From NCBI GenBank assembly GCA_049599475.1, contig JBMYOQ010000001.1, positions 64,001 through 128,000 of the forward strand: a stretch of DNA of 64,000 bases, in the 5' to 3' direction. Below are positions 1-64,000 of this stretch, piece after piece. The notes under the pieces were generated by a model. The model was not told where the DNA came from, made no database searches, and saw only the letters and a program-made list of their open reading frames with translations. Source of the stretch: Opitutales bacterium (GTDB lineage Bacteria > Verrucomicrobiota > Verrucomicrobiia > Opitutales > JABSRG01). A program made the translations under genes and the position numbers. Every line of letters begins with the position of its first letter. Positions within the stretch are counted from its first letter, which is position 1.

Positions 1-465
1 GCCGGCTCCGTTCCGAAATCTGTAATCTTTGTGGTTATTGGAAGTGTCGGATTGGCCCTAGGGGCGAGCGTTCTTGTGGATAGCTCCAAGGAACTCGCGG
101 GTCGTTTGGGAGTGAGCGAAGCCCTGATCGGGGCGACGATGGTGGCCATCGGAACCAGCTTACCCGAACTGGCTGCGACCATTGTAGCCGCGGCACGCAA
201 AGAAGCCGATTTGATTGCGGGAAATATCATTGGCTCCAATTTCTTTAATCTAGTCCTCATCGGTGGAGCGGTGGCCGTTGTAAAACCGATCGCGGTATCT
301 CCGACATTTTTCTCGTTCCAGCTCCCCGCGGTGTTAGTCGCGACAGCGTTGATGTGGATCCTCAGCAGTATCGGTAAAAATATGACCCGCCGCGACGGGA
401 TCATCCTTCTCGTATTCTACGCCGTGGTGATCGGAGTAATCGTGCAGCAAGAATTCGTGGGGTAG
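1..465 (+). CDS. Ca2+/Na+ antiporter (YrbG/CaCA family), 5'-truncated by window edge
   Basis: Frame is open from base 1; alpha-repeat motifs GTSLPEL and GNIIGSNFFN; several hydrophobic helices. Confidence 0.9.
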   Translation, partial: AGSVPKSVIFVVIGSVGLALGASVLVDSSKELAGRLGVSEALIGATMVAIGTSLPELAATIVAAARKEADLIAGNIIGSNFFNLVLIGGAVAVVKPIAVSPTFFSFQLPAVLVATALMWILSSIGKNMTRRDGIILLVFYAVVIGVIVQQEFVG

Positions 466-479
466 GGTGGCTATATCGG

Positions 480-605
480 TTCTCAAAAGTGTTTTCGTTT
501 ATTTTGGTAGAAGCCGACGACCCCCGCGGCTTTTCAGCGCATATTCGGCCGCCGGGGTCGTCGGCCGCTACCTTTGGTTTACGAATGTACTTTTGAGAAT
601 TAGTC
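480..605. repeat. Nested inverted repeat (REP/MITE-like)
   Basis: Outer arms TTCTCAAAAGT (480-490) / ACTTTTGAGAA (589-599). Inner arms GGTAG..GCCGACGACCCC / GGGGTCGTCGGC..CTACC (506-572). Lies between convergent genes. Confidence 0.75.
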
Positions 606-672
606 TAAAAGGCGGCATGAATTGCGTCAATTAGTCGCAGTGCAGGGCATTAAAGGCATTTCGCATGTGAGC

Positions 673-697
673 GGTGGGGCGAACCGTCTCGGTTAGC
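673..697. repeat. Single REP-like arm (family GGGCGAACCGTCTCGGTGAGC)
   Basis: GGGCGAACCGTCTCGGTTAGC closely matches the arms at 3201-3287. Confidence 0.7.
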
Positions 698-816
698 TGT
701 TGATAAACTTTGTTGGATAGATACAAATACGGCCTACACGGGCTTGAGTCCGTGGGACGTTTGCCTGCGCAGGCCGCATTGGTATATTCCTAACCAGCGG
801 AAATATGTATTGAGGA

Positions 817-2214
817 CTAGATCTTGAAGTAATCCGCAGCGTTCTGGTAGCTGATGCGCTTTACCATGTCGCCAATTAATTCAAAGTCGTTAGGTACTTC
901 GCCGTTTACCATATCCTCGCCCAGGAGGTTGCAAAGTATGCGGCGGAAGTATTCATGACGTGGATACGATAGGAAAGAGCGCGAATCGGTCAGCATGCCT
1001 ACGAAGCGACTGAGGAGCCCCAGCTGAGACAGTGCGTTCATCTGGGCAATCATGCCATCTTTCTGGTCGAGGAACCACCAGCCGCTGCCGAATTGGATTT
1101 TTCCGGGGACGCTACCGTCCTGGAAATTGCCGATCATGGTCGCGAATTGGTAGTTGTTATTATCATTCAAATTGTAGAGGACGGTTTTAGGCAAACGACC
1201 TACACTGTCTAAGCTGTCTAGGAATCGACTGAGCTTTACGCCTTGTGGGAAATCTCCGATGGAATCGCAACCGATGTCAGCCCCGAGCTTCTTAAAGAGT
1301 CGCGTATTGTTGTTCCGCATCGCTCCGAGGTGGAGCTGCATGGTCCAGTCGCGCTCATGATTCCACTCGCCGACCGCGCGCATGATGCTAAAGGCAAAGG
1401 CTTCCTTCTCCTCCGCGGTCGCGGCTGTTCCGCTGCGGGCTTTATCGAATATTGCCGCGAGCTCTGCATCCGAAGCCTCTGCGAAAAAGGCACGCTCGAG
1501 TCCGTGATCGGAGAGTCGTGCTCCCACTGAATGGAAAAAGTCGTGACGGTTCTTCAGGGCACTGATCAGTTCGCTATACGACGCAATATCTGTATCGGCA
1601 GCGGATTCAAGAGTGCTCAGCCAGGAATTGAACAACTCTGGGTTGTCGACTTGCATGGCCTTGTCCGGGCGGAAAGTCGGGACAACCTTCGTGTCGATAC
1701 CAAGTTCTTTGATCTTCAGATGATGCGCCAGGCTATCCGCGGGATCGTCAGTGGTCCCGATGACCTTTACCTTGAATTTCTCCAAGATCCCATGCGCACA
1801 AAAATCTGGCTCAGCAAGCTTAGCATTGGCTTGTTCCCATATCGCGGGCGCATTGTCTTTATTGATCAGAAGATCGATGTCGAAGTAGCGCTTCAGCTCG
1901 ATATGGCTCCAGTGATACAAGGGATTTCGGAGGGTGTAGGGAACCGTCTCGCAGAATGCTAGAAACTTATCGTAGGGATCCGCGTCTCCCGTGCAGAGAT
2001 CTTCGGAAACTCCATTGGAACGCATGGCGCGCCATTTATAGTGATCCCCCTCGAGCCAGATTTCGAACAGATTTTCGAATCTGCGATTCGTCGCCACATC
2101 TTCTGGAGGTAGGTGACAGTGATAATCGTAGATCGGCTCGTCTTTGCTGTATTCATGGTACAGCTTCTTGGCCGGCTCAGATTGGAGAAGAAAGTCTTCT
2201 GTTAAAAAGGACAT
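817..2214 (-). CDS. uxaC: Uronate (glucuronate) isomerase
   Basis: Motifs DYHCHL, GDHYKWRAMR, QFGSGWWF and GMLTDSRSFLSYPRHEYFRR; 465 aa. Confidence 0.97.
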   Translation of the reverse strand: MSFLTEDFLLQSEPAKKLYHEYSKDEPIYDYHCHLPPEDVATNRRFENLFEIWLEGDHYKWRAMRSNGVSEDLCTGDADPYDKFLAFCETVPYTLRNPLYHWSHIELKRYFDIDLLINKDNAPAIWEQANAKLAEPDFCAHGILEKFKVKVIGTTDDPADSLAHHLKIKELGIDTKVVPTFRPDKAMQVDNPELFNSWLSTLESAADTDIASYSELISALKNRHDFFHSVGARLSDHGLERAFFAEASDAELAAIFDKARSGTAATAEEKEAFAFSIMRAVGEWNHERDWTMQLHLGAMRNNNTRLFKKLGADIGCDSIGDFPQGVKLSRFLDSLDSVGRLPKTVLYNLNDNNNYQFATMIGNFQDGSVPGKIQFGSGWWFLDQKDGMIAQMNALSQLGLLSRFVGMLTDSRSFLSYPRHEYFRRILCNLLGEDMVNGEVPNDFELIGDMVKRISYQNAADYFKI

Positions 2215-2222
2215 GGTTTAGA

Positions 2223-2335
2223 AAGGATGAAGGATGAGGGATGAAGGATGACGTAGCGCGAAGCGGGTGCCCTTTGGGCAGTCTGAGCCGCAAACTGAGC
2301 GTAGACTGTCGAAAAGCGCCTCATCCTTCATCCTT
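2223..2335. repeat. Heptamer tandem repeat with inverted copies
   Basis: (A[A/G]GGATG)x4 at 2223-2251; complementary (TCATCCT)x2 at 2321-2335. Confidence 0.75.
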
Positions 2336-2339
2336 AAAA

Positions 2340-3116
2340 TTAGATCGTCATCGCGGCGTATCCGCCGTCTACTACAATTTCGGTTCCGGTCATGAAGCTG
2401 CCTGCTCCTGAAGCTAGAAGAAGCGTTGCGCCAATGAGTTCATTGGATGTTCCGAAGCGCTTCATCGGTGTGTGTCCCATGATGGAGGATACACGATCGG
2501 GTGAGAGCACCTTTTTATTTTGCTCCGCTGGGAAGAAGCCAGGAACGAGTGTGTTCACACGGATGTTCTCAGTGGCCCATTCGCGAGCAAGGTTCTTAGA
2601 AATATTGTGTACTGCTGCCTTGGATGCAGAGTAAGTGAATACGCGCGAGAGCGGTATTAGGCCAGACATCGATCCGAGATTGATGATGCTTCCACCTTTG
2701 CCTGCTTCGAGCATAGATTTTCCGAATACCTGGCACGCGACGAAGAGGGCCTTGAAGTTGATATTCATGATCCAGTCGAGTTCGTCTTCTGGAATCTCCA
2801 GGAAAGGAGTCGGTGAGTTTACGCCAGCCCCGTTCACGAGGATGTCGGTGCCGCCAAATTCGGTAATTATTTGAGCAGCGAGGGCTTCGAGGCTTTCTTT
2901 TGAGCCGACATCGCACTTGATGAAAGAGGATGTGCCGCCGAGTTCTTTAATCGAAGCCATGCGGGCCTCCGCTTTTTCCTGGCTGCGACCTACGAGGATG
3001 ACATTTGCGCCTGCTCCAGCGAGGCCTTCAGCCATAGCGCCGCAGAGTTCACCAGTGCCTCCGATGACGACGGCTGTTTTTCCTTCGAGAGAAAAGAGTG
3101 AGTTTAGGTATTCCAT
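2340..3116 (-). CDS. SDR oxidoreductase, probably D-mannonate/fructuronate oxidoreductase or KduD-like
   Basis: Rossmann motif [12 protein letters not shown], catalytic YSASK; lies between uxaC and kdgK. Confidence 0.85.
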
Positions 3117-3200
3117 TGTGGGATTCGTGAGTAGAAATTGTATGTGGATCCTCGAAAGCTTAATTATTCATTCAAGAGGAGCTCTGATGCAAATTAGTGA

Positions 3201-3287
3201 AGGTCGGGCGAACCGTCTCGGTGAGCCGCTGCGAATAAGTCTATTGGATCGTGTCTGAGCGGATCACCGAGACGGTTCGCCCTATCT
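3201..3287. repeat. REP doublet (30-bp inverted arms, 27-bp spacer)
   Basis: 3201-3230 matches the reverse complement of 3258-3287 at 27 of 30 positions. Confidence 0.85.
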
Positions 3288-3321
3288 TTTGTTTTCGAAA
3301 ATGCTTTTGGAAAGGAGATAA

Positions 3322-3344
3322 GGGACGCCCGTGGAGGGCGTCCC
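3322..3344 (-). terminator. Probable intrinsic terminator or stabilising hairpin after kdgK
   Basis: 9-bp stem GGGACGCCC/GGGCGTCCC about 15 nt past the stop; pyrimidine-rich tail on the minus strand. Confidence 0.55.
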
Positions 3345-3359
3345 CGACTGTCATAATTA

Positions 3360-4457
3360 TTAGCGTACGACGCGGGCGCCGCCGCCGGACATAACTTTTT
3401 CGACTTCCTTGACGTTGGCCATTGTGGTGTCGCCAGGTGTTGTCATCGCGAGAGCTCCGTGAGCAGCACCGTAGTTTACAGCCTTCTCAGGGTCTTGCGT
3501 GGTAATCATTCCGTAGATGTAGCCAGACGCGAAGCTATCGCCTCCGCCTACGCGGTCGAAGATTTCGAGATCTGGGTAAGGACGGCTTTCGTAGAATTCG
3601 CCATCGTGCCATGTGATCGCACCCCAGTCGTTGATGGTCGCAGTCTTTACGCCGCGGAGAGTGGTCGCCGTTGCCTTGAAATTTGGATACGCAGCTACCA
3701 CCTTTTCGATCATTGCCTTGAAGGAATCGATTTCGATGTTGGAGATGTTTTCGTCGACACCTTCAACTTCGAATCCGAGACATGCGGTGAAATCCTCTTC
3801 GTTGCCGATCATCACGTCGACATACTTAGCAATTTCCTTGTTTACCTCCTGGGCCTTGGCGTGGCCACCGATGGATTCCCAGAGAGACGGGCGGTAGTTC
3901 AAATCGTATGACACGATGGTGCCGTATTTCTTAGCTGCCTTTACCGCTTCGAGGCAGACTTCAGCTGCAGACGCTGAGAGGGCTGCGAAAATACCACCCG
4001 TGTGGAACCAACGAACGCCGTCTTCACCAAAGATCTTTTCCCAGTCAATATCACCAGGCTTTAGCTGAGAGACAGCGGTGTTGCCACGGTCGACAGTGCC
4101 CTTCGCGCCACGGATACCGTAGCCACGCTCGGTGAAGTTCAGGCCGTTGCGTACGGTGCGACCGAGGCCATCGAAATCTTTCCACTGGACGTATTCGGTA
4201 TCTACGCCGCCCTGGAGGATGAAATCTTCTACGAGGCGGCCAACATCGTTGTCCGCAAACGCTGTGACAATCGCGGTTCGCTTGCCGAAGCAGCGACGCA
4301 TTCCGCGGGCGACATTGTATTCGCCTCCGCCTTCCCACGCTTGGAAAAAGCGAGTGGTACGCACGCGCCCATCACCTGGGTCCAGGCGGAGCATGACTTC
4401 GCCTAGGGAGACGAGGTCGTATTTACATTCAGATTCAGGTTTTACTTCGATAGCCAT
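3360..4457 (-). CDS. kdgK: 2-dehydro-3-deoxygluconokinase (PfkB family)
   Basis: Motifs LGEVMLRL, GGGEYNVA, SYDLNYRPSLW, DRVGGGDSF; uronate context. Confidence 0.88.
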   Translation of the reverse strand: MAIEVKPESECKYDLVSLGEVMLRLDPGDGRVRTTRFFQAWEGGGEYNVARGMRRCFGKRTAIVTAFADNDVGRLVEDFILQGGVDTEYVQWKDFDGLGRTVRNGLNFTERGYGIRGAKGTVDRGNTAVSQLKPGDIDWEKIFGEDGVRWFHTGGIFAALSASAAEVCLEAVKAAKKYGTIVSYDLNYRPSLWESIGGHAKAQEVNKEIAKYVDVMIGNEEDFTACLGFEVEGVDENISNIEIDSFKAMIEKVVAAYPNFKATATTLRGVKTATINDWGAITWHDGEFYESRPYPDLEIFDRVGGGDSFASGYIYGMITTQDPEKAVNYGAAHGALAMTTPGDTTMANVKEVEKVMSGGGARVVR

Positions 4458-4478
4458 GATATTTGATGGATTAAAAGG

Positions 4479-5579
4479 TTATTTGTATTCTTTTAGTTCG
4501 GACAGATCCCAGGCCGCGAGCCCGCACTCTTCCGCGAGTTCGTTGAAACCTTCGAGTTCTGCTTTCGTGAAAAGGATGCCACCTGCTGCTGCGCATTTCT
4601 TGGCAGCTTGCGCTTCAAATTGTCCGGGTAGGATACAGCTTTCATTGCCGTGTCCGAGGATGTCACCTAGGACAGCTTTGATGTTCTCAGTCTGGTTGCG
4701 GCCTTGAGAGAACAGGCCTGCACTGAGCGCGTCTGGATGAATTACTTGGAAATAGAAGCAAGGCGCCCGTTTTTCGCCGTCTTCTTGGCCTTCCCAGCGT
4801 GAACGGACTGTGGGCAATCCTCCGCCGATGAAAGCTGCGACAATTTCGTTGATCAAGCTGAGTCCGTAGCCTTTGTGTGCACCGAAAGGTAGTAGAGCCT
4901 TGGCTGCTTTGGGATCGGTCGTGGGTACGCCGTTCTCATCCACGGCTGCATTTGGAGGAAGCTCCATGCCTTCTCGAGCAAATTGCTGCACGCGACCCAT
5001 GGCCACGACTGATGTTGCCCAATCGATGACGATTGGGTAGCCGATGGCGTCGACAGTTGGGAAGCCCCAGCTATGCGGGTTGGTGCCGAGTGTGGGGAAT
5101 TTTCCCATGAAGGGAACCACTTCTGTAAGGGCTGCGGTGCAATTGGTGTATGCGATGTATCCGCGCTCCGCAGCATCCATGACATAGCCTCCACCCCAGA
5201 GGTAGTGGAATGCATTGTCCACGGACACGGTTCCGACGCCGTATTTATCAGCCAACGAAATTGCTGTTTCGATGGCTTCCATTGCGGTCGCTTGGCCGAG
5301 CTTGCGCTGGGCGTCCCAAATTTCGACGGCTTCGAAGCGTGTATCGAGTTTTTTGATTTCTGCACCTGGAACGCAGCCACTTGCGCCACTTCCAAAGAGG
5401 TGGTCTAGGTGGAGGGCTTTGAGGGCGTTGTGAGTGCGGATACCGTGCTTGGAGGCGCGGGCTGCGAATTTGGCAGCTTGCTCTGACTCAGTGGCGTCGA
5501 ATCCACGGTGTTCATACGCGGCCTTGACCAGCGCATTGTGTTGCTCCTCGGGGAGGATATAGAATGTTTCGGAAGACAT
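4479..5579 (-). CDS. Ldh-2 (malate/L-lactate/diketogulonate reductase) family oxidoreductase
   Basis: Motifs GIRTH, LGTNPH, DWATS, PTTDP, LLPFGAHKGYGL. Confidence 0.88.
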   Translation of the reverse strand: MSSETFYILPEEQHNALVKAAYEHRGFDATESEQAAKFAARASKHGIRTHNALKALHLDHLFGSGASGCVPGAEIKKLDTRFEAVEIWDAQRKLGQATAMEAIETAISLADKYGVGTVSVDNAFHYLWGGGYVMDAAERGYIAYTNCTAALTEVVPFMGKFPTLGTNPHSWGFPTVDAIGYPIVIDWATSVVAMGRVQQFAREGMELPPNAAVDENGVPTTDPKAAKALLPFGAHKGYGLSLINEIVAAFIGGGLPTVRSRWEGQEDGEKRAPCFYFQVIHPDALSAGLFSQGRNQTENIKAVLGDILGHGNESCILPGQFEAQAAKKCAAAGGILFTKAELEGFNELAEECGLAAWDLSELKEYK

Positions 5580-5594
5580 TGTGGAGAGCAGGTA

Positions 5595-6551
5595 TTAGAT
5601 AGAATTGGCTTGGGCTTCGGGTTCTCTTCCTTCGAGGACCGCGAAAAGATTACGGATAGATTTACTGGCCTGGCGGACGACGGATTCGTTCGTGCGTGAG
5701 CCGATGTGTGGCGTGAGAATGCAGTTGGGCGCTCCTAAAAGCGGGTGGTCTGCTGGAGGCGGTTCTTGGTCGAGCACGTCCGATGCGTAGGCGGGAAGGG
5801 TGCCAGCATCCAGAGCCGCGCGAATGGCGTATTTGTCGACAACTTCGCCGCGTGAAGTATTCACGATGAAGGTGCCTGGCTTGAGCAGCTTAAGGGTTTC
5901 TTCATTAATCAAGCCCTTTGTCTCCGGTGTCGCTGGGACGTGGATGGAGATGACGTCTGACTCCTTGAGCAGAGTTTCGATCTCTGTGACACGCTCAACG
6001 CCGAACTCTTCGTTGTATTCATCTTTCCATGAACGATTGTGCACGATGACGCGCATACCGAATGCCTTGGCGCGGATGGCGACTTCTTTGGCAATACGTC
6101 CGAAACCGATGAGGCCAATTGTCTTCTCGAAAAGCTCGGTGCCTGTCATGCGTTTCCAGTTACCTTGGGCGACGTAGTTTGCTTCGGTTACAATCTTACG
6201 GCTGCAAGCGAGCATGAGGCCAAAGGTGTGCTCTGCGACGGTTGTTTGATTCACCCCAGGTGTGTAGGTGACTGGGATTTTAAGATCGGTCGCGCTCTCG
6301 AGATCGATTCGATCAAGACCGATACCATATTTTGAAATGACCTTCAGGCGTGGTAAGGACTTTTCCATGACGGCGCGAGTCATATCATCGTCGCCACATA
6401 GAAAGGCGTCGAAATCTCCGGCCAGCTCGAGCATTTTGGATTCTGGAAGTGGGCCGCGCTCACGCACGATTTCGTATCCCTTGGATGCCAAGAGCTCGTG
6501 ATGCGAGCCAGGGGTGTCTTGGAAGGAGGTGGTGGTTAATAGGATTCTCAT
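5595..6551 (-). CDS. D-isomer-specific 2-hydroxyacid dehydrogenase (PGDH-like)
   Basis: Motifs GLIGFGRIA, VNTSRGEVVD, TPHIGS; no ACT domain. Confidence 0.9.
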   Translation of the reverse strand: MRILLTTTSFQDTPGSHHELLASKGYEIVRERGPLPESKMLELAGDFDAFLCGDDDMTRAVMEKSLPRLKVISKYGIGLDRIDLESATDLKIPVTYTPGVNQTTVAEHTFGLMLACSRKIVTEANYVAQGNWKRMTGTELFEKTIGLIGFGRIAKEVAIRAKAFGMRVIVHNRSWKDEYNEEFGVERVTEIETLLKESDVISIHVPATPETKGLINEETLKLLKPGTFIVNTSRGEVVDKYAIRAALDAGTLPAYASDVLDQEPPPADHPLLGAPNCILTPHIGSRTNESVVRQASKSIRNLFAVLEGREPEAQANSI

Positions 6552-7603
6552 GAGTTTTCGTTAGGTGTAAATTGGGTCGACTCGCGAATAATGAGCTTGG
6601 GCTCGATCACTTTCAGGATCTTTGGGTCGAGGGCTGTGGAGCTGTTTTTGGCTTCGCTCAGGAGCTCCATCACAGAGTCCATCTGCTCTCCGACGCATTG
6701 GTCGACGCTCGTGAGGGTAGGAGTGAGGAAGGCCGAGGCTTCATTGTTATCAAAGCCCGCAAGCGCGATATCCTGTGGGATCTTTAGACCGGCTTCGCTA
6801 ATGCGGCGTGCGGCGCCGATGGCGATTCGGTCATTTAACCCAATCCAAGCGGTGGCATCTTCGCCTGCTTTAAGAGCCATAGATGCGAGATCGTAGCCGT
6901 AATGGAAATCGAGGCGTTCGCGGCCGGGTCCTACGTAGGGGCTCAAGCACTCCTCTTTGTCGAGGCCGAGTTCTTCGAGACAATCGTAGATGCCTGCCAT
7001 ACGGTCCTTACCATAAATTACCCCTTCTTCTAGCCCCAAAAGGGCAAATTTTCGATGGCCTTGATCGTAGAGGTGGCGCATCGCTTGTGGATAAGCGTGT
7101 GCCCGGGCGACGCGGATTGTGGGAAAGGGAAGTGTGTGGACGGGATCGATACAAATCGTGGTGATCTTCGAATCGATCAGGCTTTGGATGGCCGGATCTT
7201 CTGATTTAAGTTCCGTACTGAAGAGAATGACCGCCTCTGCACGCATCGAAATGAAGCGACGGATCACCGCAGTCTCGGTCTCGGGATCGTTGCTGGTGTG
7301 CTGTGTATTAGGCTGGTATCCGGCCGTACGCAGACGCGATTGTAGTGAGGCAACCTTTTGCATGAGGAGTGGATTCTCCAGCTCTTGGAAGCAGACGCCG
7401 ATCATCCCTGTGGAGCCTCCGCGGAGGCCTCGAGCGAGCGGATCCGGCGCGAAACCTTCGGAAGCCATGGCGTCTAAAACGCGCTTCCGCGTGCTCTCTT
7501 TGATGTCTGGATGTCCGTTTAAAGCTCGAGATACAGTCCAACGCGACAGACCTAGGTGGTCGGCCAAGGCTTGGGTAGATGCGATTCGAGGGGTATCGGA
7601 CAT
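6548..7603 (-). CDS. LacI-family transcriptional regulator
   Basis: N-terminal HTH (LADHLGLSRWTVSRALN); C-terminal IPQDIALAGFDN..PTLTSV..LIIRES. ATG at 7603 preferred. Confidence 0.93.
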   Translation of the reverse strand: MSDTPRIASTQALADHLGLSRWTVSRALNGHPDIKESTRKRVLDAMASEGFAPDPLARGLRGGSTGMIGVCFQELENPLLMQKVASLQSRLRTAGYQPNTQHTSNDPETETAVIRRFISMRAEAVILFSTELKSEDPAIQSLIDSKITTICIDPVHTLPFPTIRVARAHAYPQAMRHLYDQGHRKFALLGLEEGVIYGKDRMAGIYDCLEELGLDKEECLSPYVGPGRERLDFHYGYDLASMALKAGEDATAWIGLNDRIAIGAARRISEAGLKIPQDIALAGFDNNEASAFLTPTLTSVDQCVGEQMDSVMELLSEAKNSSTALDPKILKVIEPKLIIRESTQFTPNENS

Positions 7604-7608
7604 GCTTC

Positions 7609-7660
7609 CTAACACGTGTTAGATTTTATTCGGAGTCAAGCTTTATCTAACACGTGTAGG
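7609..7660. promoter_or_regulatory. Two putative LacI-type operators
   Basis: Perfect palindrome CTAACACGTGTTAG (7609-7622) and near copy CTAACACGTGTAGG (7647-7660), both with central CG. A minus-strand TTGACT lies between them. Confidence 0.75.
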
Positions 7661-7703
7661 GTTTTTGCCTTGCAAACTTCTAATTTTGGCAGATTAACAG
7701 ACT

Positions 7704-8096
7704 TTAGGTGTCGATATGATCGAAGCGCTTGTTGTTTGCCGGAAGTTCATCGGGCAAAAAACTATAATATATGCCGAACCACAGGCTCCAGCTGATCGGG
7801 TAGAACAGAATCGGCATCACCACGGTAAGCACCGCGATGGCGATCAGGGATGGTCTCATGGGAAGCAGGCCGAGAAGGGCGGCGCCTAGAATTGGCAGGA
7901 CAAAGGCGAATACTGTGAAACCGTAATTGACCACCATCGGTCCCAAGAACCATCCAGAGCCGCGCTGCAACTTCATGAAGCAAAGCGGGCAGGTGTCTCT
8001 GAGCTTGAAGGGGCTGGAAAACAGACCTTTGTGGCCGCAGTTTGGGCACTGCATGCATACGCTGCGTTTGAGAATCGTCTGCGGTTCTACTTCCAT
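7704..8096 (-). CDS. DUF983-like Zn-ribbon membrane protein
   Basis: CPNC...CPLC followed by two hydrophobic helices. Confidence 0.75.
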   Translation of the reverse strand: MEVEPQTILKRSVCMQCPNCGHKGLFSSPFKLRDTCPLCFMKLQRGSGWFLGPMVVNYGFTVFAFVLPILGAALLGLLPMRPSLIAIAVLTVVMPILFYPISWSLWFGIYYSFLPDELPANNKRFDHIDT

Positions 8097-8106
8097 GATG
8101 TGAATG

Positions 8107-9417
8107 CTACTTTAAAGTGCGCACGAGGATTTTCGATGCGCGCCCGTTTGCCTCGTAGTCAGCACGACGAGCTTCGGGGAGATCCTCTTTGCTGCCATCG
8201 GCGAATTCGCAGCTATGTTTGAAGAAAGGGTAGCTCTGGGTGGTGAGCGCAAGGAGTTTCTCGGCGCCTTGTTTTTTCGCCTCCATCTCTGCGAACTCGA
8301 CCATCTTTTTGCCGACACCTCGTTTTTGGTAAAAAGATTGCACAAGGACCATGCCGACTTCGAAAACAGTCCGTGTCTCGTCAGGCTTGAGCTGCATGCA
8401 GGCGATAATGCTCCCGTCGATCTCGTATACCCATGTATTAGAAATTTCCTTATCAATTTCGGAGCGTGAGCGCGGCTTCAACGACGCATTGCGTGTAGCA
8501 TGCCTCGTGATATCGTAGATGGCCTGGATATCCTTAGGGCGGGCCTTTCGAATCTCTTGATATGCGTTGGCGTGGATCATTGAGCCGATGCCGACTTTGT
8601 CGAAAATCTCAGTCAGCAGTCCGCCGAAAACGCGACCATCAATGATGTGGGCACGCGTAACACCGTTTTTTAGTGCATAGACTGAGCGCTCTGCTTTTAG
8701 CCGACAGGCCTCATCTACGGACTCGGGTTTGGTTTGTAAGATGTCTTCGAGTTCCGACGATGGGATGTTAATGCGGACTTCGTCGCCGATGGTGATCCCG
8801 GGACGTGGTGACAGGAAAATGAGTTTGGAAGCATTGAGCGCTATGGCGCATTCCGCCGCAAGGGAGTCGGCATTGAGGCGGTAGGCTCGCCCGGCTCGGT
8901 CGTAGGCAATGGGGGATATTATCGGAATGCTCTCAGATTTCATGAGCGCTTCGATCGTCCCCGAGTGGATATTACTCGCTTTGCCGGTGTATCCAAAATC
9001 AACGCCGTCGATCAATCCGACTTCGGTCGGGGTCACGACGTTTGCAATCGCGAAACGAAGGCCGCTGCGCGTGAGGCCTTTTTGAAATTTTTGCTCCACG
9101 TCCAAGGAGCACTCGATGGCAAGATCTAGGGTGTCTTGATCGGTCGGGCCGCTGCCGTACACATCGGTAATCGCAATGCCGCGTTCCTTGCTCTTTTGGC
9201 GCATTTGCTTTCCGATGCCGTGCACAATGACGACCTGGATGTTCAGATTGCGCAGGACTGCGATGTCCAAGAGAAGATCGGCGAATTGCTCATGCTCGAC
9301 GATGCTGCCATCGAAAGAGATCACAAAAACATGATTCCGAAACATCGGGACATACTTAAGTATGCCGCGTAAATCGGTCGGCTTGATCGCATTCTCTATG
9401 CCGAGGTCCTGGCTCAT
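8107..9417 (-). CDS. argA: Amino-acid N-acetyltransferase (N-acetylglutamate synthase)
   Basis: AAK-like domain (VIVHG, NADSLA, RAHIIDG..LLTEIF..GIG) fused to a GNAT domain (QKRGVG). Confidence 0.9.
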   Translation of the reverse strand: MSQDLGIENAIKPTDLRGILKYVPMFRNHVFVISFDGSIVEHEQFADLLLDIAVLRNLNIQVVIVHGIGKQMRQKSKERGIAITDVYGSGPTDQDTLDLAIECSLDVEQKFQKGLTRSGLRFAIANVVTPTEVGLIDGVDFGYTGKASNIHSGTIEALMKSESIPIISPIAYDRAGRAYRLNADSLAAECAIALNASKLIFLSPRPGITIGDEVRINIPSSELEDILQTKPESVDEACRLKAERSVYALKNGVTRAHIIDGRVFGGLLTEIFDKVGIGSMIHANAYQEIRKARPKDIQAIYDITRHATRNASLKPRSRSEIDKEISNTWVYEIDGSIIACMQLKPDETRTVFEVGMVLVQSFYQKRGVGKKMVEFAEMEAKKQGAEKLLALTTQSYPFFKHSCEFADGSKEDLPEARRADYEANGRASKILVRTLK

Positions 9418-9481
9418 ACTACTAAGTTGAGCAACTTATCTTAATCCGACGATCCTTAAATTGTACGGGCCAAGCAGGGTC

Positions 9482-9883
9482 TTATCTGAGACGTGTCCTG
9501 ATGCCTTTAGCTACTGATAGTGGGGTGTCTGGGCTTGCCGGATTGGGGACAACTTGATGCCCCGATGGGGAGATCCAGAGGTCCATGTCTTCTACAGGGA
9601 CTGCTCCCAATAAGACTTCATTTCCCAGCATAATGGCTCCCGTAAAGCATTCACGGTTCGCTACCTGGATCTTTATGGGGCCCACATAGGGACACTCATG
9701 GCTGGAGCCGTCAGCAGTGGTCACTCTACGACTGTGAAGCTCCTCAAGGTCTAATTCTTCTGCGAGCTCTTTCGGGATGCACAAATGTAAAGCTCCAGTA
9801 TCTGTTAATGCAGACCTACTAACAGAACCCTTGGAAGTTTTCCGTGGGTTTGAGAGCTCAATTTCAACTTTCACTAATCCCAT
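9482..9883 (-). CDS. Clan AA (retropepsin-like) aspartic protease
   Basis: Catalytic DTG motif (ALTDTGA), TADG flap, LLG motif; 133 aa. Confidence 0.85.
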   Translation of the reverse strand: MGLVKVEIELSNPRKTSKGSVSRSALTDTGALHLCIPKELAEELDLEELHSRRVTTADGSSHECPYVGPIKIQVANRECFTGAIMLGNEVLLGAVPVEDMDLWISPSGHQVVPNPASPDTPLSVAKGIRTRLR

Positions 9884-9938
9884 CGTTCAAAGATGTAAGA
9901 TTTGAGGCGCTGAGTCAAAGCCACGAATGAGAGCCGCT

Positions 9939-10991
9939 CTACTTCAAAAAATCAAGCGGCACCGTCGCCGCGTAGAAGGGATCGCCGCTGAGGCTTTCGA
10001 GAGATAGGGTGATGGTGGCCGGAGAGGCGTCCCAATTGATCTGGATAGCACCAAAATTCTCCTCGGGGCGGTTGAGGCCGAGGATGCGGTGTTCATTAGG
10101 CTCGTGGCCTGGGTAGGCGCGGCGATTGGGGCCGTTTAGAGAGCTGGATGTGATTTCGTAGAGTGGGTATTTGAGCCCCGTGGTAGCGGGAGGCACCTTT
10201 GAAATTTCTCCGTGATGGCGGTCTCCGGATACAAGAATGATGCCCTGGGCCTCACTCTTAGCGAGCGTATCGAATAGGCGCTGCCGCTCCAGTGGCAAGT
10301 TGCCCCAGTGCTCCCAGCCGTGTTGGATCGCAGCTACTTGGATACTACTCGCGATAATGCGGAGTTCCGCAGGCTTTTTAAGTGTTTCTTCGAGCCACTT
10401 CCATTGAGCCTCGCCGAGCATGGTCTTGTCCTTGGAAGCATCGGGCAAGTAGCGAAATTTCTTGGGGTGGTCTTTCGGAGCTTTCTTAAGCGGGCTGCGG
10501 AAGAAGCGGGTGTCTAGTAATATGACCTGGACACGTTTGCCTTCGGGACCGAGCGTATATTGCTGGTAAACGCCTGGGCGACTGCGGCTCGGGTGATCGG
10601 CGGGTATTTTCCAAAACTCTTCGAATATTGCCTCGCTGCGCTCTTTGTGCGGGTAGTCGGCGCCGCCATCGTTGATGCCGAAGTCGTGATCATCCCAGGT
10701 CGCTAGGATGCGCGCGCTGAGCTCGAGCTGTTGGAAACCGAAGGACTCGCCGAGCTTGGCGTATTCTGCCTCAAAACCGTCGATGGAGTCGGCTTTGTCC
10801 GCGTAAACATTATCTCCAACGAACAGCGCAAGGTCCGGTTTCTTCTCAAGCAGGGGCCTCCAGAATTCTTGGTGAGAGCTTTGGCGATAGCATGAGCCGA
10901 CAACGATGCTAGAGATCGTGGCTTCATTTCCGAAGCTCAAACTGGAGGTGAGAGCGGTGAGGGCGAGAGACAGGGTTACATTTTTGATCAT
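9939..10991 (-). CDS. phoD: PhoD-family alkaline phosphatase/phosphodiesterase
   Basis: Motifs GDNVYAD, TWDDHD, LDTRFFR, LGEAQWKWL, SGDRH; N-terminal signal peptide. Confidence 0.9.
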   Translation of the reverse strand: MIKNVTLSLALTALTSSLSFGNEATISSIVVGSCYRQSSHQEFWRPLLEKKPDLALFVGDNVYADKADSIDGFEAEYAKLGESFGFQQLELSARILATWDDHDFGINDGGADYPHKERSEAIFEEFWKIPADHPSRSRPGVYQQYTLGPEGKRVQVILLDTRFFRSPLKKAPKDHPKKFRYLPDASKDKTMLGEAQWKWLEETLKKPAELRIIASSIQVAAIQHGWEHWGNLPLERQRLFDTLAKSEAQGIILVSGDRHHGEISKVPPATTGLKYPLYEITSSSLNGPNRRAYPGHEPNEHRILGLNRPEENFGAIQINWDASPATITLSLESLSGDPFYAATVPLDFLK

Positions 10992-11156
10992 GATCGCGAG
11001 ACCTAGAGAAGAGTGCGTGAATCTAACTCTATGAATGCGAGCAAAGGAAAGGCCTGTTTTACGCCCTTAGGTAAAGATCACGCGTCGAAGTAAGAAACCT
11101 GTTACGAGCCTGCAAAATCCAAGACCCTGGCTTGTCATTCGCCCGAACGCGCGAGT

Positions 11157-11999
11157 CTAGAACTCGTTGCGTACCTTATCGACGGACTCCTTGATATCGT
11201 CCATCGCGTCCACAAAGTCTTCAGATTTCAAGCCTGAGATCTCCAAGACCGATTCAAAGTCGGAGATGGTGGTTGGGTCGATATCTTCGCCAAGTCTCCA
11301 TTGATCCATGAGATGGTTGGAGAAAAAGAGTAGGCTCGTCATTACGCGTTGGTCCGGCGTTTCGTCGGGATGGAGCTGGAATTTCACAGGGAGTATGACT
11401 TCCTGCGTGAATTTCCATGATTCTAAAAGTATTGCGCCCACCTCTGCGAAATGGAAACCGAGGATGCGTTTTTCAAATTCTGGGGTAATGGGATCCGCGT
11501 CTTCGTCTTCGTCGTAGAAGGATAGACCGGCCTCGAGTGTGCACTTGTTCACGATAATCTTCCCGATGCCGTGAAGGAGACCCACGGTGTAGGCAGTATC
11601 GTTGTTTACCCCAGCGCGTTTTGCGTAGGCGTCCATAGCAATTGCTCGACATATGCTTTGGTCCCACATCTCTCCGGCTTTCATGCGGTACACGGGAGCT
11701 GCGGCCCCGAACAGTTGCTTCGAAGCAACGAGGCCGACGAGTCGGTGGACTTCGCGGAACCCTAGTCGCTGCACCGCTTCCATGACATTTTCGCTGGGAA
11801 TAGCGCAGCCGTAATAGCTGCTATTGCTCAGGCGAACGATTTGAGCAGCCAGGGTGGCATCCATACGAATGAGCTTCACCAGGTCCGACAAATCTGCATT
11901 CGGGTCCTGCATGCAGCTTTGGATTTTGCAAAGAATCTGTGGCGTCGGAGGCATTTCCTCCGCGTGAACTAGGATTTTTGGTCTGTCGATTACCGCCAT
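11157..11999 (-). CDS. HDOD-domain signal protein
   Basis: DATLAAQIVRLSNSSYY, AVQRLG, GLLHGIGK, LLESWKF. Confidence 0.88.
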   Translation of the reverse strand: MAVIDRPKILVHAEEMPPTPQILCKIQSCMQDPNADLSDLVKLIRMDATLAAQIVRLSNSSYYGCAIPSENVMEAVQRLGFREVHRLVGLVASKQLFGAAAPVYRMKAGEMWDQSICRAIAMDAYAKRAGVNNDTAYTVGLLHGIGKIIVNKCTLEAGLSFYDEDEDADPITPEFEKRILGFHFAEVGAILLESWKFTQEVILPVKFQLHPDETPDQRVMTSLLFFSNHLMDQWRLGEDIDPTTISDFESVLEISGLKSEDFVDAMDDIKESVDKVRNEF

Positions 12000-12131
12000 A
12001 TTCAATAAAGATCGGAAAATACGCCCCTTGCCTTGAATGTATTTCCGCTTCTATTGACAATAAGTCTGTATTGCCGACACATAATATCCAAACGCCCCAA
12101 TCCGCGATGATGGGGAGCCTGCCCGTACCGA

Positions 12132-15100
12132 ATGTCTTCCAAACTTAGAATTGGTCTCATAGACCCTCTGATTAACGAAAGTAATGTCCTATTTAGCCTT
12201 GGGGCTCGTTTGGCATGCTTGGAAGTCGGAGCAGACTTTGCTATACACTCGGACTTATCGGTTTTGAATAGCCAAACGGTATCGGGGATCATCCTGAACA
12301 ATGTGGGTGGCGGCTTAGAGCAGGAAGCTCGGCAGTTTTTGGGGCCAAAGTTTCCAATGGTCGCGATTTCCGAGGAGCCCACACGGTGTCCGCGTGTAAG
12401 TTGGAGCTATGTAGATGCCTTCAAAGCGGCTCTTGAGCACCTCCTGGATCAGGGACATAGCAAGCTTATCTACGTCAGTTTTCATGAGGGCTCTCATGAT
12501 GAGTTCACGAAGCGTTTGGATGCGCTGAATAAAGCAGCCGATTATCTTTCCAAACGCCGCTTCGAGATCATTAGAATTACCGACTTTGCCAGTGCTGATG
12601 AGGTTCGCCGGCGTCTCGCGGATTATCTAGAAGAAAATCCGGATATGACGGCGATCATCTCCGGAGTAGACAATTTCGGTCTCACGCTGCGTACTTCCGT
12701 TGAACTTCTCGGAAAGCGGATACCTGAAGATATCGCGGTGGTCGATTTTGATACGCAGCACGGAGCACTCAGTGAATACTCCCAGGGCGGTTTCTCGGCG
12801 ATTCTCTTGCCATTTTACCAAGTCGGTTACCGGGCCGCTCGGCGGCTGCTGCGCCAGCTATCGGGCCCTGTGGCAATCGCACCTCCCGAGCAAGTGCCAT
12901 CCAGTTTTGTCGTGCGCAAGACCTCGGAGCGCAAACCGCGACCGATCGAAAAGGTCTGGGAAAACTCAGATGACAGCGTCGGGCAGCTCGAGCGAGAATT
13001 GGGTGACGTCTTTTTTGCGCACAATCAGATTCGTTCCGGATTAGCCCGAAATCTCGCCGAACAGTTGATGAAGCGGGTCGAAAAGAGTGAGTCGCTTCGG
13101 AGGCACTTTTTTGAAATGACTCTCGATGCCATTGAGCTCGGGATAAATCCTTTTTTCGCCCATGCTCAGGCAATCCAATTGAATAGCGTGGAGCGCCGGA
13201 TCGATTCCGAAATCCCTGTCGAACAACGGGTGCGAGATGTTCTCGCAGCGGTCAGGAATGCCCAGGTAAAACACGGATTTACGGCGGAGCACTATCATGT
13301 CTTTGAGCGTCAGAGGCTCTGGGAGGCGCGCGAACAAGCGCAGCGCATGGCTAGGGAAAATCCCAGCGTGACCAGTTTCCTGGAAGTGATGGCGGAAGGT
13401 GCACTGCACTTGGGTGCGATGGTTCACTCAGTCATTCTGTTTGACTACACCCAGCCGACTCCCTCGGGAGAGCCGCAACTACAGGTCTGGAAATACCAAG
13501 AAAAGGGGTGGCGGAAATCGATCCCTGCGGAAAATCTGTTGGTGATTACCGATCTATTGCCTGAGACGGGTAAGCGGTCCGCGACGGTGCTTCTCGATCT
13601 AAAGTCGCCGCAAGGGGTGATGTGCACGGCCTCGATAGATTTCGACTGCGTGACCCCTCAGAGTATTGCTCCCTTCATTGAGACGGTTGAGCCAATCCTC
13701 CAGCAGGCAATGTTTGCGGAGAGTCTCAAGCGGACCGAGGAGGCCCTCGAACTCGAGAAAGGGGAGGCGCGCGCGGCGGCGGCGTCGAAGAATGAATTCT
13801 TAACGAACGTCTCTCACGAAATCCGGACACCGATGAATGGCATTATCGGTATTGCGGATCTTGTTTTAGAAACGGATCTGACGGCTCAGCAGCGAGAATA
13901 CTTATCGATGATTCGGGACTCCGGCATGGCCCTTTTGACAATCGTGAACGATATTCTCGACTTTTCAAAAATCGGCAACAACTCAGCCCTGATCTTACAA
14001 GAGTCCCCCTTTGAGCTGCGTAAGAGTATTGAGGATACTGTGAAGACTCTGGGTGTGCGGGCGCGTGAGAAATCTATCGATTTGTCGTGCGTTGTGGATA
14101 CAAATGTGCCGGATGTTTTGGTCGGTGACGTAGGTCGCTTGAGGCAGGTCTTCATTAACTTGATCGGGAATGCTATCAAATTCACCGATGAAGGTGAGGT
14201 ACATGCGCGTGTGCAGTTTACAGAAGAGGAGGGGGAGTCTGTCACACTTACCTTCTCTGTGAAAGACACCGGAATTGGTATTCCTAAGGACCGTCAGGCT
14301 AAGGTTTTTGATTCGTTTCAACAGGTCGATGGTACGACTTCGCGTCTATATGGCGGAACTGGGCTTGGCCTGAGTATTTCTACAGAGCTTGTCCGCAAGA
14401 TGAATGGGCGCATCTGGTTGGACAGTGTTTACGGACAGGGGTCCACATTTTATTTCTCGGCTTTGTTCAAAAAGTCCAAAGACGCAGAGACTCTGTTAAA
14501 TCCGATTGACCTCAGCGCGCTCAAGAACAAGCGGGCGCTCGTTGCGGTGGATAACAATTATCATCGCGAGTTTATTCGAAATTGTTTCGAGGAATGGGAA
14601 GTCGAAGGAGTGTTTGTTCGAGCGGGCAATCTTGTTTTGTCTCAGCATGAATATTACAATGATCGCGGTAAGCCATTTCAGCTGACTATTTTGGATGTCG
14701 CGCTTTTGGATTCGAATAAGAACGATTATCTTGAGGGGATATTGAAAGGAAGTGCGATTTCTCAGCAGGTTGTGTTGCTGCTTCCTGTGGGCTCGTCTCC
14801 GGTCGAAGCTGAACGGTTCGCTAGGCTCGGGGCGAATCAAGTATTGAGCCGCCCCCTCACGCACAACGAATTGTCGCAAAGCTGCATGGAAATCATTCAG
14901 GGAGGAGTTGGTGTTAGAACTTCTTCGAACACGCGCTCAGCTCTTGGGAGCCAAATCGAGGCGCTGAAGACGCGGTCGATGCGTGTACTGCTTGTGGATG
15001 ATAATGAGATTAACCGGAGAGTCGCGGTCGGCATATTGAACAAGCGCCAACACCAGGTTGAAGTCGCGGTGAATGGTATTGAGGCTGTGAAGTGTTTTAG

Positions 15101-15776
15101 GCAGGGGCGTTATGATGTCATACTCATGGACATACAAATGCCGAAGATGGATGGTCTTGAAGCGACGCGTATTATCCGTGATGCCGAAAAGGAAGTCTCT
15201 GTGCGTACGCCGATAATCGCGATGACCGCCCACGCGATGAATGAGAGCCGTGTGGAGTGTCTTGAAGCGGGTATGGATGATTTCATATCCAAGCCTCTCG
15301 ATCGAAAACTGTTTATCCAAATGGTCGAGTCTTATTCGGCGTCGAATAAAGAGGAAAAGGCCGCGACCACACCACCTATTGAAGTTGTCATTGAGGATGG
15401 GTCATCTGCCAAGCCGGTGCTTAAGTATTTTGATGAGAGCGTCTTCTACGAACAAATCGGTGATGACGTTGAATTAATGGAGAATATTATCGATCTCTAT
15501 TGTCAGACCTACGGCGGTATCGTTGACGATTTATACCGGAATATACAGGACAACGACGGGAAAGGAGTGCATCGCACCTGTCACTCCGTTCGTAATAGTC
15601 TTGGCCCGTTTGGAGCAATGCCAGTGCTTGATACTATGAAGCGGTTACTGGATGTTGTGGACATCGATGCGAATTACATCAAAGCCAAGCAGATTGCTCA
15701 CGATATGGAGAACGACTTAATTGCTCTGGGTAAAGAACTGGAGGCCTTCAGAGAGACGCTCAAAGAAACGACGTGA
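12132..15776 (+). CDS. Hybrid histidine kinase (LacI-type ligand-binding domain, HisKA, HATPase, REC, REC, Hpt)
   Basis: H-box SHEIRTPMNG, N-box NLIGNAIKFT, G-boxes DTGIG and GGTGLGL, REC LMDIQMP, Hpt CHSVRNS; N-terminal RIPEDIAVVDFD. Confidence 0.92.
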   Translation: MSSKLRIGLIDPLINESNVLFSLGARLACLEVGADFAIHSDLSVLNSQTVSGIILNNVGGGLEQEARQFLGPKFPMVAISEEPTRCPRVSWSYVDAFKAALEHLLDQGHSKLIYVSFHEGSHDEFTKRLDALNKAADYLSKRRFEIIRITDFASADEVRRRLADYLEENPDMTAIISGVDNFGLTLRTSVELLGKRIPEDIAVVDFDTQHGALSEYSQGGFSAILLPFYQVGYRAARRLLRQLSGPVAIAPPEQVPSSFVVRKTSERKPRPIEKVWENSDDSVGQLERELGDVFFAHNQIRSGLARNLAEQLMKRVEKSESLRRHFFEMTLDAIELGINPFFAHAQAIQLNSVERRIDSEIPVEQRVRDVLAAVRNAQVKHGFTAEHYHVFERQRLWEAREQAQRMARENPSVTSFLEVMAEGALHLGAMVHSVILFDYTQPTPSGEPQLQVWKYQEKGWRKSIPAENLLVITDLLPETGKRSATVLLDLKSPQGVMCTASIDFDCVTPQSIAPFIETVEPILQQAMFAESLKRTEEALELEKGEARAAAASKNEFLTNVSHEIRTPMNGIIGIADLVLETDLTAQQREYLSMIRDSGMALLTIVNDILDFSKIGNNSALILQESPFELRKSIEDTVKTLGVRAREKSIDLSCVVDTNVPDVLVGDVGRLRQVFINLIGNAIKFTDEGEVHARVQFTEEEGESVTLTFSVKDTGIGIPKDRQAKVFDSFQQVDGTTSRLYGGTGLGLSISTELVRKMNGRIWLDSVYGQGSTFYFSALFKKSKDAETLLNPIDLSALKNKRALVAVDNNYHREFIRNCFEEWEVEGVFVRAGNLVLSQHEYYNDRGKPFQLTILDVALLDSNKNDYLEGILKGSAISQQVVLLLPVGSSPVEAERFARLGANQVLSRPLTHNELSQSCMEIIQGGVGVRTSSNTRSALGSQIEALKTRSMRVLLVDDNEINRRVAVGILNKRQHQVEVAVNGIEAVKCFRQGRYDVILMDIQMPKMDGLEATRIIRDAEKEVSVRTPIIAMTAHAMNESRVECLEAGMDDFISKPLDRKLFIQMVESYSASNKEEKAATTPPIEVVIEDGSSAKPVLKYFDESVFYEQIGDDVELMENIIDLYCQTYGGIVDDLYRNIQDNDGKGVHRTCHSVRNSLGPFGAMPVLDTMKRLLDVVDIDANYIKAKQIAHDMENDLIALGKELEAFRETLKETT

Positions 15777-15804
15777 TGGGTCGCAGATTTTTTGGAAACG
15801 GCTT

Positions 15805-16839
15805 TTAGGAAAAATCGCCTTCTTCGACCGGGGTATTTATAGAAATGGCCCGGGTAGTGCGTTTGCCGATAACATCATTTAGGTATTTGGGCGGGAGGCC
15901 GTTTGCGGGGCGCACGCTCTGGATGTCTTCGCGTTGTATGATATCGCCCGGGGACAATTCGCGCACCCAGTAGAGTGAACGACGGAAAGTCCGATTCTCG
16001 ATTTCCCGTGGACTGCTTATCCAAGCCGCTTCACCCAGAGAGGCTTCGGTTTCCCTGATCCGTTCTACCATCCGTTTAAACTCGGCTGGCTCCATCGAGA
16101 ACGCGGCATCCGGGCCACCGTCCGATCGAGAAAGCGTGAAGTGTTTTTCGACAATTTGGGCTCCCAGAGCCACTGCAGCGATGGCTACGGTGTCCCCTAA
16201 GGTATGATCTGATAAACCGACTCGTAGTTTAAATTTTGATGCAATCAGGTCTATCGACCGCAGATTCATCTCTGCTGCCTTGGCGGGATATGCGCTGGTA
16301 CATTTTAATAGGGAAATATCGGTGGCTCCAGCCTCTTTGGCCCAGGTGACGGCTTCTTCTATTTCCTCTAGGGAGGCCATTCCTGTAGACATGATCAAAG
16401 GCTTACCGGTCGCCGCGCAGAGCTGAATGAGCTCCTTGTCAATGATCTCGGGTGAGGCGATCTTGTATCCAGGGGTATTCAAGTTTTCGAGGAACTCAAC
16501 GGAGCTGGGATCAAAGGGACTTGAAAAGAGAGGCCTGCCGCGAGCTTCAGAGGCCTGCATCATACGCTCCTGCCATTCCCAAGGTGTATATGCTTCCTGA
16601 TACAAATCGTGAAGCGTCCGGCCTTGCCACAGCGACTCTTGGGCAATCCGAAATTCTGGGCGATCCGATTTAAGAGTCAGTGTGTCAGCAGTGTAAGTCT
16701 GAATCTTCACGGCATCTGCACCGGAATCGATGGCTGCATTCACCAGCTCGATTGCTCGGTTTTCGTCCTGATTGTGATTGGCGGAGATCTCAGCGATCAC
16801 ACACACACGGCCAGAATCTAGGGGAATCGGTAGGCTCAT
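15805..16839 (-). CDS. pseI: Pseudaminic acid synthase
   Basis: IAEISANHN, KIQTYTADT, LSDHT, EKHFTL; C-terminal SAF/AFP-like domain. Confidence 0.92.
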   Translation of the reverse strand: MSLPIPLDSGRVCVIAEISANHNQDENRAIELVNAAIDSGADAVKIQTYTADTLTLKSDRPEFRIAQESLWQGRTLHDLYQEAYTPWEWQERMMQASEARGRPLFSSPFDPSSVEFLENLNTPGYKIASPEIIDKELIQLCAATGKPLIMSTGMASLEEIEEAVTWAKEAGATDISLLKCTSAYPAKAAEMNLRSIDLIASKFKLRVGLSDHTLGDTVAIAAVALGAQIVEKHFTLSRSDGGPDAAFSMEPAEFKRMVERIRETEASLGEAAWISSPREIENRTFRRSLYWVRELSPGDIIQREDIQSVRPANGLPPKYLNDVIGKRTTRAISINTPVEEGDFS

Positions 16840-17903
16840 GATTGGGCGGAGTTGCTGGCGTTACCCATGTTTTGCATTTCAGAAATAATACGCGAGATGC
16901 CTTTTCCATCTACGGCATTCAGACTGCGCTGAGAAATGGCTAGGAGCTTGTCGGAATCTTGAGCCCAGGACTCAATGAAAGTAGAGAATGCACCTGTTTC
17001 AAACTCCTCGATGGGTCCAAAGTAAGCGCACGCCTTGTAGTGCCTGGCGTAGGCCATGGCATTTCGGGTCTGGTTTTGCACTAAACTAATAGCGATGGTG
17101 GGGACGCCCTGTTGGAGCAGTTCCTGCAGAGTCGTTCCCGCGCCGGAGATCGCGATGTCGGCCCAACCCATGTGACCGACAATGTCATTTACATGTTCGA
17201 ATACCTCGATGTGGTGGTCGGTCTCCTGGGATGCGAGCTCCTTGAGGGTCTCTAAGTTTGGATTAAGCGATCCTGCTATCACCCTTACATTGAAGGCCCA
17301 AGGCACGGTGGATGAAAGAATGCTTTTTAGGATCAAGACGGAAGCGCAATGGGGATCGGCTCCTCCGGTCGTGATTAGCAGATTTTCTGGAGGCAATTTT
17401 ATCTCTTTGCTACGGATATCACTGATGCGAAACTCTTGCCTTAGGATGGCATACTCGGGGCCGAGGAGAAGCTTGCACGTGTCCTTCCGGCTGGAATACA
17501 TCGTCTCGGACGCATTTGCGTTTTGGTTAATTAATAGGTCGGAGACGTTTTGTTGGCAGTGGCCGTAATCGTCGATTGAAGCCAATTTGAATCCGCCCTC
17601 GCTTAAAATGCGTTGATAGGTATCTCCAAAGTGGTGGCCATCCACTATAACCCAATCGACAATTTTGTCTGATGCATAGTCTCTAAGAACCTTGGCATCG
17701 TCGATAAAACCAGGGATTTTTTCGATGTGCTGGATTTGGATGTCTAGATGCCTCCAGCGTTGTAACAGTTTTTCATTACACTCAGAGTATAAAAAATGCA
17801 GTTCGAAGTCCGCAGCTGTCATTGACTCGGCTAGGGCGAGTGTGCGCATGACGTGACCCGTTCCAATGTGTTCATTGGCGTCTGCTCGTATCGCGATCTT
17901 CAT
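16836..17903 (-). CDS. pseG: UDP-2,4-diacetamido-2,4,6-trideoxy-beta-L-altropyranose hydrolase
   Basis: IRADA...IGTGHVMRTLALA, LLGPEYAILR, GGAD, VDGKG; ATG 17903 overlaps the pseC stop. Confidence 0.88.
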   Translation of the reverse strand: MKIAIRADANEHIGTGHVMRTLALAESMTAADFELHFLYSECNEKLLQRWRHLDIQIQHIEKIPGFIDDAKVLRDYASDKIVDWVIVDGHHFGDTYQRILSEGGFKLASIDDYGHCQQNVSDLLINQNANASETMYSSRKDTCKLLLGPEYAILRQEFRISDIRSKEIKLPPENLLITTGGADPHCASVLILKSILSSTVPWAFNVRVIAGSLNPNLETLKELASQETDHHIEVFEHVNDIVGHMGWADIAISGAGTTLQELLQQGVPTIAISLVQNQTRNAMAYARHYKACAYFGPIEEFETGAFSTFIESWAQDSDKLLAISQRSLNAVDGKGISRIISEMQNMGNASNSAQS

Positions 17904-19075
17904 ATGCGTGTATCTAATGATTTTCGCGCCGTCGAGTTGAGGCAATCTACGGAATAGTGGAGCTCCTCCTTGGTAAGGCCAGGGTGGCAGGGAATTGAAA
18001 TTGCACGTCGAGCCCAGGAGTCTGCGCCAGGGAAACTGCTGTTATCACTAAATGGTTTAAAAATGGGGTGCCGGTTGAGCGGTATGTAGTGTTGGTTTAC
18101 GTACAGACCTTGGGCGCGTAGGGCTTCGAATATAGATTTGTAGGTCTCCTCGGAGGTGTTAGGAGGAAGCTGGGCCACACAGAGGTGCCAGGAACTCTTG
18201 CAGTCTTGATGTTCGGAAACCAGAGACCAAAGGCTGGGGTCGAGCTTTGCTGTGTAGTATTGATGGATCTCTCGACGTTTATCGACGAAGCTGTCTAGGC
18301 GCTTCAGTTGATTGAGGCCCAGAGCTGCGTGGATGTCGGACAAGCGGTAGTTGTAGCCGAGCTCCTGGACTTCATAATACCAGGGGCCCATATGGGTGGT
18401 GTCATTCTTCCATTCTGCTGGGTCCCGAGAGATTCCGTGTTCGCGGAACTTTCGGGCGTAGGTGGCGAGGTCCGCATTGTTCGTGACGAGCAGGCCGCCT
18501 TCCCCAGATGTGATCATCTTTACTGGATGAAGGCTAAACACCGCGGCAGTAGAGTATCGGCAATTTCCGACAGGCTCCGATCGGTATTGTGCTCCAAGTG
18601 CGTGGGATGCATCCTCAAGGATGGAAAAACCATACTGCTCGGATAGGCCCTTCAACGCGTGCATATCGGGACAAGCTCCAGCTAGGTGTACCGGGATAAC
18701 TATCTTAGGTGGGCCTTGTTTCTTGCAAAGCTCGTCGAGTGCCTTGAGGTCCATTAGGCCGGTGTCTGGGTCTACATCGCAGAAACGTACCGAGGCTCCG
18801 CAATGGAGGCCGCAACTGGCTGAGGCGGCGAAGGTCACACAGGATGTTGCAAACCAATCGTCCTTACCCAGTCTTAACCCCATGCAGGCTGCGTGTAGTG
18901 CGGTACTCGCATTGGAAAAGGCGACGGCATGGTCGACCTGGCAATAGGCCGCAATGGCTTCTTCGAAATTCTTAACGGTAGGCCCCTGGGTCAACCAGTC
19001 GGAACGAAGAACGTGACTGACTGCCTCGATATCGCTCTCGTCTATAGACTGGCGACTGTAGGGGATCCGCATCAT
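17900..19075 (-). CDS. pseC: UDP-4-amino-4,6-dideoxy-N-acetyl-beta-L-altrosamine transaminase (DegT family)
   Basis: IPYSRQSI..LTQGP, EDASHALG, SLHPVKMITSGEGG, LGYNYRL; ATG 19075 overlaps the pseB stop. Confidence 0.92.
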   Translation of the reverse strand: MMRIPYSRQSIDESDIEAVSHVLRSDWLTQGPTVKNFEEAIAAYCQVDHAVAFSNASTALHAACMGLRLGKDDWFATSCVTFAASASCGLHCGASVRFCDVDPDTGLMDLKALDELCKKQGPPKIVIPVHLAGACPDMHALKGLSEQYGFSILEDASHALGAQYRSEPVGNCRYSTAAVFSLHPVKMITSGEGGLLVTNNADLATYARKFREHGISRDPAEWKNDTTHMGPWYYEVQELGYNYRLSDIHAALGLNQLKRLDSFVDKRREIHQYYTAKLDPSLWSLVSEHQDCKSSWHLCVAQLPPNTSEETYKSIFEALRAQGLYVNQHYIPLNRHPIFKPFSDNSSFPGADSWARRAISIPCHPGLTKEELHYSVDCLNSTARKSLDTRI

Positions 19076-20070
19076 GGACAACCGTTTGAGACGAGATCGC
19101 GAATCTCTTCAATCCCTAAAAAGTGTGGATTAGCATCAGAGCTATACTCGAAATCGTAGTCGCATTCGGTTCCGATCTCACCCAGTGCGTTCTCCGCAAA
19201 GGTGGGTTCGTGATTGAGGGCGATAGTCGGTTGGATCACATAATGGGTGTCGAACTCTAGGGTGCGGTGCGCGATATCCCGTGGGCACATCAGCTCATGG
19301 AGTTTTTCGCCCGGACGTATCCCGATGTTTTTGATGGGAATGTCGGGAGCCATCGCTTTGGCCAAGTCGACAATCTTTACGCTAGGAATTTTCGGGACGA
19401 AAATTTCGCCACCGAACATCCGCTTCATCGACTCGACTACGAAATCGATACCCTGGTCTAAGGTGATCCAGAAGCGCGTCATGCGCTCGTCAGTGATCGG
19501 GATGTGGTCTGTTTTCTCCTCGATGAGCTTCTTAAAGAAAGGGACGACGGATCCGCGGGAACCCATGACATTCCCATAGCGCACTACGGAAAAACGGGTG
19601 CGATGATTGCCAGCAAAGTTGTTAGCAGCGACGAAGAGTTTGTCGCTCGCAAGTTTGGTCGCGCCGTAAAGGTTAATGGGATTTGCGGCCTTATCGGTGG
19701 AAAGGGCAATGACGCGCTCTACATCGTTTGCCAGGGCTGCGCGGATTACGTTTTCTGCACCATGGATGTTCGTCTTGATACATTCCATCGGATTATACTC
19801 CGCGGCAGGGACTTGTTTCATCGCCGCAGCATGGATCACAATATCCACATTGCGGGTGGCTTCCTTCATTCTTTGAGGGTCGCGCACGTCGCCAATGAAG
19901 TAGCGCATGATTTTGCCATCGATGTGCTGTGCCATTTCGAACTGCTTCAACTCGTCTCGACTGAAGATGACTACGCGTCGCGGCGAGTACTTCGAAAGCA
20001 AGGTCCGTGTGAACCGCTGGCCAAAGGACCCGGTTCCTCCGGTAATGAGGATTGATTTACCGTCAAACAC
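19072..20070 (-). CDS. pseB: UDP-N-acetylglucosamine 4,6-dehydratase (inverting)
   Basis: ITGGTGSFG, SRDELKQ, KQVPAAEYNP, STDKAANPINLYGATK; GTG start at 20070 avoids overlap with surE. Confidence 0.95.
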   Translation of the reverse strand: MFDGKSILITGGTGSFGQRFTRTLLSKYSPRRVVIFSRDELKQFEMAQHIDGKIMRYFIGDVRDPQRMKEATRNVDIVIHAAAMKQVPAAEYNPMECIKTNIHGAENVIRAALANDVERVIALSTDKAANPINLYGATKLASDKLFVAANNFAGNHRTRFSVVRYGNVMGSRGSVVPFFKKLIEEKTDHIPITDERMTRFWITLDQGIDFVVESMKRMFGGEIFVPKIPSVKIVDLAKAMAPDIPIKNIGIRPGEKLHELMCPRDIAHRTLEFDTHYVIQPTIALNHEPTFAENALGEIGTECDYDFEYSSDANPHFLGIEEIRDLVSNGCP

Positions 20071-20125
20071 TGTGAACCTGGATTGAAGATTGAGTTTCGG
20101 GTCTAGCCTTGAATGCTGCCATGGA

Positions 20126-20920
20126 ATGTCAGAAGTCTCCCGCACATTACCGAAGATCTTAATAACCAACGATGACGGTATTGAGAGCGTGTTATTAAGT
20201 GAAATGATCGCCCGTCTCGCAGGCAAGTTTAGGATTATTGTGGCCGCACCGGCGAATGAGCGCAGTTTTTGTGGTCGAAGCTTCACTTTTGGGCAGGATG
20301 TGGAGGTAAAAGAGGTGCAAGGCTGGCCCTGTCAGGCTTTCGCCGTGGATGGGACGCCTTCGGACTGTGTGAACATTGCGCTCGGGCATCTGTGCGGCGA
20401 TGAGCTGCCCGATCTCGTGCTGTCTGGACCAAATATTGGACGGAACACCAGCATCGGGTTCATATCAGGCTCGGGGACGGTTGCTGGTGCCCTCGAAGGC
20501 GCTTTTTGGGGAATACGAGCTCTTGCTGTTTCTCAAGGGTTCGAAAACAACGCTGTGGCGAATGAAATGAAGCGGTATGAATCGCTCCCAGAATCCTTTC
20601 AGCCGATCTTTGATCGAGGGCTCGACGTGGTGGAGATTGCAATTGAGCGTTGCATGAGTCGGGAGCCGACAAGGTTATGTGTCGACTCACTGAATCTGCC
20701 ATATCACTACGCCGACGGAGAAAATGAGATCCTCGACGTGCCACCGGTAGATTATGATTTTGGCTGCTTCTTCACGAAGACTGAAGACGGTAGATATACC
20801 TCAGGCGCGGGTAAACGGACGCGTATCACCGCTCCCGAAACGCTTACGGATATTGATTGTGTTTCCCAGGGAAAGGCTGCGTGGACTCGGCTTGATTTTT
20901 CGAGGATCTATACCTCCTAG
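20126..20920 (+). CDS. surE: 5'/3'-nucleotidase SurE
   Basis: ILITNDDG, VDGTPSDCV, SGPNIG, SGTVAGALEG. Confidence 0.9.
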   Translation: MSEVSRTLPKILITNDDGIESVLLSEMIARLAGKFRIIVAAPANERSFCGRSFTFGQDVEVKEVQGWPCQAFAVDGTPSDCVNIALGHLCGDELPDLVLSGPNIGRNTSIGFISGSGTVAGALEGAFWGIRALAVSQGFENNAVANEMKRYESLPESFQPIFDRGLDVVEIAIERCMSREPTRLCVDSLNLPYHYADGENEILDVPPVDYDFGCFFTKTEDGRYTSGAGKRTRITAPETLTDIDCVSQGKAAWTRLDFSRIYTS

Positions 20921-20921
20921 G

Positions 20922-21009
20922 TAGACCTATTCTCAAAATTATCTCCCCCTGCTACTCCGGTCCTTCGAAAGTGTAGATTTACCAGAATGAACGAAAAAAC
21001 TTTTGAGAA
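20922..21009. repeat. MITE-like element with TTCTCAAAA/TTTTGAGAA ends
   Basis: TAGACCTATTCTCAAAA (20922-20938) and TTTTGAGAA (21001-21009); same end motif as 480-605. Confidence 0.55.
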
Positions 21010-21096
21010 ATCGCATGGGAGCCCCGAGCTGACGTAACCGTCAGGTATAAATGGTATTCCTCCCATCTTGAAATGGTCTGTATATCTCCGGCCCTG

Positions 21097-22425
21097 TTAT
21101 TGGCTTTTTGCGTCCGAGATTTGAACGCGTGTAAACAATCCGAGTGCCAAAATTCCGCATGCAAAACACGCAATGTATGAGGCCTGAGGGCTGAAAATAA
21201 AATATACGATACTACCGAGTATTGGACCCACGGCCCGCGCGAGGCTACCCGAAGATCGGAAAATGCCGAGATTGCGGCCCTGTTCGGTTTCCTTTGAAAT
21301 TAGGGAAACGAGACTAGAGACCGTTGGATTGATAAAGCTGATCCCAATGCCGATGATTGCCAGCGCGGTGTAAAACACGGCTTGAGAGCTCGAGCTGGCA
21401 CTTAAAATAAGGAAGCCCACCGCGCCCAGGAGCATGCCTGCTGTGGCCATTTTTCGATCACCGATCTTAGGCGCTAAGCGTCTTACTAGGCCGCCCTGGC
21501 TGAGAATGAGCACCATGCCGATGAAGACGAACATCATGCCGTTTTGCATCGGTGTATAGTCGAAGCTGTCTACGGCAAAGAAGGTCACGGTGAATTCCAT
21601 TCCCGAGAACGCGAACATGAACATGAAGTAGGCAAATATGAGCTTTGCGAGGGTAGCGTTTGAGGATTGTCCGAGTTTAAGAATCGGAGGGAGTGCAGAA
21701 CGTTGCGCATTTGACCGCTTTTCAGCGGGTAGGGTTTCGGGCAGCTTCAGGACAATCCATACCAGGCTAAGAGCTGAGCAGGCACAGGCGATGGTTGCCG
21801 GTCCGGAGAATGGGTTTAGACCCAGCCAGGTGCCAGGAGAGCTTTCGCCGATGATCCAGTTTGCGGTGAGGCCACCGATCGCCGGGCCGATGATGAATCC
21901 TAAGCCGAGCGCCACGCCTACGAGAGCCATACTCTTGGAGCGCTTCTCTGGGGCCGTGATATCTGCCACAATAGCCGTAGCGACTCCGACATTTCCTGCC
22001 ATGAGTCCGCTGAAAACGCGGGCGATTACGAGCATTTCGAAACGGGCACTAAAAATCCACAGAAGGTGACTGAGGGCCCAGCCGCCGACGGTCAGGATCA
22101 TGATCGGGCGGCGACCAAAACGGTCCGAAAGGGAGCCCCAGATCGGAGATGAGAAGAATTGTAGAAAGGCGTAGATCGATCCGAGGACGCCTCCAAAAAA
22201 GACGGTCGAGCGAAAGCTGTCATCGGGATCTCCGCTCCAGCTGGAAATCGCATCGTAAACGATATTTATGAGTCCGCCCGATTCTCCTTCGACAGCCAGG
22301 TAATGTTCGAGCATTGCCGGGAAGAGTGGGAAAATGATCGAAAATCCTGCCAAATCCATGAACAGGACAATAAACAGGATCGCGAGAGTGGACCTGTTCG
22401 AGTTTTCAGAGTCAGAGCGAGACAT
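21097..22425 (-). CDS. MFS transporter (TetA/DHA1-like)
   Basis: Motif A GSLSDRFGRRP, motif C GFIIGPAIGG, about 12 TM helices. Confidence 0.9.
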   Translation of the reverse strand: MSRSDSENSNRSTLAILFIVLFMDLAGFSIIFPLFPAMLEHYLAVEGESGGLINIVYDAISSWSGDPDDSFRSTVFFGGVLGSIYAFLQFFSSPIWGSLSDRFGRRPIMILTVGGWALSHLLWIFSARFEMLVIARVFSGLMAGNVGVATAIVADITAPEKRSKSMALVGVALGLGFIIGPAIGGLTANWIIGESSPGTWLGLNPFSGPATIACACSALSLVWIVLKLPETLPAEKRSNAQRSALPPILKLGQSSNATLAKLIFAYFMFMFAFSGMEFTVTFFAVDSFDYTPMQNGMMFVFIGMVLILSQGGLVRRLAPKIGDRKMATAGMLLGAVGFLILSASSSSQAVFYTALAIIGIGISFINPTVSSLVSLISKETEQGRNLGIFRSSGSLARAVGPILGSIVYFIFSPQASYIACFACGILALGLFTRVQISDAKSQ

Positions 22426-22433
22426 GTGGTGAG

Positions 22434-22916
22434 TTATGCGATGTTGTACCGCTTTTTCAAAGCTGCATGCACATTTGGCGGTACGAAGCGAGTGTCGCGG
22501 TCGGTATATTTGAAGACCTGTTTCACCAAAGTGCTGCTGGTGAAAAAGTATTCAGGGCTTGGCATGAGGAAGATCGTTTCGAGTTCATCGTCGAGATGGC
22601 GATTCATCTGAGCCATCTGGAACTCGTAGTCAAAATCGGAGACGGCGCGCATGCCGCGGACGAGCGCGACGGCTTCTTTGGACCGGGCGTAGTCTACTGC
22701 CAGGCCGTCAAAGGTTTCTAATTTGGCGTTTGGGATGTCTTGAATGTTTTCCTCGATGAGTTCGACGCGTTCTTCGGGAGAAAACAGAGGGCCCTTTTGA
22801 TTATTGGCCACGACGGCGATGATTACCTCGTCGAAAATACGGCACGCACGCGTTAGGACGTCGATATGTCCGTATGTTACTGGGTCGAAAGTTCCTGGAT
22901 AGATCGCGCGCTTCAT
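22434..22916 (-). CDS. coaD: Phosphopantetheine adenylyltransferase
   Basis: [35 protein letters not shown]. Confidence 0.96.
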
Positions 22917-23101
22917 GAGAGGTTGGGCAGTTTCAGTGCGAAAAATGCGAAGGCCCGACAATCGGCACAGGCCCATAGCCTGTCAAGGAGTGAGAGGGCG
23001 AAAGGGAGGTCCTCACACTTTTTTGTAGAATCTTTCGACGGATTTTCATTCAAAACCCTTGTCGAGGGAACGATCTTTATACAGCTTCGGTCCCTTCCAA
23101 T

Positions 23102-23695
23102 ATGTGGACGCTTCCTAACATCCTCACACTTTCCCGGATCCCGCTTCTTTTTATAATAGTCGGGCTTCTCTTCATGGATGGGCGTGGACTGATGACGATA
23201 ACCTTTGGCCTCTTCATCTTCGGTTCGATCACCGATTGGCTGGATGGATATCTTGCGCGGAAGCTCAACCAGATCACGATCTTTGGGAAACTGATGGATG
23301 CTTTGGTGGACAAGGTGTTCGTCGTCGGAATGTTCGTGGGCATGCTGGCGTCTCCCAAGCCAGGTATGCCTGATTGGAGCGTCTATTGTGTTCTGCTGAT
23401 TCTTTGCCGTGAGTTTTTGATCACTGGACTGCGATTGGTCGCTGCCAGCAAGGGGCTTGTCCTGGCCGCAGAGAAAGCTGGGAAGTATAAGACTGCTTCT
23501 CAAATGGGAGCTATCGGAGCCCTACTGGCTGGAGAAGCTCTCCATTACGACTTTGGCTTGGCTACTAATTTGGTGGACAAAGTCTACTGGGCCGGGATCG
23601 GCCTATTTGTTACCGCGACTGTCCTCACCGTCGTTTCGGGTGCCATTTATTTGACCAAGTATTGGTCTGTTTTCGAAGACTCTACAGAATCATGA
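23102..23695 (+). CDS. pgsA: CDP-diacylglycerol--glycerol-3-phosphate 3-phosphatidyltransferase
   Basis: [18 protein letters not shown]....[20 protein letters not shown]. Confidence 0.93.
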
Positions 23696-24231
23696 ATTGG
23701 TGGAAATTACGGGCCTCTTTCCTCTGGGTAAGACCGTTTCCCACCGATGTTGTGGTGGGGCTGAGCACGCTGGGGCCGATTGGTAAAAAACTGAAAGCGC
23801 CGGGAACCTGGGGCAGCGTCGCCGGACTCGTGCTGTATGCGGTCATTTTCTATCCGCTTCACCCGCTCGTAGGACTCCTTCTGAATTTGGGGCTAATCTA
23901 CCTCGCGATGGCTTTTACTGACGAGGCAGAGGAGCGACTCATGCAACGCGATCCGGGAATGATCATTCTCGATGAGATCGTGGCGGTGCCTTTGGTGTTT
24001 CTGGGACTTGGCGGCGTAGTCTACCAACTCGGCGGGTGGCCCGTATTGTTGACCGGTTTTGCGCTCTTTCGCCTCTTCGATATATGGAAACCAGGCCCGA
24101 TTGGACGCCTTCAGAACCTACCTGGCGGCATCGGATGTGTTATGGACGACGTAGCCGCAGGCATCGCGAGCTGTATCACACTCCATATCCTCTGGGCCGT
24201 CGGCTCGGCTATGGCCTGGTTTGAGGTTTAA
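23692..24231 (+). CDS. pgpA: Phosphatidylglycerophosphatase A
   Basis: [35 protein letters not shown] overlap with pgsA. Confidence 0.92.
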
Positions 24232-24321
24232 TTCGGTTTCTCAAAAACGCTATTGGGTAGCCGCCGCTCTCCGAGCGGTGGAACACTGGGGTCTCGATAA
24301 ACTTTCTGATCCAGAAAGTCA

Positions 24322-24347
24322 CCCACGGCTCTACGGTGGGATTTTTT
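24322..24347 (+). terminator. Possible intrinsic terminator between pgpA and gspF
   Basis: CCCAC..GTGGG stem followed by ATTTTTT. Confidence 0.45.
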
Positions 24348-24351
24348 GATG

Positions 24352-25674
24352 CTACTGTAACGAGATCGAAGAGCTCACTTGCATGATCGAGGTGACCATC
24401 CCAAGGGCAACGAAGGCTACTACGGTGAAGGCGGCTGCCATCGCTCCTGAGGTGATGATCGTTGTCATCAGCTTCAGGGAACTGTCGAGTTCACGTCGGT
24501 AGCTTTTGTTTACCTCGCCGAGGCCGTGTACTAGGTTTCCTGTGTTTTCGCCGATGCTCAGAATGTCTAGGCTGAGGGCGTTGAATAGATCATTTCTGCG
24601 AAGGGCTGTCGAAATGCCTGCGCCTTCGTTGACCTCGGTCCGGACCGTTTTGAAACGTGTTGCCACGGAGGAGTTTTCAAGAGTTCTCTCGGAGAGGCGT
24701 AGCGTCTCTGTCATATTAATACCGCTCTCAACGAGCGTGCCCAGGAGGCTGGAAAGCTGGAAATAAATACTCGCTCGAATGATGGGGCCGACTAAGGGAA
24801 TCCTGAGAATCCAGGAGTCGGTTAATTTTCGTCCGGTTTCGGTGCGTCGCCACTGAAATAGCGCAATGATGCCGACAATGACTCCGATGACTACAAAGGG
24901 ACCTGTATTGATTGCGAGGTCGGAACCTCCGAGAAGGACGCGCATGAAAATATTGGGATCGCTCCCGAGGCCCTCGAGCATTCTTTGGATTCGCGGCAGT
25001 AGGAAAACAATTAGAAATATCGCGACCCCGACAGCCATACTGACGATAAAGCAGGGATAGGCGAGACCCCCGAGAACTTTGCTGCGGATGGCTTCGCGCT
25101 CTTCCAGATATTCGACAACGTTTTCCAAGATCGGGGCGAGCTTGCCGGTCGCTTCGCCGGCTTCAATCATTCGGATTACGACTTGAGGAAATAGATCTGG
25201 CCGTTGCGAGAGGGCCTCGTGGAGCGGGCGGCCTTCAGAGAGCTCTCGCCAGAGCTGTCCAGCGACCATTTTGAGGGCCGGATCTGATAGACGCTGCTGC
25301 ATTAAACGCACGCAATCGCCGATTGGCATACCGCTCTTGTGGAGCTCAAGCATGCGCTTTAGGAAATTTGTGCCCATTTTCAGGGTACCCTTTTTGTTCG
25401 CCTTTGAGCGTGTCGGGAATTTTAGGGAGAACTGTCTTTTGCTGAGAGGTGTCTTATTGACGGGCTCGTTCTCTTCGCCACTGGCCAATGGGGATTCTCC
25501 GCTCTTGGCTCCTTTGGAGGCGTGTGCTCCTGAGGCCGCTGCGTCCTTTAATGAAAGCGGCTTCAGTTTCTTTGCAATCAGCTTACGTTGGGCCGCCTTA
25601 CGGTCGTTTGCTTCGATGGATCCGCGGGTGCGTTTTCCACTAGAATTCAAAGCACTGTAGTTAAATGTCGGCAT
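24352..25674 (-). CDS. gspF: Type II secretion inner-membrane platform protein (GspF/PilC family)
   Basis: MPTFNYSA..G, AGEATGKL, LAYP, IGENTGNL; three TM helices. Confidence 0.88.
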   Translation of the reverse strand: MPTFNYSALNSSGKRTRGSIEANDRKAAQRKLIAKKLKPLSLKDAAASGAHASKGAKSGESPLASGEENEPVNKTPLSKRQFSLKFPTRSKANKKGTLKMGTNFLKRMLELHKSGMPIGDCVRLMQQRLSDPALKMVAGQLWRELSEGRPLHEALSQRPDLFPQVVIRMIEAGEATGKLAPILENVVEYLEEREAIRSKVLGGLAYPCFIVSMAVGVAIFLIVFLLPRIQRMLEGLGSDPNIFMRVLLGGSDLAINTGPFVVIGVIVGIIALFQWRRTETGRKLTDSWILRIPLVGPIIRASIYFQLSSLLGTLVESGINMTETLRLSERTLENSSVATRFKTVRTEVNEGAGISTALRRNDLFNALSLDILSIGENTGNLVHGLGEVNKSYRRELDSSLKLMTTIITSGAMAAAFTVVAFVALGMVTSIMQVSSSISLQ

Positions 25675-25693
25675 GTTCGAATGAGGAACCCTT

Positions 25694-27409
25694 CTAGAGG
25701 ATCTCGGATTCTTCCTCTTCTAAGATGTCCGCGAAGCGCATGACTTCATCGAGAGTGGTGAGGCCGCGTTTTGCTTGTTCCCAACCGCAGCGCTGTAGGG
25801 AACGCATGCCTTCTTCAAGGGCTGCATCCCGGATACTGCGCGCAGACGCTCTGTCTACAATCAGTTCATGTATCTTTTCTGTGATACGAAGAATCTCGAA
25901 AATGCCAACACGCCCTCGGTATCCGAGACCGCGGCATTGCTCGCACCCCTTTGCCTGTTTGATTGCATCTGCATTGCCCAATTCTGTGAGTGGAATATTT
26001 AAGGCCCGTAAACAGCTTTCGAGGTGGCCGACTTCGAAATTCGCGGGCTGTCGGCAGGTTTCGCAGAGGCGACGGACAAGTCTCTGGGCAATGATCATCT
26101 CAACCGCAGAGGCCACGAGGAAGGGCTCGATGTCCATATCAATCAAACGCGTGATTGCTCCCGGCGCGTCGTTGGTGTGTAGCGTGCTCAAAACCAAGTG
26201 ACCTGTAAGGGCCGCACGGATACCAATGTCGGCTGTCTCGCGGTCGCGAATCTCACCGACCATGATGACGTCAGGGTCTTGACGCAAAATGTGGCGTAGG
26301 GCAGAGGCAAAGTTTAGACCGATCTCAGAGTGAATCTGTGTTTGGTTGATGCCTGGGACTTCATACTCGATCGGGTCTTCAACCGTGATAATGCGTCGCT
26401 CAGGCTTATTGATTTTTCTTAGAAATGCCGTCAGCGATGTGGACTTACCGGAACCGGTAGGGCCGGTTACTAGAATAATGCCGTAGGGGCGATCCAAAGA
26501 GTGGGTGACCTTCTCCTCGTCTTCACCCAAGAAGCCCAGCTCGCGGATAGACAGAGGCTGGGATTTTACATTCAGAAGACGCAAACTCACGCTTTCCCCA
26601 TACATTGTAGGGAATGTAGAAATACGAATATCCAGCTCTGTGCGATCTGCGATGAAATTGATGCGACCGTCTTGCGGGCGGCGTTTCTCCGAGATATTCA
26701 AACGCGCCATGATTTTGAGGCGCGAAATAATGGCACTCTGAAAACGTACCAGATTATCTGGGACGCGGACAGGGACGAGTTGTCCGTCGATACGGTAGCG
26801 GATTTGTAGGGCTTCGCGCAGAGGCTCGAAATGAATGTCGGTAGCACGGTCGGTGAGCGCGCGCTGGATGACCTCGTTTACGAAACGGATGATAGCTGCA
26901 TTTTGGTCTTCGCTATCGTCTTCGAGGTCGGTGTCGTCTTCCGCAAGATCACTCTCGTCGAGCGAGCCAGATCCGATACCAAAGCGTTGAGTGATGGTAT
27001 TGCTGACGACTTCGGGATTGCCCAGATACCACTCTGGAATGCGGCCGCAGGTTGCGCGAATCCACTTATCCATTTGGGCGTTGGGAGGCCAAACTGTGAT
27101 GAGTTTCAACGGACCTGGGTCGCTTGCCTCCGATTCATCTGTTGCCAGAGGTAGGCATTGGTATTCATGGATGAGACGGGCGGGAATGATGGAGGCAGGA
27201 GCGGCGTCGGCATCGAATTTCTCGAGGTAGGGCATCTCGATTTTCTCGGCAAACTCCGAAGACAACTCGGCGAGGACGCGGTCGTGCTGGCGAGCGAGAA
27301 ATGGCAGGCGCTCATCGCGAGATAGCTCGGGCCAGATTTCTTTGGCTTCTTCGGCCAAGTCTGTCACCCAGGAAAGCTCCTCTGTATCGATGAATCGTTG
27401 TTTGCTCAT
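25694..27409 (-). CDS. gspE: Type II secretion ATPase (GspE/PilB family)
   Basis: ATDIHFEP, Walker [30 protein letters not shown], CxxC..CxxC. Confidence 0.92.
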
Positions 27410-27418
27410 ATCGGTTAA

Positions 27419-27952
27419 TTAGTTTGTGCGGCGAGGTACGATCACGCGTCTGCGTGGAATTACACGGCGCTGAGCAGCTGGCTTCTGTTCGTTGTTATTC
27501 GCTGCATTTTCGGCGTTAGGCTTTGGCGGGGCAGGGCGCGGTTGCGCTTGCGGGCGGGCGGCTCCAGCTGCAGCGGCAAGAGTGCTCTCGGCGAGTTCTA
27601 AAACGGTGGTGCGGCCGTCTATGGAGATGCTTACGTTGCGAGAATTGGTATCCAGCTTTAGGACACGCACTTGGGCCGAGGGATCGTTTACTCCGACCCA
27701 GTAGCCTTTCTTTTCGGCCTTGTTGTAAAGGCTTACCTTAGTGACACCGCCAAAGGTCGTCCAGCCACGCAGAGCCCAGTTTTGCGGCTGCTCCCGTTTG
27801 CGTTCTTCGGGCTTCTTTTGCTCATTACGCTCTGTATAGCCTGCTGGCAAGAAGGGCGAGCGATTCAGAAGGCTATCCAAATCCGAGGCGTGAGCGTAGC
27901 TACCACATGCGAATGTGATGCTTAGAGCAATGGCCTGGATTTTAGAATACAT
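27419..27952 (-). CDS. Exported hypothetical protein, possible GspC analogue
   Basis: Signal-like N-terminus, RSPF motif, small beta domain, Pro/Arg-rich tail; lies between gspD and gspE. Confidence 0.55.
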   Translation of the reverse strand: MYSKIQAIALSITFACGSYAHASDLDSLLNRSPFLPAGYTERNEQKKPEERKREQPQNWALRGWTTFGGVTKVSLYNKAEKKGYWVGVNDPSAQVRVLKLDTNSRNVSISIDGRTTVLELAESTLAAAAGAARPQAQPRPAPPKPNAENAANNNEQKPAAQRRVIPRRRVIVPRRTN

Positions 27953-27973
27953 GGTGAAATATGGAGCTAGCGC

Positions 27974-30064
27974 TTAGTTTTTACTGCGCGCGCGTGGGTT
28001 AAAGAATGAACTGTCCTTGGATTCTTTTTCCTCTTCTTCGATCGAGTTGAGGCCGGAGTCTAGGAAGTTGGATACCTCTTTGCCGATGCGAGGTGTGTTC
28101 TGAATCGTTTCTTCTGTATACTCTGCAGTTGCCATGGTATCGCTGAGGATCCGAGGACGGACAAAAATCATGAGTTCGCGGCGCTCGTCCTCGTCGCGTT
28201 TCCGCGTGAAGATGGCATCGCCCAAAATCGGTAGTTCACCCAGGATCCCCATCTTTGAGTTTGTGCTGCGGGTAGCATACTCCTGAAGACCTCCGAGGAT
28301 GATAACCTCTCCGTCGTTCACACTCACAAATGATTCAGCTACGCGATTTCCGATGACCGGCTGTGAGTTTCCGTCGATGGTTACATTGTCTACGACGTTG
28401 TCGACGGTCTGAGTCAACTCGAGCTGGATCTTACCATCTGCGCCGATGAGCGGCGTAACGGTGAGCTCAATACCGATCTTGCGGAACGTAACATTGCTAC
28501 GGGTCGATGTGCCTGTGGAATCGGTCTGACTGCTTGTGATTACCGGGCGCTGTTGTCCCACGGTGATCGTGGCAGGGCGCGCATGGGTCGTAAGAATTTG
28601 TGGTGCATTCAGGACACGGACATTTCCGTTTCCAGATGCGGCTCCGATGACCAAGTCTAAATCGAAATCTCGGAATACGCCGGCAGCCGATGCATCGGCT
28701 ATATTGCCGTCTGAGATGTCTACGCCGTATCCATTTGCGGCGATTCCGCTAAGAGCCCACACGCCGTCTGCCACATCCAAATTGAGGCCCAAAGCGTCTA
28801 TTCCACGGGTCTGGTTTTCGTTGAGTGTCACTTCTGCGACAATCACTTCAATCAGTACTTGAGGAAGCAATACATCTAGGCTCTTTAGGAGGGATTCGAG
28901 TTGGGTGATGTCGGAAGGTGTTCCGTAAGCGATGATGGCGTTGGTGCGGGGGTCTGGAACGACGCCCACGTATTCGGAAAACTGAACATTCTTCCCGCCG
29001 GATTCCGAAGACTCTCCGCCTGAGTTTGCCTGTTGTTGGGCTGGTTGTTGCTGTTGGCCCCCTTGTTGCGCCTGGTTGTTGTTATTGTTGGGGCGATTTT
29101 GGTTGCGGTTCTGGTTGCGCGATTCGCGCTCGGCGCGTTCACGTGCTTGTCGTTGATTATTAATTACACTCTCAAGGAGAGGTGATAGCTCTTCAGCCTT
29201 GGCGTGATTGACGCGGAATACTTGGGTCGTTGTCAGCGGCGACACATTGATGTCCATCTTCTCAATGAGAGTCGTGAGGGTCTCTTCATTGGCTGGGTGC
29301 GTGACGAGGATCATTTGATTGGTCCGCTCATCTGCTTCGATTGTGGTATCGCCGACGAGGAAGCTTTGCAGTGAGCGCTGGATCATATTGTCGAGGCGCT
29401 GCTTGAGGTCGCGGCTCTGGGTATTTTTCAGCTGAATGAAAAAGATCTCTTCGCGCTGCTGTGCCGGGGTGTCCGCATCTTTGAGAATCTCTTCGACGCG
29501 CTTCAGGTTATTGAGGGAGTCGGTAAGGAGAATCTTGTTGGACTGCTGGAATACCACAGGTGGCGGTAAGCTGGGTGTGAGAAAACGCGTAATAATTTCG
29601 AGCGCGTTCTCCATTTTGAGATACTGGATATCGAATATCTTGGCGTAAACCTTTTGGGTGTTAAAATCATCCGGAAGGCCGTCCTCGGCAAATTCAGGAG
29701 TCAGCGCATTTACCGGGCTATTGATGGGGACTGCTCTCAGGAACTTATCATCTAGTGGGATGATGGACAGTGAGTTCATGCTGAGGACACTTTCGATTGC
29801 TTTGATGGTCTCCGCGCGGGTGAGAGGACCTTGCGAATCGAAGTTGAAATTCATATTGGGCAAACCCTGTGGACGCAGAATGACGCGGCCAGTTATCAGT
29901 TCTAGGAACTTCAGAACTTGGTCTGTCGACTCGTCTACCAAAACCACGGTGTCGATGATTTCGTCCTCTGGATATCCGGGAGCTGGTTTGATTTGAGCGT
30001 GTAGGGGCAACGCCATTACGCAGCAGAGAGTCAGGGCGATACAAATGTGTATACGTTTGAACAT
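27974..30064 (-). CDS. gspD: Secretin
   Basis: Signal peptide, N-domain repeats (DERTN, DPRTN), QVLIEVIVAEV, GIELTVTP, IILGGL, ELMIFVRP. Confidence 0.92.
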   Translation of the reverse strand: MFKRIHICIALTLCCVMALPLHAQIKPAPGYPEDEIIDTVVLVDESTDQVLKFLELITGRVILRPQGLPNMNFNFDSQGPLTRAETIKAIESVLSMNSLSIIPLDDKFLRAVPINSPVNALTPEFAEDGLPDDFNTQKVYAKIFDIQYLKMENALEIITRFLTPSLPPPVVFQQSNKILLTDSLNNLKRVEEILKDADTPAQQREEIFFIQLKNTQSRDLKQRLDNMIQRSLQSFLVGDTTIEADERTNQMILVTHPANEETLTTLIEKMDINVSPLTTTQVFRVNHAKAEELSPLLESVINNQRQARERAERESRNQNRNQNRPNNNNNQAQQGGQQQQPAQQQANSGGESSESGGKNVQFSEYVGVVPDPRTNAIIAYGTPSDITQLESLLKSLDVLLPQVLIEVIVAEVTLNENQTRGIDALGLNLDVADGVWALSGIAANGYGVDISDGNIADASAAGVFRDFDLDLVIGAASGNGNVRVLNAPQILTTHARPATITVGQQRPVITSSQTDSTGTSTRSNVTFRKIGIELTVTPLIGADGKIQLELTQTVDNVVDNVTIDGNSQPVIGNRVAESFVSVNDGEVIILGGLQEYATRSTNSKMGILGELPILGDAIFTRKRDEDERRELMIFVRPRILSDTMATAEYTEETIQNTPRIGKEVSNFLDSGLNSIEEEEKESKDSSFFNPRARSKN

Positions 30065-30082
30065 GACGAGAAAGGCTTGGGA

Positions 30083-30634
30083 CTAAAGGGCTATGTTTTT
30101 AAGTTCGAATGAAGAAATCACGAATTTGGCATCGTGTTCAGTGGGGCGAGATCGATTCGCGGAAATGTCCATGCTTTCGATTACGAGGTAAGGTGCCTCG
30201 GCTTGTAGAGCATTGCAGAAATCGATGACCGAGCGTAGATCTGCACGCCGGACGGAAATTCGGATCGAGTGGATGTTGAAGTCCTCGTTGGGACTCGTGC
30301 GCTGGTTGCTGATAGAGTGATTGAGCTCTTTTTCAATCGCGATATCATCCACACGGCCGGCAAGCTCGGAAGCCGAATAAGTTTTATCCGATTCGAGCTC
30401 CTGAAGAGCCGCCTCTAGATCTTGCTCGATGCGTTCCTTATCATCGATCCAGATTTGCTGCTCTTGAAGTTGGAATTTATGACTATTGTAGCGGGTCCAA
30501 TGTGAGCGCCAATCGCCCAGCTCAGCGCTTAACCACCATAGCACGAGAACGGTGAGAATCGCAAAGATGAGGACTTGTTCACGGACTGAAAGCCGGAAGA
30601 ATAGGCGGCGAATATTTTGCGTAAATTGGCTCAT
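30083..30634 (-). CDS. GspM/PilO-like protein
   Basis: LSVREQ followed by one TM helix, a coiled coil and a ferredoxin-like C-terminus; position in cluster. Confidence 0.65.
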   Translation of the reverse strand: MSQFTQNIRRLFFRLSVREQVLIFAILTVLVLWWLSAELGDWRSHWTRYNSHKFQLQEQQIWIDDKERIEQDLEAALQELESDKTYSASELAGRVDDIAIEKELNHSISNQRTSPNEDFNIHSIRISVRRADLRSVIDFCNALQAEAPYLVIESMDISANRSRPTEHDAKFVISSFELKNIAL

Positions 30635-31864
30635 TTAGCTGTCGCTTTCCTCCTCTCCATCTGCGTTTTCGGAATCCTCTGCGGGGCTCAGTGCTGCGAC
30701 CTCAGGGAGTTGTCCGATTCTGATGATGATATCGAAGAGCACGCGGCCACTTCGGGAAGATGTGATCTTGTGCTCTAAGGATTCGAACGCAGGGTTTCCC
30801 TGGTAGCTCGCAATGTAGTTGTTTACCTCGCTCACTGAGTTTCCTTGTGCCTGCACTTCGTATTCTGCCGCGTTGATGGCTTCGGCTCTCAGAAAATGTA
30901 TTTTGTCCGGACGGTTTTCGTTCAGGATCGCGAGCACCGCAAAGGGGCGCATTTGCGATTGTTCGATGTCAGACATCTTATGGAGGAAGGTTGTCTGTTG
31001 TTCTAAGCGATCGACCATTGGGCCCTGTTGCGTGATCGTAATCTCCTGGAAGTCGAGATAACCGCGCGCGCTCCATTGAACGACCTCAAGGCAGAGCATC
31101 ACGACTGCTATAATAGCGAGAATCGTCAGTGCTTTCCAAATGCGCTGGGATTGCTTGAGCTCTAGTTGACGTTGTAATTTGAAATCGCGATCGCGGAGAT
31201 CGACATACCACGCTGCGCCGCTGTCTAGCTCGGTCGTGTGTGAAGGCTCTGCATCTTCGGCGGGCTCTGCGGTGTCGAACTTCGGCCAGTTTAGGCCAAT
31301 GTCGTCATCGCGCTGCGGTTCTCCGAGATAAATGTGTTCCCAGCGCGAAGAGGAAGTGCCCGAAAACAGGCTTTGGGCGTGTTCGCGGTAATCGTCCTTG
31401 CTCGCGTTATCTTCGAGTGCGAATGCCTCTACCTCCGTAGGTGTTCCATTTGCATCGTAGATGATCGCAATCGCGTCGTTGTTGGGTCCGTAGTAGAGGA
31501 CTTGCGCCGCCCGTTCACGGTCCAGATCGCATGCTGCAAAGGGTGCCAGGATGGGGAGATGGGCGGCTTCGAAATCGGTAACGCCACAGGCCTTAGCTTT
31601 CTCAAGAGTGGTGGCGAAGGTAAGGATAGTTTTTCCCTCGTTGAGTTGGATCCAGCCCCAGGTGAGCTGCTCAATCGGGAAGGGAGAACTTTGCTCAATC
31701 TCTAGCTCTACGAGTGCATCGATCTCTTCACCCTCGAGTTTTTCGGGGGCTTCTAGCAGGTCCGTAAAAAAGATCGGCGCAGGCAGTATGTGAGCTGCGG
31801 GAGTCGGTGCTGTAGCCGGCGGGTCCACGTCGCTTGGGGCAGTTATTTGAGAAGGTTCCGACAT
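30635..31864 (-). CDS. GspL/PilN-like protein
   Basis: Cytoplasmic domain with SPFPIEQL, one TM helix, periplasmic domain; lies between K and M. Confidence 0.6.
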   Translation of the reverse strand: MSEPSQITAPSDVDPPATAPTPAAHILPAPIFFTDLLEAPEKLEGEEIDALVELEIEQSSPFPIEQLTWGWIQLNEGKTILTFATTLEKAKACGVTDFEAAHLPILAPFAACDLDRERAAQVLYYGPNNDAIAIIYDANGTPTEVEAFALEDNASKDDYREHAQSLFSGTSSSRWEHIYLGEPQRDDDIGLNWPKFDTAEPAEDAEPSHTTELDSGAAWYVDLRDRDFKLQRQLELKQSQRIWKALTILAIIAVVMLCLEVVQWSARGYLDFQEITITQQGPMVDRLEQQTTFLHKMSDIEQSQMRPFAVLAILNENRPDKIHFLRAEAINAAEYEVQAQGNSVSEVNNYIASYQGNPAFESLEHKITSSRSGRVLFDIIIRIGQLPEVAALSPAEDSENADGEEESDS

Positions 31865-31908
31865 TCGAATAAAGGTCTACTACAGGGAAAGTTGAAAGGG
31901 CGTGTCCA

Positions 31909-32922
31909 TTAAAAACGCTGATTTTCGCGAATACTTAAAACTTTGAATGGCAATGGGATCTTGGTGCCCTCGATCCCTGGAAGCGAATCTGTCTCGGATA
32001 AGTCGAGTAGAGCCACGAGGGATGAACGGACATCACCTCGGCCGACTGAGACCTGCATTTGCACGACGGTGGCGACATCGGTAGTCATAGCTCGAAAGCT
32101 TTCTGATTCCGGGAGCGGGTTGAGACTGGCATCAGCGATCGGTGTCTCATCACCTGTGTTTGCCTCGCCGTCGGGGCCCAGAAGATAATCGAGCAGCGAA
32201 TCAATTGGGGTGCCATCCTGATAGGCCAGAGCTTCTAGGAGAAATTGCGGAGCGGTATGCACATTCACTTTTCCTTGATTATACAGGGAGACGCAGCGGC
32301 TAAACTCTTGGAAAATGGCGTTGGATTGCCCTTCTTCGTCGAAAAACGCTTCGTCCCAGTGCTCTATCAAGCGCAGGTCATCGAGCGTGGCCAAGGGTGC
32401 ATTGGCGGGACGGTATACAGGGTCTTTGCGCTCATAGGTTTCGTCCTCGGCGCCGTTTGCGCGGATTTGATCGTCGGCATCGATCCAGTCGAAAAGCGTG
32501 TCGAGCATGAGATCGATATCGAATTCCGAAATTTCCAGAGCAATTAGCAGCGCGCGTAAGCCCTCTGCATTGGCTTCATTGAGCGGAAGTTTCCCTGATT
32601 CGTCTTCGATATTAATATTTACCTCATACCCATTAGAAGGCGTGTAATCCGCCTGACTCATTGCAGCGGACCATCCTTGTTGTGGACCATAGAGCTTGCC
32701 GTCGAAGAGTTTGATCTCTGCCAGAGCTGCCATGCCGGCCATCATCGCGGAATAGGCCTCGCGCTGAAGGTCGGGACGATTGTCGTGTAGGCCGCGATAA
32801 GAGATATCGCGGATCGCGCGTTCGATGATCAAGGTGATCATTAGGGAGGCGATGAATATCATCCCAAGCACCGCGACTAAGACACTGCCGCGGCGAAAAG
32901 ACTGAGCTTTGCTGGCGGACAT
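31909..32922 (-). CDS. gspK: Minor pseudopilin K
   Basis: RG|SVLVAVL, IEDESGKLPLN, DWIDAD, GAE..Y..NAPL. Confidence 0.88.
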   Translation of the reverse strand: MSASKAQSFRRGSVLVAVLGMIFIASLMITLIIERAIRDISYRGLHDNRPDLQREAYSAMMAGMAALAEIKLFDGKLYGPQQGWSAAMSQADYTPSNGYEVNINIEDESGKLPLNEANAEGLRALLIALEISEFDIDLMLDTLFDWIDADDQIRANGAEDETYERKDPVYRPANAPLATLDDLRLIEHWDEAFFDEEGQSNAIFQEFSRCVSLYNQGKVNVHTAPQFLLEALAYQDGTPIDSLLDYLLGPDGEANTGDETPIADASLNPLPESESFRAMTTDVATVVQMQVSVGRGDVRSSLVALLDLSETDSLPGIEGTKIPLPFKVLSIRENQRF

Positions 32923-32924
32923 TA

Positions 32925-33590
32925 TTAGAGAATAAGCGGGTGGCTATCAGGGTCGGGCAGGGAAATCCGGATTTTCTTCCCGGGAGAATCATCCGAATGC
33001 TTAAAGGTGAGTTCGAGGTATTCAGGCATCTCGAGTTGGCCGTCATCGCCCTCTATTGGGTCGTCTTCCTCTTCCCAGCGCTCGTCTTCTTCATCGAAAT
33101 AGAAATATGCAATTTCGCTCAGCTGGTTGGTGATTTCTATTTTAAAGAGGGCGGGCTCGTTCTCGTTTTCAATAGGCATCATGCTTGGGCGCCATAGGAG
33201 AATGAAGTCCTCGGGATCCGTGACCTTGAGATAACACTGAATCGTCGATGGCGTAATATCGCCGTAAGTGAAGAGCGGGTTGGGCTGAGAGAGTTGAAAT
33301 TTGAAAAACTCCGGCTCGCGATTCTCATCGCCGGGCAGTGATGACCAGTTGAGCTTATCTTCGGCTGCTTGGCTCTCGAGCATCATTTGCCTCAGGAAGC
33401 TGGATACGCCCTGGATGTGCTCGTCGCGGGCGTTGAGAAAGGTCTCCCGAGAATAAGCCTGGGCCGTTGAATACAGGAAACTCGCCATCGCCGCCATCAC
33501 CATTCCGGAGATCGCTACGGCGAGGATCACTTCAATGAGTGTGAAGCCGCGGCTTCTCGAAGTGACTGAAACTGTGGAGTTTACTGCCAT
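32925..33590 (-). CDS. Minor pseudopilin (GspJ-like)
   Basis: Prepilin motif RG|FTLIE and gene order. Confidence 0.75.
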   Translation of the reverse strand: MAVNSTVSVTSRSRGFTLIEVILAVAISGMVMAAMASFLYSTAQAYSRETFLNARDEHIQGVSSFLRQMMLESQAAEDKLNWSSLPGDENREPEFFKFQLSQPNPLFTYGDITPSTIQCYLKVTDPEDFILLWRPSMMPIENENEPALFKIEITNQLSEIAYFYFDEEDERWEEEDDPIEGDDGQLEMPEYLELTFKHSDDSPGKKIRISLPDPDSHPLIL

Positions 33591-34039
33591 TGTTTCCTAA
33601 AACGCTCCGCCTCGCGGTTTTCCTTCTTTTCATTGAGAAGACTTTCTCGATCGATGGGGTCCATCCAGCCTTCGCGATATAGATAAACGGTAAATGTGTC
33701 CGAGTATTCGGGGTAGGTATCGCTCTCGGGGAGTTCGATACTGAATTTTACTTTGAGCAGATCCAGGGTTTCAGTCTCCTCGACTTCGGCCTCCCAGGTG
33801 GCTGTGTTGTTGTTGGGCAGGGGTACATCGCCGCCATCCTCGAAGGTTTCGCGGTCGTGATTCATCATCGCTTGGCGGGCTACGAATTCGACATCGTAGT
33901 ACAGGCTATCGTAGGCCTCGAGCGAACCGACGGCGGTGATAGCGTTTACGAGGGCCTGTGCGAGGATCCCGACACTTACGCCGAGTATCGCGATCGCTAA
34001 GAGCACTTCGACTAGGCTGAAGCCAAGGGCGCGTTTCAT
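33581..34039 (-). CDS. Minor pseudopilin (GspI-like)
   Basis: Prepilin motif LG|FSLVE and gene order. Confidence 0.75.
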   Translation of the reverse strand: MKRALGFSLVEVLLAIAILGVSVGILAQALVNAITAVGSLEAYDSLYYDVEFVARQAMMNHDRETFEDGGDVPLPNNNTATWEAEVEETETLDLLKVKFSIELPESDTYPEYSDTFTVYLYREGWMDPIDRESLLNEKKENREAERFRKQWQ

Positions 34040-34566
34040 AGATCCTCCTCCGGGGCAATAGGAAGGGAAGAAAAGGGATCGATTGTTCGAGTGAATTCTA
34101 TCGAGCCATCCTTGATATTTAAGATGAAAGGCGTGCTTACGCGTTGAGGAGAGAAAGCGACGCGTTTCAGTTCGTTTTCTCCGCGCTGACGAAAGTCGAA
34201 GGGCGTGCGTTCGTGGAATTCGCTTGGCACGCTTTGAAACATCACCTCGAGTTCGTCTTGATCCACCGGGATGTTGCGCTCGAGGACAATTTTCTCAATG
34301 ACTCCGCCGTTCAGCGTCGAAATTTCAAAGGCGCGGTTCTCCGCATTCCAGCTGAGGTAGGTCCACTCCTGTTCCGAAATTGCAGCAATACGCGCGGTGC
34401 GGATTGCTTGGAGTGCTACATTCTCCGGAGGCTCTGACTGGCCGCTGTCTCCGAGCATATCGAAGCTGACGACTGTCATTGCCGTGGCCACCGAGATCAG
34501 TGCGAAGACCAGGACGATCTCGATTAAGGAGAACCCGCGAACTCTCTGACGACTAAAGCGCGGCAT
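34036..34566 (-). CDS. Minor pseudopilin (GspH-like)
   Basis: Prepilin motif RG|FSLIE and gene order. Confidence 0.75.
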   Translation of the reverse strand: MPRFSRQRVRGFSLIEIVLVFALISVATAMTVVSFDMLGDSGQSEPPENVALQAIRTARIAAISEQEWTYLSWNAENRAFEISTLNGGVIEKIVLERNIPVDQDELEVMFQSVPSEFHERTPFDFRQRGENELKRVAFSPQRVSTPFILNIKDGSIEFTRTIDPFSSLPIAPEEDL

Positions 34567-34604
34567 TCTTAGGAACCTTGAAATGTGTCGAGGTGTGGGA
34601 CCCC

Positions 34605-35060
34605 TTACTGCGTGCCGCCTGTTTGCCAGTTACCAATGTCGTCGGCTGTGCCTGATTGCAGGTCGGGTCCTGAGGACCATACGTCGTAGCCGCGCGGGTT
34701 GTTTGTGCCCGGAGATTTGTAATTGTAAGGCGTGTTCCAAGGGTCGTTGGGAAGTGTCTCCATGTAGGGGCCGCGCCAGCGTCCTGCTTTGCCGGCCGGA
34801 GCGGTTACCAATGCGCGGAGGCCTTCTTCGCTCGTAGGGTAGGTGCCAATGTCCTTTTTATACATGGTCAATGGGACCTTCACGGTCGCGGTGACCCACA
34901 TGTTTGCGCCGTCCTCTTGGCCAGCGCCGAAAATATTGTCTACGTTTTGCACGAGTACCACGGCCAGTATGCCAATGAGGGCAAATACGAGAACGATTTC
35001 AATGAGAGAGAAGCCGGCGGTGCGCTTGCGGCGAATGTCAGAAGGGGTCTTGAGTTTCAT
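34605..35060 (-). CDS. gspG: Major pseudopilin
   Basis: AG|FSLIE, YPTSEEGLRALV, WRGPY, DPWNTPY, SSGPD..TADDIGNW. Confidence 0.93.
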   Translation of the reverse strand: MKLKTPSDIRRKRTAGFSLIEIVLVFALIGILAVVLVQNVDNIFGAGQEDGANMWVTATVKVPLTMYKKDIGTYPTSEEGLRALVTAPAGKAGRWRGPYMETLPNDPWNTPYNYKSPGTNNPRGYDVWSSGPDLQSGTADDIGNWQTGGTQ

Positions 35061-35082
35061 GACGAAAATGAATTGTGGCTGA

Positions 35083-36012
35083 TTAACCCACCCAGAGGCG
35101 GAGTGATTGCAAGAGAAAGGTTTCTAGTGCAGCGGTTTCCTTGAGGTTTACCTCAAGCAGTCGCGTTTGATGTTCCAGAGATTCAATACTCTTTTTCATC
35201 GCACGGACTTTTTGAGGGGCAGCCTCAAGCAAGCTACATCCGATAGAACGCGTGGATTGCTCGATTTCCTTCAAAAGTTTGTGGCGTGTGCTCTTCATGG
35301 TGCCCGCTTCGAGTGCAGTCAGTTGCTCGTCGGACAGGGTGTCGATGGGCAAATCAGCCTTTCGCGCCTGCCATGCGGCTTCGCTGAGATGCTTGAGGAT
35401 CGATTCGAAGCGGAAAACGAGACCGTATACGGTGAGCGTCAATTCGGTAACTTTCGAGCGTTCACTCGGATTTAAGGAAACGAGCCCGAGGATCCACCCT
35501 TCGTAGTCTTTGAGCCATTCGGCCCAGGACGCGTCATCAATAGCGGGTTCGATGGCCGGGACGTGGAAAAATTGGCAACGGCTCCGGATGGTATCCAGCA
35601 GCTCGTAGGGCCGGGTGCTCAGAAGAAAGAGGTTGGTATCTACCGGAGGCTCCTCGAGTGTCTTCAGGAACGCGTTGGCGCTTGTGGCGTGCATGCGCTC
35701 GGCCTCGTAGACAATGCCCACCTTGCGCTCGCCTTGGCTGGCGGAGTGCTGAATTTTTCGAGTCAGCTCGCGGGTGTTCTCGGCATTAATCTGCCGCATT
35801 TTGTTGGCCGCGCGCAGGGTAAAGCAATCCGGGTGCTCAAGCGGGTTTTGAGGCTCTGCTACCGTGAGCAAGTCTCGTGTCACCTCCAGTGCGGTCTCCT
35901 CGAGAGTATCCAAACTCTCGCCATAGAGTAAGATGGCTTGGGCGAGGCGGTTGTTCGAGAGAGCGCGATCCAGGACCTGAAAGGCGCGAGTATCTCTAAT
36001 CTGCGTAGGCAA
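35083..36012 (-). CDS. holB: DNA polymerase III subunit delta'
   Basis: HPD, ANAFLKTLEEPP, TIRSRC; directly downstream of tmk. Confidence 0.88.
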   Translation of the reverse strand: MPTQIRDTRAFQVLDRALSNNRLAQAILLYGESLDTLEETALEVTRDLLTVAEPQNPLEHPDCFTLRAANKMRQINAENTRELTRKIQHSASQGERKVGIVYEAERMHATSANAFLKTLEEPPVDTNLFLLSTRPYELLDTIRSRCQFFHVPAIEPAIDDASWAEWLKDYEGWILGLVSLNPSERSKVTELTLTVYGLVFRFESILKHLSEAAWQARKADLPIDTLSDEQLTALEAGTMKSTRHKLLKEIEQSTRSIGCSLLEAAPQKVRAMKKSIESLEHQTRLLEVNLKETAALETFLLQSLRLWVG

Positions 36013-36664
36013 AGCGTTTACAGATTTCTTCCCAGATCTGGGATTCGATCACCTCTTCGGGCTGAGTGCCGTCGAATACGACGAAACGGTCGGGCATTTC
36101 CTTCGCGAGTACGAGATAGCCTTCGCGAACAGATTTGTAGAACTCGATGCTCTCTTCTTCCATGCGGTCAGGGACATCGGAGCTGCGCATGCGGACTCGC
36201 TTGTGGCTGACTTCGTGTGGGACGTCGAGAACGATGGTGAGGTCAGGAACGAGGCTGCCAGCAGCGAAATCGTTGATCATTCGCACGGGATCCTCAGATA
36301 GCTGGCGGGCCGCACCTTGGTAGACTGTAGTCGAATCCAAAAAGCGGTCGCTCAAAATAGTTTTACCCGATTCAAGGGCTGGCAAAATGACTTCTCTTAC
36401 GAGCTGGGCTCTTGCTGCTGCGAACAGGAGGAGCTCGGACTCAGAAAAAAGTGAACGTCCCAATTCTGAGTGCTTCAGGAGGTGACGGATTTCCTCTCCG
36501 ACGTCGGTGCCTCCGGGCTCGCGGGTGACTATGACATCCTCTTCGGATTGTTGGAATAGGCGTGCAATGCGACTGATTTGGGTGGATTTTCCACAGCCTT
36601 CAGCCCCTTCGAACGAAATCAAAATCCCGCGTGAAGCTGTGGGATCAAATACTTCTTCTGACAT
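35996..36664 (-). CDS. tmk: Thymidylate kinase
   Basis: FEGAEGCGKST, TREPGG, DRFLDSTTVYQG. Confidence 0.95.
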   Translation of the reverse strand: MSEEVFDPTASRGILISFEGAEGCGKSTQISRIARLFQQSEEDVIVTREPGGTDVGEEIRHLLKHSELGRSLFSESELLLFAAARAQLVREVILPALESGKTILSDRFLDSTTVYQGAARQLSEDPVRMINDFAAGSLVPDLTIVLDVPHEVSHKRVRMRSSDVPDRMEEESIEFYKSVREGYLVLAKEMPDRFVVFDGTQPEEVIESQIWEEICKRFAYAD

Positions 36665-36737
36665 AACCTTACTCTTACGGGTCCCTCTCGCTAAAGTAAA
36701 GGCCGAGCTTCAAATTTAACGATACTGTCTTATCAGC

Positions 36738-37079
36738 CTATTGCTTCTTTTGCAGATCTTCGGGATTGGTCTGGCTGAGTGCCCAAATCAGATACGGGGG
36801 AGCTACATCCTTTGCCCGGCAGGCAAGCCACTGAGGATTGTCATAGGGGTGGTGTTGCTGGATAAAAGCGGAAAGATTTGCCGCGTGAGATTTTGGAAAT
36901 TTAACCGTCAGCCGAAATTCCGTTTCCCGCGTCAGCTCCCCTTTCCAGCGATAAGTACTCTTGATCGGGCCATCGACTTGGGCACAAGCAGCCAAGCCCT
37001 CCATGACCAGGCGGTCACCGAGTTTTTGCGCGTCCTCTTCGCTGGCAAATGTGGACCAGCCAATCATCAGTTTCTTCAT
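36738..37079 (-). CDS. cutA: Divalent-cation tolerance protein CutA
   Basis: LAACAQ, STYRWKG, HPYDNP. Confidence 0.88.
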   Translation of the reverse strand: MKKLMIGWSTFASEEDAQKLGDRLVMEGLAACAQVDGPIKSTYRWKGELTRETEFRLTVKFPKSHAANLSAFIQQHHPYDNPQWLACRAKDVAPPYLIWALSQTNPEDLQKKQ

Positions 37080-37222
37080 ATCACGGGTCTAGTGACGGAT
37101 ACTGTTGATTGTCGACCCACAATCTGGCGAGTGAAAGGGAAGCGACTCTTTGTTACCTGATCGTAATAAACGAGCGTGTTCGTTTCTAGGGCTCTCGCTA
37201 CTCTGAACGGTGTGATCCGTAT

Positions 37223-37270
37223 AACCAGCAACCAACCCCCAAAAACTAACAACCAATAACCAACACCCCA
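37223..37270. repeat. Degenerate heptamer tandem repeat (AACCAAC-like)
   Basis: AACCAGC AACCAAC ... AACTAAC AACCAAT AACCAAC just downstream of the glutaredoxin stop. Confidence 0.6.
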
Positions 37271-37277
37271 AAACGAA

Positions 37278-37538
37278 CTACAGCCCCAGTGCTTTCTTGA
37301 TGTCTGGGCGTTTGTTGACCGCGTCCATGAATTCGTCCGTATCGAAGTCGGCTACCATGAAGTCACCGTATTCGAGAGTCGGCGTTTTGCTCTGCTTGCT
37401 AATTTGGAACATGCGGTCGCGCGCCTTCGAGTCGCGATGCACATCCTTAATTACGAGGTCTACATTCTTCGCTTTAAAGAATTTCTCTGCGGCGATGCAC
37501 CATGGGCAGCCGGATTTTACATACATGATGGGTTTCAT
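37278..37538 (-). CDS. Glutaredoxin/NrdH-like protein
   Basis: CPWC active site and cis-Pro motif KTP; ATG 37538. Confidence 0.85.
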   Translation of the reverse strand: MKPIMYVKSGCPWCIAAEKFFKAKNVDLVIKDVHRDSKARDRMFQISKQSKTPTLEYGDFMVADFDTDEFMDAVNKRPDIKKALGL

Positions 37539-37661
37539 AATTTTTAAATGATTGGGTTTACCTGTAGGAGCTGTGAGCCGTTGATTTCTTCCTAACTCTA
37601 AAACGCATTGGCTCCTGTCCTTGTCAAATCGCCAGGAGCGATCAATGTTTATTGTTTTGCC

Positions 37662-40511
37662 ATGCAGGGAACCATTCACATTAAAGGTGCACGTGAGCAC
37701 AATCTGAAGAATCTCGAGTTGGAGATTCCTCGGGAGAAGCTTGTCGTGATTACAGGAGTGAGTGGATCGGGGAAATCTTCATTGGCCTTCGATACGATTT
37801 ATGCCGAGGGTTACCGCAAATATATCGATAGTCTCTCGACTAAGGCGCGGCAGGTTTTAGAGCAAATCTCTCGGCCAGATGTGGATTACATTCAGGGGCT
37901 TTCTCCGGTGATCGCTATTGAGCAGCGGACCGCTGGAGGCTCGAATCCACGGAGCACCGTGGCGACTGTCACAGAGATTGCGGATTATGCGCGCCTATTG
38001 TGGTCGGTGAAAGGGGAGTCCTTCTGTCCTAAAGATGGTGGGCGCATTCTTCGGCGCAGCCTCGACGATTGTATCCATCGTATTTTCCAAGAACCCGAAG
38101 GTGCGCGTATGATGATCCTGGCTCCGGTGCTGGATGCGAAGCCCTCGCTTTTGCGGGAAGAGTTGCCGCGCCTCCGACAACGAGGGTTTTCGCGGATTCG
38201 CATTTACGACGAAATAAAAGAGCTTGAATACAATGACTTGGTGCGACCCGGCAAAGACCCAGTAAAGGTCGACTTGGTTGTGGACCGTGTAGTCCTGCGA
38301 CCAGATCAGCGGTCGCGCATCGCGGATTCTCTGGAATTGGCCTTTCGTGAAGGAGGTGATCGTGCGATTATTTTGTCTCAGGAAAACCGTGACGCAGAAT
38401 GGAAAGAGTTTTCGTTATCACAGCACCTTTCCTGTGAAATATGCGGGACCGTGTATCCTGCCCTGACGCCGAAGCATTTTTCATGGAATCATGTCGATGG
38501 CGCTTGCGAGACGTGCGGGGGCCTCGGGTCTGTGCGCGACTTTGTCGATGAACTCCTAGTCCCGGATACTAAGAAATCCGTAAAGAATGGTGCCATCAAG
38601 CCTTGGCGTCTCGGATCGAAGGCGATGATCATTAAGCGCAATGCGATCCTGAAACAGCTCGCTGAGCAGATGCCGTTTGATCCGAATGCTCCATGGGAGA
38701 CACTCGATCCTGACGTGCGGCGGAGCATTCTGCGAGGAACCGGCGACCGTTTATTCTCATTCAAGCTGAAACCAGGGAATACCAAGCCGGAGCTTTTACC
38801 GTTTGCCGGTGTGATCGCTGATCTCGAAGAATCTTTTCGGACTAGCTCGAGCGATGGCTTGCGTGCGAAACTCAGTTTGTACCAATCTTCCAAGACATGT
38901 CCTGACTGTAATGGGTCGCGCTTAAACAGGCAGGCTGTCTCTGTCCGACTTGAAGGGCAGACTTTTCCTGGATTTTTGGAATCAAGTATCGAGGAAGCAT
39001 CGGAATTTATAGATGCTAACGTGTTGGGGAAATCTGAATACAAGCCAGTGGCAGATGCTGTGTCAGGTTTGTCTCAACGGCTCCATTTTCTGCGCAAAGT
39101 GGGCCTGGGTTATCTAGGCTTGAGCCGATTATACAATACCTTGTCTGGAGGAGAGGCCCAGCGGGTGCGCTTGGCAACCCAGCTAGGTATGGGGCTTGTC
39201 GGTGTGGTGTATGTGCTGGATGAGCCGAGCATCGGATTGCATGCTGTCGATAATCAGCGGCTCATCAAAACGCTTTTGGAGCTGCGTGATCGTGGAAATA
39301 GCGTGATCGTGGTAGAGCATGATGAAGAGACGATGCTTGCTGCTGATCAGCTCATCGAGATTGGGCCGAGCGCTGGAAGTAGCGGAGGTGAGCTTATCTT
39401 CCAAGGGACTCCGCATGAGTGTATGAATACGCGCAGGAGCCGGACGGGACCCTTCCTCTCCGGTGTTGATCGAATTGCGCGTGAGGCTGCATTGCGTGGG
39501 GGCGGCGGTTCACAGATTTTGATCGAAGGAGCTGCAGAGCATAATTTGAAAGACGTCGATGTCGGGATACCGCTGGGGGCTTTGACGGTAGTCTGTGGTG
39601 TCTCGGGTTCCGGCAAGAGCACGCTTATCAACGATGTCCTTGGAAAGACTGCAGCCTTTAAGCTCAACGGAGCCCGAGACCTCCCTGGGAAAAATAAGGG
39701 TATCTTTGGTTTGGAGCAGTTGCTGTCGGTGATCCGGGTGGATCAATCTCCGATTGGACGCAGTCCGCGCTCGAACCCGGCGACGTTTACCAAGATATTC
39801 GATACCTTGCGGGATTTCTTCTCCAAGACCTCCTTGGCAAAAGTGCGGGGCTATACCGCGAGTCGTTTTAGTTTTAATATTCCGGGCGGTCGTTGTGAGC
39901 GCTGCAAGGGAGACGGAGCTATAAAGCTCGATATGCAGTTTTTGGCGGATGCCTATGTCGAATGTCCAAGCTGCAACGGTAAGCGGTACAACCGTGAGAC
40001 CTTGGAGGTGATGTTTAAAGGGTATTCCATTGCGGATGTCCTAGATATGACTGTATCCGATGCGTTGGTACTATTCGAAAAAGTACCGAAATTGCGTGAA
40101 CGTCTTGAGACGTTGGCAACGGTTGGCTTGGGCTATATCAAGCTAGGGCAACCAGCTCCTACACTCTCTGGAGGAGAGGCACAGCGGATAAAACTTTCAC
40201 TCGAGCTTAGCAAACGTAGCCAAGGCAAAACCCTTTACATCTTGGATGAACCTACTACCGGGTTACACGCCGCGGATATCCAAAGGCTCATGGACCTTCT
40301 GTTTCGTTTGCGAGATCAGGGGAATACTGTTGTCGTAATCGAACATAACTTAGATGTGATCAATCTGGCTGATTGGATTATCGAAATGGGCCCCACGGGT
40401 GGCAGTGGCGGCGGACACTTACTCTTCGCAGATGAGAGGAGCGCATTTAGCAAGGCCGATACGCCTACGGGTAGGAGTCTCAAGGAACACTTGGCTAAAT
40501 TCGCTAAATAG
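37662..40511 (+). CDS. uvrA: Excinuclease ABC subunit A
   Basis: GAREHNLKN, two GVSGSGKS motifs, two LSGGEAQR motifs, Zn fingers. Confidence 0.97.
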
Positions 40512-40520
40512 GATTTGAAA

Positions 40521-40669
40521 AGTCTACGAAATACACAAAAAGCACGAAATTTCTTCGCTTACTGGAATGTCGAAAATTGCGGAATACAATTTCTCGTTAT
40601 CAGAAATTCGCCCTGATCAGTGCAATAAATGCACTTAGGTGTTTGTGCTTTTCGTGTATTTCGTGGACT
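40521..40669. repeat. 28-bp inverted repeat element
   Basis: AGTCTACGAAATACACAAAAAGCACGAA (40521-40548) matches the reverse complement of 40642-40669 at 25 of 28 positions. Confidence 0.8.
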
Positions 40670-40732
40670 CCCAATTCCCTTAAACCTGTTTTAAGCTTGT
40701 TCTGGCATGGCAAAAGCTGTTTACTGCATCCA

Positions 40733-40831
40733 ATGAATTCTAAAGCAATGCCAACTATGAAACCGATGACCGCGCACAAATGTGTGAACGGTGCGGTGTG
40801 GCATGCGTGGAACATGGCCTGGCGATGGTGA
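40733..40831 (+). CDS. Putative leader peptide MNSKAMPTMKPMTAHKCVNGAVWHAWNMAWRW
   Basis: 32 codons with 5 Met and 4 Trp, ending 40 nt before a terminator; actual start codon uncertain. Confidence 0.55.
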   Translation: MNSKAMPTMKPMTAHKCVNGAVWHAWNMAWRW

Positions 40832-40871
40832 GAGGAATAGAGACTAAAATCAATATCCAAACATCGAATCC

Positions 40872-40907
40872 AGGCCGCGAATTTACCAGAAAATCGCGGC
40901 CTTTTTT
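40872..40907 (+). terminator. Intrinsic terminator in the 5' leader of the methyltransferase (attenuator)
   Basis: Stem AGGCCGCGA/TCGCGGCCT followed by a T run, 43 nt upstream of ATG 40951. Confidence 0.8.
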
Positions 40908-40950
40908 GTGTCAAAAAAATCCCAGCAACCCTTTTTACAGAAATAGAGCC

Positions 40951-41664
40951 ATGAATACATTTTTAGAAAAACCCACTCAGATGCACCTCGAAAACATCGC
41001 CTTTTACGGGCGTACTTTCGATGAATATTGTGCAATCTTCAATCTGGATCCAGCGGAGCTTGAGGGGAAGCGTATCCTCGATACCGCATCAGGTTCCGCG
41101 TCCTTCGCCGCTGAATCATTGCATCGCGGTTACGATGTGACGGCGAGCGATCCGCTCTACGACCGAAGTGCTCCGTCGCTCGGACGTATCGGATCTATGG
41201 ATATCGAGAGTGTAATAGCGAAAGCGCGCGAGGTGGAGAGTGTCTTTACCTTCAGTTATTATAAGTCGATTGATGAAGTCTACAAAGCGCGCTATAAGGC
41301 GATTCGAGGGTTTTTAGATGATTACCCGTCTGGACGAGCTCTAGGGCGTTATCAATGTGCATCTCTCCCGGACCTGCCCTTTAGCGATAACGCATTCGAT
41401 ATTGTATTGAATGGACACTTTTTATTCCTTTATGCCGAGCGGTTAGGAGACGCGTTTGTGTTTAACGCAGTGAGCGAGTTACTGCGCGTTTCCAGCCGAT
41501 CGGTATACCTTTACCCACTGATCCAGCTAAATGGTCAAAAGTATCCACGGCTGGATGAGCTCGTTAAAAAAGTCGAAAACAACGGTGTTACTGCTGAGTT
41601 TAGGTCTTTGGAGTTTGAGTTTTTTAAGGGAGCAGACACGTGCTTGATATTAAACCAACCATGA
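40951..41664 (+). CDS. Class I SAM-dependent methyltransferase
   Basis: ILDTASGSASF (motif I), VTASD, LPFSDNAFDIVL, ELLRV. Confidence 0.82.
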   Translation: MNTFLEKPTQMHLENIAFYGRTFDEYCAIFNLDPAELEGKRILDTASGSASFAAESLHRGYDVTASDPLYDRSAPSLGRIGSMDIESVIAKAREVESVFTFSYYKSIDEVYKARYKAIRGFLDDYPSGRALGRYQCASLPDLPFSDNAFDIVLNGHFLFLYAERLGDAFVFNAVSELLRVSSRSVYLYPLIQLNGQKYPRLDELVKKVENNGVTAEFRSLEFEFFKGADTCLILNQP

Positions 41665-43079
41665 AACGTATCGTAATCCTCGTTTTCGAAAAAGCTGAGC
41701 TGCTTGATTTTTGCGGCCCATTCGAGATCATATCGACGCTTGAGACCGAGGATCTTGAGCCTGTGGAAGTGGTGCTCTGGAATCCGCTGGAGTCTCGGGA
41801 AATAAAGTCGGCAAACGGTGCCAGCGTGATTGCCGATGAGATCGGTGAGCTCGCTGAAGACTCTATTGACTTGCTTGTTGTTCCGGGAGGAGAGGGCTCG
41901 CGTACTTTTTTGCGCAATAGTCTAGCAATGGGGCGGCTCAGTGTCGCCTTTGGTCTAAGTGAACGCGTGTTGAGTGTCTGCACCGGTGCTCGTATTTTGG
42001 CCGCTGCGGGAGTGCTCAAAGGCTTGTGTGCGACGACTCACTCCAGTGCGCAAGTGGACCTCGCGGAAAATTATCCCGAAGTGATCTGGGATTTTTCAAA
42101 GCGGTTTCACGATAATGGAAAGTGGATTATTTCCGCAGGAGTTGCTTCAGGAATTGATGCTGCCTTGTATTGGTTGGGAAATACATTTGGCGAGAGCCGT
42201 CGGCGAGATGTCGCGCAGGCGGTAGAGGTTCCTCTTGTGGGGAATATGGCGATCTTCGGCGGCTTGGCCTATCAGATTGTCGATGCTTTCTGTACAGATA
42301 AGTCCTTTTCGGGGAACCCGGCTGCTGTGTGTATCTTAGACGAATCGCTTCCCGATAGCATTTTACAGAAGATCGCTATGCAGCATAATCTCAGCGAGAC
42401 GGCTTATCTGAACTTTCTGGAGATACGTGAAGATTCGCCGGTATATGAACTGCGCTGGTTTACGCCGGAGGTAGAAGTTGATCTGTGCGGTCACGCAACA
42501 TTGGCATCGGCTTCCGTTGTTTTTGATCTCAACGCGGCTTGGGAGCAGGTGATCTTTGTGACACGCAGTGGAGAGCTCCTTGTGAAAAAAGGTGCGGAGG
42601 GCTTAGAAATGGATTTTCCAAAGCTAAAATACGAGGCGGCAACCGAGGCTGATCTACTTGGAGTGGGTCTGCCAGGCGAAGTCGTAGAGGTCCAAACGGG
42701 TATGGATTTGGCGGTGGTCGTGAACGAAGCTCAAGCTTTGATGGATTGGTCGCCTAATCTCTCGGCGGTCGAAAAGTTGCCGTATCGAGGATTGATCGTT
42801 ACAGCCAAGTATTCAGAGAATGGGTACGATTTTGTATCACGGTTTTTTGCTCCACAATCAGGTGTTCCCGAAGATCCGTTTACGGGGTCAGCCCACTGCT
42901 GGCTAGCTCCTTACTGGTGTGATCAGCTTGGCAAGGGAACGGTCACAGGATTACAGGCATCCAAACGTCAGGGCCGCGCAGTCTGTTCTGTGGTAGGTGA
43001 TCGCGTTTTATTGTCAGGTGCGGCTTCCTTATATTCGACCGGTTATATAGCGGTCGAGCGCCTGGTCGAAGACGAGTAG
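41661..43079 (+). CDS. DJ-1/PfpI domain fused to a PhzF-family isomerase
   Basis: N-terminal ELLD, VVPGG, SVCTGA, SAGVASGID; C-terminal DAF..GNPAAV, SETA, EVDLCGHATLA, EDPFTGSAH; single frame. Confidence 0.85.
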   Translation: MKRIVILVFEKAELLDFCGPFEIISTLETEDLEPVEVVLWNPLESREIKSANGASVIADEIGELAEDSIDLLVVPGGEGSRTFLRNSLAMGRLSVAFGLSERVLSVCTGARILAAAGVLKGLCATTHSSAQVDLAENYPEVIWDFSKRFHDNGKWIISAGVASGIDAALYWLGNTFGESRRRDVAQAVEVPLVGNMAIFGGLAYQIVDAFCTDKSFSGNPAAVCILDESLPDSILQKIAMQHNLSETAYLNFLEIREDSPVYELRWFTPEVEVDLCGHATLASASVVFDLNAAWEQVIFVTRSGELLVKKGAEGLEMDFPKLKYEAATEADLLGVGLPGEVVEVQTGMDLAVVVNEAQALMDWSPNLSAVEKLPYRGLIVTAKYSENGYDFVSRFFAPQSGVPEDPFTGSAHCWLAPYWCDQLGKGTVTGLQASKRQGRAVCSVVGDRVLLSGAASLYSTGYIAVERLVEDE

Positions 43080-43131
43080 GCCGTGTGTTGGGGTAGACTT
43101 ATACGGGATTCGTTGAATTTCGGTGCTTATC

Positions 43132-43202
43132 GATAGGGTGAACTGCCTCGGTGAGCAAGCCGATCGAAGACCTGTTGAAAGGCTCAAAAACGGCGGCTCA
43201 CC
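43132..43202. repeat. Degenerate REP doublet of the 3201 family
   Basis: GATAGGGTGAACTGCCTCGGTGAGC plus a partial inverted arm GCGGCTCACC that overlaps the ilvA stop. Confidence 0.6.
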
Positions 43203-44721
43203 TGAAAATTGCCTGTATTTCTGAATCCGATACTTTGTGAATGGCTCGGTACCCTGGGCCTGTTTTAGGCAAGCTGGCAAAGAATGCATCGGCGTTCGCG
43301 CTCTTTGAGAGTTCGAAGCCCAGCAGTGCACGTCCGACAATTTCGCCACTGTAACGATAGTTGAAATAACAGATATTGGCGTCGCCTTGGTATTGTTCAA
43401 GGAAGCCGGATAGGGCGCCCGAGCGCTCGTGGAATTCGAGCTTGAAGAAACACATTTCCCGCTCGGTATTTGGTTGGAAAGGCAGAATTCCGAACTCGAT
43501 CGCTAAATCGTAGTCCTTTGCCTCGAATGAAATGTCCTCTTTGCGGAGGGTGGCTTCCATTTCTGCAAATTTCTCCTCAGATGCCTCGATCCCGAGGACG
43601 GGCGTGGCAGTTTCTGATTCTGTGCGCGCATATTGGAATTCGATGACACTGGCTCCTTGCGGAAAGCACTTCATCAGTTTGAGCAAAGTGCCGGGCTGGT
43701 CTCCGATTTCAAAGCGATAGAAGCGTTTGGAGGCGGAGGTTAGGAGGGCGCGAGCAGAGATCCGGCTAAGCATCGAGAGGTCCATATTTGCCCCGCAGAT
43801 GATGACTAAGGAATTACCGCCCTTTTCCTGAACGCCGTCTTCTATCGCTCCGGCAATCCCGAGTGCGCCTGACGGCTCCGGCGTGCACCTTAAGGTTTCC
43901 CAGCACAGCTTGATGGCTCCTGATACCACATCGTTGCTCACCTGGACCGTGCGGTCTACCAGCTTTTGGCAGTAGGCAAAGGTATTTTCGCCAGCCTTGC
44001 GGACAGCGGTGCCGTCACAGAAAACGTCGACGTAATCGAGATCGACCGGTTTACCGGCCTTGAGTGCTTCGTTCATGCTGGCCTGACGTTCGCCTTCTAC
44101 GCCGATAATTTCGATCCCAGGGTAATGCACTTTTAGCCAGCACGCGACTCCGGCGATCAGACCGCCCCCGCCTATTTGAATGTAGGCGCGATCAAAGGGA
44201 CCTTTGCCAGACATCACTACTTCGTCGGCAAGGGTGCCCTGGCCACCCATGACCGTTAGATCGTCATAGGCGTGGACAAATGTTTTTCCACTGCTCTTCT
44301 GCTCGGCGACTGCGGCGTCTAGCGCTTCGGAGAAAGTGTCTCCCTCCAGGCGGATCTCGACGTGATCCCCACCGTGTTTGCGGACCGCCTCCTGTTTCAT
44401 CCGAGGGGTGGCGCGAGGCATGTAAATGGTTGCCTGGGTCTCCATTAACCGAGCTGCCAAAGCGACTCCCTGAGCATGATTGCCCGCAGATGCAGTAATG
44501 ACGCCCTTCGCGAGAGACGCTTGGTCTAGGCTCGCCATTTTATTGAAGGCACCCCGCCATTTGTAGGCATGGATAGGCGAAAGGTCCTCGCGTTTTACGA
44601 AGACGTTTCCGCTAGAAATAATCGGAAGGATCTCAAGTGGAGTCGGCTGAGCGTAGCTATAGATGCGCTGCCGTGCGTTGAGAATTTCCTGAAATAGCGG
44701 GTCTCCGGTCAGAGGATTCAT
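43198..44721 (-). CDS. ilvA: Threonine ammonia-lyase, biosynthetic
   Basis: KREDL..AYKWRGA, ASAGNHAQGVA, IGGGGLIAG; two C-terminal regulatory repeats (FQY, FNYR). Confidence 0.9.
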   Translation of the reverse strand: MNPLTGDPLFQEILNARQRIYSYAQPTPLEILPIISSGNVFVKREDLSPIHAYKWRGAFNKMASLDQASLAKGVITASAGNHAQGVALAARLMETQATIYMPRATPRMKQEAVRKHGGDHVEIRLEGDTFSEALDAAVAEQKSSGKTFVHAYDDLTVMGGQGTLADEVVMSGKGPFDRAYIQIGGGGLIAGVACWLKVHYPGIEIIGVEGERQASMNEALKAGKPVDLDYVDVFCDGTAVRKAGENTFAYCQKLVDRTVQVSNDVVSGAIKLCWETLRCTPEPSGALGIAGAIEDGVQEKGGNSLVIICGANMDLSMLSRISARALLTSASKRFYRFEIGDQPGTLLKLMKCFPQGASVIEFQYARTESETATPVLGIEASEEKFAEMEATLRKEDISFEAKDYDLAIEFGILPFQPNTEREMCFFKLEFHERSGALSGFLEQYQGDANICYFNYRYSGEIVGRALLGFELSKSANADAFFASLPKTGPGYRAIHKVSDSEIQAIFR

Positions 44722-44867
44722 CCGAGGGAGGGTAAAAACGCTTAAAAACTTAGCAACGAATTACTACTTGTGTTTGCATTCATATCCATACTGGCCTGCT
44801 TAGCTTTGATTGAAAAAATAATTTTCTATCTGGGAATAACTTAGATTTTACCACCTCACACGGACCG

Positions 44868-45425
44868 ATGAAAAAGACTGCCTTAGCCTTCACCCTAGTC
44901 GCCGCCGTTCTTACTGGCGCTCAAATCGCTTCTGCTCAGGAAGCTCCTCAAATCAAGAAAAGCCCCGATGCATCCTTCACACAGACCGTGGGGCTGACCG
45001 AGATCACTGTAAAATATAACCGGCCCAGCGCGCGCGGTCGCGAGATTTTTGGCGGTTTGGTTCCTTACGACAAGGTGTGGCGCACGGGGGCTAACCAATC
45101 TACAGACATCACCTTCAGTGCACCCGTTATGTTTGGCGGCGAGTATGTCGAAGCAGGCACCTATGGCCTTTACACGATTCCTGGAAAGGACGGATGGAAG
45201 GCGATTCTTTACAGCGATGCAGATCTCTGGGGGACGGGTCGCGACTATGATGCTTCCAAGGAAGTCGTCCGAGTGGATGCTGCAGTTTTTGAGCTTTCGC
45301 CAGCGTTGGAGACCTTTGCAATCGGAGTAAATGCCATCACAGACACCTCTGCGATCCTGCATTTTGACTGGGTAAACACTCGGGCAGGTGTAGAAATTCG
45401 TGTAGGTGAAGCCGTAATGAAGTAG
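44868..45425 (+). CDS. DUF2911-like exported protein
   Basis: Signal peptide; YNRPSARGREIFGGLVPYDKVWRTGAN, GTYGLYTIP. Confidence 0.85.
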   Translation: MKKTALAFTLVAAVLTGAQIASAQEAPQIKKSPDASFTQTVGLTEITVKYNRPSARGREIFGGLVPYDKVWRTGANQSTDITFSAPVMFGGEYVEAGTYGLYTIPGKDGWKAILYSDADLWGTGRDYDASKEVVRVDAAVFELSPALETFAIGVNAITDTSAILHFDWVNTRAGVEIRVGEAVMK

Positions 45426-45471
45426 ACTTTCTTTGGAACCCCTGGCAGGTGTCAGGGGTTTCGTCATGTAC

Positions 45472-47931
45472 ATGGCCCGCATTATCTCCGCAATCTTGTT
45501 TGCATCCTCAATGGCTGCTTACGCAAATGTCTCTCCTAAAACGGTAGGAGAGATTCAGCACGGTATTCAGAAATTGGGTACCCTCGCGAGTGTCTTGTAT
45601 GTCGCTGCGCATCCCGACGATGAGAACACGCGGCTCATTGCTTACATGGCGAATGAGGCGAAAGCCGAGACGACATACTTATCTCTCACTCGGGGCGATG
45701 GCGGCCAGAATTTGTTGGGCGATGATCTGGGGCACAAACTCGGCGTAGCCCGTACTCATGAGCTCTTGGAAGCCAGGAAAATTGATGGGGGTAAGCAATT
45801 TTTCTCTCGTGCTAATGACTTCGGCTATTCCAAATCTGCAGTCGAATCTATCGAGATCTGGGGTAAGGACCAGGTGATGGCCGATACGGTGTGGGCGATC
45901 AGAGTGTTGCGCCCAGACATTATTATTAACCGATTTTCTACCGAGCCGGGGTTCACTCATGGGCACCACACTGCTTCGGCTCAGCTCGCCGTTGAAGCCT
46001 TTGAACTAGCTGCAGACCCAGAGCAATTTCCAGAACAGTTGAAGTGGGTCGAGCCGTGGCAGGCGAAGCGCATTGTCTGGAATACGTCCACTTGGTTTTA
46101 CCGGAGGCGCGGGCTCGACTTCGACCCGCGTTCGATGGTCTCTGTCGATACCGGAGTGTATAATCCTACTTTGGGAATGGCTTATTCTGAGATAGCCGCC
46201 CTGAGTCGCAGTGCGCACAAGACCCAGGGTTTCGGCGCAACCCCGCGCTTGGGCGAATCCAAAGAATATTTTGAGCACATTCGTGGACCCCAAGCGGAAA
46301 GTGATCTCTTTGACGGGGTTGATACGTCTTGGACCCGACTCGAGGGCGGTGAAGGTGTTGGAAAAATGGTGGCTAAGCTTCAGTCATCTTTCGACTCCAC
46401 GCGACCGGAGGCCAGTGTAGGAGAGTTGTTGAGCATTTATAGGGCGATTGGTGAACTCCCTGATGGATTTTGGAAGGAAAAGAAAATGGCTGAGGTGCGG
46501 GACTTAATCTTCGCGTGCATAGGTCTGGATGTCGAATGGCTGAGTTCCGAGAAAGAAGGTACGCCTGGCAGTCAAGTGCGAGGCGAGGTCTTGGCTGTCC
46601 AGCGGTCCTCATTTGACGTCAAGATTCAGGGGTCTTCTACAGGTGATGCGAAATCGATGCGTAAGAATGTGCTCGTCAAACTTCCGCTTCCAGTGACTGT
46701 TTCAGAGGACGCTCCTGTTTCTCAGCCTTACTGGCTGCGCAAGCCCGGGACCCTCGGGGCCTATGTCGTGGACGATCAAGAATGGATCGGAATGCCTGAA
46801 GGCCTGTCGCCCCTGGCAACTCCAGTCACGGTGACGGTAGCCGGTGAAGCCCTTACCATTATTCTGGAGCCTGAATTTAAATACAATGATCCGGTAGACG
46901 GGGAAGTGAAGGAGCGTTTTCAAATCACTCCTCCGGCGACGTTGAATTTGGATGAGCGCTTGCACATCGTGAGCTCCCCTGAACCCATCAGTGTCGGCGC
47001 CACTCTGCAGGTACGTGAGGATACTGCTCAAGGTGCTTTAGAGTTTAAGGCGAATGATGGTTGGACTGTGTCGCCGGAACGCGTGGAGTTTGAAGGGAAG
47101 CAAGGCGAAGAGATTCGTATTGAAACCGAGTGGGTCCCCTCGGGTGAACCGGGTCAAAGTAGTTTGCTCGGTAGTGTCCTTCTGGATGGAGAGACGATTG
47201 ATGTCGGCTATGAGCGCATGGAATATGACCATATTCCGGTCCAGACATTCTTCCCCAAAGCAGAAGCGAAGGGTATCCTTCTCGATGTCGAAAAGCGTGG
47301 GGAGCGTATTGGGTATATTGAAGGGGCTGGCGATGCCGTGCCTCAGGCTTTGGAGCGAATAGGGTATCAAGTAGATATGCTCACCGAAGCGGATCTCAGC
47401 TCTGATGTCTTGGAGCAGTATGATGCGGTTGTTCTCGGTATTCGTGCACTCAATACAATTGATCGTATCGGGTTTATGATGCCAACCTTGTTTGATTACG
47501 CGAAAGCTGGAGGGGTGTTGATACTTCAGTATAACACAGGGCACCGCTTGAAGACTACGGACTACTCGCCCTTCAGATTGAACATCTCGCGTGATCGCGT
47601 AACGGATGAATTTGCGGCCGTGGAGATCTTGGAGCCTGAACACCGGGTGTTAAATTACCCAAATAAAATAGGCGCCGCTGATTTTGAAAACTGGGTGCAA
47701 GAGCGTGGGCTGTATTTCCCGAATGCATGGGGTAAAGAATTTACTCCAATTTTTTCTATTGCGGATCCTGATGAATCGCCGAGTGAGGGTAGCCTTCTAA
47801 TAGCCAAATATGGCAAGGGATTTTATGTCTACAGTGGACTATCATGGTTTCGTCAGTTGCCGGCTGGCGTGCCCGGAGCGTATCGTATCTTTGCAAATAT
47901 CGTATCTTTAGGTAAGGCAGTAAATGAGTGA
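45472..47931 (+). CDS. Large exported PIG-L/LmbE-family Zn hydrolase
   Basis: Signal peptide; AHPDDE, TRGDGGQN, DFGYSK, HGHH; C-terminal GATase-like domain (YDAVVLGIRA, WVQERGLYF). Confidence 0.88.
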   Translation: MARIISAILFASSMAAYANVSPKTVGEIQHGIQKLGTLASVLYVAAHPDDENTRLIAYMANEAKAETTYLSLTRGDGGQNLLGDDLGHKLGVARTHELLEARKIDGGKQFFSRANDFGYSKSAVESIEIWGKDQVMADTVWAIRVLRPDIIINRFSTEPGFTHGHHTASAQLAVEAFELAADPEQFPEQLKWVEPWQAKRIVWNTSTWFYRRRGLDFDPRSMVSVDTGVYNPTLGMAYSEIAALSRSAHKTQGFGATPRLGESKEYFEHIRGPQAESDLFDGVDTSWTRLEGGEGVGKMVAKLQSSFDSTRPEASVGELLSIYRAIGELPDGFWKEKKMAEVRDLIFACIGLDVEWLSSEKEGTPGSQVRGEVLAVQRSSFDVKIQGSSTGDAKSMRKNVLVKLPLPVTVSEDAPVSQPYWLRKPGTLGAYVVDDQEWIGMPEGLSPLATPVTVTVAGEALTIILEPEFKYNDPVDGEVKERFQITPPATLNLDERLHIVSSPEPISVGATLQVREDTAQGALEFKANDGWTVSPERVEFEGKQGEEIRIETEWVPSGEPGQSSLLGSVLLDGETIDVGYERMEYDHIPVQTFFPKAEAKGILLDVEKRGERIGYIEGAGDAVPQALERIGYQVDMLTEADLSSDVLEQYDAVVLGIRALNTIDRIGFMMPTLFDYAKAGGVLILQYNTGHRLKTTDYSPFRLNISRDRVTDEFAAVEILEPEHRVLNYPNKIGAADFENWVQERGLYFPNAWGKEFTPIFSIADPDESPSEGSLLIAKYGKGFYVYSGLSWFRQLPAGVPGAYRIFANIVSLGKAVNE

Positions 47932-48034
47932 TTCCAAAAATCCAATTCCATGGGGAATGATTTATAGCGCGGTGCTGGCATGGCTCGTCGTTGTGATTGT
48001 GCTCATGTATGTGTTCTCGAAGGTGTTTTCATGA
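47924..48034 (+). CDS. Small membrane protein, 36 aa (MSDSKNPIPWGMIYSAVLAWLVVVIVLMYVFSKVFS)
   Basis: Translated by hand; one TM helix; overlaps the upstream stop and has an ATGA overlap with the symporter. Confidence 0.75.
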   Translation: MSDSKNPIPWGMIYSAVLAWLVVVIVLMYVFSKVFS

Positions 48035-49716
48035 GTGTCGTGGATTGGATTGTCCTCGTGGGGACTGTGTTGGGGATTGTCTTATACGGCGTCTGGGTCG
48101 GACAGCGTAATCGGAATTTAAATACTTATTTGCGCGGTGGTGACGGGCTGAAGTGGGGGACGATTGGCCTCTCGGTGATGGCCACACAGGCCTCCGCCAT
48201 CACCTTTTTATCTACACCAGGACAAGGCTATGAGAATGGACTGGCCTTTGTGCAAAATTATCTGGGGCTGCCCATTGCTCTGGTGATTATTTGTCTCTTT
48301 TTTATCCCGCTCTATTATAAGCTGAATGTTTCCACGGCCTACGAGCTGTTAGGGCAGCGGTTCGACCAGAAAACACGGCTTCTTGGGGCAGGTTTGTTTC
48401 TCGTGCAACGAGGGTTTGCCGCAGGGATCACCATTTATGCGCCAGCCATTATTGTTTCCACGCTCTTTGGCTGGGGGCTAAATATGACCATCGTAATCAC
48501 GGGTGTGCTGGTGATTTTATACACGGTCTCAGGAGGGACGCGTACAGTAAGTCTCACTCAGAAATACCAGATGCTCGTGATACTGATAGGGATGACGATT
48601 GCCTTTGGGTATGTTATCGCAGGTTTGCCACAAAACATTTCTCTAGGAGATGCCCTCTACTTAGCAGGCGTCCAAGGCCGACTCGAAGCAGTCAGTTTTT
48701 CCTTTGATCCGGAAGAGCGTTATACGATTTGGACGGGTCTTCTCGGTGGAACCTTTTTGGCGCTTTCTTACTTCGGTACGGATCAATCGCAGGTTCAGCG
48801 ATACTTGGCGGGCGGTTCGTCTGTGGCAAGCCGCCTGGGGCTGATGTTCAATGCTGTATTGAAGATTCCGATGCAGTTCGCCATTTTGCTCTTGGGTGCT
48901 CTTCTGTTCGTATTCTATCAGTTTGCGGGCTCACCGGTGTTTTTCAACGAAACTGCTCTCGATGGTATTCCTGAAGAGCGTTTGGTGGAAATTCAGAATG
49001 AGTATGATGCAAACCAGGAAACTCGGATACCTCTCTTGCACGATGTGCTGGAAGAGCGAAAGACCTTGGGTGAGCCTACTGACGAAACCTTGGGATATCT
49101 CGCGAGTGTCAATGACAAGTTGGATTCGAGCCGCGAGGAAATACGCGAGGAGATAAAACAGGTAGATGCTAAGGCGGACACGGAAGATGCTGATTATGTC
49201 TTTCTTACATTCGTGCTTAACAATCTTCCTGTGGGGCTGGTCGGCTTGCTCGTGGCAGTGATTTTCCTTGCTGCGATGTCCTCGACGGCGTCTGAGCTAA
49301 ATGCTTTGGCTTCTACAACAATGGTCGACGGCTATCGTGCTCTAATCCGAAAGAACGAGAGTGAGACGCACTACGTGTGGGTGGCGCGGGCTTTGACGCT
49401 TTTCTGGGGGGTGTTGGCTGTGGGGTTTGCCATGACTTTGACGCTCTTCGACAATCTCATTGAAGCAGTGAACATCATCGGTTCATTGTTTTACGGAGCG
49501 ATCCTGGGGCTCTTTTTGATCGCATTCTTCATACGCTGGGTTGGCGGAAGTGCCGCATTCTGGGGTGGCGTTCTTGCAGAATGTATCGTGCTCGGGCTGT
49601 ATTTCTCTGAGGTGGATATCGGCTACCTATGGTTTAATATGATTGGCTGCGGGATTACAGTTGTCCTAGCCATGGGTTTTCAGACCTTATTTTTCAAAAG
49701 TCCTCAGGAGGCCTAA
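48031..49716 (+). CDS. Sodium:solute symporter (SSS/SLC5)
   Basis: SVMATQASAITF, TAYELLGQRF, GTDQSQVQRYL, AAMSS; many TM helices. Confidence 0.93.
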   Translation: MSVVDWIVLVGTVLGIVLYGVWVGQRNRNLNTYLRGGDGLKWGTIGLSVMATQASAITFLSTPGQGYENGLAFVQNYLGLPIALVIICLFFIPLYYKLNVSTAYELLGQRFDQKTRLLGAGLFLVQRGFAAGITIYAPAIIVSTLFGWGLNMTIVITGVLVILYTVSGGTRTVSLTQKYQMLVILIGMTIAFGYVIAGLPQNISLGDALYLAGVQGRLEAVSFSFDPEERYTIWTGLLGGTFLALSYFGTDQSQVQRYLAGGSSVASRLGLMFNAVLKIPMQFAILLLGALLFVFYQFAGSPVFFNETALDGIPEERLVEIQNEYDANQETRIPLLHDVLEERKTLGEPTDETLGYLASVNDKLDSSREEIREEIKQVDAKADTEDADYVFLTFVLNNLPVGLVGLLVAVIFLAAMSSTASELNALASTTMVDGYRALIRKNESETHYVWVARALTLFWGVLAVGFAMTLTLFDNLIEAVNIIGSLFYGAILGLFLIAFFIRWVGGSAAFWGGVLAECIVLGLYFSEVDIGYLWFNMIGCGITVVLAMGFQTLFFKSPQEA

Positions 49717-49719
49717 GGA

Positions 49720-50493
49720 ATGTCAGAACCGGTAATATGTTTTGGTCAGCAACCCTGTGGATTTTTTCCCCGGCGCTTCTTGTGGTCCAAGATTTTGACT
49801 GCCCGGCGTCTTCAATCGGAAATTGGTGGGCGCATTGTATTTTTCTACCATGACAGCGATCACGATCCGCGAGAGACTCAGACATTTGTCTGTAATAAGG
49901 ATTCAGGCGCTGAACAGTGTCTCAATTTTACCTTCAAGAATAAGATCCAGAAAAAATATACGCCACTCTATGCTAAGGAACTCGTGGATGGATGGCAGCG
50001 TGATATGGCGCGACAGATGCCCAAGTTTGCCTCGGATACATGCATACAGTGGTTCCGAGATATTGACGCTACCAACATAGCGGATTTTTGCTTAGAGATG
50101 TATGAATCGATGGGTATCTTGGACGGGGTGGACGTGGTGAGGTCGAGCGATCCGGAATTCCGTGAATCGGCCTGCACTGTGGATGATTACTTCGTCGATA
50201 CCGAGTATGAAGGCGAGTGGGTGCGTGCGCGTCTCGCGGAGGCTGGGGCACTGCAGTTGCACCGCGGCGGTGGAAAATTTATCGAACTGAGTGGGCGCTC
50301 GTGGACTGCCGAACATATCAGTCCCACTCGGGATACGCGTCTTTTATGGATGCAGTCGGTGATCCAGTGCACCCATTACATCGCGGGAGCTGGCGAGCTC
50401 CAGTATTTGAATATGGACGAAGCGCCTGAAATAGAGTTTGTTACCCGTGATCCCATTGAAAATGCCTCGGCGGCATACATCCCCGAATCATGA
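49720..50493 (+). CDS. Short BshC-like protein (putative bacillithiol cysteine-adding enzyme)
   Basis: GQQ, FFYHDSDHD and YIAGAGELQY parallel the BshC motifs GQQ, FW...EDHD and Y.GGPGE..Y; coupled to bshB-bshA. Confidence 0.65.
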   Translation: MSEPVICFGQQPCGFFPRRFLWSKILTARRLQSEIGGRIVFFYHDSDHDPRETQTFVCNKDSGAEQCLNFTFKNKIQKKYTPLYAKELVDGWQRDMARQMPKFASDTCIQWFRDIDATNIADFCLEMYESMGILDGVDVVRSSDPEFRESACTVDDYFVDTEYEGEWVRARLAEAGALQLHRGGGKFIELSGRSWTAEHISPTRDTRLLWMQSVIQCTHYIAGAGELQYLNMDEAPEIEFVTRDPIENASAAYIPES

Positions 50494-51206
50494 GTGAGCC
50501 CAAGACCATCCTTGCTGTTGGCGCGCACCCGGACGACTTAGAGTTTGGCTGCGGTGGCATCCTGTTGAAGTCGGTTGGGGGCGGAGCACGCGTGCATTGC
50601 GTCGTCACTTCGCTTGGAGAGTCTGGCTCCGCTGGGACTCCGGAGCTTCGGAAGGTCGAAGCCCAGGAGGCCGCTCAGATGCTTGGACATGCGTCGGGCC
50701 CGCAGTTTTTGGACTTTGGCGGAGACGGCATGCAAATAGCCAGTAAAGAGAATGTGCTAAAAATCGCGCGTATCATTCGGGAGGTGAAACCGACCCATGT
50801 GTTGGCGCCGACAGTCGTGAAAAATCAACATCCCGACCATGTCGTAGTGGGTGAGGCTGTGCGAGAAGCCTGCCGCCTGGCGCGCTACGGTGGATTGGCA
50901 GTCTTGAAAGATCTCCCAGTTCACCGTGTCGAAGTGTTGGGGTATTACACCATTACTTCATCTGAAGAGCGCCCATCTGGCACGCGGATGTGTATTGATG
51001 TCAGCGAAGTTTTTGATGACTGGCAGAAACTGATGGCCTGCCATCAAACGCAGGTGTCTGCTCGGGGGTATATTGAATTGATCAATGCGCGGGCTCGCCA
51101 ATTGGGCATGGCTGCGGGAGCAGAGTATGCGCAGGAGATTTATCTCAACGATCCTCCGCTAGTAGAAGGTTTCGAAACAATCGAGCGTACTTTGCGTTCG
51201 TTTTAG
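50490..51206 (+). CDS. bshB: PIG-L family deacetylase, BshB-like
   Basis: LAVGAHPDDLEFG, GT..LR..EA, HPDH; adjacent to bshA. Confidence 0.8.
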   Translation: MSEPKTILAVGAHPDDLEFGCGGILLKSVGGGARVHCVVTSLGESGSAGTPELRKVEAQEAAQMLGHASGPQFLDFGGDGMQIASKENVLKIARIIREVKPTHVLAPTVVKNQHPDHVVVGEAVREACRLARYGGLAVLKDLPVHRVEVLGYYTITSSEERPSGTRMCIDVSEVFDDWQKLMACHQTQVSARGYIELINARARQLGMAAGAEYAQEIYLNDPPLVEGFETIERTLRSF

Positions 51207-51209
51207 AGT

Positions 51210-52349
51210 ATGGGTCGGAGCTTGAAAATTGGGGTCGTCTGCTATCCGAGTATCGGAGGTAGTGGTATATTGGCTACGCATCTCGGGTTGCTTTGTGCCA
51301 AGGAAGGGCACGAGGTACATTTTATCTCCTACGAGAAACCGGTGAGGCTCGATGTCGATCACCCCAATATTCATTTTCACTTGGTATCTGTTTCTGAGTA
51401 TTCACTTTTTAAATACTCCGACTACACATTGCCCTTATCTGTTAAAATAGCGGATATCTCTGAAGAGCATGATCTAGATGTTTTACACGTGCACTATGCG
51501 GTTCCCCATGCGACAGCAGCTCTGCTAGCGCGCCAAATGCGCCCGCATACACAACGTCCAGCTATTGTCACGACCTTGCATGGCACGGACACGACTCTCT
51601 TGGGTAAGGATCCGCACTATATGCCCATCATTAAATTTTCGATGGAGCAATCGGATGGGGTGACTACTGTTTCTCAAAGCCTCAAGCAGCAGACTATCGA
51701 TACTTTTGATGTGAAGCATCCGATTGAGGTAATTTATAATTTCTATGATCCAGCGCCTCCCGTTCGGTCTCGAGAAGAGGTGCGTGCTGATTTGGGAGTT
51801 GCTGAGTCAGAATTGATGCTCTTGCACATGTCGAACCTTCGGCCGGTGAAGCGTTTCGAGGATATTCTGCAAGCGTTTGCTTTGGTCGATAGTAGCTTGA
51901 ATTCTAAGCTGGTTGTAGCTGCAGGCGCTGACTCGCGATCGTTCAAAGCCGAAGCCGAGAGGTTGGGCGTTGGAGATCGGGTGATTTTTCGAGAGCATGT
52001 TGTAGCGATCAACGATTATCTGAATGCATGTGATATTGGAGTATATGCTTCTGAGCAGGAAAGCTTTGGATTAAGCATTTTGGAGACGATGTGCTATGGC
52101 CATCCGGTAGTCGCGACGCGAGCCGGGGGCATCCCCGAGGTTGTCGAAGATGGGGCGAGTGGGATTTTGGTCGAAATAGGCGATGTAAATGCTCTGTCGG
52201 CTGCAATGACTCGATTGATCCAAGATGCGGAGCTCAGAGCGTGCTATGGTGAACGCGGTGCGGCCGTGGCGGCATCCAAGTTTTCAGGAGCTCCGGTGAG
52301 GGATCAGTATTTAAAACTCTATTACGAAATGGTGGCGGCTTGTGAATAG
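51210..52349 (+). CDS. bshA: N-acetyl-alpha-D-glucosaminyl L-malate synthase (GT4)
   Basis: KIGVVCYPSIGGSG, LHVHYAVPHA, TTLHGTD, SNLRPVKR, ESFGL. Confidence 0.92.
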   Translation: MGRSLKIGVVCYPSIGGSGILATHLGLLCAKEGHEVHFISYEKPVRLDVDHPNIHFHLVSVSEYSLFKYSDYTLPLSVKIADISEEHDLDVLHVHYAVPHATAALLARQMRPHTQRPAIVTTLHGTDTTLLGKDPHYMPIIKFSMEQSDGVTTVSQSLKQQTIDTFDVKHPIEVIYNFYDPAPPVRSREEVRADLGVAESELMLLHMSNLRPVKRFEDILQAFALVDSSLNSKLVVAAGADSRSFKAEAERLGVGDRVIFREHVVAINDYLNACDIGVYASEQESFGLSILETMCYGHPVVATRAGGIPEVVEDGASGILVEIGDVNALSAAMTRLIQDAELRACYGERGAAVAASKFSGAPVRDQYLKLYYEMVAACE

Positions 52350-53199
52350 GAATCGGCTTTGGTTGTGCATTTTTTGTTGTTTGGTGGCCTGTTTAGGCGC
52401 TTTTGCTGATGCTGGGGATCAAGCATCTGAGAGCGAGGCTGCCTTGGAAAATGCTTACGACACTTTTAGAAAAGCGTCTTTAGCACGGAGAGTGTATCCT
52501 GTGCGGGCCTTAGCAAGGGCTGCTAGAGAAGCAGGGGATGCCGAGGCCTTGGAACAATATACGGAGCTCGAAGTTTCAGAGTATGCGCAACATCGGGCGG
52601 AGCTTACGGATTTTGCATTGTCAGTGCTGAAGGATACAACTGCCTTGGCTGTGAGCGCGAGTCGTTGGAGTGATTATCGATTGGATGATCTGGCGGCAGC
52701 TGTTCAGGCATTCCAGGCGAAGTTTCCTGAACATGAAGATCTGCCCGTACTACTGGATAAAATTGAGAGCTTGAAACGTGTTCGGGTAGGGGCGACTGCC
52801 CCGGCAATCACGGGCAATTCCCCGAGCGGGGAAACTTTGAGCTTGGCCGAATTTAAAGGGAAATACGTTTTGCTCGATTTTTGGGCCGGATGGTGCCCGC
52901 CATGTCGCGTAGAAAACGCCAACTATGTTGAGCTGTATTCAGAATATGGAGGCGATGAGTTTGAGATTTTAGCGATTTCACAGGACCGCCGTCCAGACCA
53001 GTGGAAGCGTGCAATTGCTCAGGATAAGGCGACATGGAAGCACATTTCCGATGTGAAAGGGATGGATAGTTCTCAGGCGAAGGCCTATGCGGTGACCGCT
53101 CTTCCTGCGAGTTTCCTGATCGATCCAGACGGGATAATCATCGCCAAAGATTTGCGTGGCGATGCTTTGGCCGAAAAATTGGCCGAAGTCCTTAAGTGA
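52342..53199 (+). CDS. Exported TlpA/ResA-like thiol-disulfide oxidoreductase
   Basis: Signal peptide; LLDFWAGWCPPC, ALPASFLIDPDG. Confidence 0.9.
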   Translation: MNRNRLWLCIFCCLVACLGAFADAGDQASESEAALENAYDTFRKASLARRVYPVRALARAAREAGDAEALEQYTELEVSEYAQHRAELTDFALSVLKDTTALAVSASRWSDYRLDDLAAAVQAFQAKFPEHEDLPVLLDKIESLKRVRVGATAPAITGNSPSGETLSLAEFKGKYVLLDFWAGWCPPCRVENANYVELYSEYGGDEFEILAISQDRRPDQWKRAIAQDKATWKHISDVKGMDSSQAKAYAVTALPASFLIDPDGIIIAKDLRGDALAEKLAEVLK

Positions 53200-53206
53200 T
53201 CTCCAT

Positions 53207-54106
53207 CTACACCATCTCTTGCAGAATCTGAGGCATTCTGCTGAGTGTGTGTTTTAGGGAGGCGATCGAAAGTTTGGACTCAGTATTGTCGGAGCCGAAA
53301 AGAATTTTCCAGGATGCTAGGCGCGTCCAGCGCTCCTCGGGGACCGGAGTCGTTTTTTCGATGTCGGTGATTCCGGTTGAGCGTAACAAAATGTCGGAGA
53401 TGTGGACTGCGGCCGCAGTCTTGGCGTAGTTGGGGGCGCGTGACGGTGTATTGTGGTAGCGCACGGCTTCGACGATTTCGTCGGCAAGGTTGTGCTTCTG
53501 TAGATAATACGCTCCGACCATAGCATGGTCCCAGCCGCCCAGAAGTTCACGTTCCCGTTTGCAGAATGCGATCGCCGATTCAGCCTCATAATCAATGAGT
53601 TGCTCGAACTCGTAGGGAAAGACGTAAGCCATGACGATTTTGCCCACGTTGTGGACGAGGCCAACGATGTAGTCGGTATCGTCCTCGTAGATCGTGTTGG
53701 TTAGCGAAAGAATCTCGCGGGTAAGTATGGCTGTACCGATACTATGCTGCCAGAGGTTGTCCCAGGATACGCCACTGAATTTTTCATTCAGTTTGTTGAG
53801 CTCCTCAATGACGGGTGTGGCTAGGGTAAGCTCCCGGATTTGGCGTAGTCCGAGATAAAATACAGCTTCCTCAATATTATTTACCTTACGATTTAGCCCA
53901 TAGAAAACTGAGTTTACCAGCTTGAGCAGGCGTGAGGTGAGGGAAGGGTCGCGCCGAATGACCTCAGAGATCTGCGAAGTCACAGAGTCTTCCGCGTTCA
54001 TCAATTCATTGAGCGCCTCGTTAATACTGCTCAGGGACGCAAGGCGGGGACAATTGCCGATTTTGGCAATTATATCCGCGTTAGTCCATTGTTTGACGGC
54101 GCTCAA
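53207..54106 (-). CDS. HDOD-domain signal protein
   Basis: DPSLTSRLLKLVNS, LWQHS, GLVHNVGK, DHAMVG. Confidence 0.88.
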   Translation of the reverse strand: MSAVKQWTNADIIAKIGNCPRLASLSSINEALNELMNAEDSVTSQISEVIRRDPSLTSRLLKLVNSVFYGLNRKVNNIEEAVFYLGLRQIRELTLATPVIEELNKLNEKFSGVSWDNLWQHSIGTAILTREILSLTNTIYEDDTDYIVGLVHNVGKIVMAYVFPYEFEQLIDYEAESAIAFCKRERELLGGWDHAMVGAYYLQKHNLADEIVEAVRYHNTPSRAPNYAKTAAAVHISDILLRSTGITDIEKTTPVPEERWTRLASWKILFGSDNTESKLSIASLKHTLSRMPQILQEMV

Positions 54107-54197
54107 GGCAGGTATTGTTTATAAAGTGAAGCAGCCGAGATCGCTGCCGACGAATCGGGACGCGCTCTCGGCTGCTGTGCAAATGGTAAGGTCTGTG

Positions 54198-55328
54198 TTA
54201 AGCAGAAACAGGTGCGGTCTTGGCTTCTTCGACTGAACTGAAAATCGACCAATCTTTGGATTCTGCGTAGCTTTTGCAGTCTTCAATGAGTTTGTCATTT
54301 CCAGCAATCGTGAGGCTGAGACCGAGGTCTTTGCTCATGTCGTGGGCGGTGATGAGCAGCTTAAGCGCGGACGTATCCAGCTTTGACATCTTGGTTCCAT
54401 CGATCACGACTTTGTTGAGTCCTGCATCTACGGCCGAGGATATCTGTGGCTTGAGATAGCCCGAAATTTCGTTTTGAACATTCGGAGTCAAGTTCTCCGG
54501 TAGATGGATAATGAAGAAGCTTCCATCGTGTTTAAAGTATTTGCCCGAGGTATCGAGGTTGATGGCTTTCGCCAGCTTGTTGTCGAGGTCCTCAAAGTCG
54601 ATTGGCTTGGTAACGATTGCTGAGAAACCGTTTTGCGTCGCCTGTTGCTGTAGATGAGTTTCGCTCTTCACTGCGAGGCCAAAAATCGGGATGTATTTGG
54701 TCTTCATATTGGAGCGCAATATGCGGAACAGTGTAAACGCTGCTTCTTCAGGAAGGCTCAGACTGATCATGATGGCGTCTGGCTTTTTGTTTTGGCAATA
54801 ATCTATGGCCTCTCCAGTTGAGTTGACTCCAGCGACTTGCCAATTTGGTCCATTTAGACCTGATGAGATTTGGTCAATAATAGCTGGCTTGTCGTCCACC
54901 ACTAGGATGAAACACGCGTCGTTGATGCTCTTCTGGCGGCTCTGTTTTTCTTCCTTCGGGCGAAGGTCGATAACGCGGCCTGCTTTCTCGATGAGAGCCT
55001 CCTCTTTGAAAGGCTTTACGACATAATCGCGGATACCGATCTTTGCGATTTTCATGACGTTCTCACGGCCCGCTTCTGCAGTGAGCATGATCACAGGAAT
55101 GCCCTTGAGGTCCGGATCCGATTTCAGCTTGGTGAGCATTTCTACGCCATCCATGACCGGCATGGTAACGTCGAGTAAAATTAGATCAGGCTTCTCCTTT
55201 GCGGCGGCAGCAAGGCCTTCGACTCCGTTACTCCCTTCAACAATATCGACATCAAAGGTTTTGAAGGCCTTCTTAACAATCATACGGACGGCTTTGGAGT
55301 CGTCCACTGTTAGAATTTTGAGTCCCAT
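54198..55328 (-). CDS. Response regulator (REC, degenerate REC, STAS-like)
   Basis: VDDS..LLDVTMP..KPF; second REC without the Asp (IMISLSLP); C-terminal VVIDG...LDTSAL. Confidence 0.82.
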   Translation of the reverse strand: MGLKILTVDDSKAVRMIVKKAFKTFDVDIVEGSNGVEGLAAAAKEKPDLILLDVTMPVMDGVEMLTKLKSDPDLKGIPVIMLTAEAGRENVMKIAKIGIRDYVVKPFKEEALIEKAGRVIDLRPKEEKQSRQKSINDACFILVVDDKPAIIDQISSGLNGPNWQVAGVNSTGEAIDYCQNKKPDAIMISLSLPEEAAFTLFRILRSNMKTKYIPIFGLAVKSETHLQQQATQNGFSAIVTKPIDFEDLDNKLAKAINLDTSGKYFKHDGSFFIIHLPENLTPNVQNEISGYLKPQISSAVDAGLNKVVIDGTKMSKLDTSALKLLITAHDMSKDLGLSLTIAGNDKLIEDCKSYAESKDWSIFSSVEEAKTAPVSA

Positions 55329-55340
55329 TATAGTCTCTCC

Positions 55341-55880
55341 TTATTTATCAGCAGGTTTCATCAAAAGGTCGCAAGTGAGCACATCGCCCATTGCTTTAAA
55401 TTGGAAAACGCGTCGCATGACCTCTGAGGTCGTTTCGACGCTGAATTGAGATCCCCTTAAAATCGAAGGGATCGTGAGGCGACAGTTGTATCCTATGTCG
55501 CAAAGTCCGTTTTTGAATGTGCCAGCGATCATGTTGGCCATTTCGCCGAGGGCGTCATTTACAGTGCTGTCGGGCTCTTCGTCGAGCTCGTCTGGTTCCA
55601 TTCCTAAGAAGTTACATGTGACGTCGCGGGCTAGGCTATCGTGCATGTATAGGTAAAGCACGCCGTTTAGGCTCCCGATGAAGCCGACCATACTGACGAC
55701 CGCTGAGTCGCTAGTCACCGGGGCTTCCCTGCCTTCGCCCTCTCCATTTGTGGGTTTTACCATCCAAGATTCTTGGTAGCTGATGTGGCAGCCCGGCAGC
55801 ATCGTCTCGAAAAATTTGTCAACAGCACCCTGGACCATAGTGTCCAGTGTTTCAGGTGAAAAGGGTATCAGTGTATCCAT
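55341..55880 (-). CDS. cheX: CheX-family phosphatase
   Basis: DALGEMANMIAG (ExxN motif), LTIPSILRG. Confidence 0.85.
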   Translation of the reverse strand: MDTLIPFSPETLDTMVQGAVDKFFETMLPGCHISYQESWMVKPTNGEGEGREAPVTSDSAVVSMVGFIGSLNGVLYLYMHDSLARDVTCNFLGMEPDELDEEPDSTVNDALGEMANMIAGTFKNGLCDIGYNCRLTIPSILRGSQFSVETTSEVMRRVFQFKAMGDVLTCDLLMKPADK

Positions 55881-56006
55881 GATGTCGTGTGTGAAGTTAG
55901 CCAGTCTGCCTGGGGTTTCGGCGACTTGATGTGCCCCGTTGTTTGAGTGTAATTCGTCTCAGGTAGGGGTGTTCTTGATCGATAATTATAAGTTATTTGC
56001 GTTATT

Positions 56007-56867
56007 TCACAGCTCTGGAGCTGCTACCTTCCTATTAGGAATTAAAGATCCTTTCACCTCTTGGACGATGTCGTGTGCTTCAAGGATCAGTTCTTGCATC
56101 TCTAGATCATCGAATTCGAAGAACTTTAATGCGTCTTGTGAGCCGAAAATGGCCCAGGCATCGCGCCCATAGTTAAGACCGATGTTTGCGATTACGAAGT
56201 TTGCCAGGTAGATGAGATGGGCCATACTCTCGTGAGATTCGGCTTTCTCCGGGAAATACTGATGTGTCACCGGGAGAGTGATATCTTCGGGGAAGCTCCA
56301 GCTCTCTAGAAGGGTGCCTGCGAGCATGGCATGATTGAATCCAAGGATCGCTTCTTCGGCTTCTATCAAAGTCATATCTCGCTTGCTCTGCATATCGAAG
56401 ACTTGCTCGTAAGTGCCTTGGATTTTTTCGTTTATGACGAGTTTGCCCATGGAATGTAGGAGACCGACGGTGTATGCGGTATCTGCTTCTTCATCGAGGC
56501 GTTTTGCGAGGCTCTCCATGACGAGACCGGTAGCCACTGAGTTTTCCCAGAGTTCGCCGTCGTCGATGCTGAAATGCTCTACAGGTTTGTTTAAAGATTC
56601 TTTGCCACAGATGGTCGCGACTATCTTGTAGACTTCGCGTTGGCCGAGTCTGTTTACGGCTGCCTCAAGGCTTCCGGTGGTGAGTCCGTAGTAGCCTGAG
56701 TTACAAATTTTCAGCACCTGAGCCGAGAGTGAGGCATCGAGCTTGATGAGCGCGATTACGTCATCGAGGGTGGCGTTATCGTCTCTCAAGAGATCCATCA
56801 ACTGTGGAAGGATCTGGAGTGCTGGGGAAATCGAATCGATATCCTTGATTAGATCTTCGATTTTCAT
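56007..56867 (-). CDS. HDOD-domain signal protein
   Basis: DASLSAQVLKICNS, AVNRLG, GLLHSMGK, LESWSFP. Confidence 0.88.
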   Translation of the reverse strand: MKIEDLIKDIDSISPALQILPQLMDLLRDDNATLDDVIALIKLDASLSAQVLKICNSGYYGLTTGSLEAAVNRLGQREVYKIVATICGKESLNKPVEHFSIDDGELWENSVATGLVMESLAKRLDEEADTAYTVGLLHSMGKLVINEKIQGTYEQVFDMQSKRDMTLIEAEEAILGFNHAMLAGTLLESWSFPEDITLPVTHQYFPEKAESHESMAHLIYLANFVIANIGLNYGRDAWAIFGSQDALKFFEFDDLEMQELILEAHDIVQEVKGSLIPNRKVAAPEL

Positions 56868-57385
56868 AACAGGCTGTATTTCTTTGATTGGTTTGGCATC
56901 TTCAATTTTACGGTTCCGTCTTTCATTGACAGATGCACAGTGCGGTTGTTGAGACCGCCAACGTTTTCGGCTTGGATCTTGAGGCCCAATTTATCCAAAT
57001 AATTTCGGATAGCATCCTCATTGCGTGCGCCAATTTTGAAGAAGTCGCTTTTCTGGATTACCGAGGCCCCTCCCGCGATCATGATTTTGAGTGAGGGTAA
57101 CTTGGCTCCGAGTCCTTCGAGCTCGCTGAAGAAATATTTGCATCCGGTGTCGCAAAACATCGAGGGGCGACCGCGTGCCTTCTCGGAGGAAAGGGACGAA
57201 TCCGGCAGCATAAAGTGGAGGATCCCGCCAACATACGTGGAGGGGTCGAATGCGATCACGCCGATGCATGATCCTAAAGCGTAGGTACTAATAATTTGGC
57301 TTCTATTATTAGAAGCTGCCATATCGCCGACGCCTACGACGATATGTTCAGTAAATATTCCGACTAGTGATGGAGCGCCTGACAC
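56864..57385 (-). CDS. cheD: Chemoreceptor glutamine deamidase
   Basis: LGSCIG, HFMLP, AGGA, IGARN, VGG...RT. Confidence 0.92.
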   Translation of the reverse strand: MSGAPSLVGIFTEHIVVGVGDMAASNNRSQIISTYALGSCIGVIAFDPSTYVGGILHFMLPDSSLSSEKARGRPSMFCDTGCKYFFSELEGLGAKLPSLKIMIAGGASVIQKSDFFKIGARNEDAIRNYLDKLGLKIQAENVGGLNNRTVHLSMKDGTVKLKMPNQSKKYSLL

Positions 57386-57465
57386 GTTTGTCTGAAAGTT
57401 TGGGTTAAAATCTGTGGTTTAGGAGGGCCGGGCTTTCGCGGAGGAGAGTTTGGTTTTGAAAGAAA

Positions 57466-57936
57466 TTATAGGCCCGATACTGCGGGAGTCGGGCGGTTTA
57501 GGTGCTCCTGGATTTGTTGGAGCAGTTGGACTTTCTGATAAATCGGAGCGTCTTGAGCGATCTGCATCGATTTTCCTTCTAAGTCTGTAATTTTAAAAGA
57601 TTGTTGGCCGGAAGGGTCGGTGTGAGGTGTGATGGTCCACTCTCCGCTGGAGAGGGGTGCGCGTTCTCCATTGAGTCCCTTTTGGTCCTGAAGAATCTCA
57701 AGTTTGAGGTTTTGAGATATTTCCAGAAGCTGGCTGTCGTTGATTTTAGGGTTCAGCTCGAAAATTTCTTGGATGCTTTTGGCGTCTTTTATCCCCTGTT
57801 CATTCAGAATTTCTGAGAATGGGGTGACTTTCTGATTGGGGTCTGCCTTGGCCGCTGGTTGTGGTTGCGCAGTGGCTTCGCCGAGAATGGAGCGTCCGGC
57901 GCTTACGAGAATATTTGCGATTAGGCCATGCATCAT
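57466..57936 (-). CDS. Hypothetical protein
   Basis: 156-aa ORF that fills the gap between cheW and cheD on the same strand; no motif recognised. Confidence 0.6.
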   Translation of the reverse strand: MMHGLIANILVSAGRSILGEATAQPQPAAKADPNQKVTPFSEILNEQGIKDAKSIQEIFELNPKINDSQLLEISQNLKLEILQDQKGLNGERAPLSSGEWTITPHTDPSGQQSFKITDLEGKSMQIAQDAPIYQKVQLLQQIQEHLNRPTPAVSGL

Positions 57937-57948
57937 AATCTTGGGGAG

Positions 57949-58449
57949 TTAGAAGCTCTCCTCTACGACCACCTTATCGATATCTAGGAGAGAGATTAGA
58001 TTGCCCTTGGTCTTGGCTAGGCCGATGACGTGGGCAGTTGTTTGCGAGTTTCCGACGCTTGGATCGGATTCAAAATCGTCTTCTTGGATGCGCATCACTT
58101 CGTCCACCGCATCTACAATGAGTCCGGCAGTGGATTCCTGGCGTTCATGATCTTCAACCATGACCACGACGATGCAGGTGCGCTCGTCGAATGTGTCCTC
58201 GCCGATTGCAAACTTGAGACGCATGTCGATGACAGGAATTACCTTTCCGCGAAGGTTCATTATGCCCTTAACGTATTCTGGGCGATGGGGCACGGGGGTG
58301 ATCGGTTGCATCCGAATGATCTCGCGGATGTGATTCACTGAGATCCCATACATCTCGGCTCCGAGGTGGAAACTCAGGTATTTTCCCGGTTGAAAGGTTT
58401 TGGTGGTCGGTGTCTGTGAAACAGAGGGATCTTCGAGCGTAGCTGACAT
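57949..58449 (-). CDS. cheW: Chemotaxis coupling protein
   Basis: ITPVP..PEYVKGIMNLRGKVIPVIDMR, GLIVDAVDEV. Confidence 0.93.
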   Translation of the reverse strand: MSATLEDPSVSQTPTTKTFQPGKYLSFHLGAEMYGISVNHIREIIRMQPITPVPHRPEYVKGIMNLRGKVIPVIDMRLKFAIGEDTFDERTCIVVVMVEDHERQESTAGLIVDAVDEVMRIQEDDFESDPSVGNSQTTAHVIGLAKTKGNLISLLDIDKVVVEESF

Positions 58450-58586
58450 GATAGAATACTCTAAAATTAAAGTGTTTCCTGAAAGTCGGTGAGAGATGCC
58501 CGGTCTTTATTCGCTTTTGCCGAAAATTGAGCCCTCTTTACGCACTGTTTCTTGCTTATTGGGAGCAGACGATCAGAGTGCGCCCT

Positions 58587-59135
58587 ATGGCTAAGACCTT
58601 AGAAGAGATCTCGGACGAACTGAAGGCTTGGGTGCTGCGACAGCCGATGTTTTTTGTGGCTTCCGCACCTCTCGATACTTCAGGGCTGGTAAACTGTTCT
58701 CCCAAAGGCTTGAATTCGCTGCGAGTTCTGGGGCCAAAGAGGGTTGCTTACCTTGATTTAACGGGTAGCGGAGCTGAGACAGCGGCTCATGTCCGGGAAA
58801 ATGGACGCCTTGTTATCATGCTTAACGCCTTTAGTGGCCCTCCTCGAATTGTGCGTTTTCATGGGAAGGCACGTGTCGTGTTCCCAGGGGATTCTGAATG
58901 GGAGGAACTGTTTGCTCAGTTTGACCCTATTGCTGGGGCCCGAGCCATCTTCGTCCTAGATGCCGAGCGGATATCCGATAGCTGCGGATTCGCTGTGCCG
59001 GAGATGGAATACAAGGGTCAGCGAGATACCTTGGTCAAATGGGCCGAGCGCAAAGGCGATGAGGGTGTCCAGCGTTATCAAGCAGAGAAAAATGGGGAGA
59101 GCCTCGATGGTCTGCCTGCCGTTCCCAAGGGGTAA
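58587..59135 (+). CDS. Pyridoxamine 5'-phosphate oxidase-like FMN-binding protein
   Basis: MFFVASAP, VNCSPKG, YLDLTGSG.ET.AH..ENGR, SCGFAVP. Confidence 0.85.
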   Translation: MAKTLEEISDELKAWVLRQPMFFVASAPLDTSGLVNCSPKGLNSLRVLGPKRVAYLDLTGSGAETAAHVRENGRLVIMLNAFSGPPRIVRFHGKARVVFPGDSEWEELFAQFDPIAGARAIFVLDAERISDSCGFAVPEMEYKGQRDTLVKWAERKGDEGVQRYQAEKNGESLDGLPAVPKG

Positions 59136-59214
59136 TGCCGATACATTGCGCTCCTGAGCGTGTTTAGTAAATTCATTGTTGATACCTGCTTCTCAAGAAT
59201 AGAGCGTTCAGCCC

Positions 59215-60225
59215 ATGAAAGTGCTGATTTCTGGATCTATGAAAGAGACTGACTCTGCGAGTCGGGAGGCCTTCGAGACGACGTGTCGCGAAATCGGTCG
59301 CGTGCTTGCGGCTCAGAAAGCGGAAATCATAGTAGGAAATGACAAAGATTCGAATGCGGATCGGTACGTCTGTGAGGGATACTGCGAGTCGGCAAGCTTT
59401 GCTGGTTTGCACATCATCACCTCCGAGGTCTCAAATGTGCCCTTTCAGCAATATTCTGAGAAATCGAGGGTGTTCACTGATATCCGTAAGGGCTCTTGGG
59501 CTGCTATCCGTGTGCAGCAGGTTATGGAATGCGATATTGTTTTGGTGATTGCTGGAGGCATGGGAACAACCTTGGTCGCTCAGACAGCCGTGGCTTTGGA
59601 GAAACCGTGCCTCGCGCTTCCAGGTCTGGGGGGAGCTAGCGGTGAATTATTTGAAGAACTGGAGAAAGAGTATAAGGAGGTCTTTCAGTTGAGCCCAGTG
59701 TTGCAGTCGCTGCGTGGGGCGTGGAACGGTAACTCCGCGGAGACGGTTCACAGAGGGTTACAGATCTTAGTTCAACACAATCCGTTTGCCCGGGATCAGT
59801 TAAAATCGAGCGCGATCTTCCTCGGTTTGACGGTGTTGTTCCTGATCGTCTGGGTCTTAATGCACATTATTGATACGGGGCATTACCTGTTTAACATCTT
59901 GGCCATGATGTCTGTCTCGGTGCTTTTGGGAACCATCCTCAACTTCGGGATGCGCCGCTATCACAACGCAGGAATCAAATTCTCATTTGGGGCATTTTTA
60001 AATCATGCGACCATCTCCATTGTCCTCGGATTTGGATTCACGCTCTTATTTTTGATTGGGGGACTTGGGATAAATGGAGATTTGACCTTCCTAGAAAGTT
60101 TGGATGAGCAGGGGAAAATCAGAGTAGGTGTCTTGATGTCTACCTTTGGGCTCGCCTCTGGGTTTCTATTAGAAGCCTCCGTCAAGCGTTTGCGTAGCTT
60201 GCTTCAAGGGCAATTGGGGAGCTAG
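59215..60225 (+). CDS. SLOG (LOG/DprA-like Rossmann) domain plus four TM helices
   Basis: VLISGS..CREIGRVLA..IIVG, R...VMECDIVLVIAGGMGT, KP.LALPGLGGAS; four C-terminal hydrophobic helices. Confidence 0.65.
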   Translation: MKVLISGSMKETDSASREAFETTCREIGRVLAAQKAEIIVGNDKDSNADRYVCEGYCESASFAGLHIITSEVSNVPFQQYSEKSRVFTDIRKGSWAAIRVQQVMECDIVLVIAGGMGTTLVAQTAVALEKPCLALPGLGGASGELFEELEKEYKEVFQLSPVLQSLRGAWNGNSAETVHRGLQILVQHNPFARDQLKSSAIFLGLTVLFLIVWVLMHIIDTGHYLFNILAMMSVSVLLGTILNFGMRRYHNAGIKFSFGAFLNHATISIVLGFGFTLLFLIGGLGINGDLTFLESLDEQGKIRVGVLMSTFGLASGFLLEASVKRLRSLLQGQLGS

Positions 60226-60369
60226 GGACTGTTTTCAAATGGATGCCGCTCGCCGTAAAATGGATTCCCATTAGCTCCGTATTTATGAGCAGACAGCCCC
60301 TGAAAAAAGAATTGAGACTTTTTTCGTGTGATAGGGAACATTACCCGCACTGCCTCCTCACAGCTCTTA

Positions 60370-60894
60370 ATGAAAACAACCCCGATAATACTATCTTGTT
60401 TAGTCGCGGTATTGGCATTGGCCGGAACCGCTTACGGGAATACAGGCGATGAGTCTGTGGATCGTTCCGTTTCTATCGAGTATGTGAACCCCGAAGAATT
60501 CACGGATTTGGAATCATCTTTTTCGCGGGATTCAAAAACGCGTCGAGCATTCGCGCTTGCTATCGAGGAAGAGTTGGAGCGTCGCTTGCGCGCCTCCTTT
60601 GGCGAGGATGCGCGTTTGTCCCTCGTTATTTCGGAAGTGGATCTCGCAGGCCGAATTGATCCGGCTAGTTTCAACGAAATCCGCGTGTTGAAGTCGGTCT
60701 GGCCCCCAAAAATGGAATTTACTTACAAATTAACTTCTGCGGATGGGGAGATTCTCAAAGAGGGTGAGGAGCGACTGGTCGATCTCGGATACCTCGGGTT
60801 TGCTAGGCATCGATCGAAGCATGAGCGCTTTCGCTATGAGCGTGAGATGGTGAAGGACTGGTTGCGCGGTCTGGCACGAGAACTCGCGAGTTGA
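60370..60894 (+). CDS. DUF3016-like exported protein
   Basis: Signal peptide; PEEFTD, VDLAG, IRVLK.VWPP.M.F.Y.L, GEERLVD, YE..M..DW. Confidence 0.8.
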   Translation: MKTTPIILSCLVAVLALAGTAYGNTGDESVDRSVSIEYVNPEEFTDLESSFSRDSKTRRAFALAIEEELERRLRASFGEDARLSLVISEVDLAGRIDPASFNEIRVLKSVWPPKMEFTYKLTSADGEILKEGEERLVDLGYLGFARHRSKHERFRYEREMVKDWLRGLARELAS

Positions 60895-61113
60895 GGAGAT
60901 CTTCAGATCTGCTGATCAGTAAACGAAAGACCGACTTAGCCTTCACGATGTATTACTCCTGCACTTAAGCCTGGCTGCTAATGGTAATTTTCAGAGCAAA
61001 TACGTAGATCGCCGTATGTAGTATTATTCTCGATTGCCGTATTTTGTATGGAAATTCGCCTTTTTTCTAGGGGCTGCCCAAACAAATACTCATAAGTCTA
61101 CCGCTATTTCAAA

Positions 61114-61677
61114 ATGCTCTGGAACTCAACAACCGCCGCCTTTGGCTTGATTCTTACCCTCGTTGGATCGGCTGTCGGTAAAACTTTCAACGCTCAGGAA
61201 GTTGTCGTCATCGAATTTGAAGATGCCGAAAAATTTGCTGATTTCGAACGGTCGGGTGAAATATCGACTGAAGAATTGTTTAGTCAGGCCATTTCTGAAT
61301 CCCTTCAGGGTCGTTTGACTGCTACGCCTAACAAGCAGGTCTACCTAAAACTCGTTTTTAAGGATATCGATTTGGCAGGGCGTCCCCAAGCTATCAATGG
61401 GGTGCAACTGCGAGGGCTCAAATCATCGTCTCCGGCAAAGATGCTGTTTGCATACAAATTGGAGAACGCCGAAGGGTCGGTAATTCTTGAAGGAGAACAA
61501 CGTCTCGTCGACTCGAGTTTCCTTTCGTTTGGACCGAAAAGAACGGTAGAAGGTGCCTTTCCGCGCGAGCAAACGATGCTGCTAGATTGGTTTGACCGCC
61601 TAGATACGCAAATTATCGAGGCAGAGACGATGACCGCTAAGTCTTCGAAGTCTGAGTGCGAGAGCAACGCTTCGTAG
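61114..61677 (+). CDS. DUF3016-like exported protein (tandem paralogue)
   Basis: AEKFAD, DIDLAG, PAKMLFAYKL, GEQRLVD, E..ML.DW. Confidence 0.75.
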   Translation: MLWNSTTAAFGLILTLVGSAVGKTFNAQEVVVIEFEDAEKFADFERSGEISTEELFSQAISESLQGRLTATPNKQVYLKLVFKDIDLAGRPQAINGVQLRGLKSSSPAKMLFAYKLENAEGSVILEGEQRLVDSSFLSFGPKRTVEGAFPREQTMLLDWFDRLDTQIIEAETMTAKSSKSECESNAS

Positions 61678-61748
61678 TTTCGTTGAATTGGAGCTTTGAA
61701 AAGCTGATTTGAATTCCTTCCAGAGCGCCTCAGTGGCAGCTGATCTTT

Positions 61749-61787
61749 AACCCGCATAGTTCTTGCACAATGCGGGTTTCTTGTTTT
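61749..61787 (+). terminator. Probable intrinsic terminator
   Basis: Stem AACCCGCAT/ATGCGGGTT followed by TCTTGTTTT. Confidence 0.6.
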
Positions 61788-61924
61788 CGGGATTTGGGTA
61801 TGTTTCGGGAGCTAGAAGGGATTCGAAGGTGACGGTGCCTTCGTTTTTTCTTTTGACCCTGGAGCTCAAGGGACCTTTATTCCTCCGGCTTACGCCGTTT
61901 AACCACCAGAATATTTACTAGATT

Positions 61925-62869
61925 ATGCCTTTTGGATTGATGTTCTCCGGGCAGGGCGCCCAGGCAGTTGGAATGGGTCACTCCCTTTACAAAAGCTCAG
62001 CGATCGCTCGTGAGTTGTATGACCACGCAAATGAAGTCCTCGGATTCGATTTGAAGGAAGCTTCCTTTTACGGTCCTGAAGAGACGCTTACAGAAACTCG
62101 CGTGTGTCAGCCCGCGCTCTTTTTGCAAGGCTACGCGACGGTGGAGATTTTGAAGCATCTGGGCAAGGTGGACGCTCCATCAAGCTGCTTGGGCTTGTCC
62201 CTTGGCGAGTTGACAGCCTTGTCTGTAGCCGGCGTTTTTGATTTTGCGACCGGTCTGAAATTGGTCGAGGCACGCGGCCGTTTGATGCAAGAGGCCTGTG
62301 ACAAGACTGCTGGCGGAATGGTCGTCCTGATTGGTGGAAATCGCGAAGGGGCTTTCGAATTGGCGAAAGAAGCAGATCTGGATGTCGCGAATCTCAATTG
62401 CCCAGGACAGATCGTTCTATCGGGAGAAAAAGCAAATATCCCTCATGTCCTTGAGAACGCGAAGGGTAAAGGGTTCAAGATGGCCAAGGAGCTCAACGTC
62501 GCAGGCGCCTACCACAGTCGCTTGATGAAAAGTGCTGCCGAGGCTTACGAAGCGGTTCTCGCTCCAATAGAATTTAAGGCACCTGAGTGCCCTGTTTACA
62601 CGAATACTACAGGCAAACAGATTTCTGACCCGGCCGATATTAAGGCCGCTTTGGTAAAACAAATCACGGATTCCGTTTATTTCGAAGATTGCATGCGCAG
62701 CGCGGTCGCTGACACCGGTTCGGCCCAATTCTTTGAATGTGGCCCTGGTGGTGTATTGGCTGGCTTGGCTAAGCGCACGGATCGCCAAATCGAGGTGCGT
62801 TCGCTCGGTGAATATGTCGATATCACTTCGAAGACGGGCGAAACGCGTGTGCCGCTCAAGAATTCATAG
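61925..62869 (+). CDS. fabD: Malonyl-CoA:ACP transacylase
   Basis: FSGQGAQ, QPAL, GLSLGE, R...MQ, AGAYHS. Confidence 0.95.
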   Translation: MPFGLMFSGQGAQAVGMGHSLYKSSAIARELYDHANEVLGFDLKEASFYGPEETLTETRVCQPALFLQGYATVEILKHLGKVDAPSSCLGLSLGELTALSVAGVFDFATGLKLVEARGRLMQEACDKTAGGMVVLIGGNREGAFELAKEADLDVANLNCPGQIVLSGEKANIPHVLENAKGKGFKMAKELNVAGAYHSRLMKSAAEAYEAVLAPIEFKAPECPVYTNTTGKQISDPADIKAALVKQITDSVYFEDCMRSAVADTGSAQFFECGPGGVLAGLAKRTDRQIEVRSLGEYVDITSKTGETRVPLKNS

Positions 62870-62984
62870 GAATACGACGATTCAAGCCTTTGGGGCGAGG
62901 CCTGCATTAGCCCTTTTAGAAAAAGCGTATTGCAGGGTTTGCCAAATTCGCCTGTCTTGCCCTGTTTTGCTTTAGACCACCTGC

Positions 62985-64000
62985 ATGTCCGATCTCAAAT
63001 ATACTCGTAACTTCTGCATCATTGCTCACGTCGACCATGGTAAGACTACCTTGTCTGACCGCTTGCTTGAGAGCACTGAGACAGTCGTAAAGCGTGAGAT
63101 GAAGGACCAGCTCCTTGATTCGATGGATCTCGAGCGTGAGCGTGGGATTACAATTAAGAGTCACCCCGTCTCGATGATTTACCGAGGTGAGGGGAAAGAG
63201 GAATTCCTGTTTAATCTCATCGATACGCCTGGACACGTCGACTTTGCCTATGAGGTGTCGCGAAGTCTAGCGGCGTGTGAAGGTGCATTGCTTTTGGTTG
63301 ATGCTGCGCAAGGCATTGAAGCTCAGACAGTTGCAAATGCATTTTTGGCGATGGATCAGGGGCTGGAGGTTATCCCTGTTATCAATAAAATTGACCTCCC
63401 GGGCGCCGATGTCGAAGACGCTAAGCGCCAGCTAGAGGATGTGCTAGCGATTCCTGCCGAAGATGCAATTTTGGCCAGCGGTAAGACTGGTATCGGAATC
63501 GAAGATATTTTGAGTGCGGTGGCCACGCGCTTGCCGGGGCCACGCTGGGCCGATATCGAGGGCACACGCGTTCTGATTTTCGACAGTGTATTCGACACCT
63601 ACAAGGGCGTGATTTGCTATGTCCGCGTATTTTCGGGGACTTTGAAGGCCAACCAGAGCATCCTCATGATGAGCGATCAGGTGAAGGCTCAGGTCAAAGA
63701 GGTCGGACAGTTCACTCCCGCGATGCGCTCATGCGATACACTCACTGCGGGAATGGTAGGGTATGTGGTTACAAACATGAAAAATGTCTCGGACATTAAG
63801 ATTGGTGATACGATCACGGCCCCTGATAATCTAGCCGAGGAGATGCTCCCCGGTTATAAGGAAGTCCAGCCCATGGTCTTCAGTGGCATTTACCCGATCG
63901 ATACGTCGGATTACGAAAAGCTCAAAGCATCTATGGGGCGACTCTGCCTGAACGACGCCTCCTTGACTTATGCTTCGGAGAATTCGGTGGCTCTCGGGTT
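62985..64000 (+). CDS. lepA: Elongation factor 4, 3'-truncated by window edge
   Basis: Translated by hand: MSDLKYTRNFCIIAHVDHGKTTLSDRLL, ERERGITIKS, LIDTPGHVDF.YEVSRSLAACEG, NKID. Confidence 0.95.
   Translation, partial: MSDLKYTRNFCIIAHVDHGKTTLSDRLLESTETVVKREMKDQLLDSMDLERERGITIKSHPVSMIYRGEGKEEFLFNLIDTPGHVDFAYEVSRSLAACEGALLLVDAAQGIEAQTVANAFLAMDQGLEVIPVINKIDLPGADVEDAKRQLEDVLAIPAEDAILASGKTGIGIEDILSAVATRLPGPRWADIEGTRVLIFDSVFDTYKGVICYVRVFSGTLKANQSILMMSDQVKAQVKEVGQFTPAMRSCDTLTAGMVGYVVTNMKNVSDIKIGDTITAPDNLAEEMLPGYKEVQPMVFSGIYPIDTSDYEKLKASMGRLCLNDASLTYASENSVALG

Follow-up and report, generated by a model that had tools for sequence, protein, structure and literature searches.

A row of closely packed genes in an Opitutales bacterium represents a genuine, conserved variant of the bacillithiol (BSH) pathway, apparently undescribed so far, in which synthesis genes are joined to an unannotated half-size homologue of BshC and to genes for a predicted exported hydrolase, a small membrane peptide and a symporter. 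The row lies in the window, that is, the whole stretch of 64,000 nucleotides that was analysed. As the best explanation, which we hold as an evenly balanced judgement, the unit may produce a thiol of the bacillithiol type in the cytoplasm and recover its glucosaminyl-malate core from the periplasm.

The row predicts a redox thiol for a phylum previously without a predicted one. Hiras et al. 2018 count Verrucomicrobia and Planctomycetes among the lineages without documented or predicted low-molecular-weight thiol (PMC6282198), in a paper whose supplementary ortholog lists may bear on Verrucomicrobia. Since their search demanded BshC orthologues of similar length (PMC6282198), a form of 257 aa would be missed. 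A 2018 review states that reconstitution of the BshC reaction has never been achieved and lists BSH import and export as an open question (PMC5790435). Our literature search, with most subscription journals and supplements outside its scope, returned no account of a short BshC or of a PIG-L/SSS/bsh module, nothing for bacillithiol with symporter and PIG-L or for Udaeobacter with bacillithiol, and DUF2911 only in a secretome context. A natural half-size BshC offers a small test protein that reveals which parts of BshC are dispensable; the hydrolase, symporter, peptide and DUF2911 protein are concrete candidates for BSH traffic, and DUF2911, a domain of unknown function, is thereby placed in a pathway.

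Results

Layout and conservation of the gene row

The features of the row are as follows.

44868..45425, plus strand: DUF2911 protein, 185 aa (PF11138, E 4e-50), its N-terminus resembling a signal peptide; the conserved unit begins with this gene
45435..45462, plus strand: 12-bp hairpin between the DUF2911 and PIG-L genes, with no U-tract after it
45472..47931, plus strand: predicted exported PIG-L/LmbE metallo-amidohydrolase, 819 aa (PF02585), signal peptide
47924..48034, plus strand: single-helix membrane peptide, 36 aa, a short hydrophobic ORF with no family match
48031..49716, plus strand: sodium:solute symporter (SSS), 561 aa (TIGR00813, 221.9 bits, curated cut-off 184)
49720..50493, plus strand: unannotated half-size BshC homologue, 257 aa, assigned to the BshC catalytic core by fold and complementary distribution
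50490..51206, plus strand: predicted BshB-like cytoplasmic deacetylase, 238 aa (TIGR04001 BshB1, 137.9 bits, cut-off 182.5)
51210..52349, plus strand: BshA, predicted GlcNAc-malate synthase (TIGR03999, 416.1 bits, curated cut-off 273.7)
52342..53199, plus strand: TlpA/ResA-like exported thioredoxin (CPPC; PF00578/PF08534), signal-like N-terminus

An earlier note had described seven plus-strand genes between 45472 and 53199 that overlap or sit 3 nt apart, and all seven ORFs and their junctions were confirmed: overlaps of 8 nt join the PIG-L and peptide genes as well as bshA and tlpA, overlaps of 4 nt join the peptide and SSS genes as well as the 257-aa gene and bshB, and gaps of 3 nt lie between the SSS and 257-aa genes and between bshB and bshA. 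The family calls of that note stood for the PIG-L domain of the 819-aa and 238-aa proteins, the TlpA-like fold, SSS and BshA, the last two above their curated cut-offs; the 238-aa protein has BshB1 as its best family at a score under the cut-off and is filed as BshB-like rather than as a member, and the 257-aa and 36-aa products are without family. The limits of the unit had been misdrawn. What is conserved runs from DUF2911 through PIG-L, the peptide, SSS, the 257-aa gene and, where present, bshB to bshA; the unit thus starts one gene earlier, and tlpA has been added locally. The note had also overlooked DUF2911, the halved length of the BshC homologue and the fact that some lineages have lost bshB.

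Neighbours were counted at the best 80 of at least 486 GTDB loci in which the 257-aa gene was confirmed, a sample leaning to close relatives, and were scored solely where the flank was long enough, hence the differing denominators: SSS stands directly upstream of the 257-aa gene at 59 of 64 loci, the large PIG-L is found at 53 of 59, DUF2911 upstream at 55 of 59, bshA at 67 of 68 and bshB at 45 of 68. Being conserved in most of these 80 related loci, the arrangement is far from chance. The closest named relatives among the matches listed are Verrucomicrobiota, chiefly Opitutales, and the taxa listed comprise Opitutaceae, Puniceicoccaceae, Chthoniobacterales (Ca. Udaeobacter), Limisphaerales, Phycisphaerae, Gemmataceae and Obscuribacterales.

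In the same sample TlpA follows bshA at only 1 of 65 loci, that one from the same genus, and this count bears on the periplasmic thiol-disulfide cycle formerly proposed, with TlpA as reductase or isomerase of BSH disulfides. The overlap of tlpA with bshA, the CPPC motif and the signal-like N-terminus agree with such a cycle, but a protein kept so rarely leaves the role without support, and we consider it highly improbable.

A half-size counterpart of BshC

Compared with canonical BshC, the 257-aa protein lacks about 80 N-terminal residues as well as the long helical region: alignment to two canonical BshC sequences leaves gaps of ~80 and ~100 residues, and the longest helix of its model has at most 17 residues. 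The class-I-synthetase-like Rossmann core, as in 4WBD, is present with its motif blocks. Canonical BshC dimerises via its coiled coil (PMC5790435). Whereas the enzyme of the B. subtilis pathway (structure 4WBD) has ~520-540 aa, its counterpart here lacks both the coiled-coil region and that length and is missed by all BshC profiles, with no match of TIGR03998 or PF10079 at E 0.01 to the window protein or to five divergent homologues. The 257-aa protein is 16% identical to BshC, and a profile comparison against a single canonical BshC fell short of significance (E 0.1).

All carriers of the half-size gene also carry bshA (20/20 and 11/11), and the half-size and canonical forms show a strict either-or distribution beside the same bshA/bshB genes. 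The former BshC-like call is upheld by fold and this complementary distribution, and it is very probable that the 257-aa protein takes BshC's place, the activity being a projection from both. As no profile matches, we file it apart, as a separate homologous family that would work like BshC. Four cysteines specific to the family (C7, C13, C124 and C217) are conserved in 95-100% of 120 homologues.

Some variants were seen on the side. In four database proteins (P0122, P0123, P0128 and P0130) the half-size BshC is joined to a PIG-L domain, which is BshB-like in those three that were scored; other fusions, to SSS or to a glycosyltransferase, may be read-through artefacts. At loci L111 and L112 (genomes G271 and G105) the order is methyltransferase, canonical bshC, bshB and bshA, and this methyltransferase, for which genome G000 holds no match, could be NmbA-like.

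The predicted exported hydrolase

The 819-aa protein is composed of a signal peptide, a catalytic domain, beta-sandwich domains and a C-terminal class-I-glutamine-amidotransferase (GATase)-like fold, and its single cysteine lies outside the latter. The LmbE/PIG-L superfamily is defined by HxD1D2 plus H with a spacer of 97-148 residues and a Rossmann fold (PMC4101496); the 819-aa protein shows the fold, the spacer and the metal motif, H47-P-D49-D50 and H166, kept in 118-120 of 120 homologues. The fold matches of its model (pLDDT 91.8) are headed by MshB, followed by DAC (chitobiose deacetylases), LnmX and BC1534, and also include GATase-like folds, with 2gk3 and 2a9v among those listed.

It shares the HxDD plus H motif and the association with a glucosamine-based thiol pathway with Bca/BshB2, Mca and MshB, yet it differs from them in its 819 aa, its signal peptide, its beta-sandwich domains and its cysteine-less GATase-like domain. 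The best NCBIfam match, Mca, reaches 48.7 bits against a cut-off of 277, and BshB2 (Bca) 19.7 against 195, so that it belongs to neither family, and it also lies far under the MshB cut-off; its second motif is HG(H/Q)H and not HPDH. Bca and Mca cleave N-acylated substrates in the cytoplasm and double there as deacetylases (PMC5790435). Hydrophobic signal-like N-termini occur in nearly all listed PIG-L homologues, with or without bshB, apart from three Melainabacteria entries without a start, and export is predicted from these N-termini rather than by a dedicated predictor. Many homologues at 45-49% identity bear Bacteroidota names. A more distant subfamily of large PIG-L proteins (L233-L239; frames of 780-1200 aa, ~30% identity) was also met in the phylum of G349, always in bshA-positive genomes, and one of its genes adjoins an SSS gene on the opposite strand.

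Symporter, small peptide and DUF2911

The closest solved relatives of the symporter are the anion transporters SMCT1, SMVT, NIS and 5NV9 (E 3e-42 to 2e-37; SGLT1 1e-24), although the likeness is distant, and, as a difference from them, the protein goes with a conserved partner peptide of 30-55 aa and its substrate is not readable from sequence. At 116 of 122 loci PIG-L and SSS are separated by a short hydrophobic ORF, and the 36-aa peptide is likely a small partner of the symporter. At three Melainabacteria loci (L065, L069 and L076) SSS follows PIG-L by ~5 nt with no separate peptide ORF, which may mean that peptide and symporter are fused there.

The DUF2911 gene ends 46 nt before the PIG-L ATG, and the region 45420-45480, which holds the hairpin, folds at -24.4 kcal/mol (z -2.8, equalled by 3 of 200 shuffles). 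The protein here is without the helical, TPR-like C-terminal tail of ~105 aa found in most homologues; a few second copies of DUF2911 are likewise short. In the class of G348 DUF2911 occurs in 12 of 111 genomes, and 11 of the 12 are the bshA-positive ones. In G215 and G246 (L108, L109, L113 and L114) PIG-L has moved off the operon, and PIG-L and SSS have each kept a DUF2911 copy.

The exported block and bshA

In three lineage samples the exported PIG-L is present in 21 of 301, 11 of 111 (class of G348) and 19 of 131 genomes (phylum of G349), all 51 with bshA, and in 0 of 441 genomes negative for bshA; as the compared genomes are kin and non-independent, these counts and Fisher values overstate the number of events. 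The co-occurrence persists with the genes far apart (G215, G246 and G271), and all five freshwater Opitutae in which the block is absent from the bsh locus carry it intact elsewhere. In G271 the exported module is found alongside canonical BshC. The earlier note had linked PIG-L/SSS to bshA and named a distribution independent of bshA as the observation that would speak against the link; none was seen in these three lineages, Bacteroidota being outside the sample, and we are highly confident that the exported block is tied to the bacillithiol pathway.

The dependence is one-way. Synthesis does not generally require the exported PIG-L, since 50 of 69 bshA-positive genomes in the phylum of G349, and also G105, are without it. 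Among 80 metagenome loci retrieved with a Rufibacter homologue and given without taxa, 15 have the half-size gene downstream of PIG-L; of the 17 with ~10 kb on both sides, 13 are without a bsh gene near PIG-L, and 11 of these 13 keep SSS. As a separate observation, of the 131 genomes sampled from the phylum of G349, the genome that carries locus L012 (Phycisphaerae), 68 have a bshA above the TIGR03999 cut-off, although Planctomycetes figure among the lineages without a predicted thiol.

Loss of bshB

The 238-aa protein of the row stands beside bshA and has HPDD at 13 and HPDH at 114 (H13-P-D-D plus H117). At 22 of 68 loci, among the best 80 of at least 486, the half-size gene runs directly into bshA without bshB, and a quick tree built from 73 proteins shows three switches between presence and absence of bshB, at least two of them on strongly supported branches. 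Fifteen bshB-less genomes, one of which (G430) is a single 5.04-Mb contig and for which completeness is not reported, were searched with PF02585. The exported PIG-L is the sole match in 8 of them, while nine further small PIG-L proteins are spread over the other 7. Five of the nine were scored on BshB1 and gave 36-63 bits, compared with 138 for the BshB of the operon; two adjoin surface-sugar genes. No BshB orthologue was found by this search and scoring. Since these genomes retain bshA, something must deacetylate its product, and the exported PIG-L is the only conserved candidate. Compared with the B. subtilis BshA-BshB-BshC pathway, bshB is dispensable here in some lineages, and exported and transport genes are attached.

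Discussion

Proposed mechanism and its alternatives

In the proposed scheme BshA, whose family membership is clear, would couple GlcNAc to malate, BshB, judged from a score under its family cut-off, would strip the acetyl group, and the 257-aa protein would very probably attach cysteine as BshC does. Outside the cytoplasm the exported zinc hydrolase would cut N-acylated glucosaminyl-malate at the amide to give GlcN-malate, a step that we somewhat favour, the substrate being GlcNAc-malate or else used bacillithiol together with its S-conjugates, whether the cell's own or foreign. The symporter and the small peptide would then import GlcN-malate for re-use by the half-size BshC, for which the case seems to us evenly poised. 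DUF2911 would likely be a periplasmic helper for binding or as a scaffold, and this is the weakest step of the proposal. In lineages without bshB, deacetylation would be provided by the exported PIG-L.

Glutathione salvage follows a similar logic, in which the thiol or its conjugate is cleaved outside the cytoplasm and a building block is re-imported, whereas the proteins are unrelated, the thiol is different, and here hydrolase, importer and synthesis genes stand in one row. In its most far-reaching form, tentative and rather doubtful, the proposal describes an undescribed extracytoplasmic arm of bacillithiol metabolism with the first transporter of a sugar-malate core. In bshB-less lineages (Ca. 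Udaeobacter, other Chthoniobacterales and some Melainabacteria) synthesis would pass through the periplasm: GlcNAc-malate would exit, be deacetylated by the exported PIG-L, re-enter by the symporter and be completed by a coiled-coil-free BshC of 257 aa as a minimal cysteine-adding machine. Within the unit no exporter for GlcNAc-malate or conjugates was found.

The same co-occurrence counts are consistent with another reading, in which the bsh genes make bacillithiol, the symporter imports the intact thiol, its disulfide or GlcNAc-malate instead of GlcN-malate, the hydrolase serves only to destroy conjugates, and where BshB is lost its place is taken by a cytoplasmic deacetylase not recognised as such. 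The unreadable substrate of the symporter and the small PIG-L proteins in 7 of the 15 bshB-less genomes leave room for it, but the low BshB1 scores of the five scored and the surface-sugar surroundings of two argue against a replacement deacetylase, and the tight coupling of hydrolase and symporter through the peptide gene suggests that one of them works on the product of the other; we regard this reading as unlikely. That the half-size enzyme adds a group other than cysteine, so that the unit makes and cycles another N-acyl-glucosaminyl-malate, would fit its halved length, its missing family match, its own conserved cysteines and the partner families not found in G000. Such a product is nevertheless improbable, as the core fold and motif blocks are retained, the half-size and canonical forms replace each other strictly beside the same bshA/bshB, and the exported module goes with canonical BshC in G271.

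It may also be asked whether DUF2911, PIG-L and SSS form an independent unit for amino-sugar deacetylation and uptake, travelling with the bsh genes as a cassette or sharing an aerobic lifestyle with them. The chitobiose deacetylases among the fold matches, the 13 of 17 long metagenome loci and the patchy spread over phyla, which suggests cassette transfer, point this way, whereas the absence of the hydrolase from all 441 bshA-negative genomes, its co-occurrence with bshA when unlinked, and a row that conserves neither a glycoside hydrolase nor an outer-membrane sugar transporter make it quite improbable.

Possible partners and surroundings

Genome G000 (96.6% complete) has no match to PRK13291, presumably the BstA/YfiT transferase, to BrxA/B or to YtxJ, and all its YpdA matches are sub-cut-off, so that the known BSH conjugating and recycling partners were not found there; glutathione synthetase was not matched in it either. 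The same genome holds a 776-aa frame (L216, G000:C11) in which a YpdA-like flavoprotein domain, scoring 149 bits on TIGR04018 and below its cut-off, is fused to a NapH-like ferredoxin membrane domain, and which is a candidate disulfide reductase.

Around the row, a DJ-1/PfpI domain fused to a PhzF-like domain lies at 41640-43079. On the minus strand, 53207-58449, a chemotaxis-like cluster unrelated to the bsh row converges on tlpA, with proteins that are by sequence CheW-like, CheD-like and CheX-like, a response regulator and two HDOD proteins, the first of them domain-scanned.

Follow-up and report, generated by a model that had tools for sequence, protein, structure and literature searches.

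A putative half-length BshC encoded beside bshA in Verrucomicrobiota

An Opitutales bacterium of the phylum Verrucomicrobiota encodes, directly upstream of bshB and bshA, a 257-aa protein that, on the evidence of a predicted model and of profile-profile comparison, shares homology and fold with BshC. The preferred reading, to which a probability of roughly 60% is assigned, is that this compact and independently maintained BshC adds activated cysteine to GlcN-malate in the last step of bacillithiol (BSH) synthesis. The gene was found in a stretch of 64,000 nucleotides, referred to below as the window.

One source describes the BshC reaction as not reconstituted in vitro and the cysteine donor as unknown as of 2018 (PMC5790435); no later paper resolving the reaction was found in the literature searched, and no description of a short BshC was found in the titles and abstract beginnings searched, which included few subscription papers. 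Hiras et al. 2018 present the Verrucomicrobia as lacking a documented or predicted low-molecular-weight thiol (PMC6282198), and a 2025 survey, which required similar length and 80% coverage, did not find the BSH pathway complete in Verrucomicrobiota (PMC12719100). From a compact BshC beside bshA one would expect a bacillithiol-type compound in these bacteria, whose phylum is regarded as lacking one. Moreover, with a natural form of 257 aa, some dozen residues are left as catalytic candidates, the BshC reaction can be studied on a smaller enzyme, and it can be tested directly whether the coiled coil, the dimer, and the second nucleotide pocket matter; if the product is not BSH, that product would be a new metabolite.

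Gene row, family, and distribution

The row begins with a DUF2911 gene and proceeds through genes for an exported PIG-L hydrolase, a small membrane protein (36 aa), and a symporter to the compact BshC gene, bshB, and bshA, as follows:

44868..45425, + strand: DUF2911 protein, hydrophobic leader at the N-terminus, opening the row (PF11138, E 4e-50)
45433..47931, + strand: large exported PIG-L/LmbE-type hydrolase, ~820-830 aa (PF02585)
47924..48034, + strand: membrane protein of 36 aa with a single helix, its gene lying between the large PIG-L and symporter genes
48031..49716, + strand: sodium:solute symporter (PF00474 and TIGR00813 over cut-off; synteny)
49720..50493, + strand: compact BshC homologue, 257 aa (family, model, profile-profile, and residue evidence)
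50490..51206, + strand: BshB1-like PIG-L deacetylase, 238 aa (PF02585, E 5.5e-24; TIGR04001 the best family)
51210..52349, + strand: BshA, GlcNAc-malate synthase, 379 aa (TIGR03999, 416 bits against a cut-off of 273.7)

The compact ORF at 49720-50493 (+) contains no internal stops, in agreement with a preliminary description that had called it intact. Its start lies 3 nt past the stop of the symporter ORF (called start 47980, likely start 48031), with an AGGAGG shortly before it, and its TGA stop and the bshB start ATG overlap in the ATGA at 50490-50493. The translational coupling to bshB claimed in the same description may well follow from this overlap, but the bshB link is not general: the best 80 of 486 confirmed genome loci, to which all counts of 80 loci refer, comprise 48 with the order compact-bshB-bshA, 24 in which the compact gene leads straight into bshA, 6 that reach a contig end, and 2 arranged otherwise. 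For the deacetylase gene, BshB1 (TIGR04001) is the top-scoring family at 137.9 bits, under its cut-off of 182.5, and the BshA product matches PDB 3MBO and 5D00 with E about 1e-93.

Upstream, the symporter gene directly precedes the compact gene in 69 of the best 80 of 486 loci, and a DUF2911 gene is present in 57 of them; an ORF similar to the small hydrophobic 36-aa protein was seen in 53 of 57 loci examined, and 50 of 53 homologues of the large PIG-L hydrolase have a signal-peptide-like stretch. No other widely recurring gene, conserved cytoplasmic ones included, was found in the best 80 loci. Downstream, a gene for a TlpA/ResA-like thioredoxin with a hydrophobic leader (window 52342-53199) overlaps the end of bshA; it lies beside bshA in one of the best 80 related loci (L001) and is therefore probably a local addition. 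Farther out, a single ORF (window 41640-43079) joins what we take, by eye, to be a DJ-1/PfpI-like domain to a PhzF-like epimerase domain, and the minus strand at 53207-58449 presumably holds a chemotaxis-like signalling cluster with two HDOD-type proteins, the first of them confirmed by Pfam, and response regulator, CheX-, CheD-, and CheW-like genes.

A protein search with 7699 candidates returned 6828 relatives of the compact protein, the best 120 of which are 232-268 aa long, have no Pfam domain precomputed, and bear names, if any, of hypothetical or uncharacterized proteins. In 80/80 of the best loci the ORF spans ~240-268 aa (median 256) with 0 internal stops, and the divergence of these loci from the window gene amounts to 0.33/0.24/0.65 at codon positions 1/2/3, a pattern whose most variable third positions point to purifying selection on the compact gene. 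The concern raised at the outset that relatives might carry a full-length gene, of which this ORF would be a decayed remnant, is answered by the same short gene in all of these best 80 loci, and the ~250-aa family conserved beside bshA that had been anticipated does exist, 73 of the best 80 loci also containing bshA. Longer homologues number 11 among 8000 candidates and are joins to neighbouring genes, none with the BshC Pfam domain; six were read by eye and five of these look like frameshift read-throughs. The sixth, P0123 (495 aa, a single sequence on a short contig), is an apparently intact fusion of compact BshC to BshB. In 150 of the 257 representative hits, mostly fragments, none has the canonical BshC length.

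The genome that contains the window (96.6% complete, searched as 15340 six-frame segments) gave one significant match to a profile of the canonical BshC core, the compact ORF itself (E 7.1e-5), and nothing significant to profiles made from the segments it has lost, namely the N-terminal, coiled-coil, and C-terminal ones (best E 0.033). No remains of the rest of bshC lie beside the compact gene in the window or in the best 80 of 486 loci, PF24850 was found in 0/5 genomes, and the compact family had no match in plasmids. Because the missing pieces were not found elsewhere in this 96.6% complete genome, the compact BshC is not considered a fragment. Searches of the same genome with PF10079 and TIGR03998 did not report the compact ORF; their weak matches (E 0.07 and E 0.3, respectively) lie elsewhere, in ORFs 932 and 488 aa long, and were dismissed as noise.

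Carriers of the compact form include, by record labels, Ca. Udaeobacter, Opitutaceae, and Ca. Obscuribacterales, and in a quick tree, in which divergent members have long branches, rows from Melainabacteria and Planctomycetota fall together with Verrucomicrobiota in a supported set. Among 301 Verrucomicrobiota genomes at least 90% complete, BshA scores over the cut-off in 22, of which 20 have the compact form, 2 full-length BshC, none both, and none neither (one weak, stop-containing hit, in G247, was dropped), and in a second lineage, the order of G302 (Ca. Obscuribacterales), the compact form occurs in 20 of 46 genomes, BshA in 19 of 46, each of them also a compact carrier, and full-length BshC in 0 of 46; the sampled genomes are kin, and these co-occurrence counts are not independent trials. 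The compact protein replaces BshC one-for-one beside bshA. Glutathione synthetase scored over its cut-off in 0/5 compact genomes tested.

The two genomes with full-length BshC carry a methyltransferase-bshC-bshB-bshA row (L083:672-4007, L084:723-3823), in which the methyltransferase, a candidate NmbA, suggests N-methyl-bacillithiol in a group for which the 2025 survey reports the pathway as nowhere complete. At L098:4992-6553 (and also in L097), a divergent compact BshC with 43% identity overlaps a BshB2/MshB-like PIG-L gene, and no bshA lies within about 5 kb on either side of the L098 member. At L014:6001-6756, a compact gene follows the full upstream module, and the 6 kb downstream of it contain neither bshB nor bshA.

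Homology to BshC and the residues retained

Curated models score the compact ORF below their thresholds or miss it: PF10079 reaches 15.6 bits (cut-off 27) and TIGR03998 gives no match, PF10079 touches 30 of 82 compact members at E up to 1 (best 0.0011), and sequence searches of the PDB returned a best E of 0.73 by phmmer and 0 hits by profile. The link between compact and canonical BshC is revealed by fold and profile-profile comparison only. Specifically, the AlphaFold model of the compact protein (pLDDT 95.5) has B. subtilis BshC (4WBD) as its top Foldseek match (E 1.1e-10), and in a wide structural search 241 of its 257 residues align with BshC residues 82-512 of 4WBD (Z 20.3, rmsd 2.7 Å). 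When the profiles of 82 compact and 112 canonical sequences are compared, the probability is 95.8% (E 8.3e-9, 224 columns); hhalign with other settings gives 84% for the family and 0.2% for a reversed-alignment control. In a language-model search, BshC-domain clusters rank directly after the compact family's own clusters. A profile or structural match to BshC had been set beforehand as the test of the proposal, and matches of both kinds were found. The Atlas also holds ~250-aa clusters with PF10079 and an automatic BshC name, which may be fragments or other compact forms.

With canonical residues numbered after the L083 protein, 19 residues are invariant in the canonical alignment, and 10 of them are identical in the compact family, where they fall in three ungapped blocks and are invariant in 82/82 sequences: G92, Q93, Q94, K107, D136, and E141 correspond to compact G9, Q10, Q11, K24, D47, and E52, and R324, G340, E343, and Y346 to compact R207, G223, E226, and Y229. 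Canonical R367 probably corresponds to compact R243, at the same position past the last strand, W131 is changed to F42, and the register of R284 is uncertain in the compact alignment; G100, P101, and P333 are replaced, and no sequence counterpart of P481, Q486, or R488 was found in the compact family. The motifs G9-Q10-Q11, D47-H48-D49, and Y220-IAGAG-E226 do stand in BshC order, as first noticed. The candidate active site, as read from the alignment, comprises G9, Q10, Q11, K24, D47, H48, D49, E52, R207, G223, E226, Y229, and probably R243.

The family has also diverged in ways of its own. The loop joining strand 1 to helix 1 reads PRRF or PKRF in 81/82 compact sequences against the canonical GPLY, the QER motif is present in 0/82 compact against 112/112 canonical sequences, the loop GQQPCG is found in 82/82, and C7, R19, H44, C124, H181, R204, W210, and H219 are invariants particular to the compact family. 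HIGH-like and KMSKS-like motifs are absent from the 82 compact and the 112 canonical sequences alike.

Canonical BshC is about twice as long, as had been pointed out (the 4WBD chain has 541 aa), and the difference is spread along the chain: median values are 9 residues before GQQ in the compact form against 91 in the canonical one, 175 against 217 in the middle spacing, and 35 against 189 past G-x2-E. As described in reviews, the BshC dimer forms through the coiled coil, and 4WBD has its ADP in a second, non-canonical pocket (PMC5790435, PMC4360819). Compared with canonical BshC, the secondary structure of the compact form lacks the N-terminal helical domain, the internal helix pair, and the coiled coil; the N-terminal ~85 aa, the helix pair, the coiled coil, and the C-terminal end are separate losses, and in the predicted model the compact tail occupies the place of the post-coiled-coil segment of BshC. 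The non-canonical pocket of 4WBD presumably consists largely of residues past the Rossmann core, mostly missing from the compact form. The idea of a minimal Rossmann core is thus right as to the halved size and the retained core, but the protein is not a plain truncation and keeps the connecting insertions. The residues that align with class I LysRS number 287 in the canonical model (range 7-324) and 210 in the compact one (range 19-294), and this larger alignment of the canonical form hints that parts were lost on the compact side. A full-length ancestor, reduced by such losses, is the most likely origin of the compact form.

Proposed reaction, redox partners, and rival explanations

In the proposed pathway, BshA would couple UDP-GlcNAc and malate, the deacetylase would convert the product to GlcN-malate, and the compact BshC would put cysteine on the free amine of GlcN-malate, the coiled coil, the N-terminal domain, and the QER segment being dispensable for the chemistry. 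The cysteine would be pre-activated, most likely as Cys-tRNA(Cys) rather than by MshC-style adenylation, because the protein has the fold of the catalytic domain in class I aminoacyl-tRNA synthetases but HIGH and KMSKS are missing, as in the tRNA-dependent cyclodipeptide synthases; within the BshC explanation, the odds that Cys-tRNA(Cys) would be the donor are roughly even. Taken overall, the proteins of the compact family are not basic (median pI 6.6), a property that lends tRNA binding no support. Moreover, six canonical invariants (G100, P101, P333, P481, Q486, R488) without an identical counterpart speak against a simple BshC reading.

YpdA, the BSH disulfide reductase family, scores over its cut-off in 2/2 full-length-BshC genomes and in 0/20 compact genomes with the best 7 candidates per genome scored, and in 0/5 genomes in which all candidates were scored; in the second lineage it is likewise over the cut-off in 0/46. 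Full-length YpdA-like genes below the cut-off exist in two compact-form genomes (309 and 274 bits), and BrxA/B and BrxC were not found in 5/5 compact genomes. The BSH transferase family NF009807 is absent from 42/42 genomes, both full-length-BshC genomes included, and is therefore uninformative. The YpdA-like match in the genome of the window lies below the cut-off in the N-terminal part of a 764-aa fusion (L085:223-2517, G000:C11) of YpdA-like flavoprotein and NapH-type ferredoxin domains, and was rejected as YpdA. Matches of similar length occur in G294, G180, G070, and G238, full-length-BshC genomes among them, and the fusion is a candidate alternative reductase.

As YpdA is over its cut-off in 0/20 compact genomes, a different product is possible. 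The same scaffold might place a non-cysteine acyl group on GlcN-malate or a related BshA product, or yield a thiol variant that YpdA does not recycle, and the exported hydrolase and the symporter would then handle the compound outside the cell. YpdA goes with full-length BshC rather than with the compact form, bacilliredoxins are found in 0/5 genomes, the strand 1-helix 1 loop and QER, which do not vary among 112 canonical sequences, are altered or missing, and the compact family has invariant residues of its own, all of which agree with such a product. Still, the core polar residues are common to the compact form and BshC, BshA exceeds the equivalog cut-off in 20/20 compact genomes, and reductase families are often swapped, so that this explanation, the best placed of the rivals, is held to be unlikely.

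The exported hydrolase bears on the same question. Of the 301 genomes, the large PIG-L protein is encoded in 21 of the 22 with BshA and in 0 of the other 279; it also occurs with full-length BshC (G238), therefore belongs to the pathway in general, and is no marker of a different product. The module formed by the DUF2911 gene, the hydrolase, the 36-aa protein, and the symporter (44868-49716) could plausibly serve the recovery of the thiol's sugar core from outside the cell.

A compact gene leading straight into bshA was seen at L031, L035, L049, L057, L076, and 19 similar loci (G306-G310), of Chthoniobacterales/Udaeobacter type. A BshB1-like gene scored over the cut-off in 0/5 genomes whose locus lacks bshB (completeness not given), and in 3 of these 5 the exported hydrolase is the sole PIG-L protein found. 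A joint reading would have the compact enzyme make a new GlcN-malate-based metabolite, either a non-cysteine amide or a YpdA-free thiol, by aminoacyl-tRNA-dependent transfer, with the amino sugar of bshB-less soil Chthoniobacterales supplied from the periplasm through the exported hydrolase and the sodium symporter; taken as a whole, periplasmic part included, it appears quite doubtful.

The preferred reading, a compact BshC that transfers cysteine by itself, has also to be weighed against a part-catalyst whose separately encoded partner supplies the lost elements or activates cysteine. Reviews describe BshC active sites as open and possibly in need of another protein or cofactor (PMC5790435, PMC4360819), and the one apparently intact fusion to BshB (P0123) would fit a partnership. 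However, neither the lost-segment profiles (best E 0.033) nor PF24850 (0/5 genomes) points to such a partner, no further conserved cytoplasmic gene recurs in the best 80 of 486 loci, and CysRS motif matches in the genome of the window amount to one; a partner is accordingly very improbable. Lastly, a decayed or split bshC fragment or a non-catalytic leftover, in line with scores under every curated BshC cut-off, is scarcely credible and appears largely refuted by conservation, given 6828 members, reading frames of ~256 aa that are free of stops in all of the best 80 of 486 loci and apparently under purifying selection, a confidently predicted compact fold, no other bshC remains adjoining or elsewhere, and 0/11 longer homologues with the BshC Pfam domain.

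Comparison with known systems

Cyclodipeptide synthases are class I aaRS derivatives that have lost HIGH and use aminoacyl-tRNA substrates (PMC2922099). Members of the AlbC family resemble the compact BshC as small HUP enzymes derived from class I aaRSs, a mechanistic analogy only; their GxSxxp serine signature is missing from the compact form (GQQPCG), their gene context differs, and the best 50 fold matches of the compact model, led by BshC and aminoacyl-tRNA synthetases, include no CDPS structure.

MshC, the mycothiol cysteine ligase, works with ATP via Cys-AMP and has HIGH, KMSKS, and Zn (PMC9736012). Its step, cysteine onto an amino sugar, is analogous to the one predicted for the compact form, and the superfamily fold is the same; in contrast, MshC (3C8Z) is a much weaker structural match (Z 7.6 in the wide structural search), and its HIGH and KMSKS are missing from the compact form.

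Class I LysRS (1IRX) was the runner-up in that search, with Z 14.6 for the compact model and Z 21.8 for the full-length one. A likeness to LysRS special to the compact form was rejected, as the canonical BshC control matches too and the likeness is family-wide. The compact TH-x-x-x-G strand resembles the GluRS motif of its own genome, a further trait shared with class I aaRSs; unlike LysRS, to which it is 11% identical, the compact form has no HIGH, KMSKS, or anticodon-binding domain.

The closest counterpart is BshC (YllA) of B. subtilis (4WBD; family models TIGR03998 and PF10079 plus PF24850), with which the compact form shares the HUP/Rossmann fold with connecting insertions, the series GQQ, K, DHD-x2-E, R, and G-x2-E-x2-Y, the lack of HIGH and KMSKS, and the company of bshA and usually bshB. 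It differs from BshC in its half length, in having no coiled coil, PRRF for GPLY, and no QER, in scoring below all HMM cut-offs, and in occurring without YpdA in the sampled genomes. The compact form is thus outside BshC by HMM score, coiled coil, and two motifs, and BshC-like in fold, residues, and context.
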